64,000 bases of DNA from contig JASCQW010000061.1 of assembly GCA_030264375.1 (NCBI GenBank), positions 69,054,258-69,118,257 on the forward strand, given 5' to 3'. This document shows positions 1-64,000 of this stretch, piece after piece. Under the pieces are notes generated by a model that was given only the letters and a program-made list of their open reading frames with translations, was not told where the DNA came from and did not search any database. Numbering within the stretch: the first letter of the stretch is position 1; every line of letters begins with the position of its first letter. The DNA is from Carcharhinus longimanus. Taxonomy: Eukaryota. A program made the translations under genes and the position numbers.

Positions 1-65
1 GGGGCAGGCTCGAAGGGCTAGATGGCCTACTCCTGCTCCTATTTCTTATGTTCTTATGTTCTTAT
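1..65 (+). mobile_element. CR1-type LINE 3' end with (TTCTTATG)n tail
   Basis: gcaggctcgaagggctagatggcctactcctgctcctatttcttatgttcttatg; the same end recurs at ~10060-10127, ~36870-36920 and reversed at 9283-9356. Confidence 0.75.
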
Positions 66-1348
66 ATGGATAGCTTGTAGGTTCAACTGTTGCTGTCCCG
101 CTGCTGTGAGAGCTGAAATCAGCTAATGCAGGAAATTGAACCAGGGACCTTCCTAGCTGAATGACTCAATTACTCACTCACTTAACCAGCTGAGACAAGA
201 GGGATCATACTCATCATCACTTCCAATTTGCTCTTATTGAGGCAATTTTCAATCCAATTTGCTGAATTGTCTTTAATTCTATGTTCCTTTACCTTCTTTA
301 AAATCCCCAAATTATAAAATACCTGCTGAAATTCTACATATATTTTATTCACCTTACCAATTCATTTAGTTCAAAGAATCCCAGTAGGTTTGTGAGGCCC
401 AACCCTTTTCTTTTAAGGTTCTAGATTAACAGGCCTATAATTCTATTTAAAATCAGCAAATTACATAAAGCATTTAATACACTTGGTTACAGTTTTCACA
501 GTTACAAAATGCTTAAAATGTTAGTTGAAGTCTTGCTGATATTTCCATCTCTGTTTCATTCAGCATTCAAGCAAGTTGATTACTTTGTTTGGATAGCCTA
601 TATTCAATTCTATGCTTCCCTGTTTTTTTGTATATGTTTTTGATTCCTGAGTCAATGTGACTGGTTCTGCATCTTCAAAATAAATAATTAATTTCAGATG
701 CTTGCTTCCAGTTTACATTTCTGCGCTGTAAAAAAATATAATTTGTCACCAGGACAATTAATCACATCCAATTTAAATAAATATATTTCAGCATTTGAAC
801 ATATATTGTATATGTCACTTTTTTCATTCTTTACTTGTCTTAAAGTGCCATCTATTGGTTGTTCTTTTTCATACAAATTATCAATGTACAGCTACAGTCA
901 ATAGATTATTTTGTCGCCTTCAGAATAGTTATTATTAACATTACTTCAGAGGATACCCTACAGGAGGTCTAGTTCAGTTTAACTACCTCAAGTAGAACAA
1001 ACAATCTCCTCTAGGATCAAATCCAACCGAGCATAAATAAATCTAAACTCCTCCTCTTCACCACGAACAGCTACTCATATCCCTCCCGCTTCCACATCAT
1101 CCATCCTCACATCTGATACTAAATGCAAGGAGCTCTTTGTTTCTAAACTCAAGGCAGTCTGCACAGCTGCTTCTGCTTCCCATTTCATTGGCCCTCAGTC
1201 TTCCATGATCTCCTCCCAATTCTTCATAGTGCTGCCCCCAAATCCCTCACTAAAGTAATTTCTTATAGAGCAAAGGCAGCCATCCACCTTGTTGTGTCTG
1301 TACCTCCTCAATGCTAGATAAATCCAAATCTAATTCTCTTGTAGCACC

Positions 1349-1792
1349 ATGGTTTAATTGGCAGCACTCTTGCTTCTGAGTTCAAGCCCCACTCTAGGCC
1401 TTCACTACATAAGAATCAGCACTACCATCCCAACGCAGTACTGAGGGAGCACTGCACTGTTGGAGCTGTTGTCTTTCAGATAATATGTTAAACTCAGGTC
1501 CCATCTTGATACTCAGGTCGATGCAAAAGGCCCTTGTGACATTGTTTTGAGGAGGAGCAAGGGAGTTACCACTGGTGTCCTGGCCAATATTTATCACTCA
1601 ATCAACTTCACAAAAGCAGATATTCTGGCCATTACCACTTTGCTGTTTGTGGGAGCTTGCTGTGTACAAATTGGCTGCTGCATTTCCTACATTACAACAG
1701 AGATAGCGCTTCAAAAAGCATTTCATTGGCTGTAAAGTGCTTTGAGACATCTGTTAGTCATGAAGAGTGGTATAGAAACGCAAGTCTTTTTT
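1349..1792 (+). mobile_element. Deu-domain SINE (SacSINE1/AmnSINE1-like)
   Basis: tRNA-like head, a core with cagtactgagggagcactgcactgt...ggtgtcctggccaatatttatc...gctgtttgtgggagcttgctgtg, and a tail gtaaagtgctttgagacatc...atagaaacgcaagtc. Confidence 0.65.
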
Positions 1793-2159
1793 AAATTAAT
1801 ATTTATCAATTTTCCTTTAAAAGGTGCAATAGTCTCTTTCTCATCCAATCCTTGTGACAAATAATTCTATGCTGTAACAGCATGCTGCCTTAAGTAATAT
1901 TTCCTAATGTCCTTCATTTTCTTAGAAATGATTTTATGTTGATAACACCTCATCACTGACTCCAGCCAAAAGAGTACCCATCACAATCATAATTAAAAAC
2001 CCTGTACTGAATCTCTAGTCTCTCTACACTTGTGGAAATAGTGTATTAACTCGCTCCTCATAACCAACGTTTATCAAGTCTGATATTATCTTGGTAAATC
2101 TGTTGAACAGTTCCTCATCTCTTAACACTCTTAAACTTACTTGTATTCACTGAATCCAG

Positions 2160-2510
2160 CCTCCCATTCATTGACTCTGTTTACACTTCCCGCTGCCTTG
2201 GCAAAGCAGCCAGCATAATTAAGGACCCCATGCACCACGAGCATTTTCTTTTCCGCCCCCTTCCACCAAGAAAGAGATACAAAAGTCTGAGGTCACATAT
2301 CAACTGACTTCTTCCTTGCTGCCATCAGATTTTTGAATGAACCTACTTTGTATTAAGTTAATCTTTCTCTACATCCTAGCTATGACTGTAACGCTACATT
2401 CTGCACTCTCGTTTCTTTCTCCATGTACTGTATGCTTTGTCTGCATAATGTGCAAGAAACAATACTTTTCACTGTACAATACACGTGACAATAATAAATC
2501 AGATCAAATC
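2160..2510 (+). mobile_element. LINE 3' fragment (Rex/Babar-like)
   Basis: Contains gcagccagcataattaaggacccc...ttcttccttgctgccatcaga and the tail aatacttttcactgt...gtgacaataataaatc; a reverse tail copy lies at ~63005-63090. Confidence 0.5.
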
Positions 2511-2776
2511 ATCTTCCAACTCTCTTCCCATTTTTGTGAGCTGCATGTTTCTTCCTGAGGACTTTTCACTATTTGTGCAACTCCCTACTAGCCCCTGAGG
2601 TGCACTATTTCTTAATCTTCTTTAATCTAAGCAACATGCATTCATCCTGACTCATTATTTCATATCAGTCAGCAACAGTCTACGCACGCTGCTACATTTC
2701 TTCCTATCTGAAATTTCAAACACGTCTTCTGAAATCTAAATGCACAGGAATTATGATCTCTATTATAATTTTATTT

Positions 2777-3075
2777 AGAACATAGAACATAGAACATTAC
2801 AGCGCAGAACAGGCCCTGCGGCCCACGATGTTGCGCCGACCAGTAAAACAATGACCCACTAACCTAAACCAATCCCTTTTCGTCCATAAACCTATNNNNN
2901 NNNNNNNNNNNNNNNNNNNNNNNNNNNNNNNNNNNNNNNNNNNNNNNNNNNNNNNNNNNNNNNNNNNNNNNNNNNNNNNNNNNNNNNNNNNNNNNCAGGC
3001 AGGGCATTCCAATCCCTCACCACCCTCTGGGTAAAGAACCTACCCCTGACATCTGTCCTATAACTACCCCCCAAT
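2777..3075 (-). mobile_element. CR1 LINE 3' end (gapped)
   Basis: Remnant 'YRTDVRGRFFTQRVVRDWNALP' (CR1 RT C-terminal motif) plus a tandem tail. Confidence 0.75.
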
Positions 3076-4601
3076 TTAGTTTTTATTTTCTCCCTATTTC
3101 CTCTCTCTCTGATAGTTCAATCTTTATTTGTTTCTCTATTTCTCTTTCTGTGCCCAGTTTGATATTTAATTCACTCACTCGAATTTACACTTCCTTCTTC
3201 GCTCCTGAGCTATTAGTTCCCAATTTTTCTAACTGCTGGTTTAGGAAATGTATAGTTAATTGTCCTGCTGCCCTCATTGTGATGTTACCAGTTCGCAGTA
3301 AAGTTTCAGTAACTTGCCATATATAAAAAATTGAAGGGCTTCAGGGAAAAAGTGGCACTAGGTGAATTGCTCTCACAGTGAGCCTACACACAATTGGCCT
3401 CCTTCTGTGCTATAACCATTCTGTGATGCTACGAAGCTAAACATGCAAGGGCAAGTCGAACTAATGGTGAGCACCATTAGATTCATCCCCTACAGCAAAT
3501 TACCACCCAGTGTTATCTGCTTCCTTTATTACCTCTTTTCTTTAAGCTCTTTAATCTCCTATTTAATCCCCTCCCCCACCCCACACATTCTGTATTTATC
3601 AGTTTATTTTACATAGTTAGCCCAAATTTTATCATCTTCTTTCTTTTCAAATTCAGTTTAGTTTTAATTTTGATTCATTCAAGCAATTCTTCTTTAATGC
3701 CCTATGTCTCCCCATGCAGGAATAAAGTTATCTTGTCTTCATTCAATTTCATATTCAAAATTTCATACTGCTGATCTATCATTGACATTTTGGTCCAATT
3801 AATTTGGGACTGATCCCTTTTTATCTTATTACACTTTGCCCTGACATTCTTACCTTAGACCTTGCATTGTGCTTTTATATTCTTACATTGAACCATTTGC
3901 CATTTTCCAGTTATTATCTTATTCATATGTCAGTTATTTCCCCACTCCATTTCCCAGAACTAAAGCAAACAGTGCTTCTTTCATTGTGCTTTGGAAACAT
4001 ACCTAGGTAGGAAACAGTTCTGGATGGAATTCTAAAAGATGTTCCTGTTTTGACAGCATGCATTAACTTCATTGCAGTTTATCTCAGAATCATTACTAAC
4101 TTAGTCAGCAAAACAAAACATTTCTCATCACCCCATTTTCAAAATTATTTACTTTCCTTTTGCATCACTCTCTCAAATATCTGCAGATCTTCACCACTAT
4201 GATGCCTCTAAACATTTAACTCTTGTAATGCAAGCTAAAATTAGTACATTTCTCCTTCCTATTTCTTGACTGCACATGGATTCTATCTTAACACCATGCC
4301 CCAGAGAATACTTATATTCCAGAACAGAAAACTCAACTGCCACCCTATCCTCTTTTCTTTCCTGCCCTATCTTTCCCAAAAGTAATAGGTTCCAAGTCTT
4401 GCCAAACTTAAGCAATGTTTCTATCACATTTACTAGATCATATCCCTCCATAAGTTTTAATGCCTCTAATTTTCCAACATTGATGTTTTGAATGCTCATA
4501 TATCACTCATTTCTGACTCAAATTGTTTGGTATATTCACAATTATACTTTCCTCTGGATTTTCATTTTATCTTCTAATATACTGCGCTCCTTCAATAAAT
4601 T

Positions 4602-5155
4602 GGCACAGTGGTTAGCAGTGTTGCCTCACAGCATCAGGGACCCAGGTTCAAAATTCACATGGACACAGGGAGAACATGTAGAATCTGCACTATTTGTGTA
4701 GAGTCTACATGTTCTCCCAGCGTCCATGTGGGTTTCCTCCAGGTGCTTCGGTTTCATAGATCATAGAACATTACAGCGCAGTACAGGCCCTTCGGCCCTC
4801 GATGTTGCACCGACCAGTGGAACCAATCTAATGNNNNNNNNNNNNNNNNNNNNNNNNNNNNNNNNNNNNNNNNNNNNNNNNNNNNNNNNNNNNNNNNNNN
4901 NNNNNNNNNNNNNNNNNNNNNNNNNNNNNNNNNTTTGAACACCCTTAAAGTTGGCGAGTCCACAACTGCTGCAGGCAGGGCATTCCACACCCTTACTACC
5001 CTCTGAGTAAGTCTGAAAGATGTGATGGTTCGGTGCATTGCCTTGCTAAATTCTCCCTCAGTGTAACCAAACAGGCATCAGAATGTGCCAATTAGGGGAT
5101 TTTCACAGTAACTTCACTGCAGTGTTAATGTAGGTCTACTTGTGACACTAATAAA
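4602..5155 (+). mobile_element. HE1-like SINE interrupted by a reverse-oriented CR1 3' end (~4756-5010)
   Basis: Head ggcacagtggttagcagtgttgcctcacagc, body gtgggtttcctccaggtgct; the nested CR1 remnant reads 'TQRVVRVWNALP'. Confidence 0.7.
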
Positions 5156-5833
5156 TTTCCAGCAATGGAAGAAGTTTCTTCTGTAAGAATAAAAGCATGA
5201 ATGGTTTACAATTTACATCTCAGAGCATTCCAAGGTGAATCACAATCAATGAAATACTTTTGATGTGTAGTCAACTGTTTAGTAGGCAAATACACTCAAC
5301 TTTCTCCATGCTCTCTGTTCACGTCCATTCCATATGTTTTTGGTTTTGCACCATTCAACTTCATTGAGCTGTCGGGTTGTTGTTATACTTTCTAACCATG
5401 TGTGGTATCTAACAATGAGTCCATGACGAGCCAACACTTCTGTTAGTTAAATAGCCTGCTGGGACAACATTCCATTTGCAGATCAATCTCTGGGAAGTAG
5501 CCATTGTTCATGTATAGTCACAGGCAGTAACGGATATTGCATTATGTGAGGCAGAGCTTCACCCTATCTTCATCTTGATTCTATAGGTGTATCCTTTTAA
5601 CAGGGGCATTGGTTCTTGATCAAGAGTGTGAACCCTGGCCAAGTTTATGCTCCTGAAGTCAGGCACCAAGGCTGACTGCGGTGACTAACAGACTGAAGAT
5701 TGATGGTGGGATCTTCTGTATGACATGATAACCAGTTGATGCTTTTTTCCAACAGTTAAGAATGACTGTAGATTTACTTCTCCCTTCTCCATTTATTTCC
5801 TTTTGCAAGTTGCTGTTCATCTACATGCAGCTG

Positions 5834-6771
5834 TTCAAGCATGGCCTAGCAACCTGAATTAAATAGTAATGTTTTGAACCAGTAGAGGCCAGAGTTTGGC
5901 CTGCACACTTAACTGACATCACTTCTGCTCTATTAAAAATTTCATCGAGCTCCCAGTTTTTCCTACATATTGGAATGCTAAGCAATATCAAATACAAAAC
6001 AGGCAGAGATCTAACATTTCATTCCATTCTCCACACTGTTGCATTCCTTGTTCATTTATTTATGCAGCATAGTAACCTGGCTTGGGTTACTGTCTGTGTG
6101 AAGTTTGCACGTTCTCCTCGTGTCTGCATGGGTTTCCTCCAGGTGCTCCGGTTTCCTCTCACAATCCAAAGATGTGCTGGTTAGGTTGATTGACCATGCT
6201 AAAATTGCCCCTTAGTGTCCTGAGATGTGTAGGTTAGAGGGATTATAGAATCAATCATAGAACCCTACAGCGCAGAAGGAGGCCCTTCGGCCCATCGAGT
6301 CTGCACTGACCACAATCCCACCCAGGCCCTACCCCCCCATCCCTACATATTTTACCCACTAATCCCTCTAACCTACGCATCTCAGGTCACTAAGGGGCAA
6401 TTTTAGCATGGCCAATCAACCTAACCTGCACATCTTTGGACTGTGGGAGGAAACCGGATCACCTGGAGGAAACCCATGCAGACACGAGGAGAATGTGCAA
6501 ACTTCACACAGACAGTAACCCAAGCCAGGTTACTATGCTGCATAAATAAATGAACAAGGAATGTAACAGTGTGAAAAATGGAATGAAATGTTAGATCTCT
6601 GCCTGTTTTGTATCTGATATTGCTTAGCATTCCAATATGTAGGAAAAACCGGGAGCTTGATGAAATTTTCAATAGAGCAGAAGTGATGTCAGTTAGGTGT
6701 GCAGGCCAAACTCTGGCCTCTACTCATTCAAAACATTATGGTTTAATTCGGGTTGCTAGGCCATGTTTGAA
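5834..6771. repeat. Long inverted duplication (arms ~5834-6245 and ~6360-6771, 114-bp spacer)
   Basis: The arms are reverse complements with scattered substitutions. ORFs 5975-6184(+) and 6421-6672(-) translate to the same peptide with 7/69 differences. Confidence 0.92.
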
Positions 6772-8275
6772 GAGTAGCAATTTACAGACATGATTGGATT
6801 TCTTTTGATAGAGTTTTACTGATTTTGTTTATTTGTTATTCGTGGGCAAAAAGAATTGGAGATTGATTACTGGTCACCCCAGTTTTTGAAAGCAACCAAG
6901 ATTTGCATGGGTTCAAACCCCACAGTGCGCTTTCTGCAATCCTGCAGCATGTTTCACGCCACTCCACCAGCGGGTGGCCGGGGAGATCGGAACTTGGAAA
7001 CTCACTGGTGCTTTCCAGATTCTGAGTGTGCTGCTATCCTGCAGACAGAGGGGCTGGGCTCTAAATCACCCTCTATTATCCCTTTCCCAATAGGAGGAGA
7101 CTTCAGGTTCCTCTTAACATCACCACCAGCACCCTACATCACCCTCCAGTGAAGAATTTCCCCAAGTCACATTGTTTGTATAGTTAGGTATTTGCATACT
7201 TCTGCATGCAAGTGGCATTTATGAACAGTGAGCTACCAATTTATTAATGTGCAGCTGAAGGAGATCATAGAGGTCAATGGCCTTTCCCCAGTAATAATTA
7301 TGATGCCTTAGTTTTAAGGCATTCCACATTGCATGGATTATTTGACCTTGAAACAAAAACATGGAATTAGGTTCTAGAAAATCTGGCTTAACCCTTCAGC
7401 TGCTAAACGCGATAAAAATAGGATGTTTTTATCAACGTGCCATCATCAGGTTCTCCATAGGGATCATGTAAATTTGCATACCTTGCTAAAGACCCACATA
7501 TCATCTGCTGGATGCTGTGTAATCCTGTTATACAACAAGAAATCAACATGGATTATCCAAGTGAATGGAAGAACTGACCATCAAGGCACAACTTGCAGGG
7601 GACTAAGAATACCACCAGTGGCCCACTTTCTGCCAATTGTGAAAGTTATTTGACAGACTGTCTTTGAGGAGGCTCATAATGACCTCATCCACTCCTCTCT
7701 CCATCTTCAATATACTTCCCACAGAGCTGCCAAGTCCTGACACTTTGGTCATCTGGTGATATAGTTTCCAAAAACAAATCTGTGGGAAAGGTACATATTA
7801 AGTACCATCTAATATTATTCCTCTAAATGTGATCCATGTACCTTGCTAGCAAGTTAACTGTGCTAACCATTCTTGCATGTGACTGGTGTGCTCTATTAAT
7901 GATCTAATCTTCTTCTATATGTTTTTTCAGTGGCTGGAGGACAGAAAGTAAATGGCTGCTATATTCTGAGAGGTTCCAGAGACAGAGATTGGCGATAAAC
8001 TCTCTACGTAGGGTTCTGAAATTGTCTAGATGCAAGGTGCACCATTTTTTCAGCTGCAGGATAAGCTGACCCTGCCCACATTCCCACATTTGTGGAGTTA
8101 TTGGACGACAGTTGTGGAAAGGTACAAACATGTTGTCATCCTGTAAGTATATTGTCAACAGCCCATCCCATATATGTGTGGCTTGGGGACTGTGCCAGTG
8201 TGTCTTCTGATTTACACAAGAGTCCTAATAAGTGTTACGATTAGTAAAAACAAGAGCAATGTCTGTCCCAGAAGA

Positions 8276-8557
8276 AAGTCTGACAACACTAGGTTTTAGT
8301 CCAACCGATTTATTTGATAGTAAACTCACAAGCTTTCGAGGTTCCCCTCTTCGTCAGGTGAATGGAGAGTTCTGGCCTCAGNNNNNNNNNNNNNNNNNNN
8401 NNNNNNNNNNNNNNNNNNNNNNNNNNNNNNNNNNNNNNNNNNNNNNNNNNNNNNNNNNNNNNNNNNNNNNNNNNNNNNNNNTCAGTTGGACTAAAACCTG
8501 GTGTTGTCAGACTTTTTACTGTGTTTACCCCAGTCCAACGCTGGCATATCCACATCA
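8276..8557. mobile_element. Short Penelope-derived inverted-repeat element with 12-bp TSD (TGTCCCAGAAGA); spans an N gap
   Basis: Inverted arms aagtctgacaacactaggttttagtccaac / gttggactaaaacctggtgttgtcagactt. The TSD is at 8264-8275 and 8558-8569. Confidence 0.7.
8325..8362 (-). ncRNA. Minimal type I hammerhead ribozyme motif (Penelope-type)
   Basis: Minus strand TTCAC-CTGACGA-A-GAGG-GGAA-CCTC-GAAA-GC-T-T-GTGAG: CUGANGA and GAAA cores, a 4-bp stem II with GNRA loop, a 5-bp stem I, and a 1-bp stem III with palindromic AGCT. Confidence 0.7.
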
Positions 8558-9282
8558 TGTCCCAGAAGAGACAATGAACCAAAATCTAACCATGCATAAA
8601 AGAGGCAAAGTAGTGCTTTGGTATCTTTTCAGATATCTCTGGTACTTACCATGTGTTCCATGCATGGATTACAGGTATCTTGTTCATTAACACAACACAC
8701 ATGTAAGTTGTGGATTCTTTCACAATTCTTTCACCATACAAGCCAGATATGGAAGGCTTGTCAAAGACTTTAGTGATTGGTGAGGCTCTGAATGTCATCT
8801 GCTATAAAGGTCCCTGGAGATCTTGATCCATCTCCTCATTAGCTAAGGAAATAAGTGAGCTGATTTCAATTTCAGCTTTCTACTTCTCCTGTGTTACCAC
8901 TGTCTGCTCCTGCTCATGCATGTGGAGTATCATTCAGTGCACTCTCCTCATTATCCATATCCTCAGGCTGATGTACCTGTACGACCACTTTAAAGATTTA
9001 GATAGTGGAACACAAGTTGCTGTTAATTGCAGGATCTTTCTAGGTCACTGGTCCTTGACTTGGCTTTGTGTGGAATTCGTAGAAATATTTATGTCATATA
9101 TCCAGCCCATCATGTCCACGCAGCTAAGAGTTAAATCAGTTGAATCCCACCTTCCAGCAGCTTTGTATTACTGCATCTCAAGTACATATCTGAATTTGAC
9201 AAGAATTTCTGCCTCCACCACTCTCTTCAGGTGCTCCAGATCCCCATCATTGTGATGATAAAACCACCCAACTCCTTTTTAA

Positions 9283-10460
9283 GAACATAAGAAATAGGAG
9301 CAGGAGTAGGCCATTCAGCCCTTCGAGCCTGCCCCGCCATTCAATAAGATCATGGCNNNNNNNNNNNNNNNNNNNNNNNNNNNNNNNNNNNNNNNNNNNN
9401 NNNNNNNNNNNNNNNNNNNNNNNNNNNNNNNNNNNNNNNNNNNNNNNNNNNNNNNNNNNNNNNNNNNNNNNNNNNNNNNNNNNNNNNNNNNNNNNNNNNN
9501 NNNNNNNNNNNNNNNNNNNNNNNNNNNNNNNNNNNNNNNNNNNNNNNNNNNNNNNNNNNNNNNNNNNNNNNNNNNNNNNNNNNNNNNNNNNNNNNNNNNN
9601 NNNNNNNNNNNNNNNNNNNNNNNNNNNNNNNNNNNNNNNNNNNNNNNNNNNNNNNNNNNNNNNNNNNNNNNNNNNNNNNNNNNNNNNNNNNNNNNNNNNN
9701 NNNNNNNNNNNNNNNNNNNNNNNNNNNNNNNNNNNNNNNNNNNNNNNNNNNNNNNNNNNNNNNNNNNNNNNNNNNNNNNNNNNNNNNNNNNNNNNNNNNN
9801 NNNNNNNNNNNNNNNNNNNNNNNNNNNNNNNNNNNNNNNNNNNNNNNNNNNNNNNNNNNNNNNNNNNNNNNNNNNNNNNNNNNNNNNNNNNNNNNNNNNN
9901 NNNNNNNNNNNNNNNNNNNNNNNNNNNNNNNNNNNNNNNNNNNNNNNNNNNNNNNNNNNNNNNNNNNNNNNNNNNNNNNNNNNNNNNNNNNNNNNNNNNN
10001 NNNNNNNNNNNNNNNNNNNNNNNNNNNNNNNNNNNNNNNNNNNNNNNNNNNNNNNNTTATTGAATGGCGGGGCAGGCTCGAAGGGCTAGATGGCCTACTC
10101 CTGCTCCTATTTCTTATGTTCTTATGTTATCAGCAAATTTCGTTACCCTAGACTCAGCTCCCTCCTCCAGACCTTACTGATAGAAGGCAGTTCCTTAGGG
10201 ATCTGTAGACATGCATACCAAGGTCTCTTTGTTCCTCAACACTCCTCAAATTGTTATTATTTAATGTGTATTCCCTTGTCTTATTTGTCCTCCCCAAGTG
10301 CATTACCTCACTTCTCCAGGTGGATTCTATTTGACACTTTTCTTTCCAGCACGATAGCTTCCTAAAGTCTACAGTTTTCTTCCTCACTATCAACCACTTT
10401 GTTAATTTTCATATTATCTGAAAACTTCTTAACCATGTCTCCTATATTCAGGCCCATAAG
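9283..10460. mobile_element. CR1 cluster: inverted 3' ends flanking a 700-nt gap, plus a minus-strand RT fragment
   Basis: CR1 tails point outward at 9283-9356 and 10057-10127; 'EVMHLGRTNKTREYTLN...VEEQRDLG' is CR1 RT. Confidence 0.7.
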
Positions 10461-10689
10461 AGCAAAAGAATATCAGAAATAGAGGCAGGTAATTCAGTCC
10501 AGAGTCTGCTCTTCAAGCCATATTTCAGTAATAGCAATTATATCATACTTCCAACTGTCCATCACTATCCTCAGCTCACCTGCCTTATTCGCTAGGCTTC
10601 TCATGATGGAACAAATATTACTGAGTTTCTCCTTTATCTAGTTTCCACCTTTTATTTGCTCAATGTTCTGCATTCACTGTCATATATTC

Positions 10690-12165
10690 ATAATACTCTG
10701 ACTGTCCCCTCTTCTACGCTGAACAATATGTACTTTGCAAAGTACTTTGCTTTATCCCATTACATACCCACTTGTATGAATTTGGTCCTAACTATGCCAG
10801 TTTTATAGGATATGGGGAACATTCTTTGTTCCAGCGGACCTCTCCCGTCAATGGCTTGTCTGTCACATTGATGATTGTATTGGTGCCATTTCCTGCTCTT
10901 GCCCCAAATTGGAAAACTTCAACTTTGTTTCTAATTTCCCCCTGCTCTTACTTTCACATGGTTTTTTGCTCACTCCTACTTTCCCTTTCTTGACTTTTCT
11001 ATTTGCATTTCCGGCAATGGGCTACAAATTTAATATTCATTCTATGCCCATTGAGTCCCATGACTATCTCAACTACATTNNNNNNNNNNTGGCTTACATT
11101 CTAAACCCTGTAAGGACTCAATTACTGCTTGTCTCTCACATCCATTCTATAGGTGCTACTTTCAATACTGAGCTTTTTTTTGCAACTAGGACTCCACTAA
11201 CACGCACCCCCCCCCCCCCCCCCTTCACTGTTGACAGGGCCCGTGACAACATCTCCTGCATTCTTGCTCTCACCCTCCCAGAATCATCATAGGATTCCCC
11301 TCATCATCACCTTCTTCACCCCACCACCTTCTGCGTTCAATGGATGCATGTGAAACTACCACAGACATATCGTCCCTCCCCTTTCAGCATTCTGTTGGGA
11401 CTGTTCCTTCCATCATACCCTGGTCCCTTTCCTGTGGCACCTTTCCATTCAAATGCAGGAGATCCAATATCTGCCCTTTTACCCCTTCTCTTCTCACCTT
11501 TCAGGGCCCCAAGCACACCTTCCAGGTGAGGCAGCAATTTATGTTCATATCTTTCAAATTTAGTCCACTGTATTCACTGCTCACAACATGGTGTTCTCAT
11601 TGGGGAGACCAAATACAGATTGGATGACCACTTTGTGGAACAAATCCTTTCAGTCTTCAAACATGACTCTGAGCTTTCAGTGGCCTATCTTTTCAATTCT
11701 TCATCTTGGTCTCATGTATCATTCCTGTTCTTGGTCTGCTGCACTGTTCCAGTGAAGCTCCAATGCAAGCTTCAGAAATAATACTTCATTTTTTGATCAG
11801 GCACTTTACAACCTTCTAAACTTGACATTGAGTTCAACAATTTCAGACTGTTTTCCATTTTGTTTCCTTTTTGATTTTTGGACAGGAACACACTTGCTCT
11901 AGGTAAAACTTTCATTTCTTATCTTATCATCATTCCCTTTGGCCCTGTAAGACCAACGCTTCTGTCATTCAATCTCTTGTCTTCCACCTTATCATAGATC
12001 TTCCTCTTGTTCTTATCCCATCCACCCCTTGCTCAAAACCTATTACATCTCTAACATTCCCCAGTTTTGATGAAAGATCACAGACTAGCAATGTTAAATC
12101 TATTTCTCTCTACAGATGCTGCCTGACTTGCCAAACATATCCAGCATTTTCTGTTTTAATTACTT
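10690..12165 (+). mobile_element. Degenerate Penelope-like retroelement (RT C-terminus, GIY-YIG endonuclease remnant and terminal repeat)
   Basis: ORF remnant 'GTFPFKCRRSNICPFTPSLLTFQGPKHTFQVRQQF...' is typical of the Penelope Cys-linker/GIY-YIG region. It ends in tgatgaaagatcacagact...cagatgctgcctgac...ccagcattttctgtttt, shared with the palindromic elements. Confidence 0.75.
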
Positions 12166-13549
12166 ATTTTCTGTCTTTTGCTTTCAGCTTTCTGAATCTA
12201 CATTCAGGTTCCCATTCCCTTGCCATGTTATTTTAAACTCTCACCAACATCCCTAGCAAATCTGTATGCCATGATAATGGCCCCAGCCTAGTGGAATCTG
12301 TCTGGTCTGTTCCACAGAATCATTTCCCAGCACTCCACTAATATAAAGTCCTTTCTTCTGCACCATTACTCCAAACTCACATTTGGTTGTTCTATCCTCC
12401 CATTTCTTACTCACTAGCATGTAGCACTGAGTGTCACTTAAAATCGCTTTCTATGAGATCATACTCAATTTCTTGCCTATTCCCTAAAATTTACCCTCTT
12501 TCTGCCTATGCTATTTACATGAACCACAGTCGCTGACTGTTCATCTCCTCCATTTCCTACAGCTGCTCTGACATTCTGGACCCTGGCACTAGGGAAGTAA
12601 CATTTCATCCTGGAGTCACATCTGCAGTGGTAAAAATGCCTGTCTGTTCCCCCATCACTATCATCTTAACCAATCCTCTTCCACACAGCTGAGCTGCCTA
12701 TGGTGTAGTGGTCTTGGCTCTGACCGCACTCTTCAGAGCTGAATAATTTAACTCTTTCAGAGTCATAATTTGTATTCAGGGCCAATATATCCTTCCCAGG
12801 ATGAAGTGCCCAGAATGGAATGCGGTAAATCAAACAGGAACTACCCAGAGATTTAAATAACCTATATGTAACTTTCACCCCAAGTTAAAAGATCAACATT
12901 CTATTCCAGCGTGTTTAAGAGTTGTTGGGTAGTACGGAGTTGAGTATTGCTAGAAAGAGACTTGCTGTCAAAGCTTTTCATCTTGTGCTAATTAGGACAA
13001 AAGCAAAAATACCAAATTTCAAAGGGAGCAATAATTTATACTGCATGAGAAAAGGATGTTGATTGAGTGGGGCATTGCCATGAAGAATGCACCAGGGAAC
13101 TCTTGTTCCCCATGCTTTGTACTTTAATGATTGGACATATTCCTGTATTTAAATACATGCAGTTTCTAGCAAACATAAATGAGTCACAGACCAACTGATC
13201 AACTTAAATTAATTGTTAGTGGAGCTCTTAGCATACTCAGGATTGTTCAATTAGTAACATCACAAGATTGAAGAGATAAATCAGATCCAGGCAAGGTTTG
13301 TGAGAGGGGATTGGGTACTACTAAGCTCAGATGCCCACATCACTGCAGATTTCTTAAGGCAGTACGTGCCTTAAGTGGGTGTACGTGCGGGTTGGTGTAA
13401 AGAATGGGAGTGTGTTCTGGTCAACATATTTCCACGTTACCTATGTGGAATGTTCCCAACAAAATCCGACGTTTCCTTTTGTGCAACATGCAAGTATAGA
13501 CCTTATTGCATTTCCCTTATTAAAAATGTAAAATTCAAAGGAATTAAAT

Positions 13550-13583
13550 TTTATTAAACATTGCAATAACAGGATTCTTTATT
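13550..13583 (-). terminator. Tandem polyadenylation signals AATAAA (13578-13583 and 13550-13555)
   Basis: Plus-strand tttatt occurs twice, 28 bp apart, at the end of the U-rich block. Confidence 0.55.
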
Positions 13584-16500
13584 TACAACAGCATTATTTA
13601 ACATCAAGTAAGCAAATGACATCAGCAAAAGCAATATTAGTTAACAACTTGCATAAATGTATTTTTTTTAAATTTCTTTGAATATACCTAACTTGGCATA
13701 AATTGCTCACAATAAGGGTACAAACATGGATGCCTGAAGAAGAAAACAAAGATGTTTAGTGTGAACTAAAAAAAATACATCTCTGAACTTGCAACACTGT
13801 AAGCCTTCTGAAGAATCTTACTTTACATATTGCTTAGAATTTGCAACTTTCAATATACACCTCTCAGAGACATGGGAGAAAAAACATTTTACAAAGAGTG
13901 ACCCCTACTGACCACAAAGGAACAAAATAACAGCAAAAAAAAACTAAGCAATAACCATGGGCCCATATTGCTGATATTTCTATTTATCTGACAAAAAAAA
14001 TTAATAACTGATGACACATCCAAAAATTTTACACAATTCACTATACAAACAATATAATACAACAAACAGCTGCTAGGAATATACAGGACATTAAAAACAT
14101 ATCTAAGGCATTATGCTAAGTTATAGCATTTGAGGTTCCTGCACTGTACTAAGAAATTGACAGATTTTACAAAACAAGTTCAAGCTCTAAATGAAAAAAA
14201 AATAGAAGGGAATTGCCTATCAAATTGAAAATCCGTAGAATAGTTTGTACAGAGAATGTGTCTGCATCCAGTCAACAATCAATTGTGTAGAAATACTATA
14301 AAATGATGTTGAACCACACCAACATATCATGGCTTAGCTGTATTTTAAAATCAACTCAGTGAAATCTTTGGATTTTGCAAACGGAGCTACGTAGCCCTGC
14401 TTGTCTGCAGTGTATAGCATCACAATACATAGTTCTCAAATGTTAATTTTGCATCATTACTTTAAATTTGTTAGAGGAAAATGTTATAGATTGAACATAA
14501 TGCAATCAGAGAGATGTTGCTTCCCAATGAAAGTAGCTCCCATGCATCCTCTTTCNNNNNNNNNNNNNNNNNNNNNNNNNNNNNNNNNNNNNNNNNNNNN
14601 NNNNNNNNNNNNNNNNNNNNNNNNNNNNNNNNNNNNNNNNNNNNNNNNNNNNNNNNNNNNNNNNNNNNNNNNNNNNNNNNNNNNNNNNNNNNNNNNNNNN
14701 NNNNNNNNNNNNNNNNNNNNNNNNNNNNNNNNNNNNNNNNNNNNNNNNNNNNNNNNNNNNNNNNNNNNNNNNNNNNNNNNNNNNNNNNNNNNNNNNNNNN
14801 NNNNNNNNNNNNNNNNNNNNNNNNNNNNNNNNNNNNNNNNNNNNNNNNNNNNNNNNNNNCTCTAAAATCTGCAAAATTAAATGCCTGCATTTCAGAAAAC
14901 TTTCCTAATTCACAGCAATATTTACATAAAGCTATATCATATCAAAGCAGTCTGAAACACAATTATGTCATTTCAATACAGAAAGAACAGTTCTTTATCG
15001 ACTGAATGATCTGTAGCTGAGAGATGTGGCTGAACTCCTTCCTAAAAGCAACTGTTGAGGCAAAAACAGGTCTGTTATTCAATATCTATACAGTGATCAA
15101 TATGATCAGTGTGGGTTTGAGGCCATAACTGACAGCATGTTCCAAGTAGCCTGACACACAAATACAAAGGCATCAGGACCTTATAATAGCTTGATAAACT
15201 AAGAATGTAAGCACCTGCTTCCAACTTATTCACAAAGTCTTCCAATTTTAATCATACAATTAGATTGAGGGAAACTATGCAGATCAAAGTAGCAATTTGT
15301 TGGGTAGTTAGGCATGATATTTGTACAACTTGGAAAACTGAAAACAGTTGCTCAATATACGTCAGAATCACCAGTTTATTTACTGGCCTTACGAATGTTA
15401 CTGAATCAAACGCATTAGCTACTTCGAGGCATCATGATTCTTTATTTACACAATAAGAGAGAGAGGGAGACATTGCTACCAAGGTATCTAATGTAATACT
15501 GTTGTACCTCACTTTGAATCAACAACTTAAGAACTTTACTTCATCAAAATTCTACAGGATGTAAAACATATGCTCAAGTAAAAGTTATTGCTTGATTACA
15601 TACTTCAGACGCTTATATACCCAACTAATTTCCAAAAGCCATCCTGTCTTAATTTACAAAATACTGTACCATATGAAAATATTATGGCTGTTTGTATTAT
15701 GTTATTTGTGATGACATCTGGTCCTAGACCTGCAGCATTTTGCATCTGGAAACTGCCAATGGATTTAGGAAATTGTAATGAAGTACTGGGTTTCTGTAGC
15801 TTACAAAAAAGTCTTTACTCTCTGATCCCACAGCATTGTAAGGCTATCATGAACAATAAACTATTTAGAACATTAACTTGAACAGCCCATGCCTTATTTT
15901 GTTATGGCTCACAACATTAGCATTACTATCCCATGAATGCTTATGCAAATAAACTCAACCAAACATACCAGTAGCACAGTCATGAGTGTAAAGATGAGTT
16001 CCATTCGTTAGAAAAAGCTTACACACACAGCTGTGCCTGTGTATATAATTTACCAATGTGGCATTGAAAATGATCTCGACTAATATACATAGGACTGTGG
16101 TGAAGTTAATCTACTCTGTAGAATTTCACTGTAATCTGATCAATTTAATTGTTTTAACTCCTCTGCCCAAATTAAATTGGTGACATTAAATTTTTGGTTT
16201 ATTGTGCCAGTAAACTTCATAATCTCTCTAAGTCAACATTTCACATTGGTTACAAAATAAATGCAGAATAGGGAAAAACAAACATACTTACCCAGATAGA
16301 TACTTAATAGAAAGTAATCAAAATCCTAAATTTTGAACATATTGATGTAGGTCATTAGAATGGCCAGCTTAAATTGGATTTATTCAACATTCCAAATTAG
16401 AATAAAAATCATGCTACCAGGTATAAGAAGCTCTTATAGGCAATTCCTGCCTTTGCTGTCTGTGACGTTATGGGTATATCCTGGCGAGACGCTATCACAA

Positions 16501-19037
16501 GTGGCAGTCCTCTCAAAAGGCAGAGCTCCCAAGTTTGTTCGCACTCAAACAAAGATGGCTTCATTGTCTCACAGACATTTGCATACCCAAGGACTTTCTG
16601 TATAGTGAGGTAACAGGATCCAGATGAGTTGTAGGATGCCCAAAGCTTTGCTTTAAGGATGTTTGCAAACCGACACAAAGGCCCTAGACAGCAATTATCG
16701 CATTGGGAGTTACTAGCCGATGTCAGAGGAAAATTGAGTCACTTCCTGTCAGCTGGCATACAGCTCCGTGATGGCCAGTGCCTATAGCGGCTTGGCAACA
16801 CCTCTCAACCCTGAAAACAACCCACAATAACACTTAATAGCTTCATCTGTGGCACTTGTAGCAGAAACTGCCTCTCGAAGAATGGCCTCTAGTTATCAGC
16901 AAAGGTGCAGCATGTGAAGATCGCCCATCTCAAATGGATTGTTTGTTGCATGGTTCATCATTTTTCGTAGATAGAAAGATGCTAACGGGGGACCAGAAAT
17001 ATTATAAATCAAGCTTAACATATTATTGGCTCTATGTGCATGAAGGGATTTGGATCACTTGATGTGGATCTGGTCAAACAATAATTAATTTTCATGTTAT
17101 GTAACCCAAAATTTGCAGACATCAAGACAACAGTTCTTTGCAGTTTGATACCATTATTGGAGGTCAAACTAATTGATCAAGGGTAGTTATTTAAAAGCAT
17201 TATGAAATTTAAAGAGAGAGGTCGTAATACTTTTTTAGATTAATGTATTTTATCATTAAAATATTGTGAATCAGCAATTAATTCTGTTAGCTATTCTCTA
17301 CATGATGCCACCTCTAAGCAAAAATGAATTTGTCTCATTTCTCTAAAAGTGTCACAATTTCTGCACTATGTGTTAGTTGGCAGTGAGCCAGTAATCTTTC
17401 TGCATCTTCATGCGAATAGAGCCATTATACAATATTTTCTCCAAGTGAACAGAAGTAGCGCATGCTAGCTGTATAAAAACTATACGAAAATATGTAAGCA
17501 ATATACTACAAAGAGAAAGGAGGGAGACAGGAAATAACTTTTAGCTTTGCTTCTGTTATTTTGTCTTGACAAAATTATTTCAAAGTGCTTTTGATGGAGA
17601 GAGACCTGGCAGCTTTCAGTGATGCACCTGAACTTCAGATCACAGCTCAGTTTGGTTTGCAGGATCATGTTAGAGAATCACATGCTGTAGTGGACAGAGA
17701 AGAGACCAGTGACTGCTGCAAGGGAACCTGGTTCACAAGGAACCAGTCGATTCTCTGAGAAGAGTCACCTCCTGCTGCTTGGCACTGAAACAGAACACAG
17801 TCTGAGGGAGATCAGCAACTGTTCTGAGAAAAGTGAAAGGGGAGAGAATGAAGTGGGATAATGGAAAAATCAGTCCTTGATTCAAAAGATGCCAGTTATA
17901 TTTTGCAAGTAGAGACCAACTATGACTATAGAAATAGGAATGTGGACCAGATGAAAGACAGAACAGTTTTTGCTGCCTCTGCAATGAGGGAAGTGGCAAT
18001 GAGCTCCTGGCTGAGACAAAATCAATTGCTTTTGTTGGTGACATTACTGCTACTAGGATGGTGGGATGTGGGAATTTTCCTGAGGCTGAGGGTAAACTGC
18101 TCCTGTCTTTTGTTATGTGGGTAGTGCCATGGGTCACTAGCTCAGAAGAAACCAGCTGCTCCTGTGGTAGCTGGTGTGGAAACTTGACCTGGGAGGCCAC
18201 TCGTACGTGTATCTCAAAAGGGGAAGTGGAGAAGAGCCACAATTCAGACATGAATTACCGACAAGATCATAACCACTGTAAGAATCAGAAACCATTTCCA
18301 TCTGCTTATGCAACAGGTCAGAGTTTGTTGGTGCTTTGATTTTTTTTCTATCAACTTGTAACAGTAGCTGTAGGACAAGTGATTTTTGTGTAATTGGTGG
18401 GCATCTACAGAGTTGAGAATGTTTAACAGGTAGTCTTGGTCTGTGGAGCCAGAAGCATTCTACTTGTTAACTGTTGTATTTAAAAATGATGACCAAAAAA
18501 AAAAAAAATCATACACCCTGGATGTTAAGTCATGACTCCACAGAGCAGAACCCCAGTATAAAAAGATAATACATTAACTCTTTTGCTGACATCAACTAAT
18601 AAACTACCTGAAGTCTATTCCCATTTGGTTTTATCAAAAACATAAAAACAAATTTCAAATTTCATCGAGATACTTTCCAAACCAAAATCTGTTACTCTTA
18701 CAGCATTCACTCAATTTATCTGCAAGTTCTTGTTTCTTTTACACACAGCAAAACCTTTCAAAAAGAGGCTTCATTTCTAAATACTGCTGGAGGACAACAT
18801 GGCTGAAAGCCTGCACACTGGATTAAATAGCAGAAAAGTCAGCAACCACCAAGGATCAAAATCAAAAGAGCAAAGATATGCTCAGTCTGCAAAACGACGA
18901 TAGAAATACATTCATCGGACAAGGTTCGACGCCGATGTCAATCTGTTGTGAGGACAGACTTAAGTCACACTTATGGTGAATGCAATTAATGGGCAAAGCA
19001 GCTTCAGTAGGCAAGTACGTTGCTACTAAGGAGCCTG

Positions 19038-19212
19038 TCACTCTGTTAGCAACTCTTGTAACAAACAAATTCTCCAAGCCTGGCTGAGGGTTCAATTGGC
19101 TGCTGTACTTTTCTTGGCTTGATCTGGTGGAGTTTGTTTGTTGGTTATAATTGTTACCACCCTAAATGTTGACCTTGCACTGTACATCAGCAAACACATG
19201 GATCTTCTGGAC
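19038..19212 (-). pseudogene. Degenerate SRC-1a-like alternative C-terminal coding segment with LxxLL (VQKIHVFADVQCKVNI*GGNNYNQ...//QAWRICLLQELLTE*)
   Basis: Candidate acceptor ttttcaacaag|GTC at 19212. It aligns to the NCOA1 SRC-1a tail 'VQQVQVFADVQCTVNLVGGDPYLNQ...QAQQKSLLQQLLTE*'. There is an in-frame TAG at 19162-19164 and a frameshift near 19085. Confidence 0.75.
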
Positions 19213-19247
19213 CTTGTTGAAAACAGGAGGAATAGCAATCCTGAGGG

Positions 19248-19259
19248 TCAGCAATACTT
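19248..19259 (-). CDS. NCOA2: NCOA2 terminal coding segment KYC-stop (start of the last exon)
   Basis: The minus strand reads tttttcactctgcag|AAG TAT TGC TGA. Human NCOA2 and NCOA3 end in KYC*. Phase 0. Confidence 0.9.
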   Translation of the reverse strand, partial: KYC

Positions 19260-19509
19260 CTGCAGAGTGAAAAATAATACAAAATATGTATTTAGTTAAC
19301 AAAAACATACATAATGCAACATGGTAAATTTAAAACTTATGTGATTTTAATAATAAACACTTCCTTTCTCATTCTTTACCCTCTACATTTCACAGACATA
19401 CTGGTTTCAAGTAGTGTTTTTTTAGAAATGACTAACGTACTTCAGAATGAACTGATCATCCCGGATTCTGGTGCAACAAGTTTAAAAATCAGAACATCCA
19501 AAATGAACA

Positions 19510-20020
19510 TGTGCTCTCATCCAGATTTGGAAAGTTTTACTGATTTTGCTTCTAATTTCCACTTCTCACCTCTACATCGTCCATCTCCGACACTTCCTTT
19601 CTCACTTGATCTCTACATTTCCAGCAATGGATTGACCACCAATATTTATTACAAACCCATTCCATCTCGTACTCCCAGTTTCTTTGCCTCTGTCATATCT
19701 ATTCCAATAATGCCATCTTTGAAAATGGCACTTCTGACACATCTGCCTTTTTCCTTCGAGGTTTTGCCGCTTACTGATGTTGACAAGATACTCACCCAAA
19801 TTCAACCCATTTTCTGCACCTCTGCTCTCACCCCTTCTCCCTTCCACCCAAGATAGGGTCTCCGGCCTCCACATTCAAAGGATCACCTTCCACCATTTCT
19901 GCCAACAAAGTATACTTTCCCCTCACTCCTGGTCTGTGTGGGTTTCTTCTGGGTGTTCCAGAGGGATTGCTCCCTCCGTGACACCCTGGTCCACTCTTCC
20001 ACCATTCCAACTCCTCAACC
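19510..20020 (+). mobile_element. Penelope-like RT fragment in the last intron
   Basis: Remnant 'HPDLESFTDFASNFH...LPFSLDLYISSNGLTTNIYYKP' resembles Penelope RT (LPFLD...TxIYYKP). Confidence 0.65.
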
Positions 20021-20740
20021 CCTTTTGTTTCATAATACATGAATCACTTATAAGATGTTGTCAATATTTTTAACCTTCCACAATCCCTGCCCATTGAACT
20101 AGCTTCGTAATATAGAAAAGTTCCAATTCCAAAAAGTGAGGGCTAGCAGCAGTAGCATAGAAATCAATACAAAAGTACTGCACACAATGTTACACAGTGT
20201 AAATGTATTTTAAAACTATTGCCTTTTAATGAGTTTTTAGAACACAAGAATGGGTTGAGATTTTGCTTAACTAATGGTGAATAATAAAAACAATCTATTG
20301 TCTGTACTAATGGAAACACGCTCAATTATTTATTGCAGCTGGTTATTATTCACTTGTAGTAAATCTTTCCTCGAAGTAACAAAAAACACATTCGCATCGG
20401 CAACAACTATCAAAAACTAACTTTAGTGCTAAATACTTAATGTTATTTGCTGTGTAAGAGCTGGGAGAAGTTACTTATAGAGGAGCAATAAACAGACAGC
20501 ACAATAAAATTATGCCACTTTAACCATATTACAATCATCTACAAAATTCAACTTATCCAATGCTACTTTCGATAACATCCTTCTGGAACAAGATCGTCAT
20601 TTCAAAGGTCCAAAGATGAGATTTTTCTTTACTCAAATCCATCCAGTATCATACTCTCAATCTAAAAGAATTTTTAAAAATGGCTCGCATTCATACAACA
20701 TCGTTCATGATCATTCGCTCTCTCAAAAGGCTTTAAAAGC

Positions 20741-21040
20741 CTAGAAGCCCTACAGTACAGGAGATGGTAATTCGGCCCATCAAATCTGCATCGACTCTTA
20801 CACAGGCTTACCCTGTAACCCCACATATTTACCCCTCTAATCCCTCTAACCTACATGTCTTGAAACATTAAGGGAAATTCGGCATGACCTGCACATCTTT
20901 GGATGTGGGAGAAAACAGAGCACCTGGAGGAAACCCACACAGGCACAAGGAGAACCTGCAAACTCTGCACAGACAGACACCCGAGGCTGGAATTGAACCC
21001 AGGTCCCTGGTGCTGCGAGGCAGCAATGCTAACCACTAAC
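20741..21040 (-). mobile_element. HE1-like SINE
   Basis: Reverse copy of the SINE at 62219-62530 (ggttagcattgctgcctc...gggttcaattccagcc...gggtttcctccaggtgctc). Confidence 0.75.
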
Positions 21041-21229
21041 CAATGAAATACTTTTGAAGCGTGGTCACTTTTGTAATGCAGGAAATCTGGCAGCTAATTT
21101 GTACAGAAGCTCCCACAAAGAGCAATGTAATAGCGATTAAATAATCTGTTTTTCTGATGGTGACTGAGGAAACAATATTGGCCATCTTTTCCCAAAAAAT
21201 ACCCGAGATGCCAGGTAATTAGAACTACA

Positions 21230-21820
21230 GAAAAGTTAAGACACAGAAAGAGGCCATTGAGCCCATTGTGTTTGTGCTGGACAAAAAAGAAAGGAAACTA
21301 ACTGTTCATTTTAATCTGGCTTTCTAGCACCTGGTCCCCTCACCTTTCAGTTTATAATACTTCAGGTGCAGATGCAGGTACTTTGTAATTAAATTGAATG
21401 TTTCAGCTTCAACCAACAACTCAGGCAGTGAATTCCAGTCACACAGCGTCTGCCTGGTGAAAAGGTTTTCTTCATGTCCCCTCTAATCCTTCTATCAATC
21501 ACCTTAAATCTATACCCCTTGATAATTGACCTTGTCACTAAGGGAAATAAGTAATTCCTGTCCACCCTATCTAGATCCCTCATAAATTTGTTTACTTCAA
21601 TTAGGTCATCCCTCAGCTTCCTCTATTCGAAGGAAAACAACCCTAGCCTATCCAATCTTTCCTCATGGCTGCAATTTTCAAGCGCTGGCAACATTCTTGT
21701 TAATTTCCACTGTAGTCTCTGCGTAGCAACTCACCACCTTCCCCTGTGTCACATGGGATTGACTTTTCTGACCAGTCTGCCATGTGGATTTATCTTCTAT
21801 CTGTAAACCCTGTGTTGGGA
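21230..21820 (-). mobile_element. CR1 LINE 3' fragment
   Basis: Remnant 'MRDLDRVDRNYLFPLVTRSIIKGYRFKV...'. Confidence 0.7.
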
Positions 21821-24244
21821 GTATTTGTGCCTAAACTATGGCATCATAGGAAAAACAATGTAGCATTTTTGTTCGTGAAAGAGTGATCAGGTTATCCGAA
21901 TATTACAGAGAAGGCGATTGATTTTTTTGTGAACCAGCTAATGAAACTGAAGATAGTAGCTCAGGGAAAGTATTTCCTAACGGAGAAAATAAAGACATAC
22001 GATTCTGTAAGAAAACATTCTTTGTTGTACAAGAATAAGAGGGTTTTCTAATTGAGATTGATGTTAGCTCTGTAGGCAGTTCAGATCAAATGGACATGTG
22101 AAGTAATTTAACATAGAAAAAAAAGCACAAGAATACATTAAAAATACACTGAATAAGTTTAGATCAAGAATTGCTTAGAAATATGTATTTTAGCAGGGTT
22201 AATGCAGTGACATGTTCAATAACATCGATTTTTAAAATGGTACAAGTGATTGGGCATCTGGAAGGAGAATTAGAGCTTAGATTTGAAATTATATTAGTGA
22301 CATTAAGCATGGCTTGGTTAATTGAATATAAATTGTATCTTTACCCTGAATGTATTCATTATTAATATTACATTGTATTATTTTAGTTTAAAAAGGTCAT
22401 GTTTTTCTTGAGTACCATTTGTGACAGATGCAAAAATCTGAATCTAGTCAGAATCAGGATTGAGAGCAAGGCACCAGTTAACCTCAATATCTGAATCAAA
22501 ATACTAATTCGCAAGTTATCTAAATAACTAACATAGTTTAATCTTTCCTTCCATAAAGTAAAGACTTCACATGGTTCACATCTTGATAAACATGCAGTGA
22601 AATAGCAGTGTCCTTCCAGCTCTGGCACCTGGCATCAATTCCAGTTTGGACCGATGAAATAACTATCATTTTTCTTTGATGGCTCCAAGAGTCTTAAAAT
22701 AAAGGAGAGGACCATTGAAACTCAGTTCCTCTTGGGTAGTTTTAAAGTCACTCCCATTGACCAAAAATGTTCTGAAAAACGAGTTCCCAGCCCATAGCAT
22801 AAATTGGCTCTTTCAGATAGAGCACAAGGATAGCAAGTATGGCAACTAACGAAGTCCTTGCTGGTTGGAATTGAAGTCCACCATTAAAGTGAAAGTAGAG
22901 CAAGTGTTACTCGATCTTGCTGCACTATAGCTAATCTGATACCCAAACTTACTGCAAAAAAGTTCCATTACTCAACACTGGTGTCACCTTTCAGTACCAC
23001 ATATTTCCTCTCCTCCCACCCCCCATCTCTCCTGAAAACATTGTCTCTTTTACATATAGTTCCACAGATTCCATCTCTTTCAAATAATCGTTTTTCATAT
23101 TTGAGCTTAGATACTGAATGTTGGCAGGTAATTCAATTGTGGAAGCCAACATCATGAATAATTGATATTATTTTTACATAATACATGCAATTAATGAATG
23201 AAAATATTATTGCCTCAAGGCTGTCTCGAGCTCCTTTGAATTCAAAATAACTACTTATCTGATCCTCAAAATTAAACATTCCTTCTGCGATACTGTAATG
23301 GAATCAGATTATTTGCAATATTGTGCACAGGGTAGAATGACAGTTTGCTCAGGCTCAAAATTTTAAGTCTTCTGCATTTTCGATAGAATACTTCAATTAT
23401 TCCACTGGAAAGAAAGGCAAACCTCATATACAATCCCTCTCAGAAAACTGTGCACTATAGAGAGTCAGGAGATTCCTTCCCTGCACTACCTCCATCCATA
23501 CCGTCCCCCCATTTGTTATAAGAAAAGCCTTGCTCTGATCTGAATTTTTTGACACCTCCAAAAAAATATCAAGTGCATTATGCAATAGAAAAATAATAAA
23601 GGATTCAAGCTCTGCCAAGTCAGAGCTTGACACAGGTCTTACAAATTTAAATTTTATCATCGTTGTTCTGAGGACATACATCTTCCAGTCAGGTTGGAAC
23701 ATGGTACTGCCAAGTTTGACCTGGAGTTGTTAGCGCAGGTGTTAGCAAAGGCATGCTAGTTGTTCCAATGGATTTCCCTCTACATGTGGGCCCAAGAAGA
23801 GGCAAGTAGAGTGAGTTTAATTTTGATTAGTAGGTTTCTTCATAAAGTATTGTTTCCAAATGAAACAAACATTAATGAAAATGTTTTTAATTCAATGTGT
23901 ATTAAAGCCTCATATCCTGCACACATCAACTATGGATTACCTTCACTGGAAGAAGCAATGCACAGCAGATAAAACATTGATATTGAGACACCCAGAGATC
24001 ACAATTCATGCAGGCTACTGGTTCTTGATGTTAAGAGAAAGCCAAGCGAATTAACTGTTCTGAGGGACACTAAATGTTATGCAGGGCCCACAAATTCATA
24101 CTGCTTTCTCCCAATCTTTAATCAATGGTTCTCTAAGCCTGTTTGATCCTCTATCTAGATAAGAGCAAATAATAATTCTGTGATAGTCCATATCTCAAAG
24201 TTCCTTTGCCACGAGGAAACAGGCTTCAACAATCTTGTACTTCT

Positions 24245-24610
24245 TTTTTTATACACGGAAGATGGGCATCACTGGCTGGCCAGCATTTATTGCCCATCCC
24301 AAATTCTCCTTGGATTGAGTGGCTTACTAGGCCATTTCATAGGCAGTTGAGAGTCAAGTACATTGTTGTGGCCCTGGAGCCAAACCAGATAACGATGGCA
24401 GATTTTGTTCCCTAAAAGGACATTAGCAAACCAGATGGGTTTTTCTGACAATCGACAATGATTTCACAGTCACGAGTAGATTCTTAATTCCAGATTTTGT
24501 TTTTATTGAATTCACATTCCACCATCTGTCATGGTGGGATTCAAACCCAGGTCCCCAAAACATTAGCTGAGTTTCTGGATTAATAGTCAAGCAATAATAG
24601 CCATTGCCCT
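24245..24610 (-). mobile_element. tRNA-derived SINE-like repeat (second copy at ~26370-26660)
   Basis: Shared blocks ggcagattt..ccctaaaggacatt..accaga and attgaatt.a.attccac...ggatt.aacccaggtcc. Confidence 0.55.
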
Positions 24611-25726
24611 CCCCCTTGACCTTTACAATTAAAAAAACACACAACCACAAGGCATCATACTCAAGCAGAAAGAAATCTCCACTGGGAAATGATTCTGCGG
24701 TGTTGATTTGCATTTCTGAAACTCAGGAGCTTACAGTGCCTTTCCCCCCAGAACTCAAACCATTTGGAAACAGATTTTTTTGATGACAGAAGTTTTTAGG
24801 AAAAGCTAAATGTGATCTGAAACTACACTTGTTAGGGCATGGACTGCTCAGAATGTGATTTTAAAAATCAGAACCCTAAAGGTCTGTTTGCAGAAAGATG
24901 ACAGAAATGGCATGTAGACTTTGGATTAATGGAAGATTAATCCATATTTTAAGGGATTCCTTTTAGATAATTCAGTGTTGTATATGATACATTTTTACAA
25001 ACAACATGATGTATTTCATAAATTGGTTTGATATACCAACAACAAGAATGTCTAGATGAGTGCAAGATGAAAAATTTTGACAAAGAAGTCTCTTTTCAGC
25101 AATACTCTGTCCTACCGAATATAGCAAGTTGCTTAAAGGACTATAAATGATGTGATCATCAAGATGGCTCAATCTACACTCTGCTACTTCAGCACACTAG
25201 ATGATGACATGGATTAGGGCTGAAAATTAATTGTGGAGTTGTAAAACTAATTAGTTGTGCACTCCAGCCACATCACTTAATAGAATACACACCTAAACCA
25301 TTCATCCACTTCATAATAAACTCAAAGTGCTCGCTAGAGATCTTACAGCAATATATTAATTACAGTTGGGTCATCATGTCACCGTGTAAAGACGCATCCA
25401 AGGTTTACAACAAATCAGAATATTCAGGCATAATAGAAATGCGTCACCTCCTTAATGTTCATGTTTCTGCAAACCCTACACGGATAAGCTCAGCAGAATA
25501 TAGATAAACAATACTGACATAAATTCTTTTGTGAAACTGCAGGTATTGTAATGTGCAAGGGCTATTGACTGAGTAAGTTACATTGAGCTTTTATTATGGA
25601 ATATTGAGTGTTAATGATATTTTCAGGTTCCAACTCCATGATTTTGCACTATGTTTTTTATAGTGAAGGATGAAAGTATTGCTATGTTGCTGTTTTTTTT
25701 AATTCTTTGTGGGCATCACTGGTAAT

Positions 25727-25995
25727 CATGATGTGGAGATGCCAGTGTTGGACTGGGGTGGGCACAGTAAAAAGTCTCACAACACAAGGATAAAGTCCAA
25801 CAGGTTTATTTGGCACTAGCTTTCAGAGTCTCAGACTCCTTTATCAGGTGAGTGAAGGCTTGTGTTCACAAACAGGTCATATACAGACTCAAACTCAACT
25901 TACAAGATAATGATTGGAAGTCTTTACAGGTAATCAATTCTTAAAGGTACAGACAATGTGAGTGGAGAGAGGGCCAAACACAAGTTGAAGAGATG
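25727..25995. mobile_element. Copy of the same Penelope terminal-repeat family, with a decayed hammerhead core
   Basis: Contains gatgtggagatgccagtgttggactgggg...aagtctcacaacac...ctagctttcagagtctcagactcctttatcaggtgag (minus: CTGATAA-AGGAGTC-TGA-GACTCT-GAAAGCT). Confidence 0.65.
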
Positions 25996-26080
25996 TGTAT
26001 TACTGATATGTGTATCACTGTTAATGCCAGCACTGGTTTCCCATCCCTAATTGTCCTGGAACTGAGTAGCTTTCTAAGTT

Positions 26081-26365
26081 TAAAGCTTATTTATTAGTAT
26101 CGCAAGTAAGCTTACATTAACACTGCAATGAAGTTATTGTGAAAATCCCCTAGTCGCCACACTCTGATGCCTGTTCGGGTACACTGAGGGAGAATTTAGC
26201 ATGGCCAATGCTAACCAGCATATCTTTCAGACTGTGGGAGGAAACAGGAGCATCTGGAAGAAATCCACACAGACACAGGGAGAACACACAGACAGTAACC
26301 CAAGCTGGGAATCGAACCAAGGTTCCTGGTGCTGTGAGGCAGCAGTGCTAACCACTGTGCCACCA
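26081..26365 (-). mobile_element. HE1-related SINE
   Basis: Reverse of the 4602-5155 SINE (ggtggcacagtggttagcactgctgcctcacagc...ggggattttcacaataacttcattgcagtgttaatgtaag). Confidence 0.75.
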
Positions 26366-29300
26366 TGAGGCCATTTCAGAGTTGACCATATTGCTGTGCG
26401 TCAGGAGTCACATGTAGTCCAGAATGGATGAGAATGGCAGATTTCCTTCCCTAAAGGACATTAATGAACCAGATTTTTTTTTTTAAACGACAATCAATGA
26501 TACTTTTAAGGTCACAATTACTAAAACTAGATTTATATTCCAGATTTATTAATTGAATTTAAATTCCACTAACTGCTGCGGTGGTATTTGAACCCATGAC
26601 CCAGGACATTAGCCTGGGCCTCTGAATTACTAGCCCAGTAACATTATCATTGCGACACAATCTATGTTTCAGGTTATTATTGGAAATGAAGAATAGTTAA
26701 AAAAATGTAGGATAAATGGAAGACAAATAAAGATATTCAAGATTTAGTCGAAAACATGAGACTTTATATTGAAGAAATTCATATAAATCTGCAGAGGTTT
26801 AGGAAGAGGATGGGAGTTAAAACAAATTAATATGTTACATATATAGTTCACACTATTCAAAGTGTGAATTATATGTACAGCTACTACTATACTACTTCTC
26901 CCAATCACTTCCTGCTTTGTATGCTGTTGGCTTGCTCGTCTGATATCCCATTTTTGATGAACTGCAATTTCCATCAGCTAAACATTAGGATGACTGAAGC
27001 CACCATCTTCACAGAAATAGTCACTTACCCCAGGCCGAACCAGGCTGCCTGGAACCTAGGGGTGTCCTGAAAACCAACCTCAACTTACCCATTCTACTGT
27101 GACAGAAGTCAGATTGAGCTGCACATAACACAGCATGTGTTGTGCCAGCCTTACTGGCATCACAAATTTAATGACCTGAATGGACTTTTTTGGTGGGAAA
27201 AGAACAAAGGTTGTACTCAGGGCAGCTGCAACCACCTGTATTCTCATGGCGCAACAAATTCCAACCTTTATTTCAAGTTGGGCATGGAGCAGTTACAGGG
27301 GTAAACTTTCAAAGATACAACATTAATAGTCCCCTTAAGACTGAGGGTCATCAATCAGAGGCTGACTTGGTCCATCCCAAGTAATTGTTGGCTAAAAGCA
27401 AGATTGTAACTGTTCCCATGTGTCTAATCTCTATTTCTTAATATTCCACCACCTTTGTGGCAGGTTAGTTATTCAAGCCATAATAATAAACATAGATTCT
27501 TAGTTCCACATTTAAATTTAAAGAGGGTTAAATGAGACTTTAATGGTGAGTCCATAAATGGTGTAATGGAGGTGAAATTTATCTTAACTGGACTGTATGT
27601 ATTCATTCTTTTTTTCACATATTTTCCTCACATATTTTGGACCCTATTGTGTCTCATCAATTTCCTTCCTGTTTCATTCTGCAAATGAAACCTGAAATCT
27701 TTAATTTTTAAACAGGAATAAGAATCCTCTTTGTGGGTTGCAAGACAAGATTTTGGGTTTGCCAGTTGTGACGCAGCAAAGGCAGCTGTGGAGCTCAGGC
27801 TGAATGCTAACAGCTGCGGAGCCCCTTTAAATTCTTATTTTTTTTGATTGATGGACGGGACCTAATGGACATCTTTGAGACCTGTTTGCTGTGCAAAAAA
27901 GACGCAGAAAGGCAGGTGTTTAATCTTTTAAAAAGACATGTCATTTAAACAACTACATTCACTGCTCAGGAGCTAAACAACCCACCTACACTTATTTAGG
28001 AGTCACTTGCAGCTTCTCACATGCTGACGCAGCCCTCCTGTCCTCCCTATCCCACACACCCTGGCCCACATGACACTGAGGAATTAATATGGGATCACAG
28101 CAGGAAAAATATGCTTAGGAAGCACTGCTTATAGGTACTGTGTACCAAAAATCAAAATTTTCAAACACTAGCATCTGAGAGCTTGTGGAGCATAAATTTC
28201 ACCAAAAAAGCTGACAGCATCTATTCCACAACAGTAAAGGCAGGGAAACATGATTCCTGTGGTGCTCAGTGTATCTGAATATTCATCTAATCAAACCTGA
28301 GAGAAGAAACAATATCCCTGGACTGACTTGTCATTAGCAAATTTGTCAGCTGCCATGAAAAGAAATTCTGATTAACAAGCAGTAGGCAGAACTAATGGTG
28401 TAGGAGTTTGATTTTTTTCACCAATGACCAGCCTAATGGCCTACATTTAAACATCGGGCGCCTAATGTACTACTTTCAGACATGTTCGCTGATCTGAAAA
28501 GGATCTTGATACAAAGAAAAAGTGAATCAGGTTGGAAAAGACAATAAGAATGTTTTTCCTCACGTGTTTATAAAACCATTATTACGTAACTGATCCAGTA
28601 AACATCAAGTATTTTTTCTCTTCCGACTCAAGGGAAAATGGGATGGAAATTGTATAAAGCTTATGACTATTTGCGTTGGCATCTATTTCCTTAGTATTGA
28701 TTGCATTAATGTTCCAGAAGGTTACCCTGATGACCTTATTTTAAATTCAGTAGGGCTTGCGGAAGTGCAACTGGTTATGCTGACTAACTTGAAAAGTACA
28801 AAAGCTTTTGTTTCTTTGTTGAAACCATGCCTGCAAAAAGCAATGTACAAATTTCTTCCAACAGAAGCCCATTAACATCCTGCTCTACATGGGAAATCAT
28901 GACCATGGACTAGAGTTGTAAAGCTTGAGCTCTAGCAACTGGAGACACTTCCTGTGCTCATGGCTAGCCAGGATGGGGTGTTGGTACAACATGGACAGTT
29001 TACATCTGAACAAAGCTGAGACCATTGTTCTTGCCGAGAAGTCAATTAATATTGTTGGTGAAGGTTTAAAGGACTTTGGCAAAGAAAAGCAACCAGAAAA
29101 TAGCAGCAGTGAGCAGTAAAATTAGAAATATCCCACAAATCACAGGGACCTGATTGAGGAAAGTAGCACATGTACTGAAGGAAGCATTAAATCTGCATAT
29201 ACACAATATCCAGAGCACAACTAAGATGGTTCGGCAGGCACAAATTGCTGGATGGAATTATGACAGTTAGATTAACTGAGACATGGCTCAAACAAGACCT

Positions 29301-30299
29301 GCAATGGAAAAAGGTGCAAATATCAGCAGCAAGGTTCAATTAACAAACAGAATGATGATGGAAAGTGAAGGAATGAAATGAGAAAGTTAATGGAGGAGGC
29401 TAAAGGCAGAGAAAGGGAGGAGAAAAGATTAGTATGCAATACTAAAACAAACGCCAAAACATTTTATGAATATGCAAGGCAAAAGTTTAGGCATATGCCA
29501 GTTTTGGGGTGTCGGACAATCGATTTGTAATAAGCTTCTTCCTGCAGAGAGACAGTATGCAAATTTTGCGCTGTCTCCTCATTTGAATGATTTTGTCATG
29601 TTGCCCAATGTGACCAAGGGTCTGACAATGTGGGAAACTAACACACATTCCAGCTAGCCTCCAGTTCATACAGGCACTCTGTCCCTCAGAGGGAAGCTGC
29701 ATTCAATTGCAGGAGGCTGATGCTGACTGTCACTGCTATAGTTGTAAAAGAAGCAAATGGAGCACCTGGGCAGAGAGAGGACTGTGGTTTGTGGCTGCAT
29801 TGCTGGAAGTTAAAGGCACAGTTGTTGACAGTAATCACAGACATAATGTAAGCAATGCTACCAAATGGCAATATTAACTCAAGGGGCCGAATGGCTCATT
29901 TCTGCTCCTAATATGCAAGTCATTCTGTATGAGTGTGATGAGCTGGGTTAGATGACCTTTGACATCCAGAACTATCTTGCCAACAGAGGGTGGAATCGAG
30001 CTGGAGTTCTGTTTATTTTGTTCCAAATGGAAGTTTACTGTGAGTGAGCTTTGTGGGGTGAAATTTCCAGTACAGGAGTGGATAATGGACTGTGAATTAG
30101 TAACCTGTTTTACACTGAACATGATTCTCGGGAGTCTTTTCTATTGACTCCAATCCTGTTCTTTTATTTACTTCTCTAATAGCTTACTCTAACTTGATGC
30201 TTTAATGAGATCTTTGGAGGTATTGAAATATGATAAAGTTGCAGTGTGTGGTAGACATTGAAAATGTATTGTAGTGAGGAGCAGCAAAGCCTTCAGGCT

Positions 30300-30860
30300 T
30301 ACTGATCAAGAAAACACAGATACAACTGTAAACCTGTCCTCTATCTATCCCACTAGTTATATCCCCAAAAGACTCCAGTAAATTTGTCAAACAGGATATT
30401 CCTTTTGGTAAAACCATGCTGATTTGTTTTAATCAAATTATGCCTAAGTGCATTGTTAATACTTCCTTTGTAATAGACTCCACCATTTTCCCAACATCTA
30501 ATGTTCATCTAACTGGCTTATAGTTTTCTGTGTCTCTTCTCTCTCCTTTCTTGAAAAGTGGTGTAATATTTGCCATCTTCCAACCCAATGGGCTTGTCTT
30601 TGAATCCAAGGAATTCTGGAAAATCATAGCCAGCACATCCACCATCTCTGCAACTATCTCTTTAAAACCCTTAGGGTGTAGGTCATCAGTTTTAGTCCCT
30701 CAAGTTTCTCCAATGCTTTTTATCTGCTGATACTCACTTTTCAGCCCCTAATTTATTATCTATTTCTGGTTTTCCACTTGACGACAGGCAAAATATTTGT
30801 TCAATGCCTCTGCCATTTCCTTATGAAAATGTTCCCTGTCTCTGCTTCTATAAGAAGTCT
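30300..30860 (-). mobile_element. CR1 RT fragment
   Basis: Remnant 'KGISCLTNLLESFGDITSGIDRG' (CR1 RT motif SCLTNLLEFF). Confidence 0.7.
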
Positions 30861-31564
30861 TACAATTTAAAAAATATTTCTGACAGCAGGCAGAGAGAGA
30901 ATCATGCCCTCTTCTTTGTGCATTTCACTACAAACAGTTAATGTCTTAGTCCAGATCAGTACAGGCAAATTAAAAGAATAGGAACAAAGTGGACAGATAA
31001 GAATCTGGAGCTGAAGATTTATTGCTGATCCATTAAAATTCCGAGTCATAAAATTATATATCCAAATGCCAAATGTCCAGAATTTAAACACAGAAATTTT
31101 AAACCTTTAATGCTAAGTATTGTACATATCCAGTAAAAAAAAGAATGAATTTCCATTTGGCTATTAGAAAGCAGCACAACCTCTGACAATACAATTAAAT
31201 GATTTATAAAAATGTGTTAGCTGTTTTTACAACACAACATTGAAAGATGAGCCAAGAGCACTGCAGCAGCAACTTGTATCTGCAAGAACAGTATCTTCTT
31301 TCAGTGGATTTTGATCGCAATAAGTAGCATTCCAGTTTAATACTTCTGGTTTTTATCCTAGACCGTAAGTACTTGAAATGCTTCCCAATAGATAGTACTT
31401 CAATAAAGCATTTTCACAATAATCTTAAAATTGTACCACCTTCAAGTCTCTAGCCTTTGGTAAGATGCATATGCTTAAATCGTAGGTATTGTTCCAAACA
31501 TTTTACTGCTAATATAACATGTGTTAATTTCAATTACATTCAGAAAATACCGCTTATCTCTTAC

Positions 31565-31763
31565 CTGTTCAGCACCCATAGAGGACAATCCTGATGTAGG
31601 CACAGAGGTCATTGAGGTCATGCTAATCTGCCCTGACATCTGATTCATGTTGCTCATACTGGCAGTATTGGTTGCCATAGAAACACTGATATTCATATTG
31701 TTGCTGTACATGCTGGTGTTTGCCTGTTGTCCAAACTGTGGTGGGGATGGCTGCGAAAACATG
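31565..31763 (-). CDS. NCOA2: NCOA2 coding exon, AD2 region ([32 protein letters not shown]...[11 protein letters not shown])
   Basis: Near-identical to human '[32 protein letters not shown]...[11 protein letters not shown]', which is diagnostic for NCOA2 over NCOA1/3. Acceptor aacacag|C, donor CAG|gtaaga, 199 bp, phase 2->0. Confidence 0.96.
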
Positions 31764-33544
31764 CTGTGTTACAAGAAAAAAAAAATCAACTATTAGATTA
31801 AGCACATTTACCACAAAACATTTTATCACATGGGTCTCATCTGTCAGATATTCTGATTCTTACAATGGATAAGCATAATTATTTTGCAGGCGCATTAATT
31901 GCCACGTTTAAGCCACAATAGTTTTANNNNNNNNNNNNNNNNNNNNNNNNNNNNNNNNNNNNNNNNNNNNNNNNNNNNNNNNNNNNNNNNNNNNNNNNNN
32001 NNNNNNNNNNNNNNNNNNNNNNNNNNTTTTCAGTGCTGAAATGTTTACGTACACTTTTGCACAACTGAAACAAATTATTGCACACTGTTCATTATCCATA
32101 TGCACAAAATCTACAGTCATCTGTATCCCGCCCCATACTAATGCTCGCTCAATAATCACTCTTGTTCTCATTCAACCACACCATTCACTGTGCCTCCATA
32201 TAAAATATTTACGCTCTTTTGTACAGCATTGGTATATATTGCATTTGCTTTGCAGCTTTAACATACACATTGTTATCACAATCCAGTACAGAAGTTTTCT
32301 GAACAATGAAAATCTTATTATGATGGAACATGCAGACAAAGGTTGTATCTTTTGAGATGGATGTTAATGGAAAAGGGCAACCAACCAAGCAAACTAAGAC
32401 TGAAATGGAGAATTGGAAACCATAACTCCCAGCTAAAACTATATAAAAGGAGACAGAGTCATCAGAGCTTTGCAGAAGTTGATGAGTCCAGCGGTACAGT
32501 ACAAGCAGGCTGAAAAAGGGAGGCTAGACCCAGAAGCTGGAAGTAGACAAATATGCTGTTGTTACAGGTGTTTCTGTTATTTGAAGATAACATTGGTAGA
32601 TCTAAGCCATCCAGGTTGATTATAGGAGGTGCTGCAGACATGAGCCACTTTTTGGTGATGACCATATCTGTGGAACTTGGGTTGTAAGTGCTTTTGTAGT
32701 CAGTTGGGGGGATCAGGCTATATCCTAGAAGAGGAGCTGAAATTCTTTGTAAAGAAGAGAGTTTTGAAAGATTTTCTGATTGACTTTGATGACTTCTATG
32801 CTGGGTAGACTCTTAAGCCAATTCATAAAATCTGTCTCAGTTGTATCTGCCATTTAAATATGCAATTTACAGTTTATAACTGAATGTAAACTGCCTGTTA
32901 ATTCATGTTTACATCATGTTGACTTGGGGTTTGAGAGTTAGGTGATTAAGAAGTCTTTGCTTTGACGGATTCTTTTATAGTAAAATTATTTGTTCTAAAC
33001 AGTGGAATCTTCTGGATTTATTCTGTTAGTAAATAACTGGCATTTCAGATTCCTTCTATTTAATTGCCGATCTTTCCCAAGATTGTAATACTGCAGATAC
33101 TACAAGATAATTTTATGTCTACCTTTGGACCAATTCATTTCTGGAGACCCCCTTTCCCACTATAGCAAATACAGCCTGCAGCAAAAACTACCCAAAAAGG
33201 GATACTGACTTTAACAACAGCAATTACAGAACATGTTAGATCAACATTAACGGCTGTTTTCCTTTCTGCAAGATTTAAACAACTCTTCTCCACACAGGCA
33301 CATGATCTAATCCACTGCCAATCATTAAACATATTACTCTTTTTTATTTCTTCAAAAGTCAGCAAAAATGGCCAGGCTGTATTTATTGCCCATTGCAAGG
33401 TGCCCTAAATAAGGTGGCAGACCTTCTTCAAGACTGATGCAGTTACTATGGCTAGGGCCAAGATTATTCTACCCAGCTCCCAAGTGTGTATATAGAATAC
33501 TTTAAAGCTTAAATTCAAAGTTTATGGGAGATAATCAGAAGTAC

Positions 33545-33722
33545 CCATTTCCATTTAGGTTTCCCTGTGGCCAGCCATTAATCTCCGAAGGTGACTGGTA
33601 AGTAGGTGTAGATTGAGACTGCTGCATCATTGGACTCTGCGTATGACTCATCCGTGGGGACAATAATGGGCTCTGGGGAGTTGTAGCCCCACCAAATCCT
33701 GTATCAGACTGTTGATTGATCC
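33545..33722 (-). CDS. NCOA2: NCOA2 coding exon ([37 protein letters not shown]...[13 protein letters not shown]); not in the ORF track
   Basis: Read by hand; matches human '[37 protein letters not shown]...DINGWAQGN'. Acceptor tattcacag|GG, donor GG|gtactt, 178 bp, phase 1->2. Confidence 0.94.
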
Positions 33723-36559
33723 CTGTGAATAAACAAAGCAGATATAGTAACTTTGAAAAAAGCTATTATTCTGTGTACAATTATAAAAATGTACAAACAA
33801 AATAATAAATTTCAAACAATTCTCCTACCTAGATAACAATGTCCAGAGTATGAATTATTAGAAAAAAAACAAAAATCCAGTTAAATGTCAACATGGCTGA
33901 CAGGATTTATTTTAAAACTTTAAGCTGCATAGCATCAATTTGTTATACATGACGTAATTTGTTTAAAATGGGTCTGTCACTGCAGTTGCATACTTTGGCT
34001 CCATTGTCCAAATGCTTAGAGCCTTTTCTCCGAAGAAATGTTTGCAAGACCACTGTATAAAATTGGAAGCAGCCAAACATTAAAACACAGGCTGGCTTCT
34101 TTATTTGTGATCAGCTAACCTGTGACCACTGGATTCCAGGATTAATGATGTTTTAGTGTGATTTGTCTCTGCTAATAGCACAAGCATATTTTGATTTACC
34201 ACTTGGTTCTACCGAAAGCATCAGTCTCCAGTTAATCCATCATTCACAATCACATAAAAAACCAATGTACAAGAATCTGTCTGTACAGACTGAAGGAACA
34301 CAATAAAATTGTCGAGGTTTATGGAAAGATGGACAGAAACAGGAATTAACGATTTATATGGTGACATCCACAAAATGAAATCTACGTGAACTGCTGAAAA
34401 GAGGTAAGAGGAAAGTGCAACAGCAAGGTATTGTTTCTCTTGCGTCAACAAATATGCGTATTTTACTTTGGATTTACTTTGTTAGTGTCGAGTCCTAAGG
34501 TTTGGACTCGCTATGACAGTGCCATTTAAAAGTCTCCTCAAAACCCATTTTAGCAATCCAGTCTTCAGTGTCCTCGCACTACTTATCTTTCATGTACACC
34601 GAACTGTAGCATAAGACCAATTCTGCCATAATTTTAGTGACTGCTATAAAAAATTGTCACAATGCATTCACACAGAATTATGATTGTGTTTTTTTAAACT
34701 ACATTTCTTAAAAGGCGCTTTTTTCTTAAAATATTCTTTCAATATACTATAACATTTCTCTCTCATGAACTTTCTATCATTTCTCCCCTTTAGTTGGCCA
34801 GTCAATGTTAAAGTCATTGTAATCAAGGCTTACCCTGTACCCACCAAAGAACTCCCACAAGATTCCGCAATAGGAGTATGAGCTCTGGGATATATGACAC
34901 AATTGGAGTCAGACTAGCTAACTCCAAAGAGGACATGATTCATGCCCGAGGCCGCCTTAATGCATAAGTTTTTCCCACATTACATGATGGATTTAGCCCA
35001 TTAGACACCAGGGTATCAAAGTTACTAACTGTGTACTGAAACAATTTACTCTTAATCACAAAGTATCACATTCATTATGGTTTTGTGTTGTTGGGTCAAA
35101 CTCTGGAGGGGAAAGGACAGAACCAAAACTATTTAACTTGCCTAATTCATAACGTGCATGTTCTTGGAAAATGGAAATTTCTACAATTATACGTAGCAAG
35201 CTATAGAATTACCTTTTTAGTAATTCTACAACTGTACTACTACAAATGAAGGAATACCATTTCTTATTTCAGGTTAATTTTCTTTTAAGTTGAATTTACT
35301 TTAAGATCATTGCAATATATATTAAAGGAATTAAGAGTTGGGATAAAGCAAATTGTCCAATAACAGCACATCAGTGCAAGATTAATAACAAAGTTTCCAC
35401 ATCTGCACAGCTTAGTCTCTACTCTAGAAAGTGATCAGATTAGTTTAATGTTCAGTCAAAACTTGATATGATATCCTGGATGCTGCATGAATCCCTATTC
35501 TGGTTAGAACAATTAGTAAATGGAAATCACTATCCCATTTCTAAACTATGAAAACGTGCCTCAGTGTACCAAAACCAAAAAGCACATCTAGCATTTGAAG
35601 TTCATTTTAAGCCCGAGATCCCATTTGCATTATTATTTGGATGCTGTTGTGCAATTATGATTCAGTACTCGATTCACCCAGTTTAACAAGATGCCAATAT
35701 GAAATGGCTGATGAAAGACTGCTACTAAATTTATTATGGCACATTATCCACTAAAACAGGATCATTTTCGGAACCAAGCAATTCCTTTCAAGTTTTGTAA
35801 AAAACAGAATTTACTGAACAAAATGTTTTAGTAAATAAAGACGTTTATTTACAAATTAAATCCAAGTTTTGTTTAATTAAAAATAGAAAATTATTTCAAA
35901 TTAAATTTAACTAACAATATTTGATAACATGCTCTCCTGGATAAGATTTTAGTCAGTCTGGATTGTAAATCTAGAATATACTATTCAATTTCCTGTGCCA
36001 CTCAATACTGTGAGTCGAGACCAAATGTAGTCTTCAGGAATAGAGGGGTTACAGGTTAGGAATATTTGATCAAAATACTGGAAGTTAATCACTATCTGTT
36101 TTAAAGTTATATATTTTGCCCTTTTCTTTGTACCATTTTACTTATTACCCTGATATTAGGAATGTTACATGTAACAGTGGTTCCTGTCCATTTGTTCCAT
36201 TATAAATGCCTACATTGGAATGTATAATGGAAATTGGCTGTATAAAGCAATCATATTCATTACACTCCCTAAAGGGATCGTCCTATAAATAATATTTTCA
36301 CTGTTATTGAAAGCTTTCCATTTCCACAATAAGTCAAATGGTTATTTTTGGGCCTATGCTAAACTCACATTAAAGCTGGATATTCTGAGCAAATACATCT
36401 AAAAGGAATGTGAAGACACTTCAGTATTTATTTGCTACTGCTGATGTCTAATCTTGTACATAAACTCTTGACACATCAGAATATTTGGATTAACAACCAA
36501 TCTTCTACATTGTTTTTTTACATGTATAAGATTACATTCCTGTTAGCCTTGGAGTGGTC

Positions 36560-36920
36560 TCTAAATATTAATCAGGTCATTGGCTAGTCTTGATAACTTT
36601 ACAGCAGGTGAAACTAGAACTAGGGGGCATAGCCTCAAAATAAGGGGGAGCAGATTTAGTACTGAGTTAAGGAGGAACTTCCTCACCCAAAGGGTTGTGA
36701 ATCTGTTGAATTCCCTGTCCAGTGAAACAGTTGAGGCTATCTTGTTGAACAATTTTATGGCAAAGATAGATTGATTTTTGAATAGTAAAAGAATTAAGGG
36801 TTATGGTGAGTGGGCAGGTAAGTGGAGCTGAGTCCATGAAAAGATCAGCTATGATCTTATTGAATGGCAGAGCAGGCTCCAAGGGCCAGATGGCCTACTC
36901 CTGCTCCTTGTTCTTATGTT
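36560..36920 (+). mobile_element. CR1 LINE 3' end
   Basis: 'GETRTRGHSLKIRGSRFSTELRRNFLTQRVVNLLNSL' plus the CR1 tail. Confidence 0.8.
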
Positions 36921-38117
36921 TACAATTTTTTTGTAAACAATAATTTGTAAGTGTTCTAAGGTGCTTCAGAAGAGCATGATAAAAGACAATGGACGTGTTT
37001 TTGTGTTCTTGTGAAATTGGTATCTGCAAGACAATAAATCAATGCTACTGTATACTATATATTTGGAATATCTCCATTACACAAAAAGCTTAAAGTTGCT
37101 TAAATGTCAACTTCTTCAAGTTAGAATTTATCAATCACTTCTTCAAAACCAAGCTTGGTGACAAACACTGATCTACAAACAGTACCACACAATTGTAACC
37201 AAAAAATTCAACGTCATCAGGTATGATTCAACAGAGCTTGAGAATTTGTAAACACAAAGTAAAATACTTTAAGATCTAGTTCAATAACCAAACCCTACTC
37301 ACATTCCAAATCTAGCTGCTGACTAAGTACTACAATATTATTTATTTGTGTAAAATTGACGTTCACATCTCTATTCCATTATACGAATGAGTTACCGCTT
37401 TAATTGCTAGTTAGTCCAGCTTCCAAACAGAATTTTTTATTGATGGAGGTAGGATTGGGAGTTCTAAAAATTCTAACACATCCAGTGTTACTTCAGAAGC
37501 TAAAAATTGCACCCTTAAAGTCTATACTTCAGAAAATATCAATTTCAACTCCTTTTGCAATCATATGTGTCAAGCCGCAACAAAATACGCAGGACAAATA
37601 ATAACGCAGTCCTCAGCATACCATCCAAGAACCACAGAATCCCTACAGTGTAGAAGGCCAGTAAGCCCAACAAGTCTGCACCAACTCTCTGAAAGAACAT
37701 CTTACCCAGGCTCAAGGATGATAATGATGGAATGGTGACCTCTATTTATATAAATAATTAGAGATTGCATCACAGGTATGAAACTTAATCCAACCAATTC
37801 AACACTCAATACTTTGCCCCAGCACCAGCTGGCATGGAATCAGAAACTTGTTTGCAGTAAAGTTTTTATTGACTTTGCAATATTCTTCTTATACTCTACA
37901 GAATGGCAAACAAGCAGTACATTTCCATTCTCTGCACAGTATCAATTAGTGGTCAGGAACAAGTACAGCAATGTTATTTATTTGGGTGAAAAGGGGCATT
38001 TGCACGTGATGAGCTACCATTGCAATTATTAGTTAGTCCAGCTTCCAAGCAAAATCTTTTGCTGATGGCGTAGGCTTGGTCATTATACAGCCAGGAATAA
38101 ATTGTGCTCTTTATAAT

Positions 38118-38510
38118 AACATAAGAGCAGGAGGAGGATTCATTTGGCCCCTCAAGTCTGCTCTGCTATTCAATAAGACATGGCTTATCGGATTGTGGCC
38201 GTAACTCCATTTTCCTGCCTGCCCCATGACCCTCAACTCCTTTGTACATCAAAAATCAGTCTAACTCAGCATTCAACATATAAAAAAAAAGGTCTAACTC
38301 AGCTTTCAATATATTCACTGGCCCAGGCTGCACTGCTGTCTGCGAAAGAGAATTCTAAACACCAGTGACCCTCAGAGAATAAATTCCTTCTCAGCTCTAT
38401 CTTGACCCTTTGTTTTTGAACTGTGGCTCTGAGCTCTAGATTCCTGTGAGGGGAAGTCCTCTCTGCATCTACCCTATTAGCCCCCTCAGAATCACATGTT
38501 TTAATAGAAG
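38118..38510 (-). mobile_element. Degenerate CR1 3' end
   Basis: 'VKIELRRNLFSEG' remnant and a reversed CR1 tail. Confidence 0.6.
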
Positions 38511-39182
38511 TTATAACATTGCTGGACATTATTCAGCCCATCATGTCTATTCAACTGATACTGTCCATGCTAAACCCACTTATCCGCTGTTTCCCCAGCA
38601 TACAGCACACTCCCCTTTCCATTCATCCAATTCCCTAATGATGTTATAGTCAATGTCTTGGTAGTCACTTGTCGTAAAGGTTTTCATATTCTTGTTCCCA
38701 ACATCTTGCAAATAAAAACGAACTAATTAATGTGAAATTGGGACCAATAACTTGATCCTGGACCAATAATCCTTGTAAATAATTTTTGAACAAGTAAAAT
38801 CAGTACAAACTAATTTCAACGTAGTTGTATACATAGAAAATTTTATCGTGGTGCAGTACAATCGAGCTGTGAAATGAAGTTATTTCTGAGAGCTTTTTTC
38901 ACAGGTTAAAGGCTTCACAGAAATACAGTGCTACTGAGCAGAGCAGAGTTAGGCAGTGCATGCAGGTTAGTACTGAAAGGTCACATTCACAAGAAAGGGA
39001 AGGCAGGTCAGGATAAATAAGACAAGGTAAAGAGATTACAAGCAACAGCTCCACACCCAATGCAAAGCCAAAATTGACTCGTTCAATCATTCCCAACGCA
39101 CAAAAGAAAAAGAATAAAACAATTTTTATAATAAATGCTTTTGCCATTCTAAAGTTAACAGCACTCAGAGGAAAGGCAGTAC

Positions 39183-39389
39183 CTGAACTGGGAAACTGGA
39201 AGGCATTGTGCTGCATTTGGGGACTCATTACAGGCCCAAACTGTCCTCCCACATTTCCCATCAGTCCCTGGTTAGCCAGATTCATCTGGGAGCCATGCAA
39301 AGAGCTGTGAGAGAGGAGCTGTGACCCAGGATTTGGGGACACTGGGGAGAAAGGACTGGTGGAAGGTGGTGGGGAAGTAAGCCCAGTAC
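39183..39389 (-). CDS. NCOA2: In-frame 207-bp (69-aa) alternative 3' extension of the Gln-rich exon ([16 protein letters not shown]...[25 protein letters not shown])
   Basis: The frame stays open to a second donor TCAG|gtactg at 39182 in the same phase 1. The peptide resembles the NCOA1 segment 'TPPASTSPFS...GNIGGQFG..INPQMQQNVFQYP' (recalled). Confidence 0.75.
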
Positions 39390-39615
39390 CATAGTTTGGA
39401 GGGTATGGGAACTGTTGTGGTGATGCCTGAGGAATCCGAGGGGTGCTCATGGCACCTGCCATGGTGCCTGAGGCTGCCATGTTTGCTGAGATGTTCAAAC
39501 CCTGCTGCCGCATCATCATGGTTCTCTGCTGCACTTGGTGCTGCAGCAACTGTCTTTGATGTAGATTCAAAAGCTCACGTTGTCTCTGGGCCAGCATCTG
39601 TGCATTAATAGGTCC
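39390..39615 (-). CDS. NCOA2: NCOA2 Gln-rich coding exon ([16 protein letters not shown]...QQFPYPPNY), short donor
   Basis: Matches human '[22 protein letters not shown]...QQFPFPPNYG'. Acceptor attcttcag|GGA, donor TATG|gtactg, 226 bp, phase 0->1. Confidence 0.93.
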
Positions 39616-39874
39616 CTGAAGAATAAATGGAAAATATATTTATAGCATTAACAGTCAAATACTCTAATAATATTAGGAACTGTTTAAACACTAAATATTA
39701 AATACTTTTCACTGAATATTTATACAGATTAATTTTGCATATCTACATATATCGTTAGCTGTACGATTCCCAAAACTAAAATACAGTTCATTATATTGAC
39801 CCTAATAAGGAAGAGCACTTGCCATAACTGTCCACATCAATTTGTAAGGGAATTCTGTACACTTCTACTTTACA

Positions 39875-40100
39875 GGGGGTCAGTTTTGCTCAGTTGGCTG
39901 AACTGTTGGTTCATGATGTAGAGCAATGTCAATAGCATGGGTTCAATTCCCGTAATGGCAGATGTTATTCATGAATGCCCCCAACTTCTCAGCCTTGCCT
40001 CTTGCCTGAGGTGTTGTGATTGTCAGGTTAAATCACCACCAGTCACCTCAAAGAGGACAGCAATTTATGGTCATCTGAGCCTAGGGTGATCTTATCTTAC
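39875..40100 (+). mobile_element. tRNA-derived SINE
   Basis: A-box/B-box-like gctcagttgg...gggttcaattccc followed by a repeat body. Confidence 0.5.
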
Positions 40101-40911
40101 TTCACAATGCAGTTTTTTTTCACAACTTTTTAGTTTCTAAATTTACACACAGGATTTATTCTAACAACATTCATGATTAGTTGATTTGACTTTGCAACAT
40201 GAAATTCAGCTGTGCTTTTAGCTAATCTGTCAGACTGAATTATTTGGAGGAATACATGCTAAGATCATTGCAGTCCTGACTTCTTTCAGGAAAATGCTGA
40301 TGAAATAATGTTTATAATTCACTGCTCAGTTATTTTTCATTTATTAATCTGTGTTGTAAACTGTATCACTGTAAGGTCAAGTTTTGCATCAACAGCTGGC
40401 ATCATTTTATTCCAACAATCATTTGAATACTGGAAGATTGGTAGAGCTTTCACAGACTTCTCACTGATATCCACAATAATAGACACAGGTATACTTCAAA
40501 GTGGCTGTTTTAAAATGAGTGCAAAATAAAATTTCCATTTCCTCATCCGAAAATGCGAAATGTCTACTGCCAATTCATTAATTCTTTGCTTGGGGAAGCA
40601 TGTTTCACCTTTAAATCTAAACAATAAGCGTTGGAAAGCTAGAAGCGAGGACAGGATCAGCTCGACAGGTCTATTGATTAATGATGATTAATGCCTTTCC
40701 CAACAGAGCCGCAGTCATTAGGGATGAGAACTCCAATTGATTTTCCTTCTCCCTACTGTAAGATGCAGAGGGCAACTGTGGTACCCAATCTCCACTTCTC
40801 TGAGATCAACTATCTCAGCCTAGGCCAGGGATCATGCCTCAAACATAAAGTTTTCTATTAAATGATAACTAATTAAGTGAGAAACATGTCACACCAGTTT
40901 CTGATACCTAC

Positions 40912-41001
40912 CTGACCACTCATCTGTGGTGGCACACTAGCCCTTAGAGGTAGATTCATGTTGGAGACGGTGGTAAGTGGATTCATTAGTGGCTGACGAT
41001 T
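40912..41001 (-). CDS. NCOA2: NCOA2 short coding exon (NRQPLMNPLTTVSNMNLPLRASVPPQMSGQ); not in the ORF track
   Basis: Read by hand from the reverse complement; matches human '[26 protein letters not shown]'. Acceptor ttgttag|AAT, donor CAG|gtaggt, 90 bp. Confidence 0.92.
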
Positions 41002-41937
41002 CTAACAATTAAAAATGAAGACATTGGTTATTTGTATGAAACTTTAAAAGGAAGATATCAAGATGCAGATGGCACACAAGCACCAATTATTTCAAAGTTC
41101 TGAAACACCAGAAGTGAGATAGAAGCTGTGTTACGATGTCTTTCACACAAAGGGAAGGAGCAAAAGAGTTAAATCAATGACACGGGCTGGAGGACAGCTA
41201 ATGCATACTGTTGTTTAAAGGAGACACACATAGACCAAGTAATTACAGGCCAGTCCACCTAACTTTAGTGGTGGGAAAATCATTGCAAAGATTTTGACGG
41301 ACAGGATAAATGTTCATTTAGAAATATGCAGATTAAGCGAAGAGTCAACATGGACTTTTGAAAGGAAGATCATGTGACTGATTTTTTTTTGGTGGCGGTA
41401 GCAAAGGAGGGTTGATGAGGACATTGCATTTGATGTAGTTTATATGGATTTTAGCAAGGTTTTTGATACAACTGTATATCATAGTGCAATTCAATAAGAC
41501 AGGAAAGGAATCTTGCCTACTTCAAACTATTCTTTTTTAAAAACACAGTCTTTTGCTGAAACGAAAGATGTTTGCTACAGGTCACACACCACAAAGGATT
41601 GTAACTTCCAACAGAGATCGCAAGAACAAGAGTTCCACTTGCAACGTTGTAGAATCTCGCACCTCACTGTAAGGCCACATTATAATCACAAAATTAGAAC
41701 ATTAACAGATGAGTTGGTTCCCTAGCCAGGGCAACAGCAAAGACATTAATCAAAAATGGCAGGATATGTAATCCTGCCTGAAAAGGGTGGTAGAGGCAGA
41801 AATTCACAGCATTTGAAAAATACTTGGATTTGCTAGAAAATGGGAACTGGGTGACAGCTCTCTTTTAGCTGACAAGCACACAATGGGCTGAAGAGCCTCT
41901 ATCCATGCAGTACTCCTGTATGATTCTTATTAATGAA

Positions 41938-42090
41938 TAGTAAGAAGCCTCACAACACCAGATTAAAGTCCCACGGCTTTATTTGGAATCACAAGCTGCT
42001 CCTTCATCAGGACTCGCCAAATTAACCTGGTGTTGTGAGACTTCTTACTGTGCCCACCCCAGTCCAACACCAGCATCTCCATATCATGGC
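41938..42090. mobile_element. Short inverted-repeat Penelope-derived element with 12-bp TSD (CTTATTAATGAA)
   Basis: Arms agtaagaagcctcacaacaccag / ctggtgttgtgagacttcttact. The TSD is at 41926-41937 and 42091-42102. Confidence 0.75.
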
Positions 42091-42200
42091 CTTATTAATG
42101 AACACAGCTGGAAGGTTACCAAGACAAACATCATTCACTAAACTTTTTAAGCAGAACAAGAGGAGGAAAGATGAACTCTGAAATGCCAACCAGGAATTAC

Positions 42201-42497
42201 CATTTGCTGTCCTTGAAGCCTTTGCTGCAGTTGAAGGCGGAGCTGATTGGGCTGGTTGGGCACCATACCAGGAGACCTCAGGCCAGGCCTTGGCTGCATT
42301 CGTAACATTGAATATCCTGGTCGCTGCCCCATTTGAGTAGCCAAAGAATGAAAGTTAGCTTCCTGCATGTTAGAGTAGTTTCCTTGTACCACTGTCGTCT
42401 GAGAACCGTATGGCTGATTATAAACTTGAGGCTTTTCTACCATCATTGTGGACTTCTGATTTGAGAACGATTCTGGCTGGTGATCCACAGTTTGGCT
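42201..42497 (-). CDS. NCOA2: NCOA2 coding exon (SQTVDHQ...[10 protein letters not shown]...[19 protein letters not shown])
   Basis: Matches human '[34 protein letters not shown]'. Acceptor ttttcacag|AGC, donor ATG|gtaatt, 297 bp, phase 0->0. Confidence 0.94.
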
Positions 42498-43389
42498 CTG
42501 TGAAAATAAAAGTAAAACTATCATAAAGCAAGGTTGCTGAATGGTCTTTTCTCTTTAGTATTCCTAAATCCATGGCTTTGAGCACATCATGCAACAGCAA
42601 AAATGGTAGTAGTGGAAATTTGAGAGAAAATACAAAGCTGAAATTGCACTACATTAAGCGTTCCTACACTGCAACAGCAACTTCAAACATACTTCAATGG
42701 CCTTATGTAAAATCCGACTTATCTTGAAGTTCAGAGCAAATGTCAGGAACTCCCAAGTCCCAACAGACCCCGGGATATTTTCACACGTGCAGATGAGGAG
42801 CAGACTGAGCATGTTGAGGATGAGGATGGGCCCAATACACCCACACAGAATGAAAAAACAGTGGATTGTGTTCCAGGGTGTACAGTGCCTTAAAGGGAAG
42901 AGTCTCAGACAGGGGACTGATGGAAAGGTGGGTCCCAGTTAGGTTAAGAGAAGAAGGGCAGAAAAAAAAGCTCCAAGCAAGAGAAGGGCTGCAGCTAGCA
43001 GACTTTAAAGTGAAGGGGCAGGAAAAGCCCAGGCAGCCGAAGAGGGCTGAGGAAAGACCCAGGCAATCAAAGAGGGCTGAAGAGAAAGATCCAAGGCAGC
43101 AGAAGGTTGGGACTCCATGCTGCAGGCCTTTGGGCAAATGTACCCTTCTGGAACAGTACATTTCTGATAGGCATTAGTGAAGAGCTGAAGTTGTGCATTT
43201 GAGTTGGTGTTTGAATCCATACTTGGGAAACCAGGGGAACAGAATCTTTGGAAATGAAAAGTCTCCCTATATGGAGGCCGTTGCTGAGGTTGTCTGAGTT
43301 GGAGCCACCTTTGGACAGAATTCCAAAATGACATCTTCAAAGGTGTCAACTGGAATCCTTCGTGAGGGGGGTAGGGTTTCAATGGCATT

Positions 43390-43595
43390 AAGATAAAAGC
43401 AAAATATACTGTGGATGCTGGAATCTGAAACAAAAACAAAAAACGGTGGAAAATATTTGCAGATCTGCCAGCATCTGTGAAGAGAGAATAGAGCCAACGT
43501 TTTGAGTCCGGGCAGACTAAAAACGTTAGCTCTATTCTCTCTCCACAGATGCTGTCAGACCTGCAAATATTTTCCAGCATTTTCTGTTTTTCTTC
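43390..43595. mobile_element. Palindromic Penelope-derived element (second family) with 10-bp TSD (CAATGGCATT)
   Basis: Inverted arms surround a deleted centre (gccaacgttttgagtc...gactaaaaacgttagc). The TSD is at 43380-43389 and 43596-43605. Confidence 0.75.
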
Positions 43596-45959
43596 CAATG
43601 GCATTGGTTGACTCAGTGTTTACTGAGTTCTGGGCGGGTTGGTGTGAAATTGATGGGATCTGTCTTGATCTCACTCATTTATCATGCAGTGTTATGGGTG
43701 ACCACAATTTACCTGCTGATTGATACCTACATCATATTAAACTTGAATATTAGAGTACAAGATTGATATTTTGAACTTTATCTTTCTGGCCTTGCTTAAT
43801 AAAATTTATTTTTGTTTGTTCAAACCCCGTGGAATCTTGCAGCTTTACTTTCTTAGCAAATGCCTTAAATCCCAAACTTAGTCTACTTTAGATAAAAGAT
43901 CCCTGAAAGAATGCTAACAGGCCTTAAAGCATTTGAGGAGTCTGGTAGTCATGAAAGCACGATATAAAACGTACAGCTTTTATCTTTTGCAAGCCAAATA
44001 CAAGAAAAACCTATATTCCCCTTTTACTTTTAAACAAATAAGTTTCTCAAGAGCTTCAAAAAGTATTGAGTCATACATAACTCTTTATTCAGGATTTCAT
44101 TTATGAGTAATAATTTTCAGAATTAGCACAGATTTTTAAAAACCAACATTAAAAACACATCAATTCGTACAGCTGTAGGTTATTACTCATGTGGGAGTGA
44201 GCCAGAACTAATACCCCTTCTGAACTTCACAGCCGTGCAATAATCCAAAAGCTCCAGGTGCAGAAGTCAGTCCCTTTAAAACTCACTGGTGTGTTACAAA
44301 TAAACATTAGTGGGTACATTGGTCAGAATTCATAGTGAACAAATTCTAATTCTGCATCTCTCACATCAGGATTAAAAGGGACAATCAAACTGATTTGATT
44401 TTGTTAGCAGACGGGAAAGGCAATTTTCTATCATTTAAATGATTACAATTTTACCCTTTTAGTTATCAATCTTCTCTGACAATAATAGGACAAAAACCCC
44501 CTTCCTCACATACGCAAACTTGGACTGGCAATATCTAATGACAGCTTTGTGATCATCAAACTAAAAAACAACTACTTCTCACTCCACAGATGCTGCCAGA
44601 TCTGTTAAATATTTCTGGCATTTTCTGCTTTTATCTTAGATTTCCATCTTCTGTAGTAATGTCATTATCTACGTTTGCTTCAAGGAATTATGTTATTCAA
44701 CAGATACTACTCCTCAGTAACCAAACTTCTGCTGTAATTAACACTTCACAGATTACTGAACATCAATGGCTGTTTATACAACTCAAATTCTATAAAAGGC
44801 ATGGGCCACAGCTTCCACCCAGTGGTGTAAAGTCATGTCCGGCTGGAATTACAAGAGTTTAAAGCTCTGGAAAGCTTTGTTGAAACCTCCAATGGCTGGA
44901 GTTGCTTTGATCCTGCAGAGAAACAGTAACCAAAGGCCACAGCACAGTGCAACTCCAACAAACTCAGGGAGGTCCCAACCCCTTTTTTTACTGAATGGGT
45001 GCCATAAAGCAGGTAAGTTCAGAGGGCCCAGTGAAACTGATGGGCTGGATATGGTCAGGTCTGCTCCTGGGTCGGGAAAGGGCTGGTGGGAACCCCTGAC
45101 ACCGGGTGTGGATATGGTCCCAGTTTTTTTTGGGGGTGTGGGGGGTGGGGCAGGGAGAGATACCCTGTTGTTTGAATGTNNNNNNNNNNGCCCAGTTCAT
45201 GGACTGGTCTGGGTGTTTCAAATAGTCATACTCAGGTTACATGCAGCTTTATCTTTTCTAACTCTGAGAGTGACTATTGATATAAAACTGACAGAACTAT
45301 TCAAAGTTTGCGATTTCTTTGTTGGATGGCTCCCAGCACAGTACAATTGTTCAGGGGAAGTTAATGCTTCTGGACAACTGCCGCATAAAATCTTATCTGG
45401 GAACTTCTGAGGGGTATTCCCCAGCACACCTTCGGGATGCCCCCACCAAATCCAACACTGGGGGGCCAGGACATTACAGTTTCTTTGGATATAGACTTCC
45501 ATACTTAAAATTCACAGTTTACTTTTAGCAGCCAGCGCAATCCTTACCATGTAGCCACTATTTAATCTATTTACAAATTCTTATTTCTACTTGTTTATAG
45601 AGATTCTAAATGAAATAAATGGAGTCAATTCAGATTCTTATGTAACTCATTACTTGTACTGTCCTAAGCTAAGTGAATTGTCCAGTCTTAGTGTACAACA
45701 TTTCCTAACTTCAAACTCCAAATACTAAACTAGCTTTTGGAAGTATCTTTTAAAAAGAAATTATTAAAATACCTTCATCAGCTTTTAACCAATCATACTC
45801 AATGAATTAAATGATAAATTTGACACAAAATTATTTATAAAGGTATAAGTTTTTTAGAAAAATCCATGGACAGTCAAACATAACACGGTCACAAAACAAT
45901 CAACCTTTTCTCATATTCAGTGGAACCAAATCCCGAACTTCAGATGTGGATAAATACAG

Positions 45960-47740
45960 CAACAGTGAAGGAACGGTGATATGTTTCAAAGTCAAAACGT
46001 TAAGTGACTTGGCGGGGAACGTGCAGGTGGTGGTGTTCCCATGTGTCTGTTTCTCTCGTCGTTCTAGACAGTAGTGGTAGTGGTCATGGTTTTGAAGGTG
46101 CTGCCTAAGGAATCTTAGCATCTTTCTGCTCTCCATCTTGTAGATGGAACACTGCTGTCATCATTTATCAGTGGTGGAAGGATTGAATGTCTGTGGAACG
46201 GGTGTCAATCAAATGGGCTACTTTGTCTGCAAGGTGAGAATTTATTGAGTGTTGTTGCACTCAAACAGCAAATGGAGAGTACTCCACCACACTCCTGACT
46301 TGTGACTGGTAGATGGTGGACAGGTTTTGAAGAGTCAGGAGGTGAGTTATATGCTACAGGATTCCTAGCCTTTGACCTGCTCTTACAGCCATAGTATTTA
46401 TATGGCTAGTCCAGTTCAGTTTCTGGTCAATGATAATCCCCATGATATTGAGAGTTGGCTATTCAGTAATGGTAATGCCATTGAATGTCAAGGGGTGATG
46501 ATCTGACTCTCTCTCGTTGGAGATGGTTATTGCCTTGCCACTTATCAATCTAAACCTGGATATTGACCAGGTCTTGCTGCACTTGGACATGAACTGTTTC
46601 AGTATCAGAGTCATTGAAAATGGTGCAGTGAACATCCCACTTCTGATTAAATGATGGAAGGTTGGTCATAGACGAAGCAGCTGAAGATGGTTGGGCAGAG
46701 AACATTACCTGAGGAACTCCTGCAGTGATGTCCTGAAACTGAGCTGATTGACCTCCAACCACCATCCTTGCCAAGAATGACTCCAATCAGAAGAATTGAC
46801 TCCCATTGTTCTAGGGTTTCTTGATGCTACATTTGGTCAAATTTTGGCTTGCTGTCAAGGGCAGTCACTCTCACCTCTGGAGTTCAGCTCTTCTGTCCAC
46901 GTTTGAACCAAGGTTCTAAGGACATCAGGAGCTGAGTGACTTTGGCAGAACCCGAACAAAGTGTCACTGAGCAGGTGCTACTTGATTGTACTGTCGATGA
47001 CCCCTTCCATCACTTTATACAGATGATCGAGTAGACTGATGAGGCAGCAATTGGCTATTTTGGATTTGTTCTGCTTTCTGTGTACAGGACATACCTGAGC
47101 AATTTTCTACATTGCTGGTTAGATGCCAGTATTGTAACTGTACAGGAACAGGGGTGTGGTAAGTTCTGGGGTATTGTTGGACTATTGTCAGGGCCCATAG
47201 ACTTTGCAGCATCCAATGCCTTCAGTCATTTCTTGATATCACATGGACTGAATCGAAATGGCAAGAGACATCTGTGACGCTACGGCCTTGGCTTTTGCAC
47301 TGATGTGTTGGACTCCTCCATCATTGAGATCTTGGTGGAGCCTCCTCCTCCATTGAGTTAATTGTCCACCACCATTCACGACCAATGCGGCAGGACTGCA
47401 CAGTTTAGATCTGATCCATTGACTGTGGAACTGCTTAGCTCTATTACTTGCTGCTTAAGCATTTAGCAAGCAACTAATCTTGTGTTGTAGCTTCACCATG
47501 CTAACACCCCATTTTAGGTATGCCCGGTGTTACTTCTGCCATGTCTGCCTGCACTCTCCATTGAGCCAGGGTTGACTCCCTGGCTTGGTGGTAGAGTGGG
47601 TGATATATCAGGCAATGAGATTACTGATTGCGGTCGAGTACAATTCTGCTGCTTGTGATGGACCACAGTGCCTCATTGAAGCCCAGGCTTCAGCTGAAAG
47701 ATGGGTTTAAACTCTATCTCATGTAGCACAGTAGTACCCA
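45960..47740 (-). mobile_element. Old LINE fragment (RT and 3' region); related pieces at ~56640-57760
   Basis: 'MVVGGQSAQFQDITAGVPQ' corresponds to the non-LTR RT GVPQG motif; the sequence has many stops and frameshifts. Confidence 0.65.
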
Positions 47741-47807
47741 ATACTCAGTTTATCACAAACTCTAGTGATTACGACAGGCAAAAAAGTGACAATGAATCTT
47801 CTTAACC

Positions 47808-48081
47808 GCAGATAAAAGCAAAATACTGTGGATGCTGGAATCTGAAACAAAAAGTAGAAAATGCTGGAAAATTTCAGCAAGTCTGACAGTATCTGTGGGG
47901 AGATAATAGAGCCAATGTTTTGAGTCTAGATGACCCTTCATCAGATCTGACAGCAAAGCGAATCAACAGATTTGTTCTCAGCTCTGATGAAGGGTCATCT
48001 AGACTTGAACCGTTGGCTCTGTTCTCTCCCCACAGGTGTTGTCAGACTTGCTGTGACTTTCCAGCATTTTCCGTTTTTGCA
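47808..48081. mobile_element. Palindromic Penelope-derived element (second family) with 8-bp TSD (TCTTAACC) and two decayed hammerhead cores
   Basis: Inverted arms each carry CTGATGAAGGGTCATCTAGACT. The TSD is at 47800-47807 and 48082-48089, and an empty-site paralog lies at ~49279-49300. Confidence 0.8.
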
Positions 48082-48121
48082 TCTTAACCTCAGAATCTCT
48101 TGTGCACGTATGAACATTTAC

Positions 48122-48293
48122 CTGATTGACAAGTTCAGGGATGCCTAAGGCCCGATCAATCTCCTCCAGACCAAGCTCATCGATATTCTTTAGTGCTGAA
48201 CGCAATTGATCCAGAATTGTGCCTTCATCATTAGGTGGTTCCATTGGAATCGCTGGACAAAGCAGATCGTCTTGAGAACTGCTGTAGGATTGC
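48122..48293 (-). CDS. NCOA2: NCOA2 exon encoding the CBP/p300-interaction domain (AD1/CID): [36 protein letters not shown]
   Basis: Contains the p160 signature [15 protein letters not shown]. Tandem acceptor tag|cag|G, donor CAG|gtaaat, 172 bp, phase 2->0. Confidence 0.96.
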
Positions 48294-51200
48294 CTGCTAA
48301 TATAGAAAGCAAAATATAAAGAAATCTAGGCAAGTTTTTATAACGGGCATGAAAAGCAATCCATTATCTTACTACTATTGCCACATCAAGTGCAGGTCAC
48401 ATAATATCCCCCTCATATCTTCCCCTAGCATTGACCTACGCTGCATCAATTATCCTTGCCATTAAACCCTTTCAAACAGGCTTTGAAATGAGAATTCCTA
48501 GGACATGACGTAAATATAAAACGGAATAAGCACATTTCTGCACATCACTGGAAAAAGGCAGGATTATTATTCCTCAGGTGTCAATCACCAAAATGTATTT
48601 TTTCAAAGAATTATTGGGATAACTAACTAAATAACAATGCGCAATTACACTTCACTAATGTGGTCTCTAGTAGCTGTCATTTACTGGCTTGGAATATTTG
48701 TTCAACTGCGTTTTTCTTACCTATCTGGACATGTTGCTTCATAAGTGCGCCTTGCCTTGAATGCTCATTTCAAAGTTTTATCTTTAGTTTGATTACAACT
48801 TATAATTTAAGAGAGCTTTGGCTGTAAAGCACTTTGGAGATGTCCACTGTTGCGAAAGGTGCTGAATAAATGCACATCCTTCTGTCCTTTCAATTCAGCA
48901 GAGAAGCATCCTCCTACCATATCACTGTGAAACTGGCCTTTTCTCCATTAATGTACCTTATCCACAAGTACATTACACAAGTCTCAACTTGACATTATAT
49001 AAACTTCAATAGAGATCAGTTCTTATTCAGTACAGCACTTAAACTGTCTCACTACTTTTGCCATTAGAAGTTGTATTTACATTGCCTGTCAAACATTCTC
49101 AGATTACAGATTGTGGTTGAGTACAATTCTGTTGCTGATGGCCGCCTCATGGAAGCCCCAGTCTTCAGTTGCAAGATCACTTCAAAGTCTTTTCCATGTA
49201 GCAGTGGTAATACCACACAATACTCAGTTTATCACAAACTTTAGTGATTAAGACAGGCAAAAAAATGACAATGAATTTTCTTAACCTCAGAATCTCTTGT
49301 GCATATATGAATCCAAAGGACTCGGTGCACTAAGCCTGAAGGGTGACCTTTCCCTATTGCACCTTGGCAGCGGCTGCCCCAAACTTTAATGTGTCCCTCA
49401 ACAGTTAGTCCTGGAGCTTGGAATGTGCTCAATCAGAGACTGCTTCTCACTGTCACAAACTACTGAAAATGTGGATGTGACTGGGTGATAAATCAACGTA
49501 ACTTCTTGTGGCTCACTAGACAATTTAGACCTCACCAGGATAGTCCGCAGATCCAAGCTGTAGGCTGCAGTAGCAGTTTGTTTTATAGCTACTAGGAAAT
49601 AATTTGACCATAGAAGGATTGCATGGACTAGATCTGATCTGAATTTATTTAGATGAACACTTGAAATGTCATAGCATAGAAGGCTATGGACCAAGTGCTG
49701 GAAAATTAGATTGACAGCCAGCGTAGACACAATGGGCCAAAGGACCTCGTTCTGTGCTGTAAACTTTTTGACTCTGTATTACACATTCAATAAGCAGACA
49801 AATATGAAATCAGGGAAGTAATCAATGTACAAAAGCAAAACATTACATGTTGAACCGACATGTACGTGCATGATCTGAAACAAACAAGGGTCTTTTACTC
49901 CAAATTTCTACTAATTCATCCGAAAGATGTTCCTTTTGTGCATATTATTGCTGTCACAATGAAGTGAATTGAATTGGAAGTGAGTAGACCTTTAGAAATG
50001 AACTATTGGAGCAGAATGCCACAGACAGAATTCTGCAATGGATGCTTATTCAGAGGACCAACCTGACAGAAAGCATTAGATAAAACAGCATTGTTATGCT
50101 ATTGCATTAGTAAAAAAAATCTAGACAGCACAAGGTCAAATCCCACCAAGGCAGTCTGAGAAACAAAAAATATAAAGTTGGCATCGGCAAATGTAAAAAT
50201 TACCACAAAGCTATTGAAATGCCATGAAAAACCAAGTGATATGTTAATTTCTTTTCGGGAAGCAAATCTGCCAGTAGTACTCTGTTTGGCCTATAACTTT
50301 CACATCAACATGGTTGACCCTTCACTGTCCTCTGTGGTGACCCAACAAAACAACAGAAAACACTGCAAAGAAATCCATCACCACGATTTCGTTATTTCTC
50401 GACTTGATTCCTCCAATATTATCCTTTCTTAGCTTTCACAAACTAAAATTCTGCTATCCTTATCCTATCACCACACTAAGTCCAGGTTACACATCATCCC
50501 CCCTCCTTCATTGATCGACTCGCAGTCACCTCAAATTCTTGTCTTTGTGATTAGATCCATCCATGGATTTGCCACGCTCAACTCTATAATCTCCTCCAAC
50601 CACACCTTTCACTTACGTAATTCTCCAGTTCTAAGGTACCAGCCCATCATGCACCTCTCCAGTTACTGAACAATTCATGGTCGTGCCTTCAACTCTCCAG
50701 GTTCCACATTCTGGGATTTCTCCCCTTGCCATGACACCTCCATTACTATCCTCTTCAAAATTCACTGCCTCTCACCAAGCCCTTGATCACCTAATCCAGT
50801 CGTATTAGGCTTTCATCCAATTTTTAAAAATAACTTTCAATAGCACCTGTGGGATTTTTTTAAACTCAAGGGACTTTATATTTAAAGCAAGTTACTGTTG
50901 TTGATAACATAGTCCTAATAGTGTAATCAATCTCTTGCTTGTTTCAAAAGAGAGCCTCTTTAGACCACTTCTCGATGCAGCTCATATTCTACGCACTGTC
51001 TTGTCTACATTTTAAGTTAGGATACCACTGATTTTGCAATGCTTCCTCTCCTTTGTCTATTTTACTGTCGCAGCCAGTTTAACATCTCAATCTTCTTTGG
51101 TCTATTGTTTAACTATCCAAAATTGATTTTCCTTTTCACGCAACCAGTTCTTGCTTCCCCTCTCCTTGGTCTCAATTTAGGATCTTTTTCAAGTTTGAGG

Positions 51201-51349
51201 TGAAGCACTGAACGGTTTATAACTCAACAAACTTTTCTCACTGTATATGAAAATATGAGAAAGTTGGACAAATCAATAACTACATTTTAAACATTATTAC
51301 AAGTTATATTCCTAAAAAAAGTGATAGTCTAAATAACTGTGAAACTTAC

Positions 51350-51479
51350 CGATTTGGATTGACAAAAGGTCCCTGTTCTATAGGCATTATACTGTCTGGC
51401 CAAGGTGCTGTTTGGTTTGGTGGTGCTTGCTGCTGGCTGTATGGAGGACCTCCCATACCCATTTCAATGTCAGATGATC
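51350..51479 (-). CDS. NCOA2: NCOA2 coding exon ([36 protein letters not shown]...NR)
   Basis: Near-identical to human '[36 protein letters not shown]'. Acceptor caattag|GA, donor CG|gtaagt, 130 bp, phase 1->2. Confidence 0.95.
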
Positions 51480-51639
51480 CTAATTGGTACAAAATAGTAG
51501 CAAAATAATTTCCTTTCAAAATTGCATTTTGTAACAACGTCGCCTTGAAAAGAATAAACAAACATTGATTAGCTCCGCAAAAGGACATCTGTAGCAAAGA
51601 CATTCCAATAGCATACAAGATAAAAATGCTGCAACGTAC

Positions 51640-51861
51640 CCATCATTTGTGTCTGGATCATCGATCTCTGACCAGGTTGACTGTTCGGTCTCATAGGAAT
51701 ACCAGGTGTAGGACTGCATATCATACTACCTTGCAATGTTGCCCTGGTCATTGTGTTGGATCCTGTGCTACCTGTGGTGTTGGCAGCAGAGCTTGATTGA
51801 CCCCAGTCTAAAGAAGCCATGCTGGATCGAGGGGCACCACTTCCCATACTACTGACCATTC
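51640..51861 (-). CDS. NCOA2: NCOA2 coding exon ([12 protein letters not shown]...[12 protein letters not shown]...QMM)
   Basis: Matches human 'IPMRPSSQPGQRQ'. Acceptor cctttctag|GA, donor G|gtacgt, 222 bp, phase 1->1. Confidence 0.9.
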
Positions 51862-53629
51862 CTAGAAAGGAAGAATGAAGGTTGGAGAACGATGCAGTAC
51901 TTGGAACGCATTTTTCTTCTTTGAGCAGTACACATGGTTACACATTAACCCAAATAATATGCTTCGCGTACAACTTCTTTTTTCACTTATTTATTTTCAA
52001 ATCTGTAGTTCTTGCCATCCTGCAAACATTTTCAAGGCAAACATAGTTCCTTGTTGTAGGTATAACTGTAAACATTAATCTTGGTAAATTCTTCAAGTAG
52101 TTCAGTCACTAGCAATCTTCAAGAGTCTGCAAGCCATCTCTTCTCTGCATTAAAATATAGTTAAAAAAAACTTGTTGATAAGGAGTGTTGCTTTATGTAG
52201 TAGTGACAGGTGCTGAGGAGTGTGGATAACCCCTAACTTCCTTCCTGAGGAAGTGAATCACTTTTGCTACTGAATACGTCAAGACTTTACTTTCCAAATG
52301 AGTCGAAGCCAAGTTACCAAAATCAAACAGAAAGTGTTAATTTAAGTCTAAAACAAAGCTAGTGAATCTGGGATATGTATATTTATTTATTACAGTTGCA
52401 GGCAAACAAGGACACAAACTAATATCATAGTTATAAAGGGATAAGCATGCACCTTTTGGCCCAGGTTATTAGTACTGCAAAGCACAGGGAAATTTCACAA
52501 AAAAAAACTTTCCGATGTTTGTCTCAAGGTGCAATTCATTACGGGTATACCCTTATCTGGGGAAATCCTTTTCCTTCCATTATGATCAATGAATTACGTA
52601 AATTATTATGCTCCTAACAGACCACTTCCAGTGAATTAATCAAAAATAAACTTTCACGAATAATCACTTTTAAAGCTGGCCACTAACAAAGAAAAGTAGA
52701 TACGATTTGCCCTAACGTCATATTCAAACAGCACAGTGACGATGAAAGCAATGTTTATCGCCAATGTCGATCTTTGATACATATGAACATAAGACATTTG
52801 ATCAAGAGGTTTCAAGCTTAATACAAAGAATGGAAGAAAGTTGAAAGGAAGTAAGAGCCAAATGGTTCAACTCCTGCTCCTATATCTTGTGGTATTACAA
52901 AGTTCCGTTTTATTAAAGATGCTACACTACAGTGCATCCACCACCAATTACAATGTTTCCCCCTAAAATTTATCAAGTAAAATTAACATCCAGGGTCTTA
53001 AGACATACAGTATTTCATTTCAAGGGTTTTTGGAGTAACATCAAAGCTTTGCAAATACCACATTTAGTTTGAGGGAAATATTGCAACTGTTAAAGCAGCT
53101 TTTTTTGGTTAGCAGGAGTTACCTAGGGGCCGGAGGAAAGGCTCATACCACGTCAAAATCATAAATTTCCTAAATTCAGTTAGCTGATAGCCAATGCAAT
53201 TTGTTAAAATTATTTCTTTTGGAGTCAGGAGAATATCATTTACTGCTGTCAGAAATTGCACCAAACACATTATAATCTGACAATATCTTGATGCTCTCCA
53301 CTCTCAAACAAATGCATATTAACTAGTAACTATTTTGCTTTGATACTTAATTATATTCTGCCTGGATAGCAGAAAGGAAGTCTCCCAGAATTCCTCAGTA
53401 AAATACTGTGGAACCTCAGAATTCTGGGACAAGATGAGAAAAGGGAGCTCTGGTTACTCTTGGCTAAGTGGTCACGTTACAAGTTAATTTAAGTTTAAAA
53501 AAAAATTAACTACCTGAAGCTCCAAAATGGCTCAGTGACTTTACCTAGAAAGTACCTAAGCACATATACCTCGAAAGAATCACAAGTGCAATGTGCAGAT
53601 TATATTGAGCTAGCTGATATCTTTCAGCT

Positions 53630-55170
53630 GTGGAAGAGATAGGCACTGATTTGAGAGATTACGACAAGTTCAAGGATTTGCGAGGAAAGGAACGTTGGAG
53701 AGGAGGTGGCAGTTTGCAAGGACAGAGGGGTCAAGGATGGGAGGAAAGCGCACCATAGCATCAGCTATCATGGAGATTGAGGAGGGAGTGGTCAACATTT
53801 TGGGCTGAATAGTGTTGAGGGAGCAGTAGGTGGGTCTCTTGGACAAGATGAGCGTAGACATGGCATGAAGGGAAGTGGGGGGAAGAACAGTTGCAAGTTC
53901 AGGGCTGATACAGAGGGAAATTTAGCAAAGTGGCTAGAGGGAAGAGAGAGAAGCAGCAGAGGCAGCTGAATGGATAGTCTCTGTAGTATAATGGAGTAAA
54001 TTAGATCGGGTCCCACAAAGATTAACTGTGAGAGTCTGTGATGTCATGGAAGGAAGTGACATACAAGAAGAAAAACAGCATGGAAATAAGTTCTTACATT
54101 TGCAAATAAGTTACAATAAATTTAGTGTTTACAGTTAAGTCTTTGGAAGTTATTGAAACTACTCCAACACAACACAATAATATTGTCTCAATCTTACTGA
54201 CAGACAAATCCATGAGTTCTTCATATTAAAATACTTCTTGGAGTTGAAATGCAAGACTTAAGGACTAAAATGAAGGGGAACAGTGAGTTAAATAGGAAGA
54301 AGGGCATAAAACATGGAGGCAAGTATTGAGCAGTTTGTTAACTACACAAATGCAGTGGTAAATGGACGGTTAAAGGCTGGACTGGGGAATTGACAGTGTC
54401 TATGTAAATGACTTGGAGTTTTTTTTCAGAAGCCAAAACAGGAAGAAGTCAAGTTGGAGAGATGAAGAGAGACACAAGCAAAGTAGGGTACAGGGGAGAT
54501 GCCCTTTTCTGTGATTGATATAATGACAATACATTGGGGTTGGCTGTGAATTTAGATTGGGCAGTTTATATGAATGGGGAGATTAAGGAAAGATGGGAGA
54601 GTGATAAAGGCAATCTAGAAGGGGAATGCAATGGAAGGTATAGCCAAGGTGGGAAAGTATCATCATTAGTCAAATTTCTGTCAAGGCTATCATGTCGATG
54701 CAATCAACCATACCAAGCTCACGGATGGCAAGAGCTATGTTCACAAATGGAAGGACATTCTTGAGTGAGATGCAGAGAAGAACAGTGATAGCTGATCCAC
54801 TGGCAAAATTCACAAGGTCTGCTATCACTGGTCCTCTTTGCAGTTAGGAAGGGTGGGTGGGACAGGAGATTAGGAATGGACAGTAAGGTTCCTGTTGGTA
54901 AGAGACCAATGTGAGCATCTTGATTGACATTTACAAAATGGTCCAATGAGGCATGGAAGAAACTATGATAATTCAGGTCAGAGGCAAGCCTAGGGTGGCA
55001 GCCAGGCTTGAGGAATACTGAAGGATTGGGGTAGGGATTTGGAGTGCAGTGGACCCTGCAAGAGAGAAGGGAGGCACAATGGCAAGAAGCAGAGGCTTGG
55101 GGAGTGGTGGAGAAGAAAAGAGGAATCAGACAAGGTTGACTTAGCCAGTGTGGTCAAACATCCTGTTTAA
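53630..55170 (-). mobile_element. L2-like LINE fragment
   Basis: 'PILDPSVLANCHLLSNVPFLA' resembles L2 'LDPS.LANYRPISNLPFLSK'; the plus strand is purine-rich. Confidence 0.6.
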
Positions 55171-55454
55171 GTTTGAACATAAGGAGCTGCTATTAGCTCC
55201 AAATGCTGAAGGACTGATGTGCATACAGAAGCAATTTCAGCAACAGTTCATTCCTTCAATATAGGAAGATAAATAAAAATACCTTGTGCAAATTTCAAGG
55301 AATTTTTCACTAAGCTAAGGATAGCCTTTTTTATGCTAGACTATCCTAACAAACTATTTTTCATCATATAAATGTTTCCTAACTAGTTGCAGGCATATCC
55401 AAAGGGAAAAAAACGCATTCAAGCCAAAACAATTCCAACACAAAGTAAACATAC

Positions 55455-55658
55455 CTGTATTGGCTGCTAAACTTCCTTGACTTGCCATCATCCCTTGATT
55501 ACCCATCACTTGCTGGGACATTACTGGATATGGACCACTATTTCGCATTGGTGGGAATGGTCCTGCACTGGTCTGACCTTGCATGTGTATGTCCAATGCT
55601 GCACTTCGACCCTGTTGTTGTGGCCTGCTTGGCTGTACAGGTCGAGGATTATTGAAAG
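55455..55658 (-). CDS. NCOA2: NCOA2 coding exon (TFNNPRP...[13 protein letters not shown]...GNQGM...ANT)
   Basis: Matches human 'TFNNPRPGQ...GAGPFPPIRNSSPY...GNQGMIGNQG'. Acceptor attatag|CT, donor G|gtatgt, 204 bp, phase 1->1. Confidence 0.93.
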
Positions 55659-58600
55659 CTATAATTAGAGAGTTAAAAGGGAATAAAAATGAATGTACAT
55701 TGTTTAATATTGGCAATATAAACCATGACCAATTTTTCTGGGAACAGTCCTTCAAGTTTAAAAGGAATGAATAATTGTGCTCATGCTACGATAGACACAA
55801 AAGTATTGCTGAATAATTCCAGTTTATTAATGGCCCATAATTTATCATAATAATGGTGAGTACTTATGCACAAACGTGACAACAACTTGAGCTGACAGCA
55901 CACCTAAGGTTAAGCGCAGAATTCGACAAGCTATTGTCTGTTATGCATCATACTCCTGTTAACTTCCTGAAATCTGCATCTCACTGTTTGCCTCACCATT
56001 GAATTGTATCGAAGATACTGCACGGTAGGTAAAAACTAAACAGAAAGTTGGAGTCCTGTCCATTTCAAAAATATTTTGATTTTTTTGTTCCCCAACCTTT
56101 TCTCTGTTTCTCTCTCTCTCAAGACAAATCGTTCTTTTGCTTCATTGCTCTTCCTCTGTCTGATTTGGTATTGAAATCACTGATTCACGACAGACTCAAG
56201 TTACCCAGCCGCAGCAAAGTCAAAATATTTTCATTTCCAGATGGGAAGCAAATTTTTATATCGCACTGAAGAATATTTTACATCCCGTTTCCACATACAT
56301 GTATATCTGGGGCAGCAATGTGTTTTACCAAAAATAATCTTTAGTCGGCAAGAGTCATTTGAAACCATAATGACAGCGTATTGGCAAGAAAGTAGGTGGC
56401 ACCTTCAACTATTTATTTCCATTACTTTACCGCAAAGTGAAGAGTTACTCTGCTGATGAAGCTTTTGCCAATGTCCTCCGTTTACTGACTTCAGTTCTTG
56501 GCATCGCTACTGCTTTCTTTAACTATTCTATCTTTGTGGCCTAGAACCACTCTGCTGTCCTTTAGTAGGGTTGCACTTCTCATCTATTATGGTGTGAAGG
56601 GTATTAAAGTGTACTCCAACATACAAAGAATATAATTTTATCAACAGTAGCAATGTAATTGAATGCCATGGAGAACAGGACTTATTGGAGAAGGTCACTG
56701 TCTTGTACAGATGCTACTTTAAATTTAGCAGCTCAAATTTGCGCAACGTCAAGGTCTTGCTGCATGCAGACAGAGGCTGCTTAGTTGTCTGAGGAATTGG
56801 CAGGTAGCTGAACACCATGCAATCATCTCCAATCAGTGGACCCTGACCTCATGATAAGTCACTATGGTAGCTAAGCTAGTTGAGCCTCGGATGCCTCTCA
56901 GGTTACTGCTACAGCAATCCCTGTGGGCTAGGATAATGGATTTTCAAAACCTCAATCATCCTCCTTTATACTGGGTATGACACCAGCCATGGAGCGTTTA
57001 CACCTTGGTCTCCACTAAGTTTAGAATTATTAGTTGCTGGGTGCCATACCCTGTCAAATAATGCCTCAATATCAAGAGTAGTCAACTTTGGAATTCAGCT
57101 TGCGTCTACGTTTGGACCAAGGATGTGGTGAGGTTGGGAGAAGAGTGATCCAGCTGGAATCCACAGTGAGCATCAATGAGTAGGTCATAGCTGAATACGT
57201 TTTAAAGACTTCTGCCAGCAAGGAAATTATTAGCCAATCTGGACAATATTCAGGTTTGACTGATAAGTAACATTTGCACCACACGTGTTAGGCAATGACA
57301 ATCTTCAACAAGAGAGAACTTAACCGTCTTCTCTTAATATTCAATGGCGTTATCACTGCCAAATCCCCCAGCATCACAAAGCAGTTCGCTTGGTCAAGAA
57401 CCCATCCAGCACCTTAAACGTTCACTCACTTCACCACTGATGCACAGTGGCAACATTGTGTACTATCTACAACAGGTACTGCAGCAACTCTCAATGGTTC
57501 CTTTGACATCACCTTTCAAACCTGCAACTTCTAAGGACAAGGACAGCAGGCACGTGGGGGCATCACTACTTATAAGGTCCCCTCCAAGCCACACACTTGG
57601 AAATAAATTGCCATGCCTTCATTGTCACTGAGTTAAAATCCTGGAACTCTCTTCCTAACAGCACTGTGGGTGTACCTGTACTTGATGGATTACAGTGGTT
57701 TAAAAGGCAGCAGCTCACCATCACCATCTCAAGGTCAATTAAGAATTAGCAACAAATGCTATTGTCCGTATATATATAATATGCATATAGCAATCATTTT
57801 TGAATAAATATTATAGATTTAAACTGTATTTTTATATTTTCTTGAGCTTTGGCTAACAAGCAATTTACCCCTTGGCATAATGGGAAGTAAGTTTAATTTG
57901 ACAGACCATATTCTTTTGAAACAATGAAGCACAGAGCACGCACCCCATTATCAGGGGCAGACCAGGCAGCTACAAGCAACCAAGGTTAATGAAGTGAATG
58001 AAGAATCAGCTTCTACCTACAATGAATAGATGCATTCATCCTCCACTGATAAGGGGACAGAAAACAGACATGATTCCCTTCTCTTTCCCAGGACTGCAGG
58101 TGTTAGGAGCAACCCTAGATCTTGGATTTGCATAGGTGAGGTTATTGGGCGAGGTGGGGAGGAGATACCTCTGGGTTCGTTTGACCAATAAATTCCTAAT
58201 TTCACCAGAAGGCTGAAGTAAATGTATTACTATAACTGGACCGTCCAGCTTGGGTGACAGGTTGTGTGTCAGGTTCAAATCTTCAGAAATGTGTATCTGT
58301 TGTGCTCATGTGATGTATTGTCAGGGAGAAGTGGGAATTCTCTCTATCTCTCTCTTAGTGTGTATTGGTTAAATAAAGAACATTACTGCATACTGTCTTT
58401 CGCAAGTCTGTGTTAGCTGAAACCAACTAAATACAACAACCCCCGGAGGGATGCCCTGTGAAAATCCCCTTACAACAATTTTCCAGATTGTTGGGAAAAT
58501 TGTTGGATGAACTGGAACAGCAGGTTTGGAGGGAGCAGCTAGTTCAGAGCATCGATCTATAACAGTACAGCCACGATATTGCTGGAGTACAGCCTTTATT

Positions 58601-61244
58601 GTGGCAGTCAATATTTTTTCATGCTACATATAATGCATTGAATTGGCTTAAAATTGTCATCTATAATTGCAAATTCCTAATGAGGAGGTGGTGAAGAATT
58701 ACGTTATGGCTGAAGATAACTTCAGTCTCACCTTTTACACTCCTAAAGGGCTCTGTCCAGAACCGAGGATGAGGAAGTTCATGGAGTCTCCTTCACCCAT
58801 CGATTATCTAATTCTCCACCATCATTCACAACTGGATTTGGCATGGTTAAGAACTGTGGCCTGATCAGTTAATTACAGAATTGTTTAGCTGTCTATGTAT
58901 AAAATCAATGCTGCCTTTGCTGTTTATATGTATATATTCTTGTGTTGTAATTTTACCTTGTACACTTGATGTTTTTTCCAACATGCTTGTCTACATATCC
59001 CATTGAACCAGGGTTGAACTTGTTGGTTTGTAGCACCGAGGGATATACTAGGCTGTTGTAATTTGTGTCGTAATGCAATCCTTCTGCTGTTAACTGCCCA
59101 CAGTGCTTCATGGATGTCCAGTTTTGAGTGACAAGATCTCTCCTTGATTTATACTATGTAGTACTGTTATAATGCCACAGGGCACAGTGTAAGTCATCCT
59201 CACTATGAACGCCTATTTGGTCTCCACAACAGTTACAGATAGAGTTACAGATAGATGCATATGTGACATTAGACTGGTAAGGATGAGGTCAAGGAACATA
59301 TTCTTAGTCTGGCAGATACAGATTTCAGGACTTGGCTAGCTTGGTCAGTGGTGATACGGCCAAGCCAGTTTTGCAAATGGATATTGGAAATCCTCCATCC
59401 AAAGTACATTCTGTATTGTCGTTACTCTACGTAGTATCTAATATGAATGAGATGAAGCTTAAGGCAGTTTACTGAAATCCTGTATTATTGCTAGTTTACA
59501 CAGAGCTGCAGTGAACGGACAATGCTGAGTTCTCAAGTCTGCTCTGTACGAAAGGGATATATTTTCCACACCGTTGTACAAACAGGATGTTCACAATCTT
59601 TCTCCAGTGATTTGTCTTCCTGTCTCGTGGTCCTTTCAGAATCATTTGTGTCATGCTGCCTGGATGTCACTGACTGACTTCTCCCAGAAAAAGTGTCCAG
59701 TCTGCATTAACGACCCTTGTCCCACACAGTAGGCAGAATTTTACAAGCCCCTGCTGGCAGATTTACAGCTGGTGTGGGGTTTGTGTAAAGTTTCTTAGCT
59801 GGCCTTTCCACCAGGTTCCCACCCAACCCACCTTTCCACCATTTCACATTGGGACATGAGAGGTTTCGGATGCCTGGCCCACCCACCCTTGCCAATTATC
59901 CACCACTTAAGGGTTCTTTTCTTTTAAGCCTCAATTTTTAGGTTGGTGAAAAGTGCTCAGGGCAGGGGGTTAAATCCAAAAAGTAACTTGGTTCAGTCTT
60001 TAGGCAGAGAGGCGCCTCCTTTTAACATCAGGAGCCCTCTTCCCCAAAAAGGACTGGCTCTTGCAGGTCCTCACTGTCCCCTGATCTCTCCACTAACACC
60101 TCCCACCCACTTCTGCCCAACTCCCTGGACCTCGCTTTTCAGCTTGTCCTGAGAACACCATTCCACCCCCTCCCAACTCATTCTGGTCCTGGATTTCCAG
60201 GACTTGGGCTTTGTGGACTGATTGCAGGTCCAGTCCCGTCCACTGCAATTTCTGGTGCTGCCACCAAATTTGGTGGCAGCTTTCAGAGGCGGGACTTCCT
60301 TTCGAGTGATGGGCAGAAGCCCCACCTCCAGCCAATTAAACCTTGTTGAAGTATTAAACAGCCAACTCTGGATGGCAGGAAGGCAAACCCCACCTTCCTA
60401 AAAACTCCAGCCAGTAATTCCACTCCACTCAAGGGAGCGCCTTCACTTAACGTGACATTGAGTTGTGAATGTTTCTGACTGTCATCAATCTAATTGTGTT
60501 GGGGAGCAGTTGATCCTCTATCTGTTCTATGATGCAGAGCAACTTAATGAGATCTTCAGCTGTTCTCCTTCACTAACCCTGTGAACAGGAAATAGTTAAT
60601 CTATCATTCAAGTTTCCCCATGAATAACAGCAGCCAAACAGAAGTCAACCCAGATGTTGGCCTCGGTACTGCACTGAAGTAAATCCGTCTAAACAATGTG
60701 CTCGATTCTCTAGACTGGAGCTTGAACCCATGACCTTCAAACTCAGAGGCATGGCTATTATCACTGAACTAATACTGACTCAGGTTGTCCGCAGCAGACC
60801 CAAAACAGTATTTTGTTTTTGATTAATGCTGCAGCTTCTCACAGCACCAAAAACCCATTGTCTGATGTAGCATATCGCTCACAATTTTATTAAACAATAA
60901 ATTACAGATGGCTGGCACAGAGGTGTAGATGAAGTACATCTGCAATATTTCTGTGAGCAAGGAATCAAGTAGACAGACACAACAGGTGGGATTCTCCCCC
61001 AAAAATTCTAAGCGTCAAATTTGCATAAAATCTGGAGTAAATCCTGCTAGTTTTAAAATGAATCTACCACACTTTATGCGTGGCAGAGTACACTAGTGTG
61101 AATCTCATTAAAAATTCATGGGCACCCCTCAACATGGCAAACCATTAAAATTCAAATGTGGACTTTGAAAGTTATGACGACAGGTCATCTAGACCCAAAA
61201 CGTTGGCTCTATTCTCTCTCCTCAGATGCTATTTTCAGACCTGA

Positions 61245-61985
61245 AGGAAATCTATATTGATAGCTAAATGGTTTTGGGGAAATTAATGGGATTGAAGGTG
61301 GATAAATCTCCAGGGCCTGATAATCTTCATCCCAGAGTACTTAAAGAAATAGCTCTTAAACTGGTAGATCCATTGTTGGTCATTTTCCAAAATTCTTTGG
61401 ATTCTGGAATGGTTCCTATGGATTGGAAGGTAACTCTTCCTCAAATGACATTGTGCTCCCTGCAAACTAGCCAGTGATGAACACCTTTAGCCATTATAGT
61501 CACACTGTATTAAAGCTGTGGACTGAAACACGAAGATAGTAAAGCTTCTTAAAATAAAATAAACAGGTATCTTTTCCTGGCTATAACCCTACTGCTGTCA
61601 CACTATGTTGCTGCTATCCTGGGTTACCTTTGCTAATTAATGAGGGGCATAGACAAGGTAGATGGTCAATATCTTTTCCCAAAGGTAGAGGAGTCTAAAA
61701 CTAGAGGGTACAGGTTTAAGGTGCAAGGGGGGAGATGCAAAAGTCTCCAGAAGGGCAATTTTTTCCACAGAGGGTGGTGAGTGTCTGGAACACGCTGCCA
61801 GAGGTAGTAGTAGAGGCAAGTACAATTTTATCTCTTAAAATGCATTTAGATAGTTACATGAGTATAATGGGTATAGAGGGATATGGACCAAATGCAGGCA
61901 ATTGGGATTAGTTTAGGGTTTTTAAAAAAAGGCGGCATGGACAAGTTCAGCTGAAGGGCCTGTTTCATGCAATAAACCTCTATGA
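61245..61985 (+). mobile_element. CR1 fragments (RT N-terminal 61245-61432; 3' end 61637-61985)
   Basis: 'VLGKLMGLKVDKSPGPDNLHPRVLKEIA...LVIFQNSLDSGMVPMDWK' plus a CR1 3' end. Confidence 0.8.
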
Positions 61986-62218
61986 CAAACACCTTGTACA
62001 CTCGTAACTGCAAGTCATTCCTTTGCCATCAACCTTTCAAAAATGGCCATTATTCCATTGTTAATGTATAAATTTAATTAAAAATAATTAATCCTGAATC
62101 TTGATATTTTGCAACAAAAGATATAAAATTTGGAATTTGTCACAAAAGTTATTTTTATTTCAACCATGAGTTTTAAAAATGCAATCTGTGTATATAAAAT
62201 TTTATTTCTGTGATGGAG

Positions 62219-62530
62219 TGGCATAGTGGCACAGTTGCCAGCACAGCTGCCTCAGTGCCAGCGAGTTCGATTTCAGCCTCAGGCTGCTTTCTGTGTGGAG
62301 TTTGCACAGTCTCCTCGTGTCTGCATGGGATTCCTCCCAGTGCTCCGGTTTCCTCCCACACTCCAAAGATGTACAGGTTAGGTGGATTAGTCATGTTAAA
62401 TTGCCCCCTAGTGTCAGGGGGATTAGCAGAGTAAATGCATGGGGTTATAGGGATAGGGCCTGGATGGGATTGTGGTTGGTGCAGACTCGATGGGCCGAAT
62501 GGCCTCCTTCTACACTGTAGGATTCTATGA
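62219..62530 (+). mobile_element. Near full-length HE1-like SINE
   Basis: tRNA-like head, body gtgtggagtttgcac...gtgctccggtttcctcccaca, and a CR1-derived tail gggccgaatggcctccttctacactgtaggattctatg. Confidence 0.8.
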
Positions 62531-63571
62531 ATTAGGAAATGAAATTCAAAACAGCTGCAGTGTCTACTTATATCACCAGGTGGCGTTCTTTGCACAAAAC
62601 ACAACTTGCGTTTCTCCATAGTTTACAAAAGGATAATTAAAAATACAGAGCGAAAGTTCTCTCAATAGAAGTGGAATTCATGTTCTGTGTCACCCAATTC
62701 TTTGGCAAACTACAGACTTTTCAAATCGAGTATCCTGTAAATGGACAACGTTCACTATTTCTCAGGCAGGCTGCCAGACGAACTCCTGATTGTTAAAGAT
62801 CACTTCATGGTAAGGAGACGAGAACCAAGCTTTTGTTGCTATAATGGCATAATCCTGGCAGTTGCTGCAGACTACTACACAGCTTAGACCATGACTCTGA
62901 TCGTTTTGTGTGCAAACCAAAATATACTTNNNNNNNNNNGTGTATGGAAATTGGAAAGTATTATTTTTCTTGCAATGCATAAAAATATAAAACATTACAC
63001 ACTTAATTTTGATTTGGTTTATTACTGTCGCATGTATTAATATACAGTGAAAAAGTATTGTTTCTTGTGCGCTATACAAACAAAGCATACCTTCACAATT
63101 TGGTATCTTTATAAGTCAATCTTACATGAATATTAAAAATCACTTCAGGTAAAAATTTACAGCTGGCTAAACAGGATGCAGGAAAATCAGTAAATGAGGA
63201 ATGCTGGGATTTAGAGATACCTCATCACAACCAGATCCATTCTTCACCTCAATTTACTAATAGGTGAAGGATGCACTACAAAGATACATGCAAGCATGCT
63301 TCTAGACTAAAGTAATCCCCATCTTGATTTTGGTTGAAAAATGTAGATTGAAATGGGGCACATTAACAAACACAGCTCCAAGTGATGAAAATGCGCCATC
63401 ACATATCACTCTAGGTATATGTGAAGAGTTTTCCGTTTTACAAGATTCAACTAACCATAGATTGTACGTATTAACTGTACATTTTAAAAGTTCAAATACT
63501 AAAGAAAGGGATAACAACTAAAATAATGCAATGGAGTTTACATTCTAGGAGGTGAAAAATATGAAACTCAC

Positions 63572-63782
63572 TGTTCTGTAGCATCCCGGGCAGCGGGTTT
63601 TGTGTTCCAAGAGGTGGCGCGGAGACACTTTCATTGCCAATTTGGAGAAGGTCTTGGAAGATGGTCTGTTTGTCAACGGGTCCACTGGCAGGCACCGTCT
63701 TCGTGTCTGGGAAAAGCTGTTGTAACTGACTGTTCTGCAGGTCATCAAGAATTTCTTCTAAGTTATCCAAGTCACTGCTGAT
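63572..63782 (-). CDS. NCOA2: NCOA2 coding exon ([27 protein letters not shown]...GMLQN)
   Basis: Translation matches human NCOA2 '[27 protein letters not shown]...VDKQAIINDL'. The acceptor is a tandem gacag|cag (start 63785 or 63782), the donor is A|gtgagt at 63571, phase 0->1. Confidence 0.93.
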
Positions 63783-64000
63783 CTGCTGTCAACAACAAGG
63801 CCAATTACCACCCGTCAATTTTGTGTTCAAGCCCAATCAGTGGATTTGCGCAGAAACTAATCAAGTATCATGGCCTATTTAATTCCTCTTGCCACCCCAG
63901 CCCCCTCCTCTCCAACTTTAGTTCTCTCCTGAGGATATGAACTTTTCCTGGGCCTAGGTGTAACAATCAGGTGATTGTTAAGACAGTGAAGGGCACTTAG

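Follow-up and report, generated by a model that had tools for sequence, protein, structure and literature searches.

A broken SRC-1a-like tail exon behind the NCOA2 stop codon of the shark Carcharhinus longimanus

The SRC-1a form of the p160 coactivator NCOA1 ends in a long tail that represses the second activation domain and carries a fourth LxxLL motif, named NR box IV, which to our knowledge is unique to NCOA1. The NCOA1 box peptide is found fused to the mineralocorticoid receptor domain in PDB entries 5l7e, 5mwp and their relatives. More generally, ancestral splice forms can be partitioned between paralogues after genome duplication, with one ancestral gene having two endings and its duplicates keeping different ones. 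The p160 paralogues likely derive from the vertebrate genome duplications (PMC5419745), and the mammalian SRC-1e ending is made by including exon 22, which carries an earlier stop (PMC3551673). SRC-1e endings are seen in 35 proteins, of which the named ones are amniote, and in no shark, coelacanth or lungfish NCOA1 examined; the last intron of C. longimanus NCOA1 is 94 nt long and is without an SRC-1e-type exon.

In NCOA2 of this shark, the stretch behind the stop codon reads as a disrupted version of the SRC-1a tail exon of NCOA1. As in the mammalian SRC-1a/SRC-1e switch, a short and a long C-terminus are set against each other by splicing at the 3' end, but the NCOA2 choice is between two acceptors of one exon whereas SRC-1e uses a stop-bearing cassette exon. 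The NCOA1 switch is therefore not what persists in NCOA2, contrary to a preliminary description of this locus. The arrangement also departs from a simple partition of splice forms: two paralogues retain a readable version of the lost ending, decayed to different degrees, and one half of it may still be expressed.

The window, the whole 64,000-nucleotide stretch of DNA that was analysed (contig C61:69054258-69118257 of a 2.68-Gb assembly), contains ten minus-strand coding exons that map to shark NCOA2 in a tblastn exon map, together with the p160 domains PF08815 and PF07469. The best match is named NCOA2, the exon at 31765-31568 shares 98% identity with the NCOA2 proteins of Scyliorhinus, Carcharodon and Cetorhinus, and the locus is one of three in the genome with PF08815, the others being NCOA3-like on contig C119, where the C-terminus is KYC, and NCOA1-like on C130. 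The gene in the window is shark NCOA2. The CBP-binding exon of NCOA1 is on C130 and the 3' end of NCOA1 is on C99, likely through an assembly split or a misjoin.

Table 1. The 3' end of NCOA2 in the window, with the two acceptors and the parts of the relic listed in the direction of transcription.
Feature	Positions	Strand	Remarks
Last internal coding exon of NCOA2	31565..31764	-	Ends AEQ, phase 0, donor CAG/gtaaga; tblastn, spliced-contig ends 31764/31565
Final NCOA2 intron, 12.3 kb	19260..31564	-	Joint of 31565 to 19259 in 4 of 4 contig sets
Acceptor 1, KYC and TGA, the main C-terminus	19248..19259	-	Also the ending of NCOA3; TGA at 19250-19248
Candidate signals of acceptor 2	19213..19251	-	Branch-point-like CTGAC, pyrimidine tract, AAG; AG at 19214-19213, 47 nt past the KYC acceptor
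16-codon stub VQKIHVFADVQCKVNI and premature TAG (19164-19162)	19162..19212	-	11 of 16 residues as in the shark's own NCOA1 tail; ray isoforms
Untranslated relic: GGNNYNQ block and diverged linker with net +1 shift	19068..19161	-	Comparison with own NCOA1
Putative fossil NR box IV, LLQELLTE (19064-19041), and TGA (19040-19038)	19038..19067	-	Out of frame with the stub
94-nt rescue intron of the preliminary description, unsupported	19080..19173	-	Weak sites; contigs read through in 4 of 4 runs

The two acceptors have identical pyrimidine counts at positions -20 to -5 (13 of 16). The CTGAC of acceptor 2 (19247-19251) overlaps the KYC stop, its A is base 19248, 35 nt before the AG, and it may serve as the branch point. 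The KYC stop thus lies inside this branch-point-like motif, NCOA3 has the same letters, and the short KYC ending may have arisen within the tail exon's own splice signals. From 19212 frame A reads VQKIHVFADVQCKVNI, the TAG and then GGNNYNQ. Beyond the TAG it remains open for 99 codons (18865-19161, minus strand), a frame without a Pfam match; a 32-residue frame searched against the shark's own genome matched only itself.

The resemblance to the NCOA1 tail is significant at the level of the whole genome. The query was the SRC-1a tail of Heterodontus NCOA1, a long tail being the ending of 61 of the 120 NCOA1 proteins in one retrieved set. Against the 2.68-Gb genome it gives two matches among three candidates, the intact NCOA1 on C99 (E 1.6e-23) and the stretch in the window (E 2.2e-4), which is interrupted by one TAG. 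A DNA alignment with the shark's own NCOA1 last exon scores above all dinucleotide shuffles (1000 of 1000 and 2000 of 2000), and when either half of the tail is scored without gaps at the roughly 128,000 six-frame positions of the window, the relic ranks first (63 versus a next best of 28, and 33 versus 28; the last nine codons score 34 versus 22), with both halves correctly ordered and spaced. The N-terminal VQQVQVFADVQC module is identical at 11 of 16 residues, with an HMM domain E of 2.1e-8. The C-terminal half taken by itself falls short of significance in HMM searches (E 13 for a profile of 16 columns, domain E 0.29 for the full one), and its homology rests accordingly on order and spacing. 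In the GGNNYNQ block the NCOA1 residue is kept in six of seven codons; in the NR box seven of eight residues are those of NCOA1, five of these seven codons being silently different, and LLxxLLTE stands directly before a stop (19064-19038), in the DNA only and out of frame. Exon position and phase are the same as in NCOA1, and the GG.NY block and the LLQ.LLTE-stop are alike, but the NCOA2 copy is disrupted by its stop and its net +1 shift, and in the spliced contigs examined it forms part of the 3' UTR. The likeness to the SRC-1a tail claimed in the preliminary description, whose acceptors, TAG, LLQELLTE and stop were all correctly placed on recheck, is thus borne out by the genome search, by the collinear halves and by comparison with shuffled sequence.

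The TAG is at codon 17, the position of Val17 in NCOA1, and the relic measures 175 nt versus 168 nt in NCOA1, so that the length difference is a net +7, or +1 modulo 3. Both of the lesions proposed earlier, the TAG and a 1-nt shift, are real, with the shift refined to this net figure; they are common to relatives, and no single open frame of 52-61 codons connects acceptor and box. By BLOSUM score, placements of the shift from 19146 to 19068 are alike, but a frame-B TGA at 19094-19092 places it within 19091-19068 unless there is a third lesion. The AWRIC read in the earlier description may or may not be the homologous frame.

Splicing was followed in assembled contigs from four of 22 listed sequencing runs (X1, X20, X7 and X12), which come from four organisms and four studies. 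None of the 22 is recorded as RNA, and each of the four used has a contig joined across the 12.3-kb intron. In all four a single contig joins 31565 to 19259 and continues through the relic, so the relic is transcribed as 3' UTR of the KYC form. Among the joints listed for the four contig sets, in which minor forms are dropped, there is none from 31565 to 19212 or to 19079 and none from 19174 to 19079; the first and the last of these are the junctions to which the preliminary description had pointed. By our arithmetic the depth at 31466-31900 is that of the single KYC contig in X1, X20 and X12. X7 has a small, near-equal depth excess at both ends of the last intron (19208-19661 and 31466-31900), which would be either a retained intron or a minor form.

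The 227 NCOA2 proteins retrieved, from clusters of which 15 of 44, 15 of 29 and 15 of 442 listed members were covered, such that isoforms may be missed, include 175 that end in KYC, KFC or KF, 26 that end in the stub and 26 with other endings; none has an LxxLL C-terminus. All 26 stub endings are from batoids (Narcine 14, Amblyraja 4, Mobula hypostoma 3, Pristis 3 and Rhinoraja 2). At least five of eight ray species thus have predicted isoforms in which the orthologous second acceptor is used and the protein ends at a stop identical to that in the window; among those listed, 14 of 15 Narcine isoforms terminate in the stub, as do all six skate isoforms that reach the C-terminus. Both endings are present in Narcine and Pristis, and KYC alone, among the proteins listed, in the rays Mobula birostris, Hypanus and Hemitrygon and in all 11 shark species. 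The ray isoforms are predicted models (for example XP_069777358.1, XP_032875228.1 and XP_051878804.1), and annotation of both endings in one species suggests that they rest on junction reads. Phase-0 splicing of the tail to the upstream coding exon is annotated in these models for five of eight rays and is seen in none of the four shark contig sets. The names of these batoid models do not tie the stub to SRC-1a, and the out-of-frame box is in none of the proteins. The second acceptor therefore likely yields a stub of at most 16 residues, as annotated in rays, and among the readings put forward earlier the truncated 16-residue tail exists as predicted isoforms in five of eight ray species. An intact long-tail isoform finds no counterpart among the 227 proteins or in the contigs, which join only at KYC among the joints listed. 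The suggestion that the NR box is a fossil agrees with its position out of frame with the stub and its absence from all 227 C-termini, and the LxxLL box of NCOA2 is likely no longer translated.

A wider search of the shark NCOA1 tail against 1.84 billion protein representatives gives 25 matches, none of them clearly NCOA2. Three look like unrelated repeat proteins and the others carry the tail, with the long ones and those with upstream exons being NCOA1-like; several are single-exon fragments, and clustering at 50% could hide an NCOA2 isoform. We note a divergent p160 fragment (P0394) with an intact long tail, the upstream exons of which score 52 bits with NCOA1 and 50 bits with NCOA2; it may come from a jawless fish or represent a divergent NCOA1. 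In the ESM Atlas it has only matches below 0.9, to unrelated low-complexity coactivators.

The age of the relic is indicated by its silent differences. In the aligned blocks the residue of the shark's own NCOA1 tail is kept in 24 of 31 codons, of which 14 are silently different; the corresponding figure for a control of two ordinary exon pairs from NCOA1 and NCOA2 is 33 of 51 (Fisher p 0.62). The silent divergence is that of ordinary paralogous exons, so the copy is as old as the paralogues themselves. Differences concentrate in third positions, which account for 10 of the 14 that precede the stop, and the box has CTN/TTR leucine swaps, a pattern which argues that the NCOA2 tail still encoded protein long after the duplication. 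Since ray proteins end at the same residue, the stop would predate the split of sharks and rays. That split occurred roughly 250-300 million years ago.

NCOA3 provides a fainter trace. In its last exon (L006:9657-9890, on C119) the best frameshift-tolerant 16-codon match is exactly 47 nt from the KYC acceptor, with null windows scoring as high in 54 of 20,880 cases. An anchored DNA alignment of the NCOA2 and NCOA3 UTRs is reached by 2-4 of 1000 shuffles and its tail part alone by 7-36 of 2000, although these anchored tests were chosen after the likeness was noticed and a downstream control is also weakly positive (48-215 of 2000). Local DNA alignments past the stop are not significant, being reached by 1627 of 2000 shuffles for NCOA2 and NCOA3 and by 1470 of 2000 for NCOA1 and NCOA3, and the comparisons of NCOA1 with NCOA3 are not significant in the anchored tests either. 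A trace collinear with the tail at the 47-nt spacing is thus probable in NCOA3, not proven. The AG of the second acceptor reads TG in this exon. Because KYC is common to NCOA2 and NCOA3 and the tail to NCOA1 and NCOA2, a single ancestral gene would have had both, whatever the branching order. A switch between a KYC acceptor and a tail acceptor, distinct from that of NCOA1, looks ancestral. The earlier proposal of a switch older than the p160 duplications stands in that the tail would have originated before NCOA1 and NCOA2 separated, and fails in that the NCOA1 switch is not the one retained.

The most likely scenario is that the last exon of the ancestral p160 gene had two acceptors 47 nt apart, one leading to the KYC stop and the other to a long tail with NR box IV. 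Today NCOA1 has the long tail only, NCOA3 has KYC and the faint trace, and NCOA2 has both acceptors, the relic having likely been inherited from that ancestral gene. The NCOA2 tail would have remained under protein constraint long after the duplication, as its codon pattern suggests, until a stop arose before sharks and rays diverged; the shift may be younger. The dead part may have stayed legible through slow change of the 3' UTR rather than through selection on the box, and amniote NCOA1 would likely have re-invented a short form later by means of a cassette exon, SRC-1e. The outcome would be a tail cut to a 16-residue stub and a fossil NR box in elasmobranch NCOA2, and nearly erased in NCOA3. 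We give a probability of roughly 0.78 to this account as a whole, in which an ancestral p160 tail is intact in NCOA1 and broken in the 3' UTR of shark NCOA2, with a box that is likely untranslated.

Two alternatives question the relic itself. That assembly errors mask an intact long tail, as the earlier caution about the TAG and the shift had raised, is next to impossible even with gaps in the assembly and a base, 19069, that differs from all four other organisms. The lists of main-contig differences, which are complete for X20 (6 of 6) and X7 (13 of 13) and partial for X1 (4 of 5) and X12 (13 of 26), leave the TAG untouched in both complete cases. The contig gaps consist solely of deletions, and the bin at 18754-19207 has a mean depth equal to the contig depth in both X1 and X20, so by our arithmetic there is no indel in this bin and the offset of the relic is common to both; the ray proteins, moreover, stop at the identical codon. 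X7 has about two deleted bases somewhere in the same bin. The differences of window bases 19069 and 18795 from all four other organisms reflect either a derived allele or a base-call error. A later copying from NCOA1 within cartilaginous fishes, by gene conversion or ectopic exchange, would explain why the relic and shark NCOA1 share an Asn at tail position 21 and a beta-branched residue at position 16, unlike tetrapod NCOA1. We regard it as very unlikely given a silent divergence equal to that of other paralogous exons, a homologous place after a homologous exon in the same phase, and the collinear trace in NCOA3.

Two further alternatives accept the inherited relic and differ over what is made from it now. 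An intact NR box could still come from a minor splice, either by removal of the 94-nt intron suggested in the preliminary description or by direct joining of 31565 to 19079; both routes are in frame, and the intact LLQELLTE and its stop have no change listed in any of the four runs. The 94-nt intron, however, has a donor with C at +3, where in all ten mapped exons A or G follows the GT closest to the exon end (by eye), and an acceptor with 9 of 16 pyrimidines, three of them T, versus 13 of 16 at acceptors 1 and 2. With no such joint among those listed, no box at any of the 227 NCOA2 C-termini, and loss in either frame of the QQKS that precedes the box in 43-46 of 46 tails, this reading is highly improbable. 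The stub, in turn, could be a selected module, with a live KYC/stub switch in elasmobranch NCOA2 that keeps the opening, best-conserved portion of the SRC-1a tail and omits NR box IV, a reading compatible with the main account that adds a function to it. The stub differs at 2-3 of 16 residues between shark and rays and at 0-2 of 16 among five rays, close to whole-protein divergence (9-11% and 2-9%, respectively), it is the prevalent ending in the Narcine and skate models listed, and the pyrimidine tract of acceptor 2 is full; in NCOA1, tail positions 13-15 are invariant in 46 of 46 distinct tails, positions 1-12 having been set by the pattern with which the tails were picked. Against this, X7 has a Cys to Arg change at 19179, no shark isoform or junction is among those listed, three of eight rays have KYC only, and a slow UTR would give an equal likeness at the protein level. 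The rate of the stub fits coding constraint and a slow UTR equally, and we consider a selected module rather unlikely. A bolder version, in which the three p160 coactivators descend from a two-acceptor ancestor and cartilaginous-fish NCOA2 still runs the switch, the stub being a working module with its own partner, is speculative and rather doubtful.

Turning back to the account of an inherited and decaying tail, variation at the locus gives little sign that the box is under selection. In X7 and X20 together, 3 of the 222 sites at 19038-19259 are variable, as against 13 of 738 sites in the UTR below that interval (p 1.0), a comparison of little power since UTR divergence of the four runs from the window is no more than 0.5-2.8%; one of the three sites, in X7, is that at 19179. 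In simulations of the two post-stop blocks, which were chosen as conserved and have 2 changes in 15 codons, neutral decay fits up to about 0.15-0.2 changes per site and has P 0.015 at 0.3; with the decayed QQKS codons included the fit widens to about 0.3. The legibility of the box thus does not require selection on it, and the recent or ongoing constraint proposed earlier is not borne out.

The relic has apparently been unreported. In a 2026 survey alignment human SRC-2 and SRC-3 end at KYC and the SRC-2 motif table is without LQQLL, and LQELL occurs nowhere in the supplement (PMC13468300, in the parts accessible). Table S6 of the same survey, as far as accessible, gives LQQLL for SRC-3 in three bird rows; these match the motif series and positions of chicken SRC-1 and are taken as mislabelled SRC-1. 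No SRC-1a-like tail in NCOA2 or NCOA3 is reported in the full-text literature searched, which leaves most subscription journals outside, nor in the accessible parts of PMC7314397, PMC13199265, PMC6469829, PMC6469632, PMC13026340 and PMC509409. The locus suggests that NR box IV was already present in the ancestral p160 gene and was lost from NCOA2 and NCOA3, and that mammals came to omit it later and independently through SRC-1e; the intact, truncated and nearly erased stages can be seen side by side in one genome. The ray stub is also a natural deletion that parts the 16 highly conserved residues at the start of the SRC-1a tail from the box, such that separate roles become testable, and if the two-acceptor switch still operates with a working stub the SRC-1a tail would comprise two units, the box that binds receptors and a first element distinct from it. 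Should the box be dead, the consequences for shark biology are probably minor.

A further difference at the 3' end involves a 30-codon penultimate exon that is known from chimaera, gar, sturgeon and mammals. It is absent from the final intron of the window, with no HMM match (positive controls E 4.5e-21 and 3.5e-11), and from all elasmobranch NCOA2 and all shark NCOA1 proteins examined, and is present in chimaera NCOA2, where it is alternatively spliced, and in NCOA1 of coelacanth and lungfish. Its loss is parallel in two paralogues. The last intron also contains high-copy repeats at 20570-21023, 24202-24655 and 25564-26471, with depths from thousands to more than 100,000. Downstream of the relic, the X1 and X12 contigs continue about 4.7 kb beyond 18300, which suggests an NCOA2 3' UTR longer than 5 kb, and poly(A) signals are present in the window at 16384-15252.
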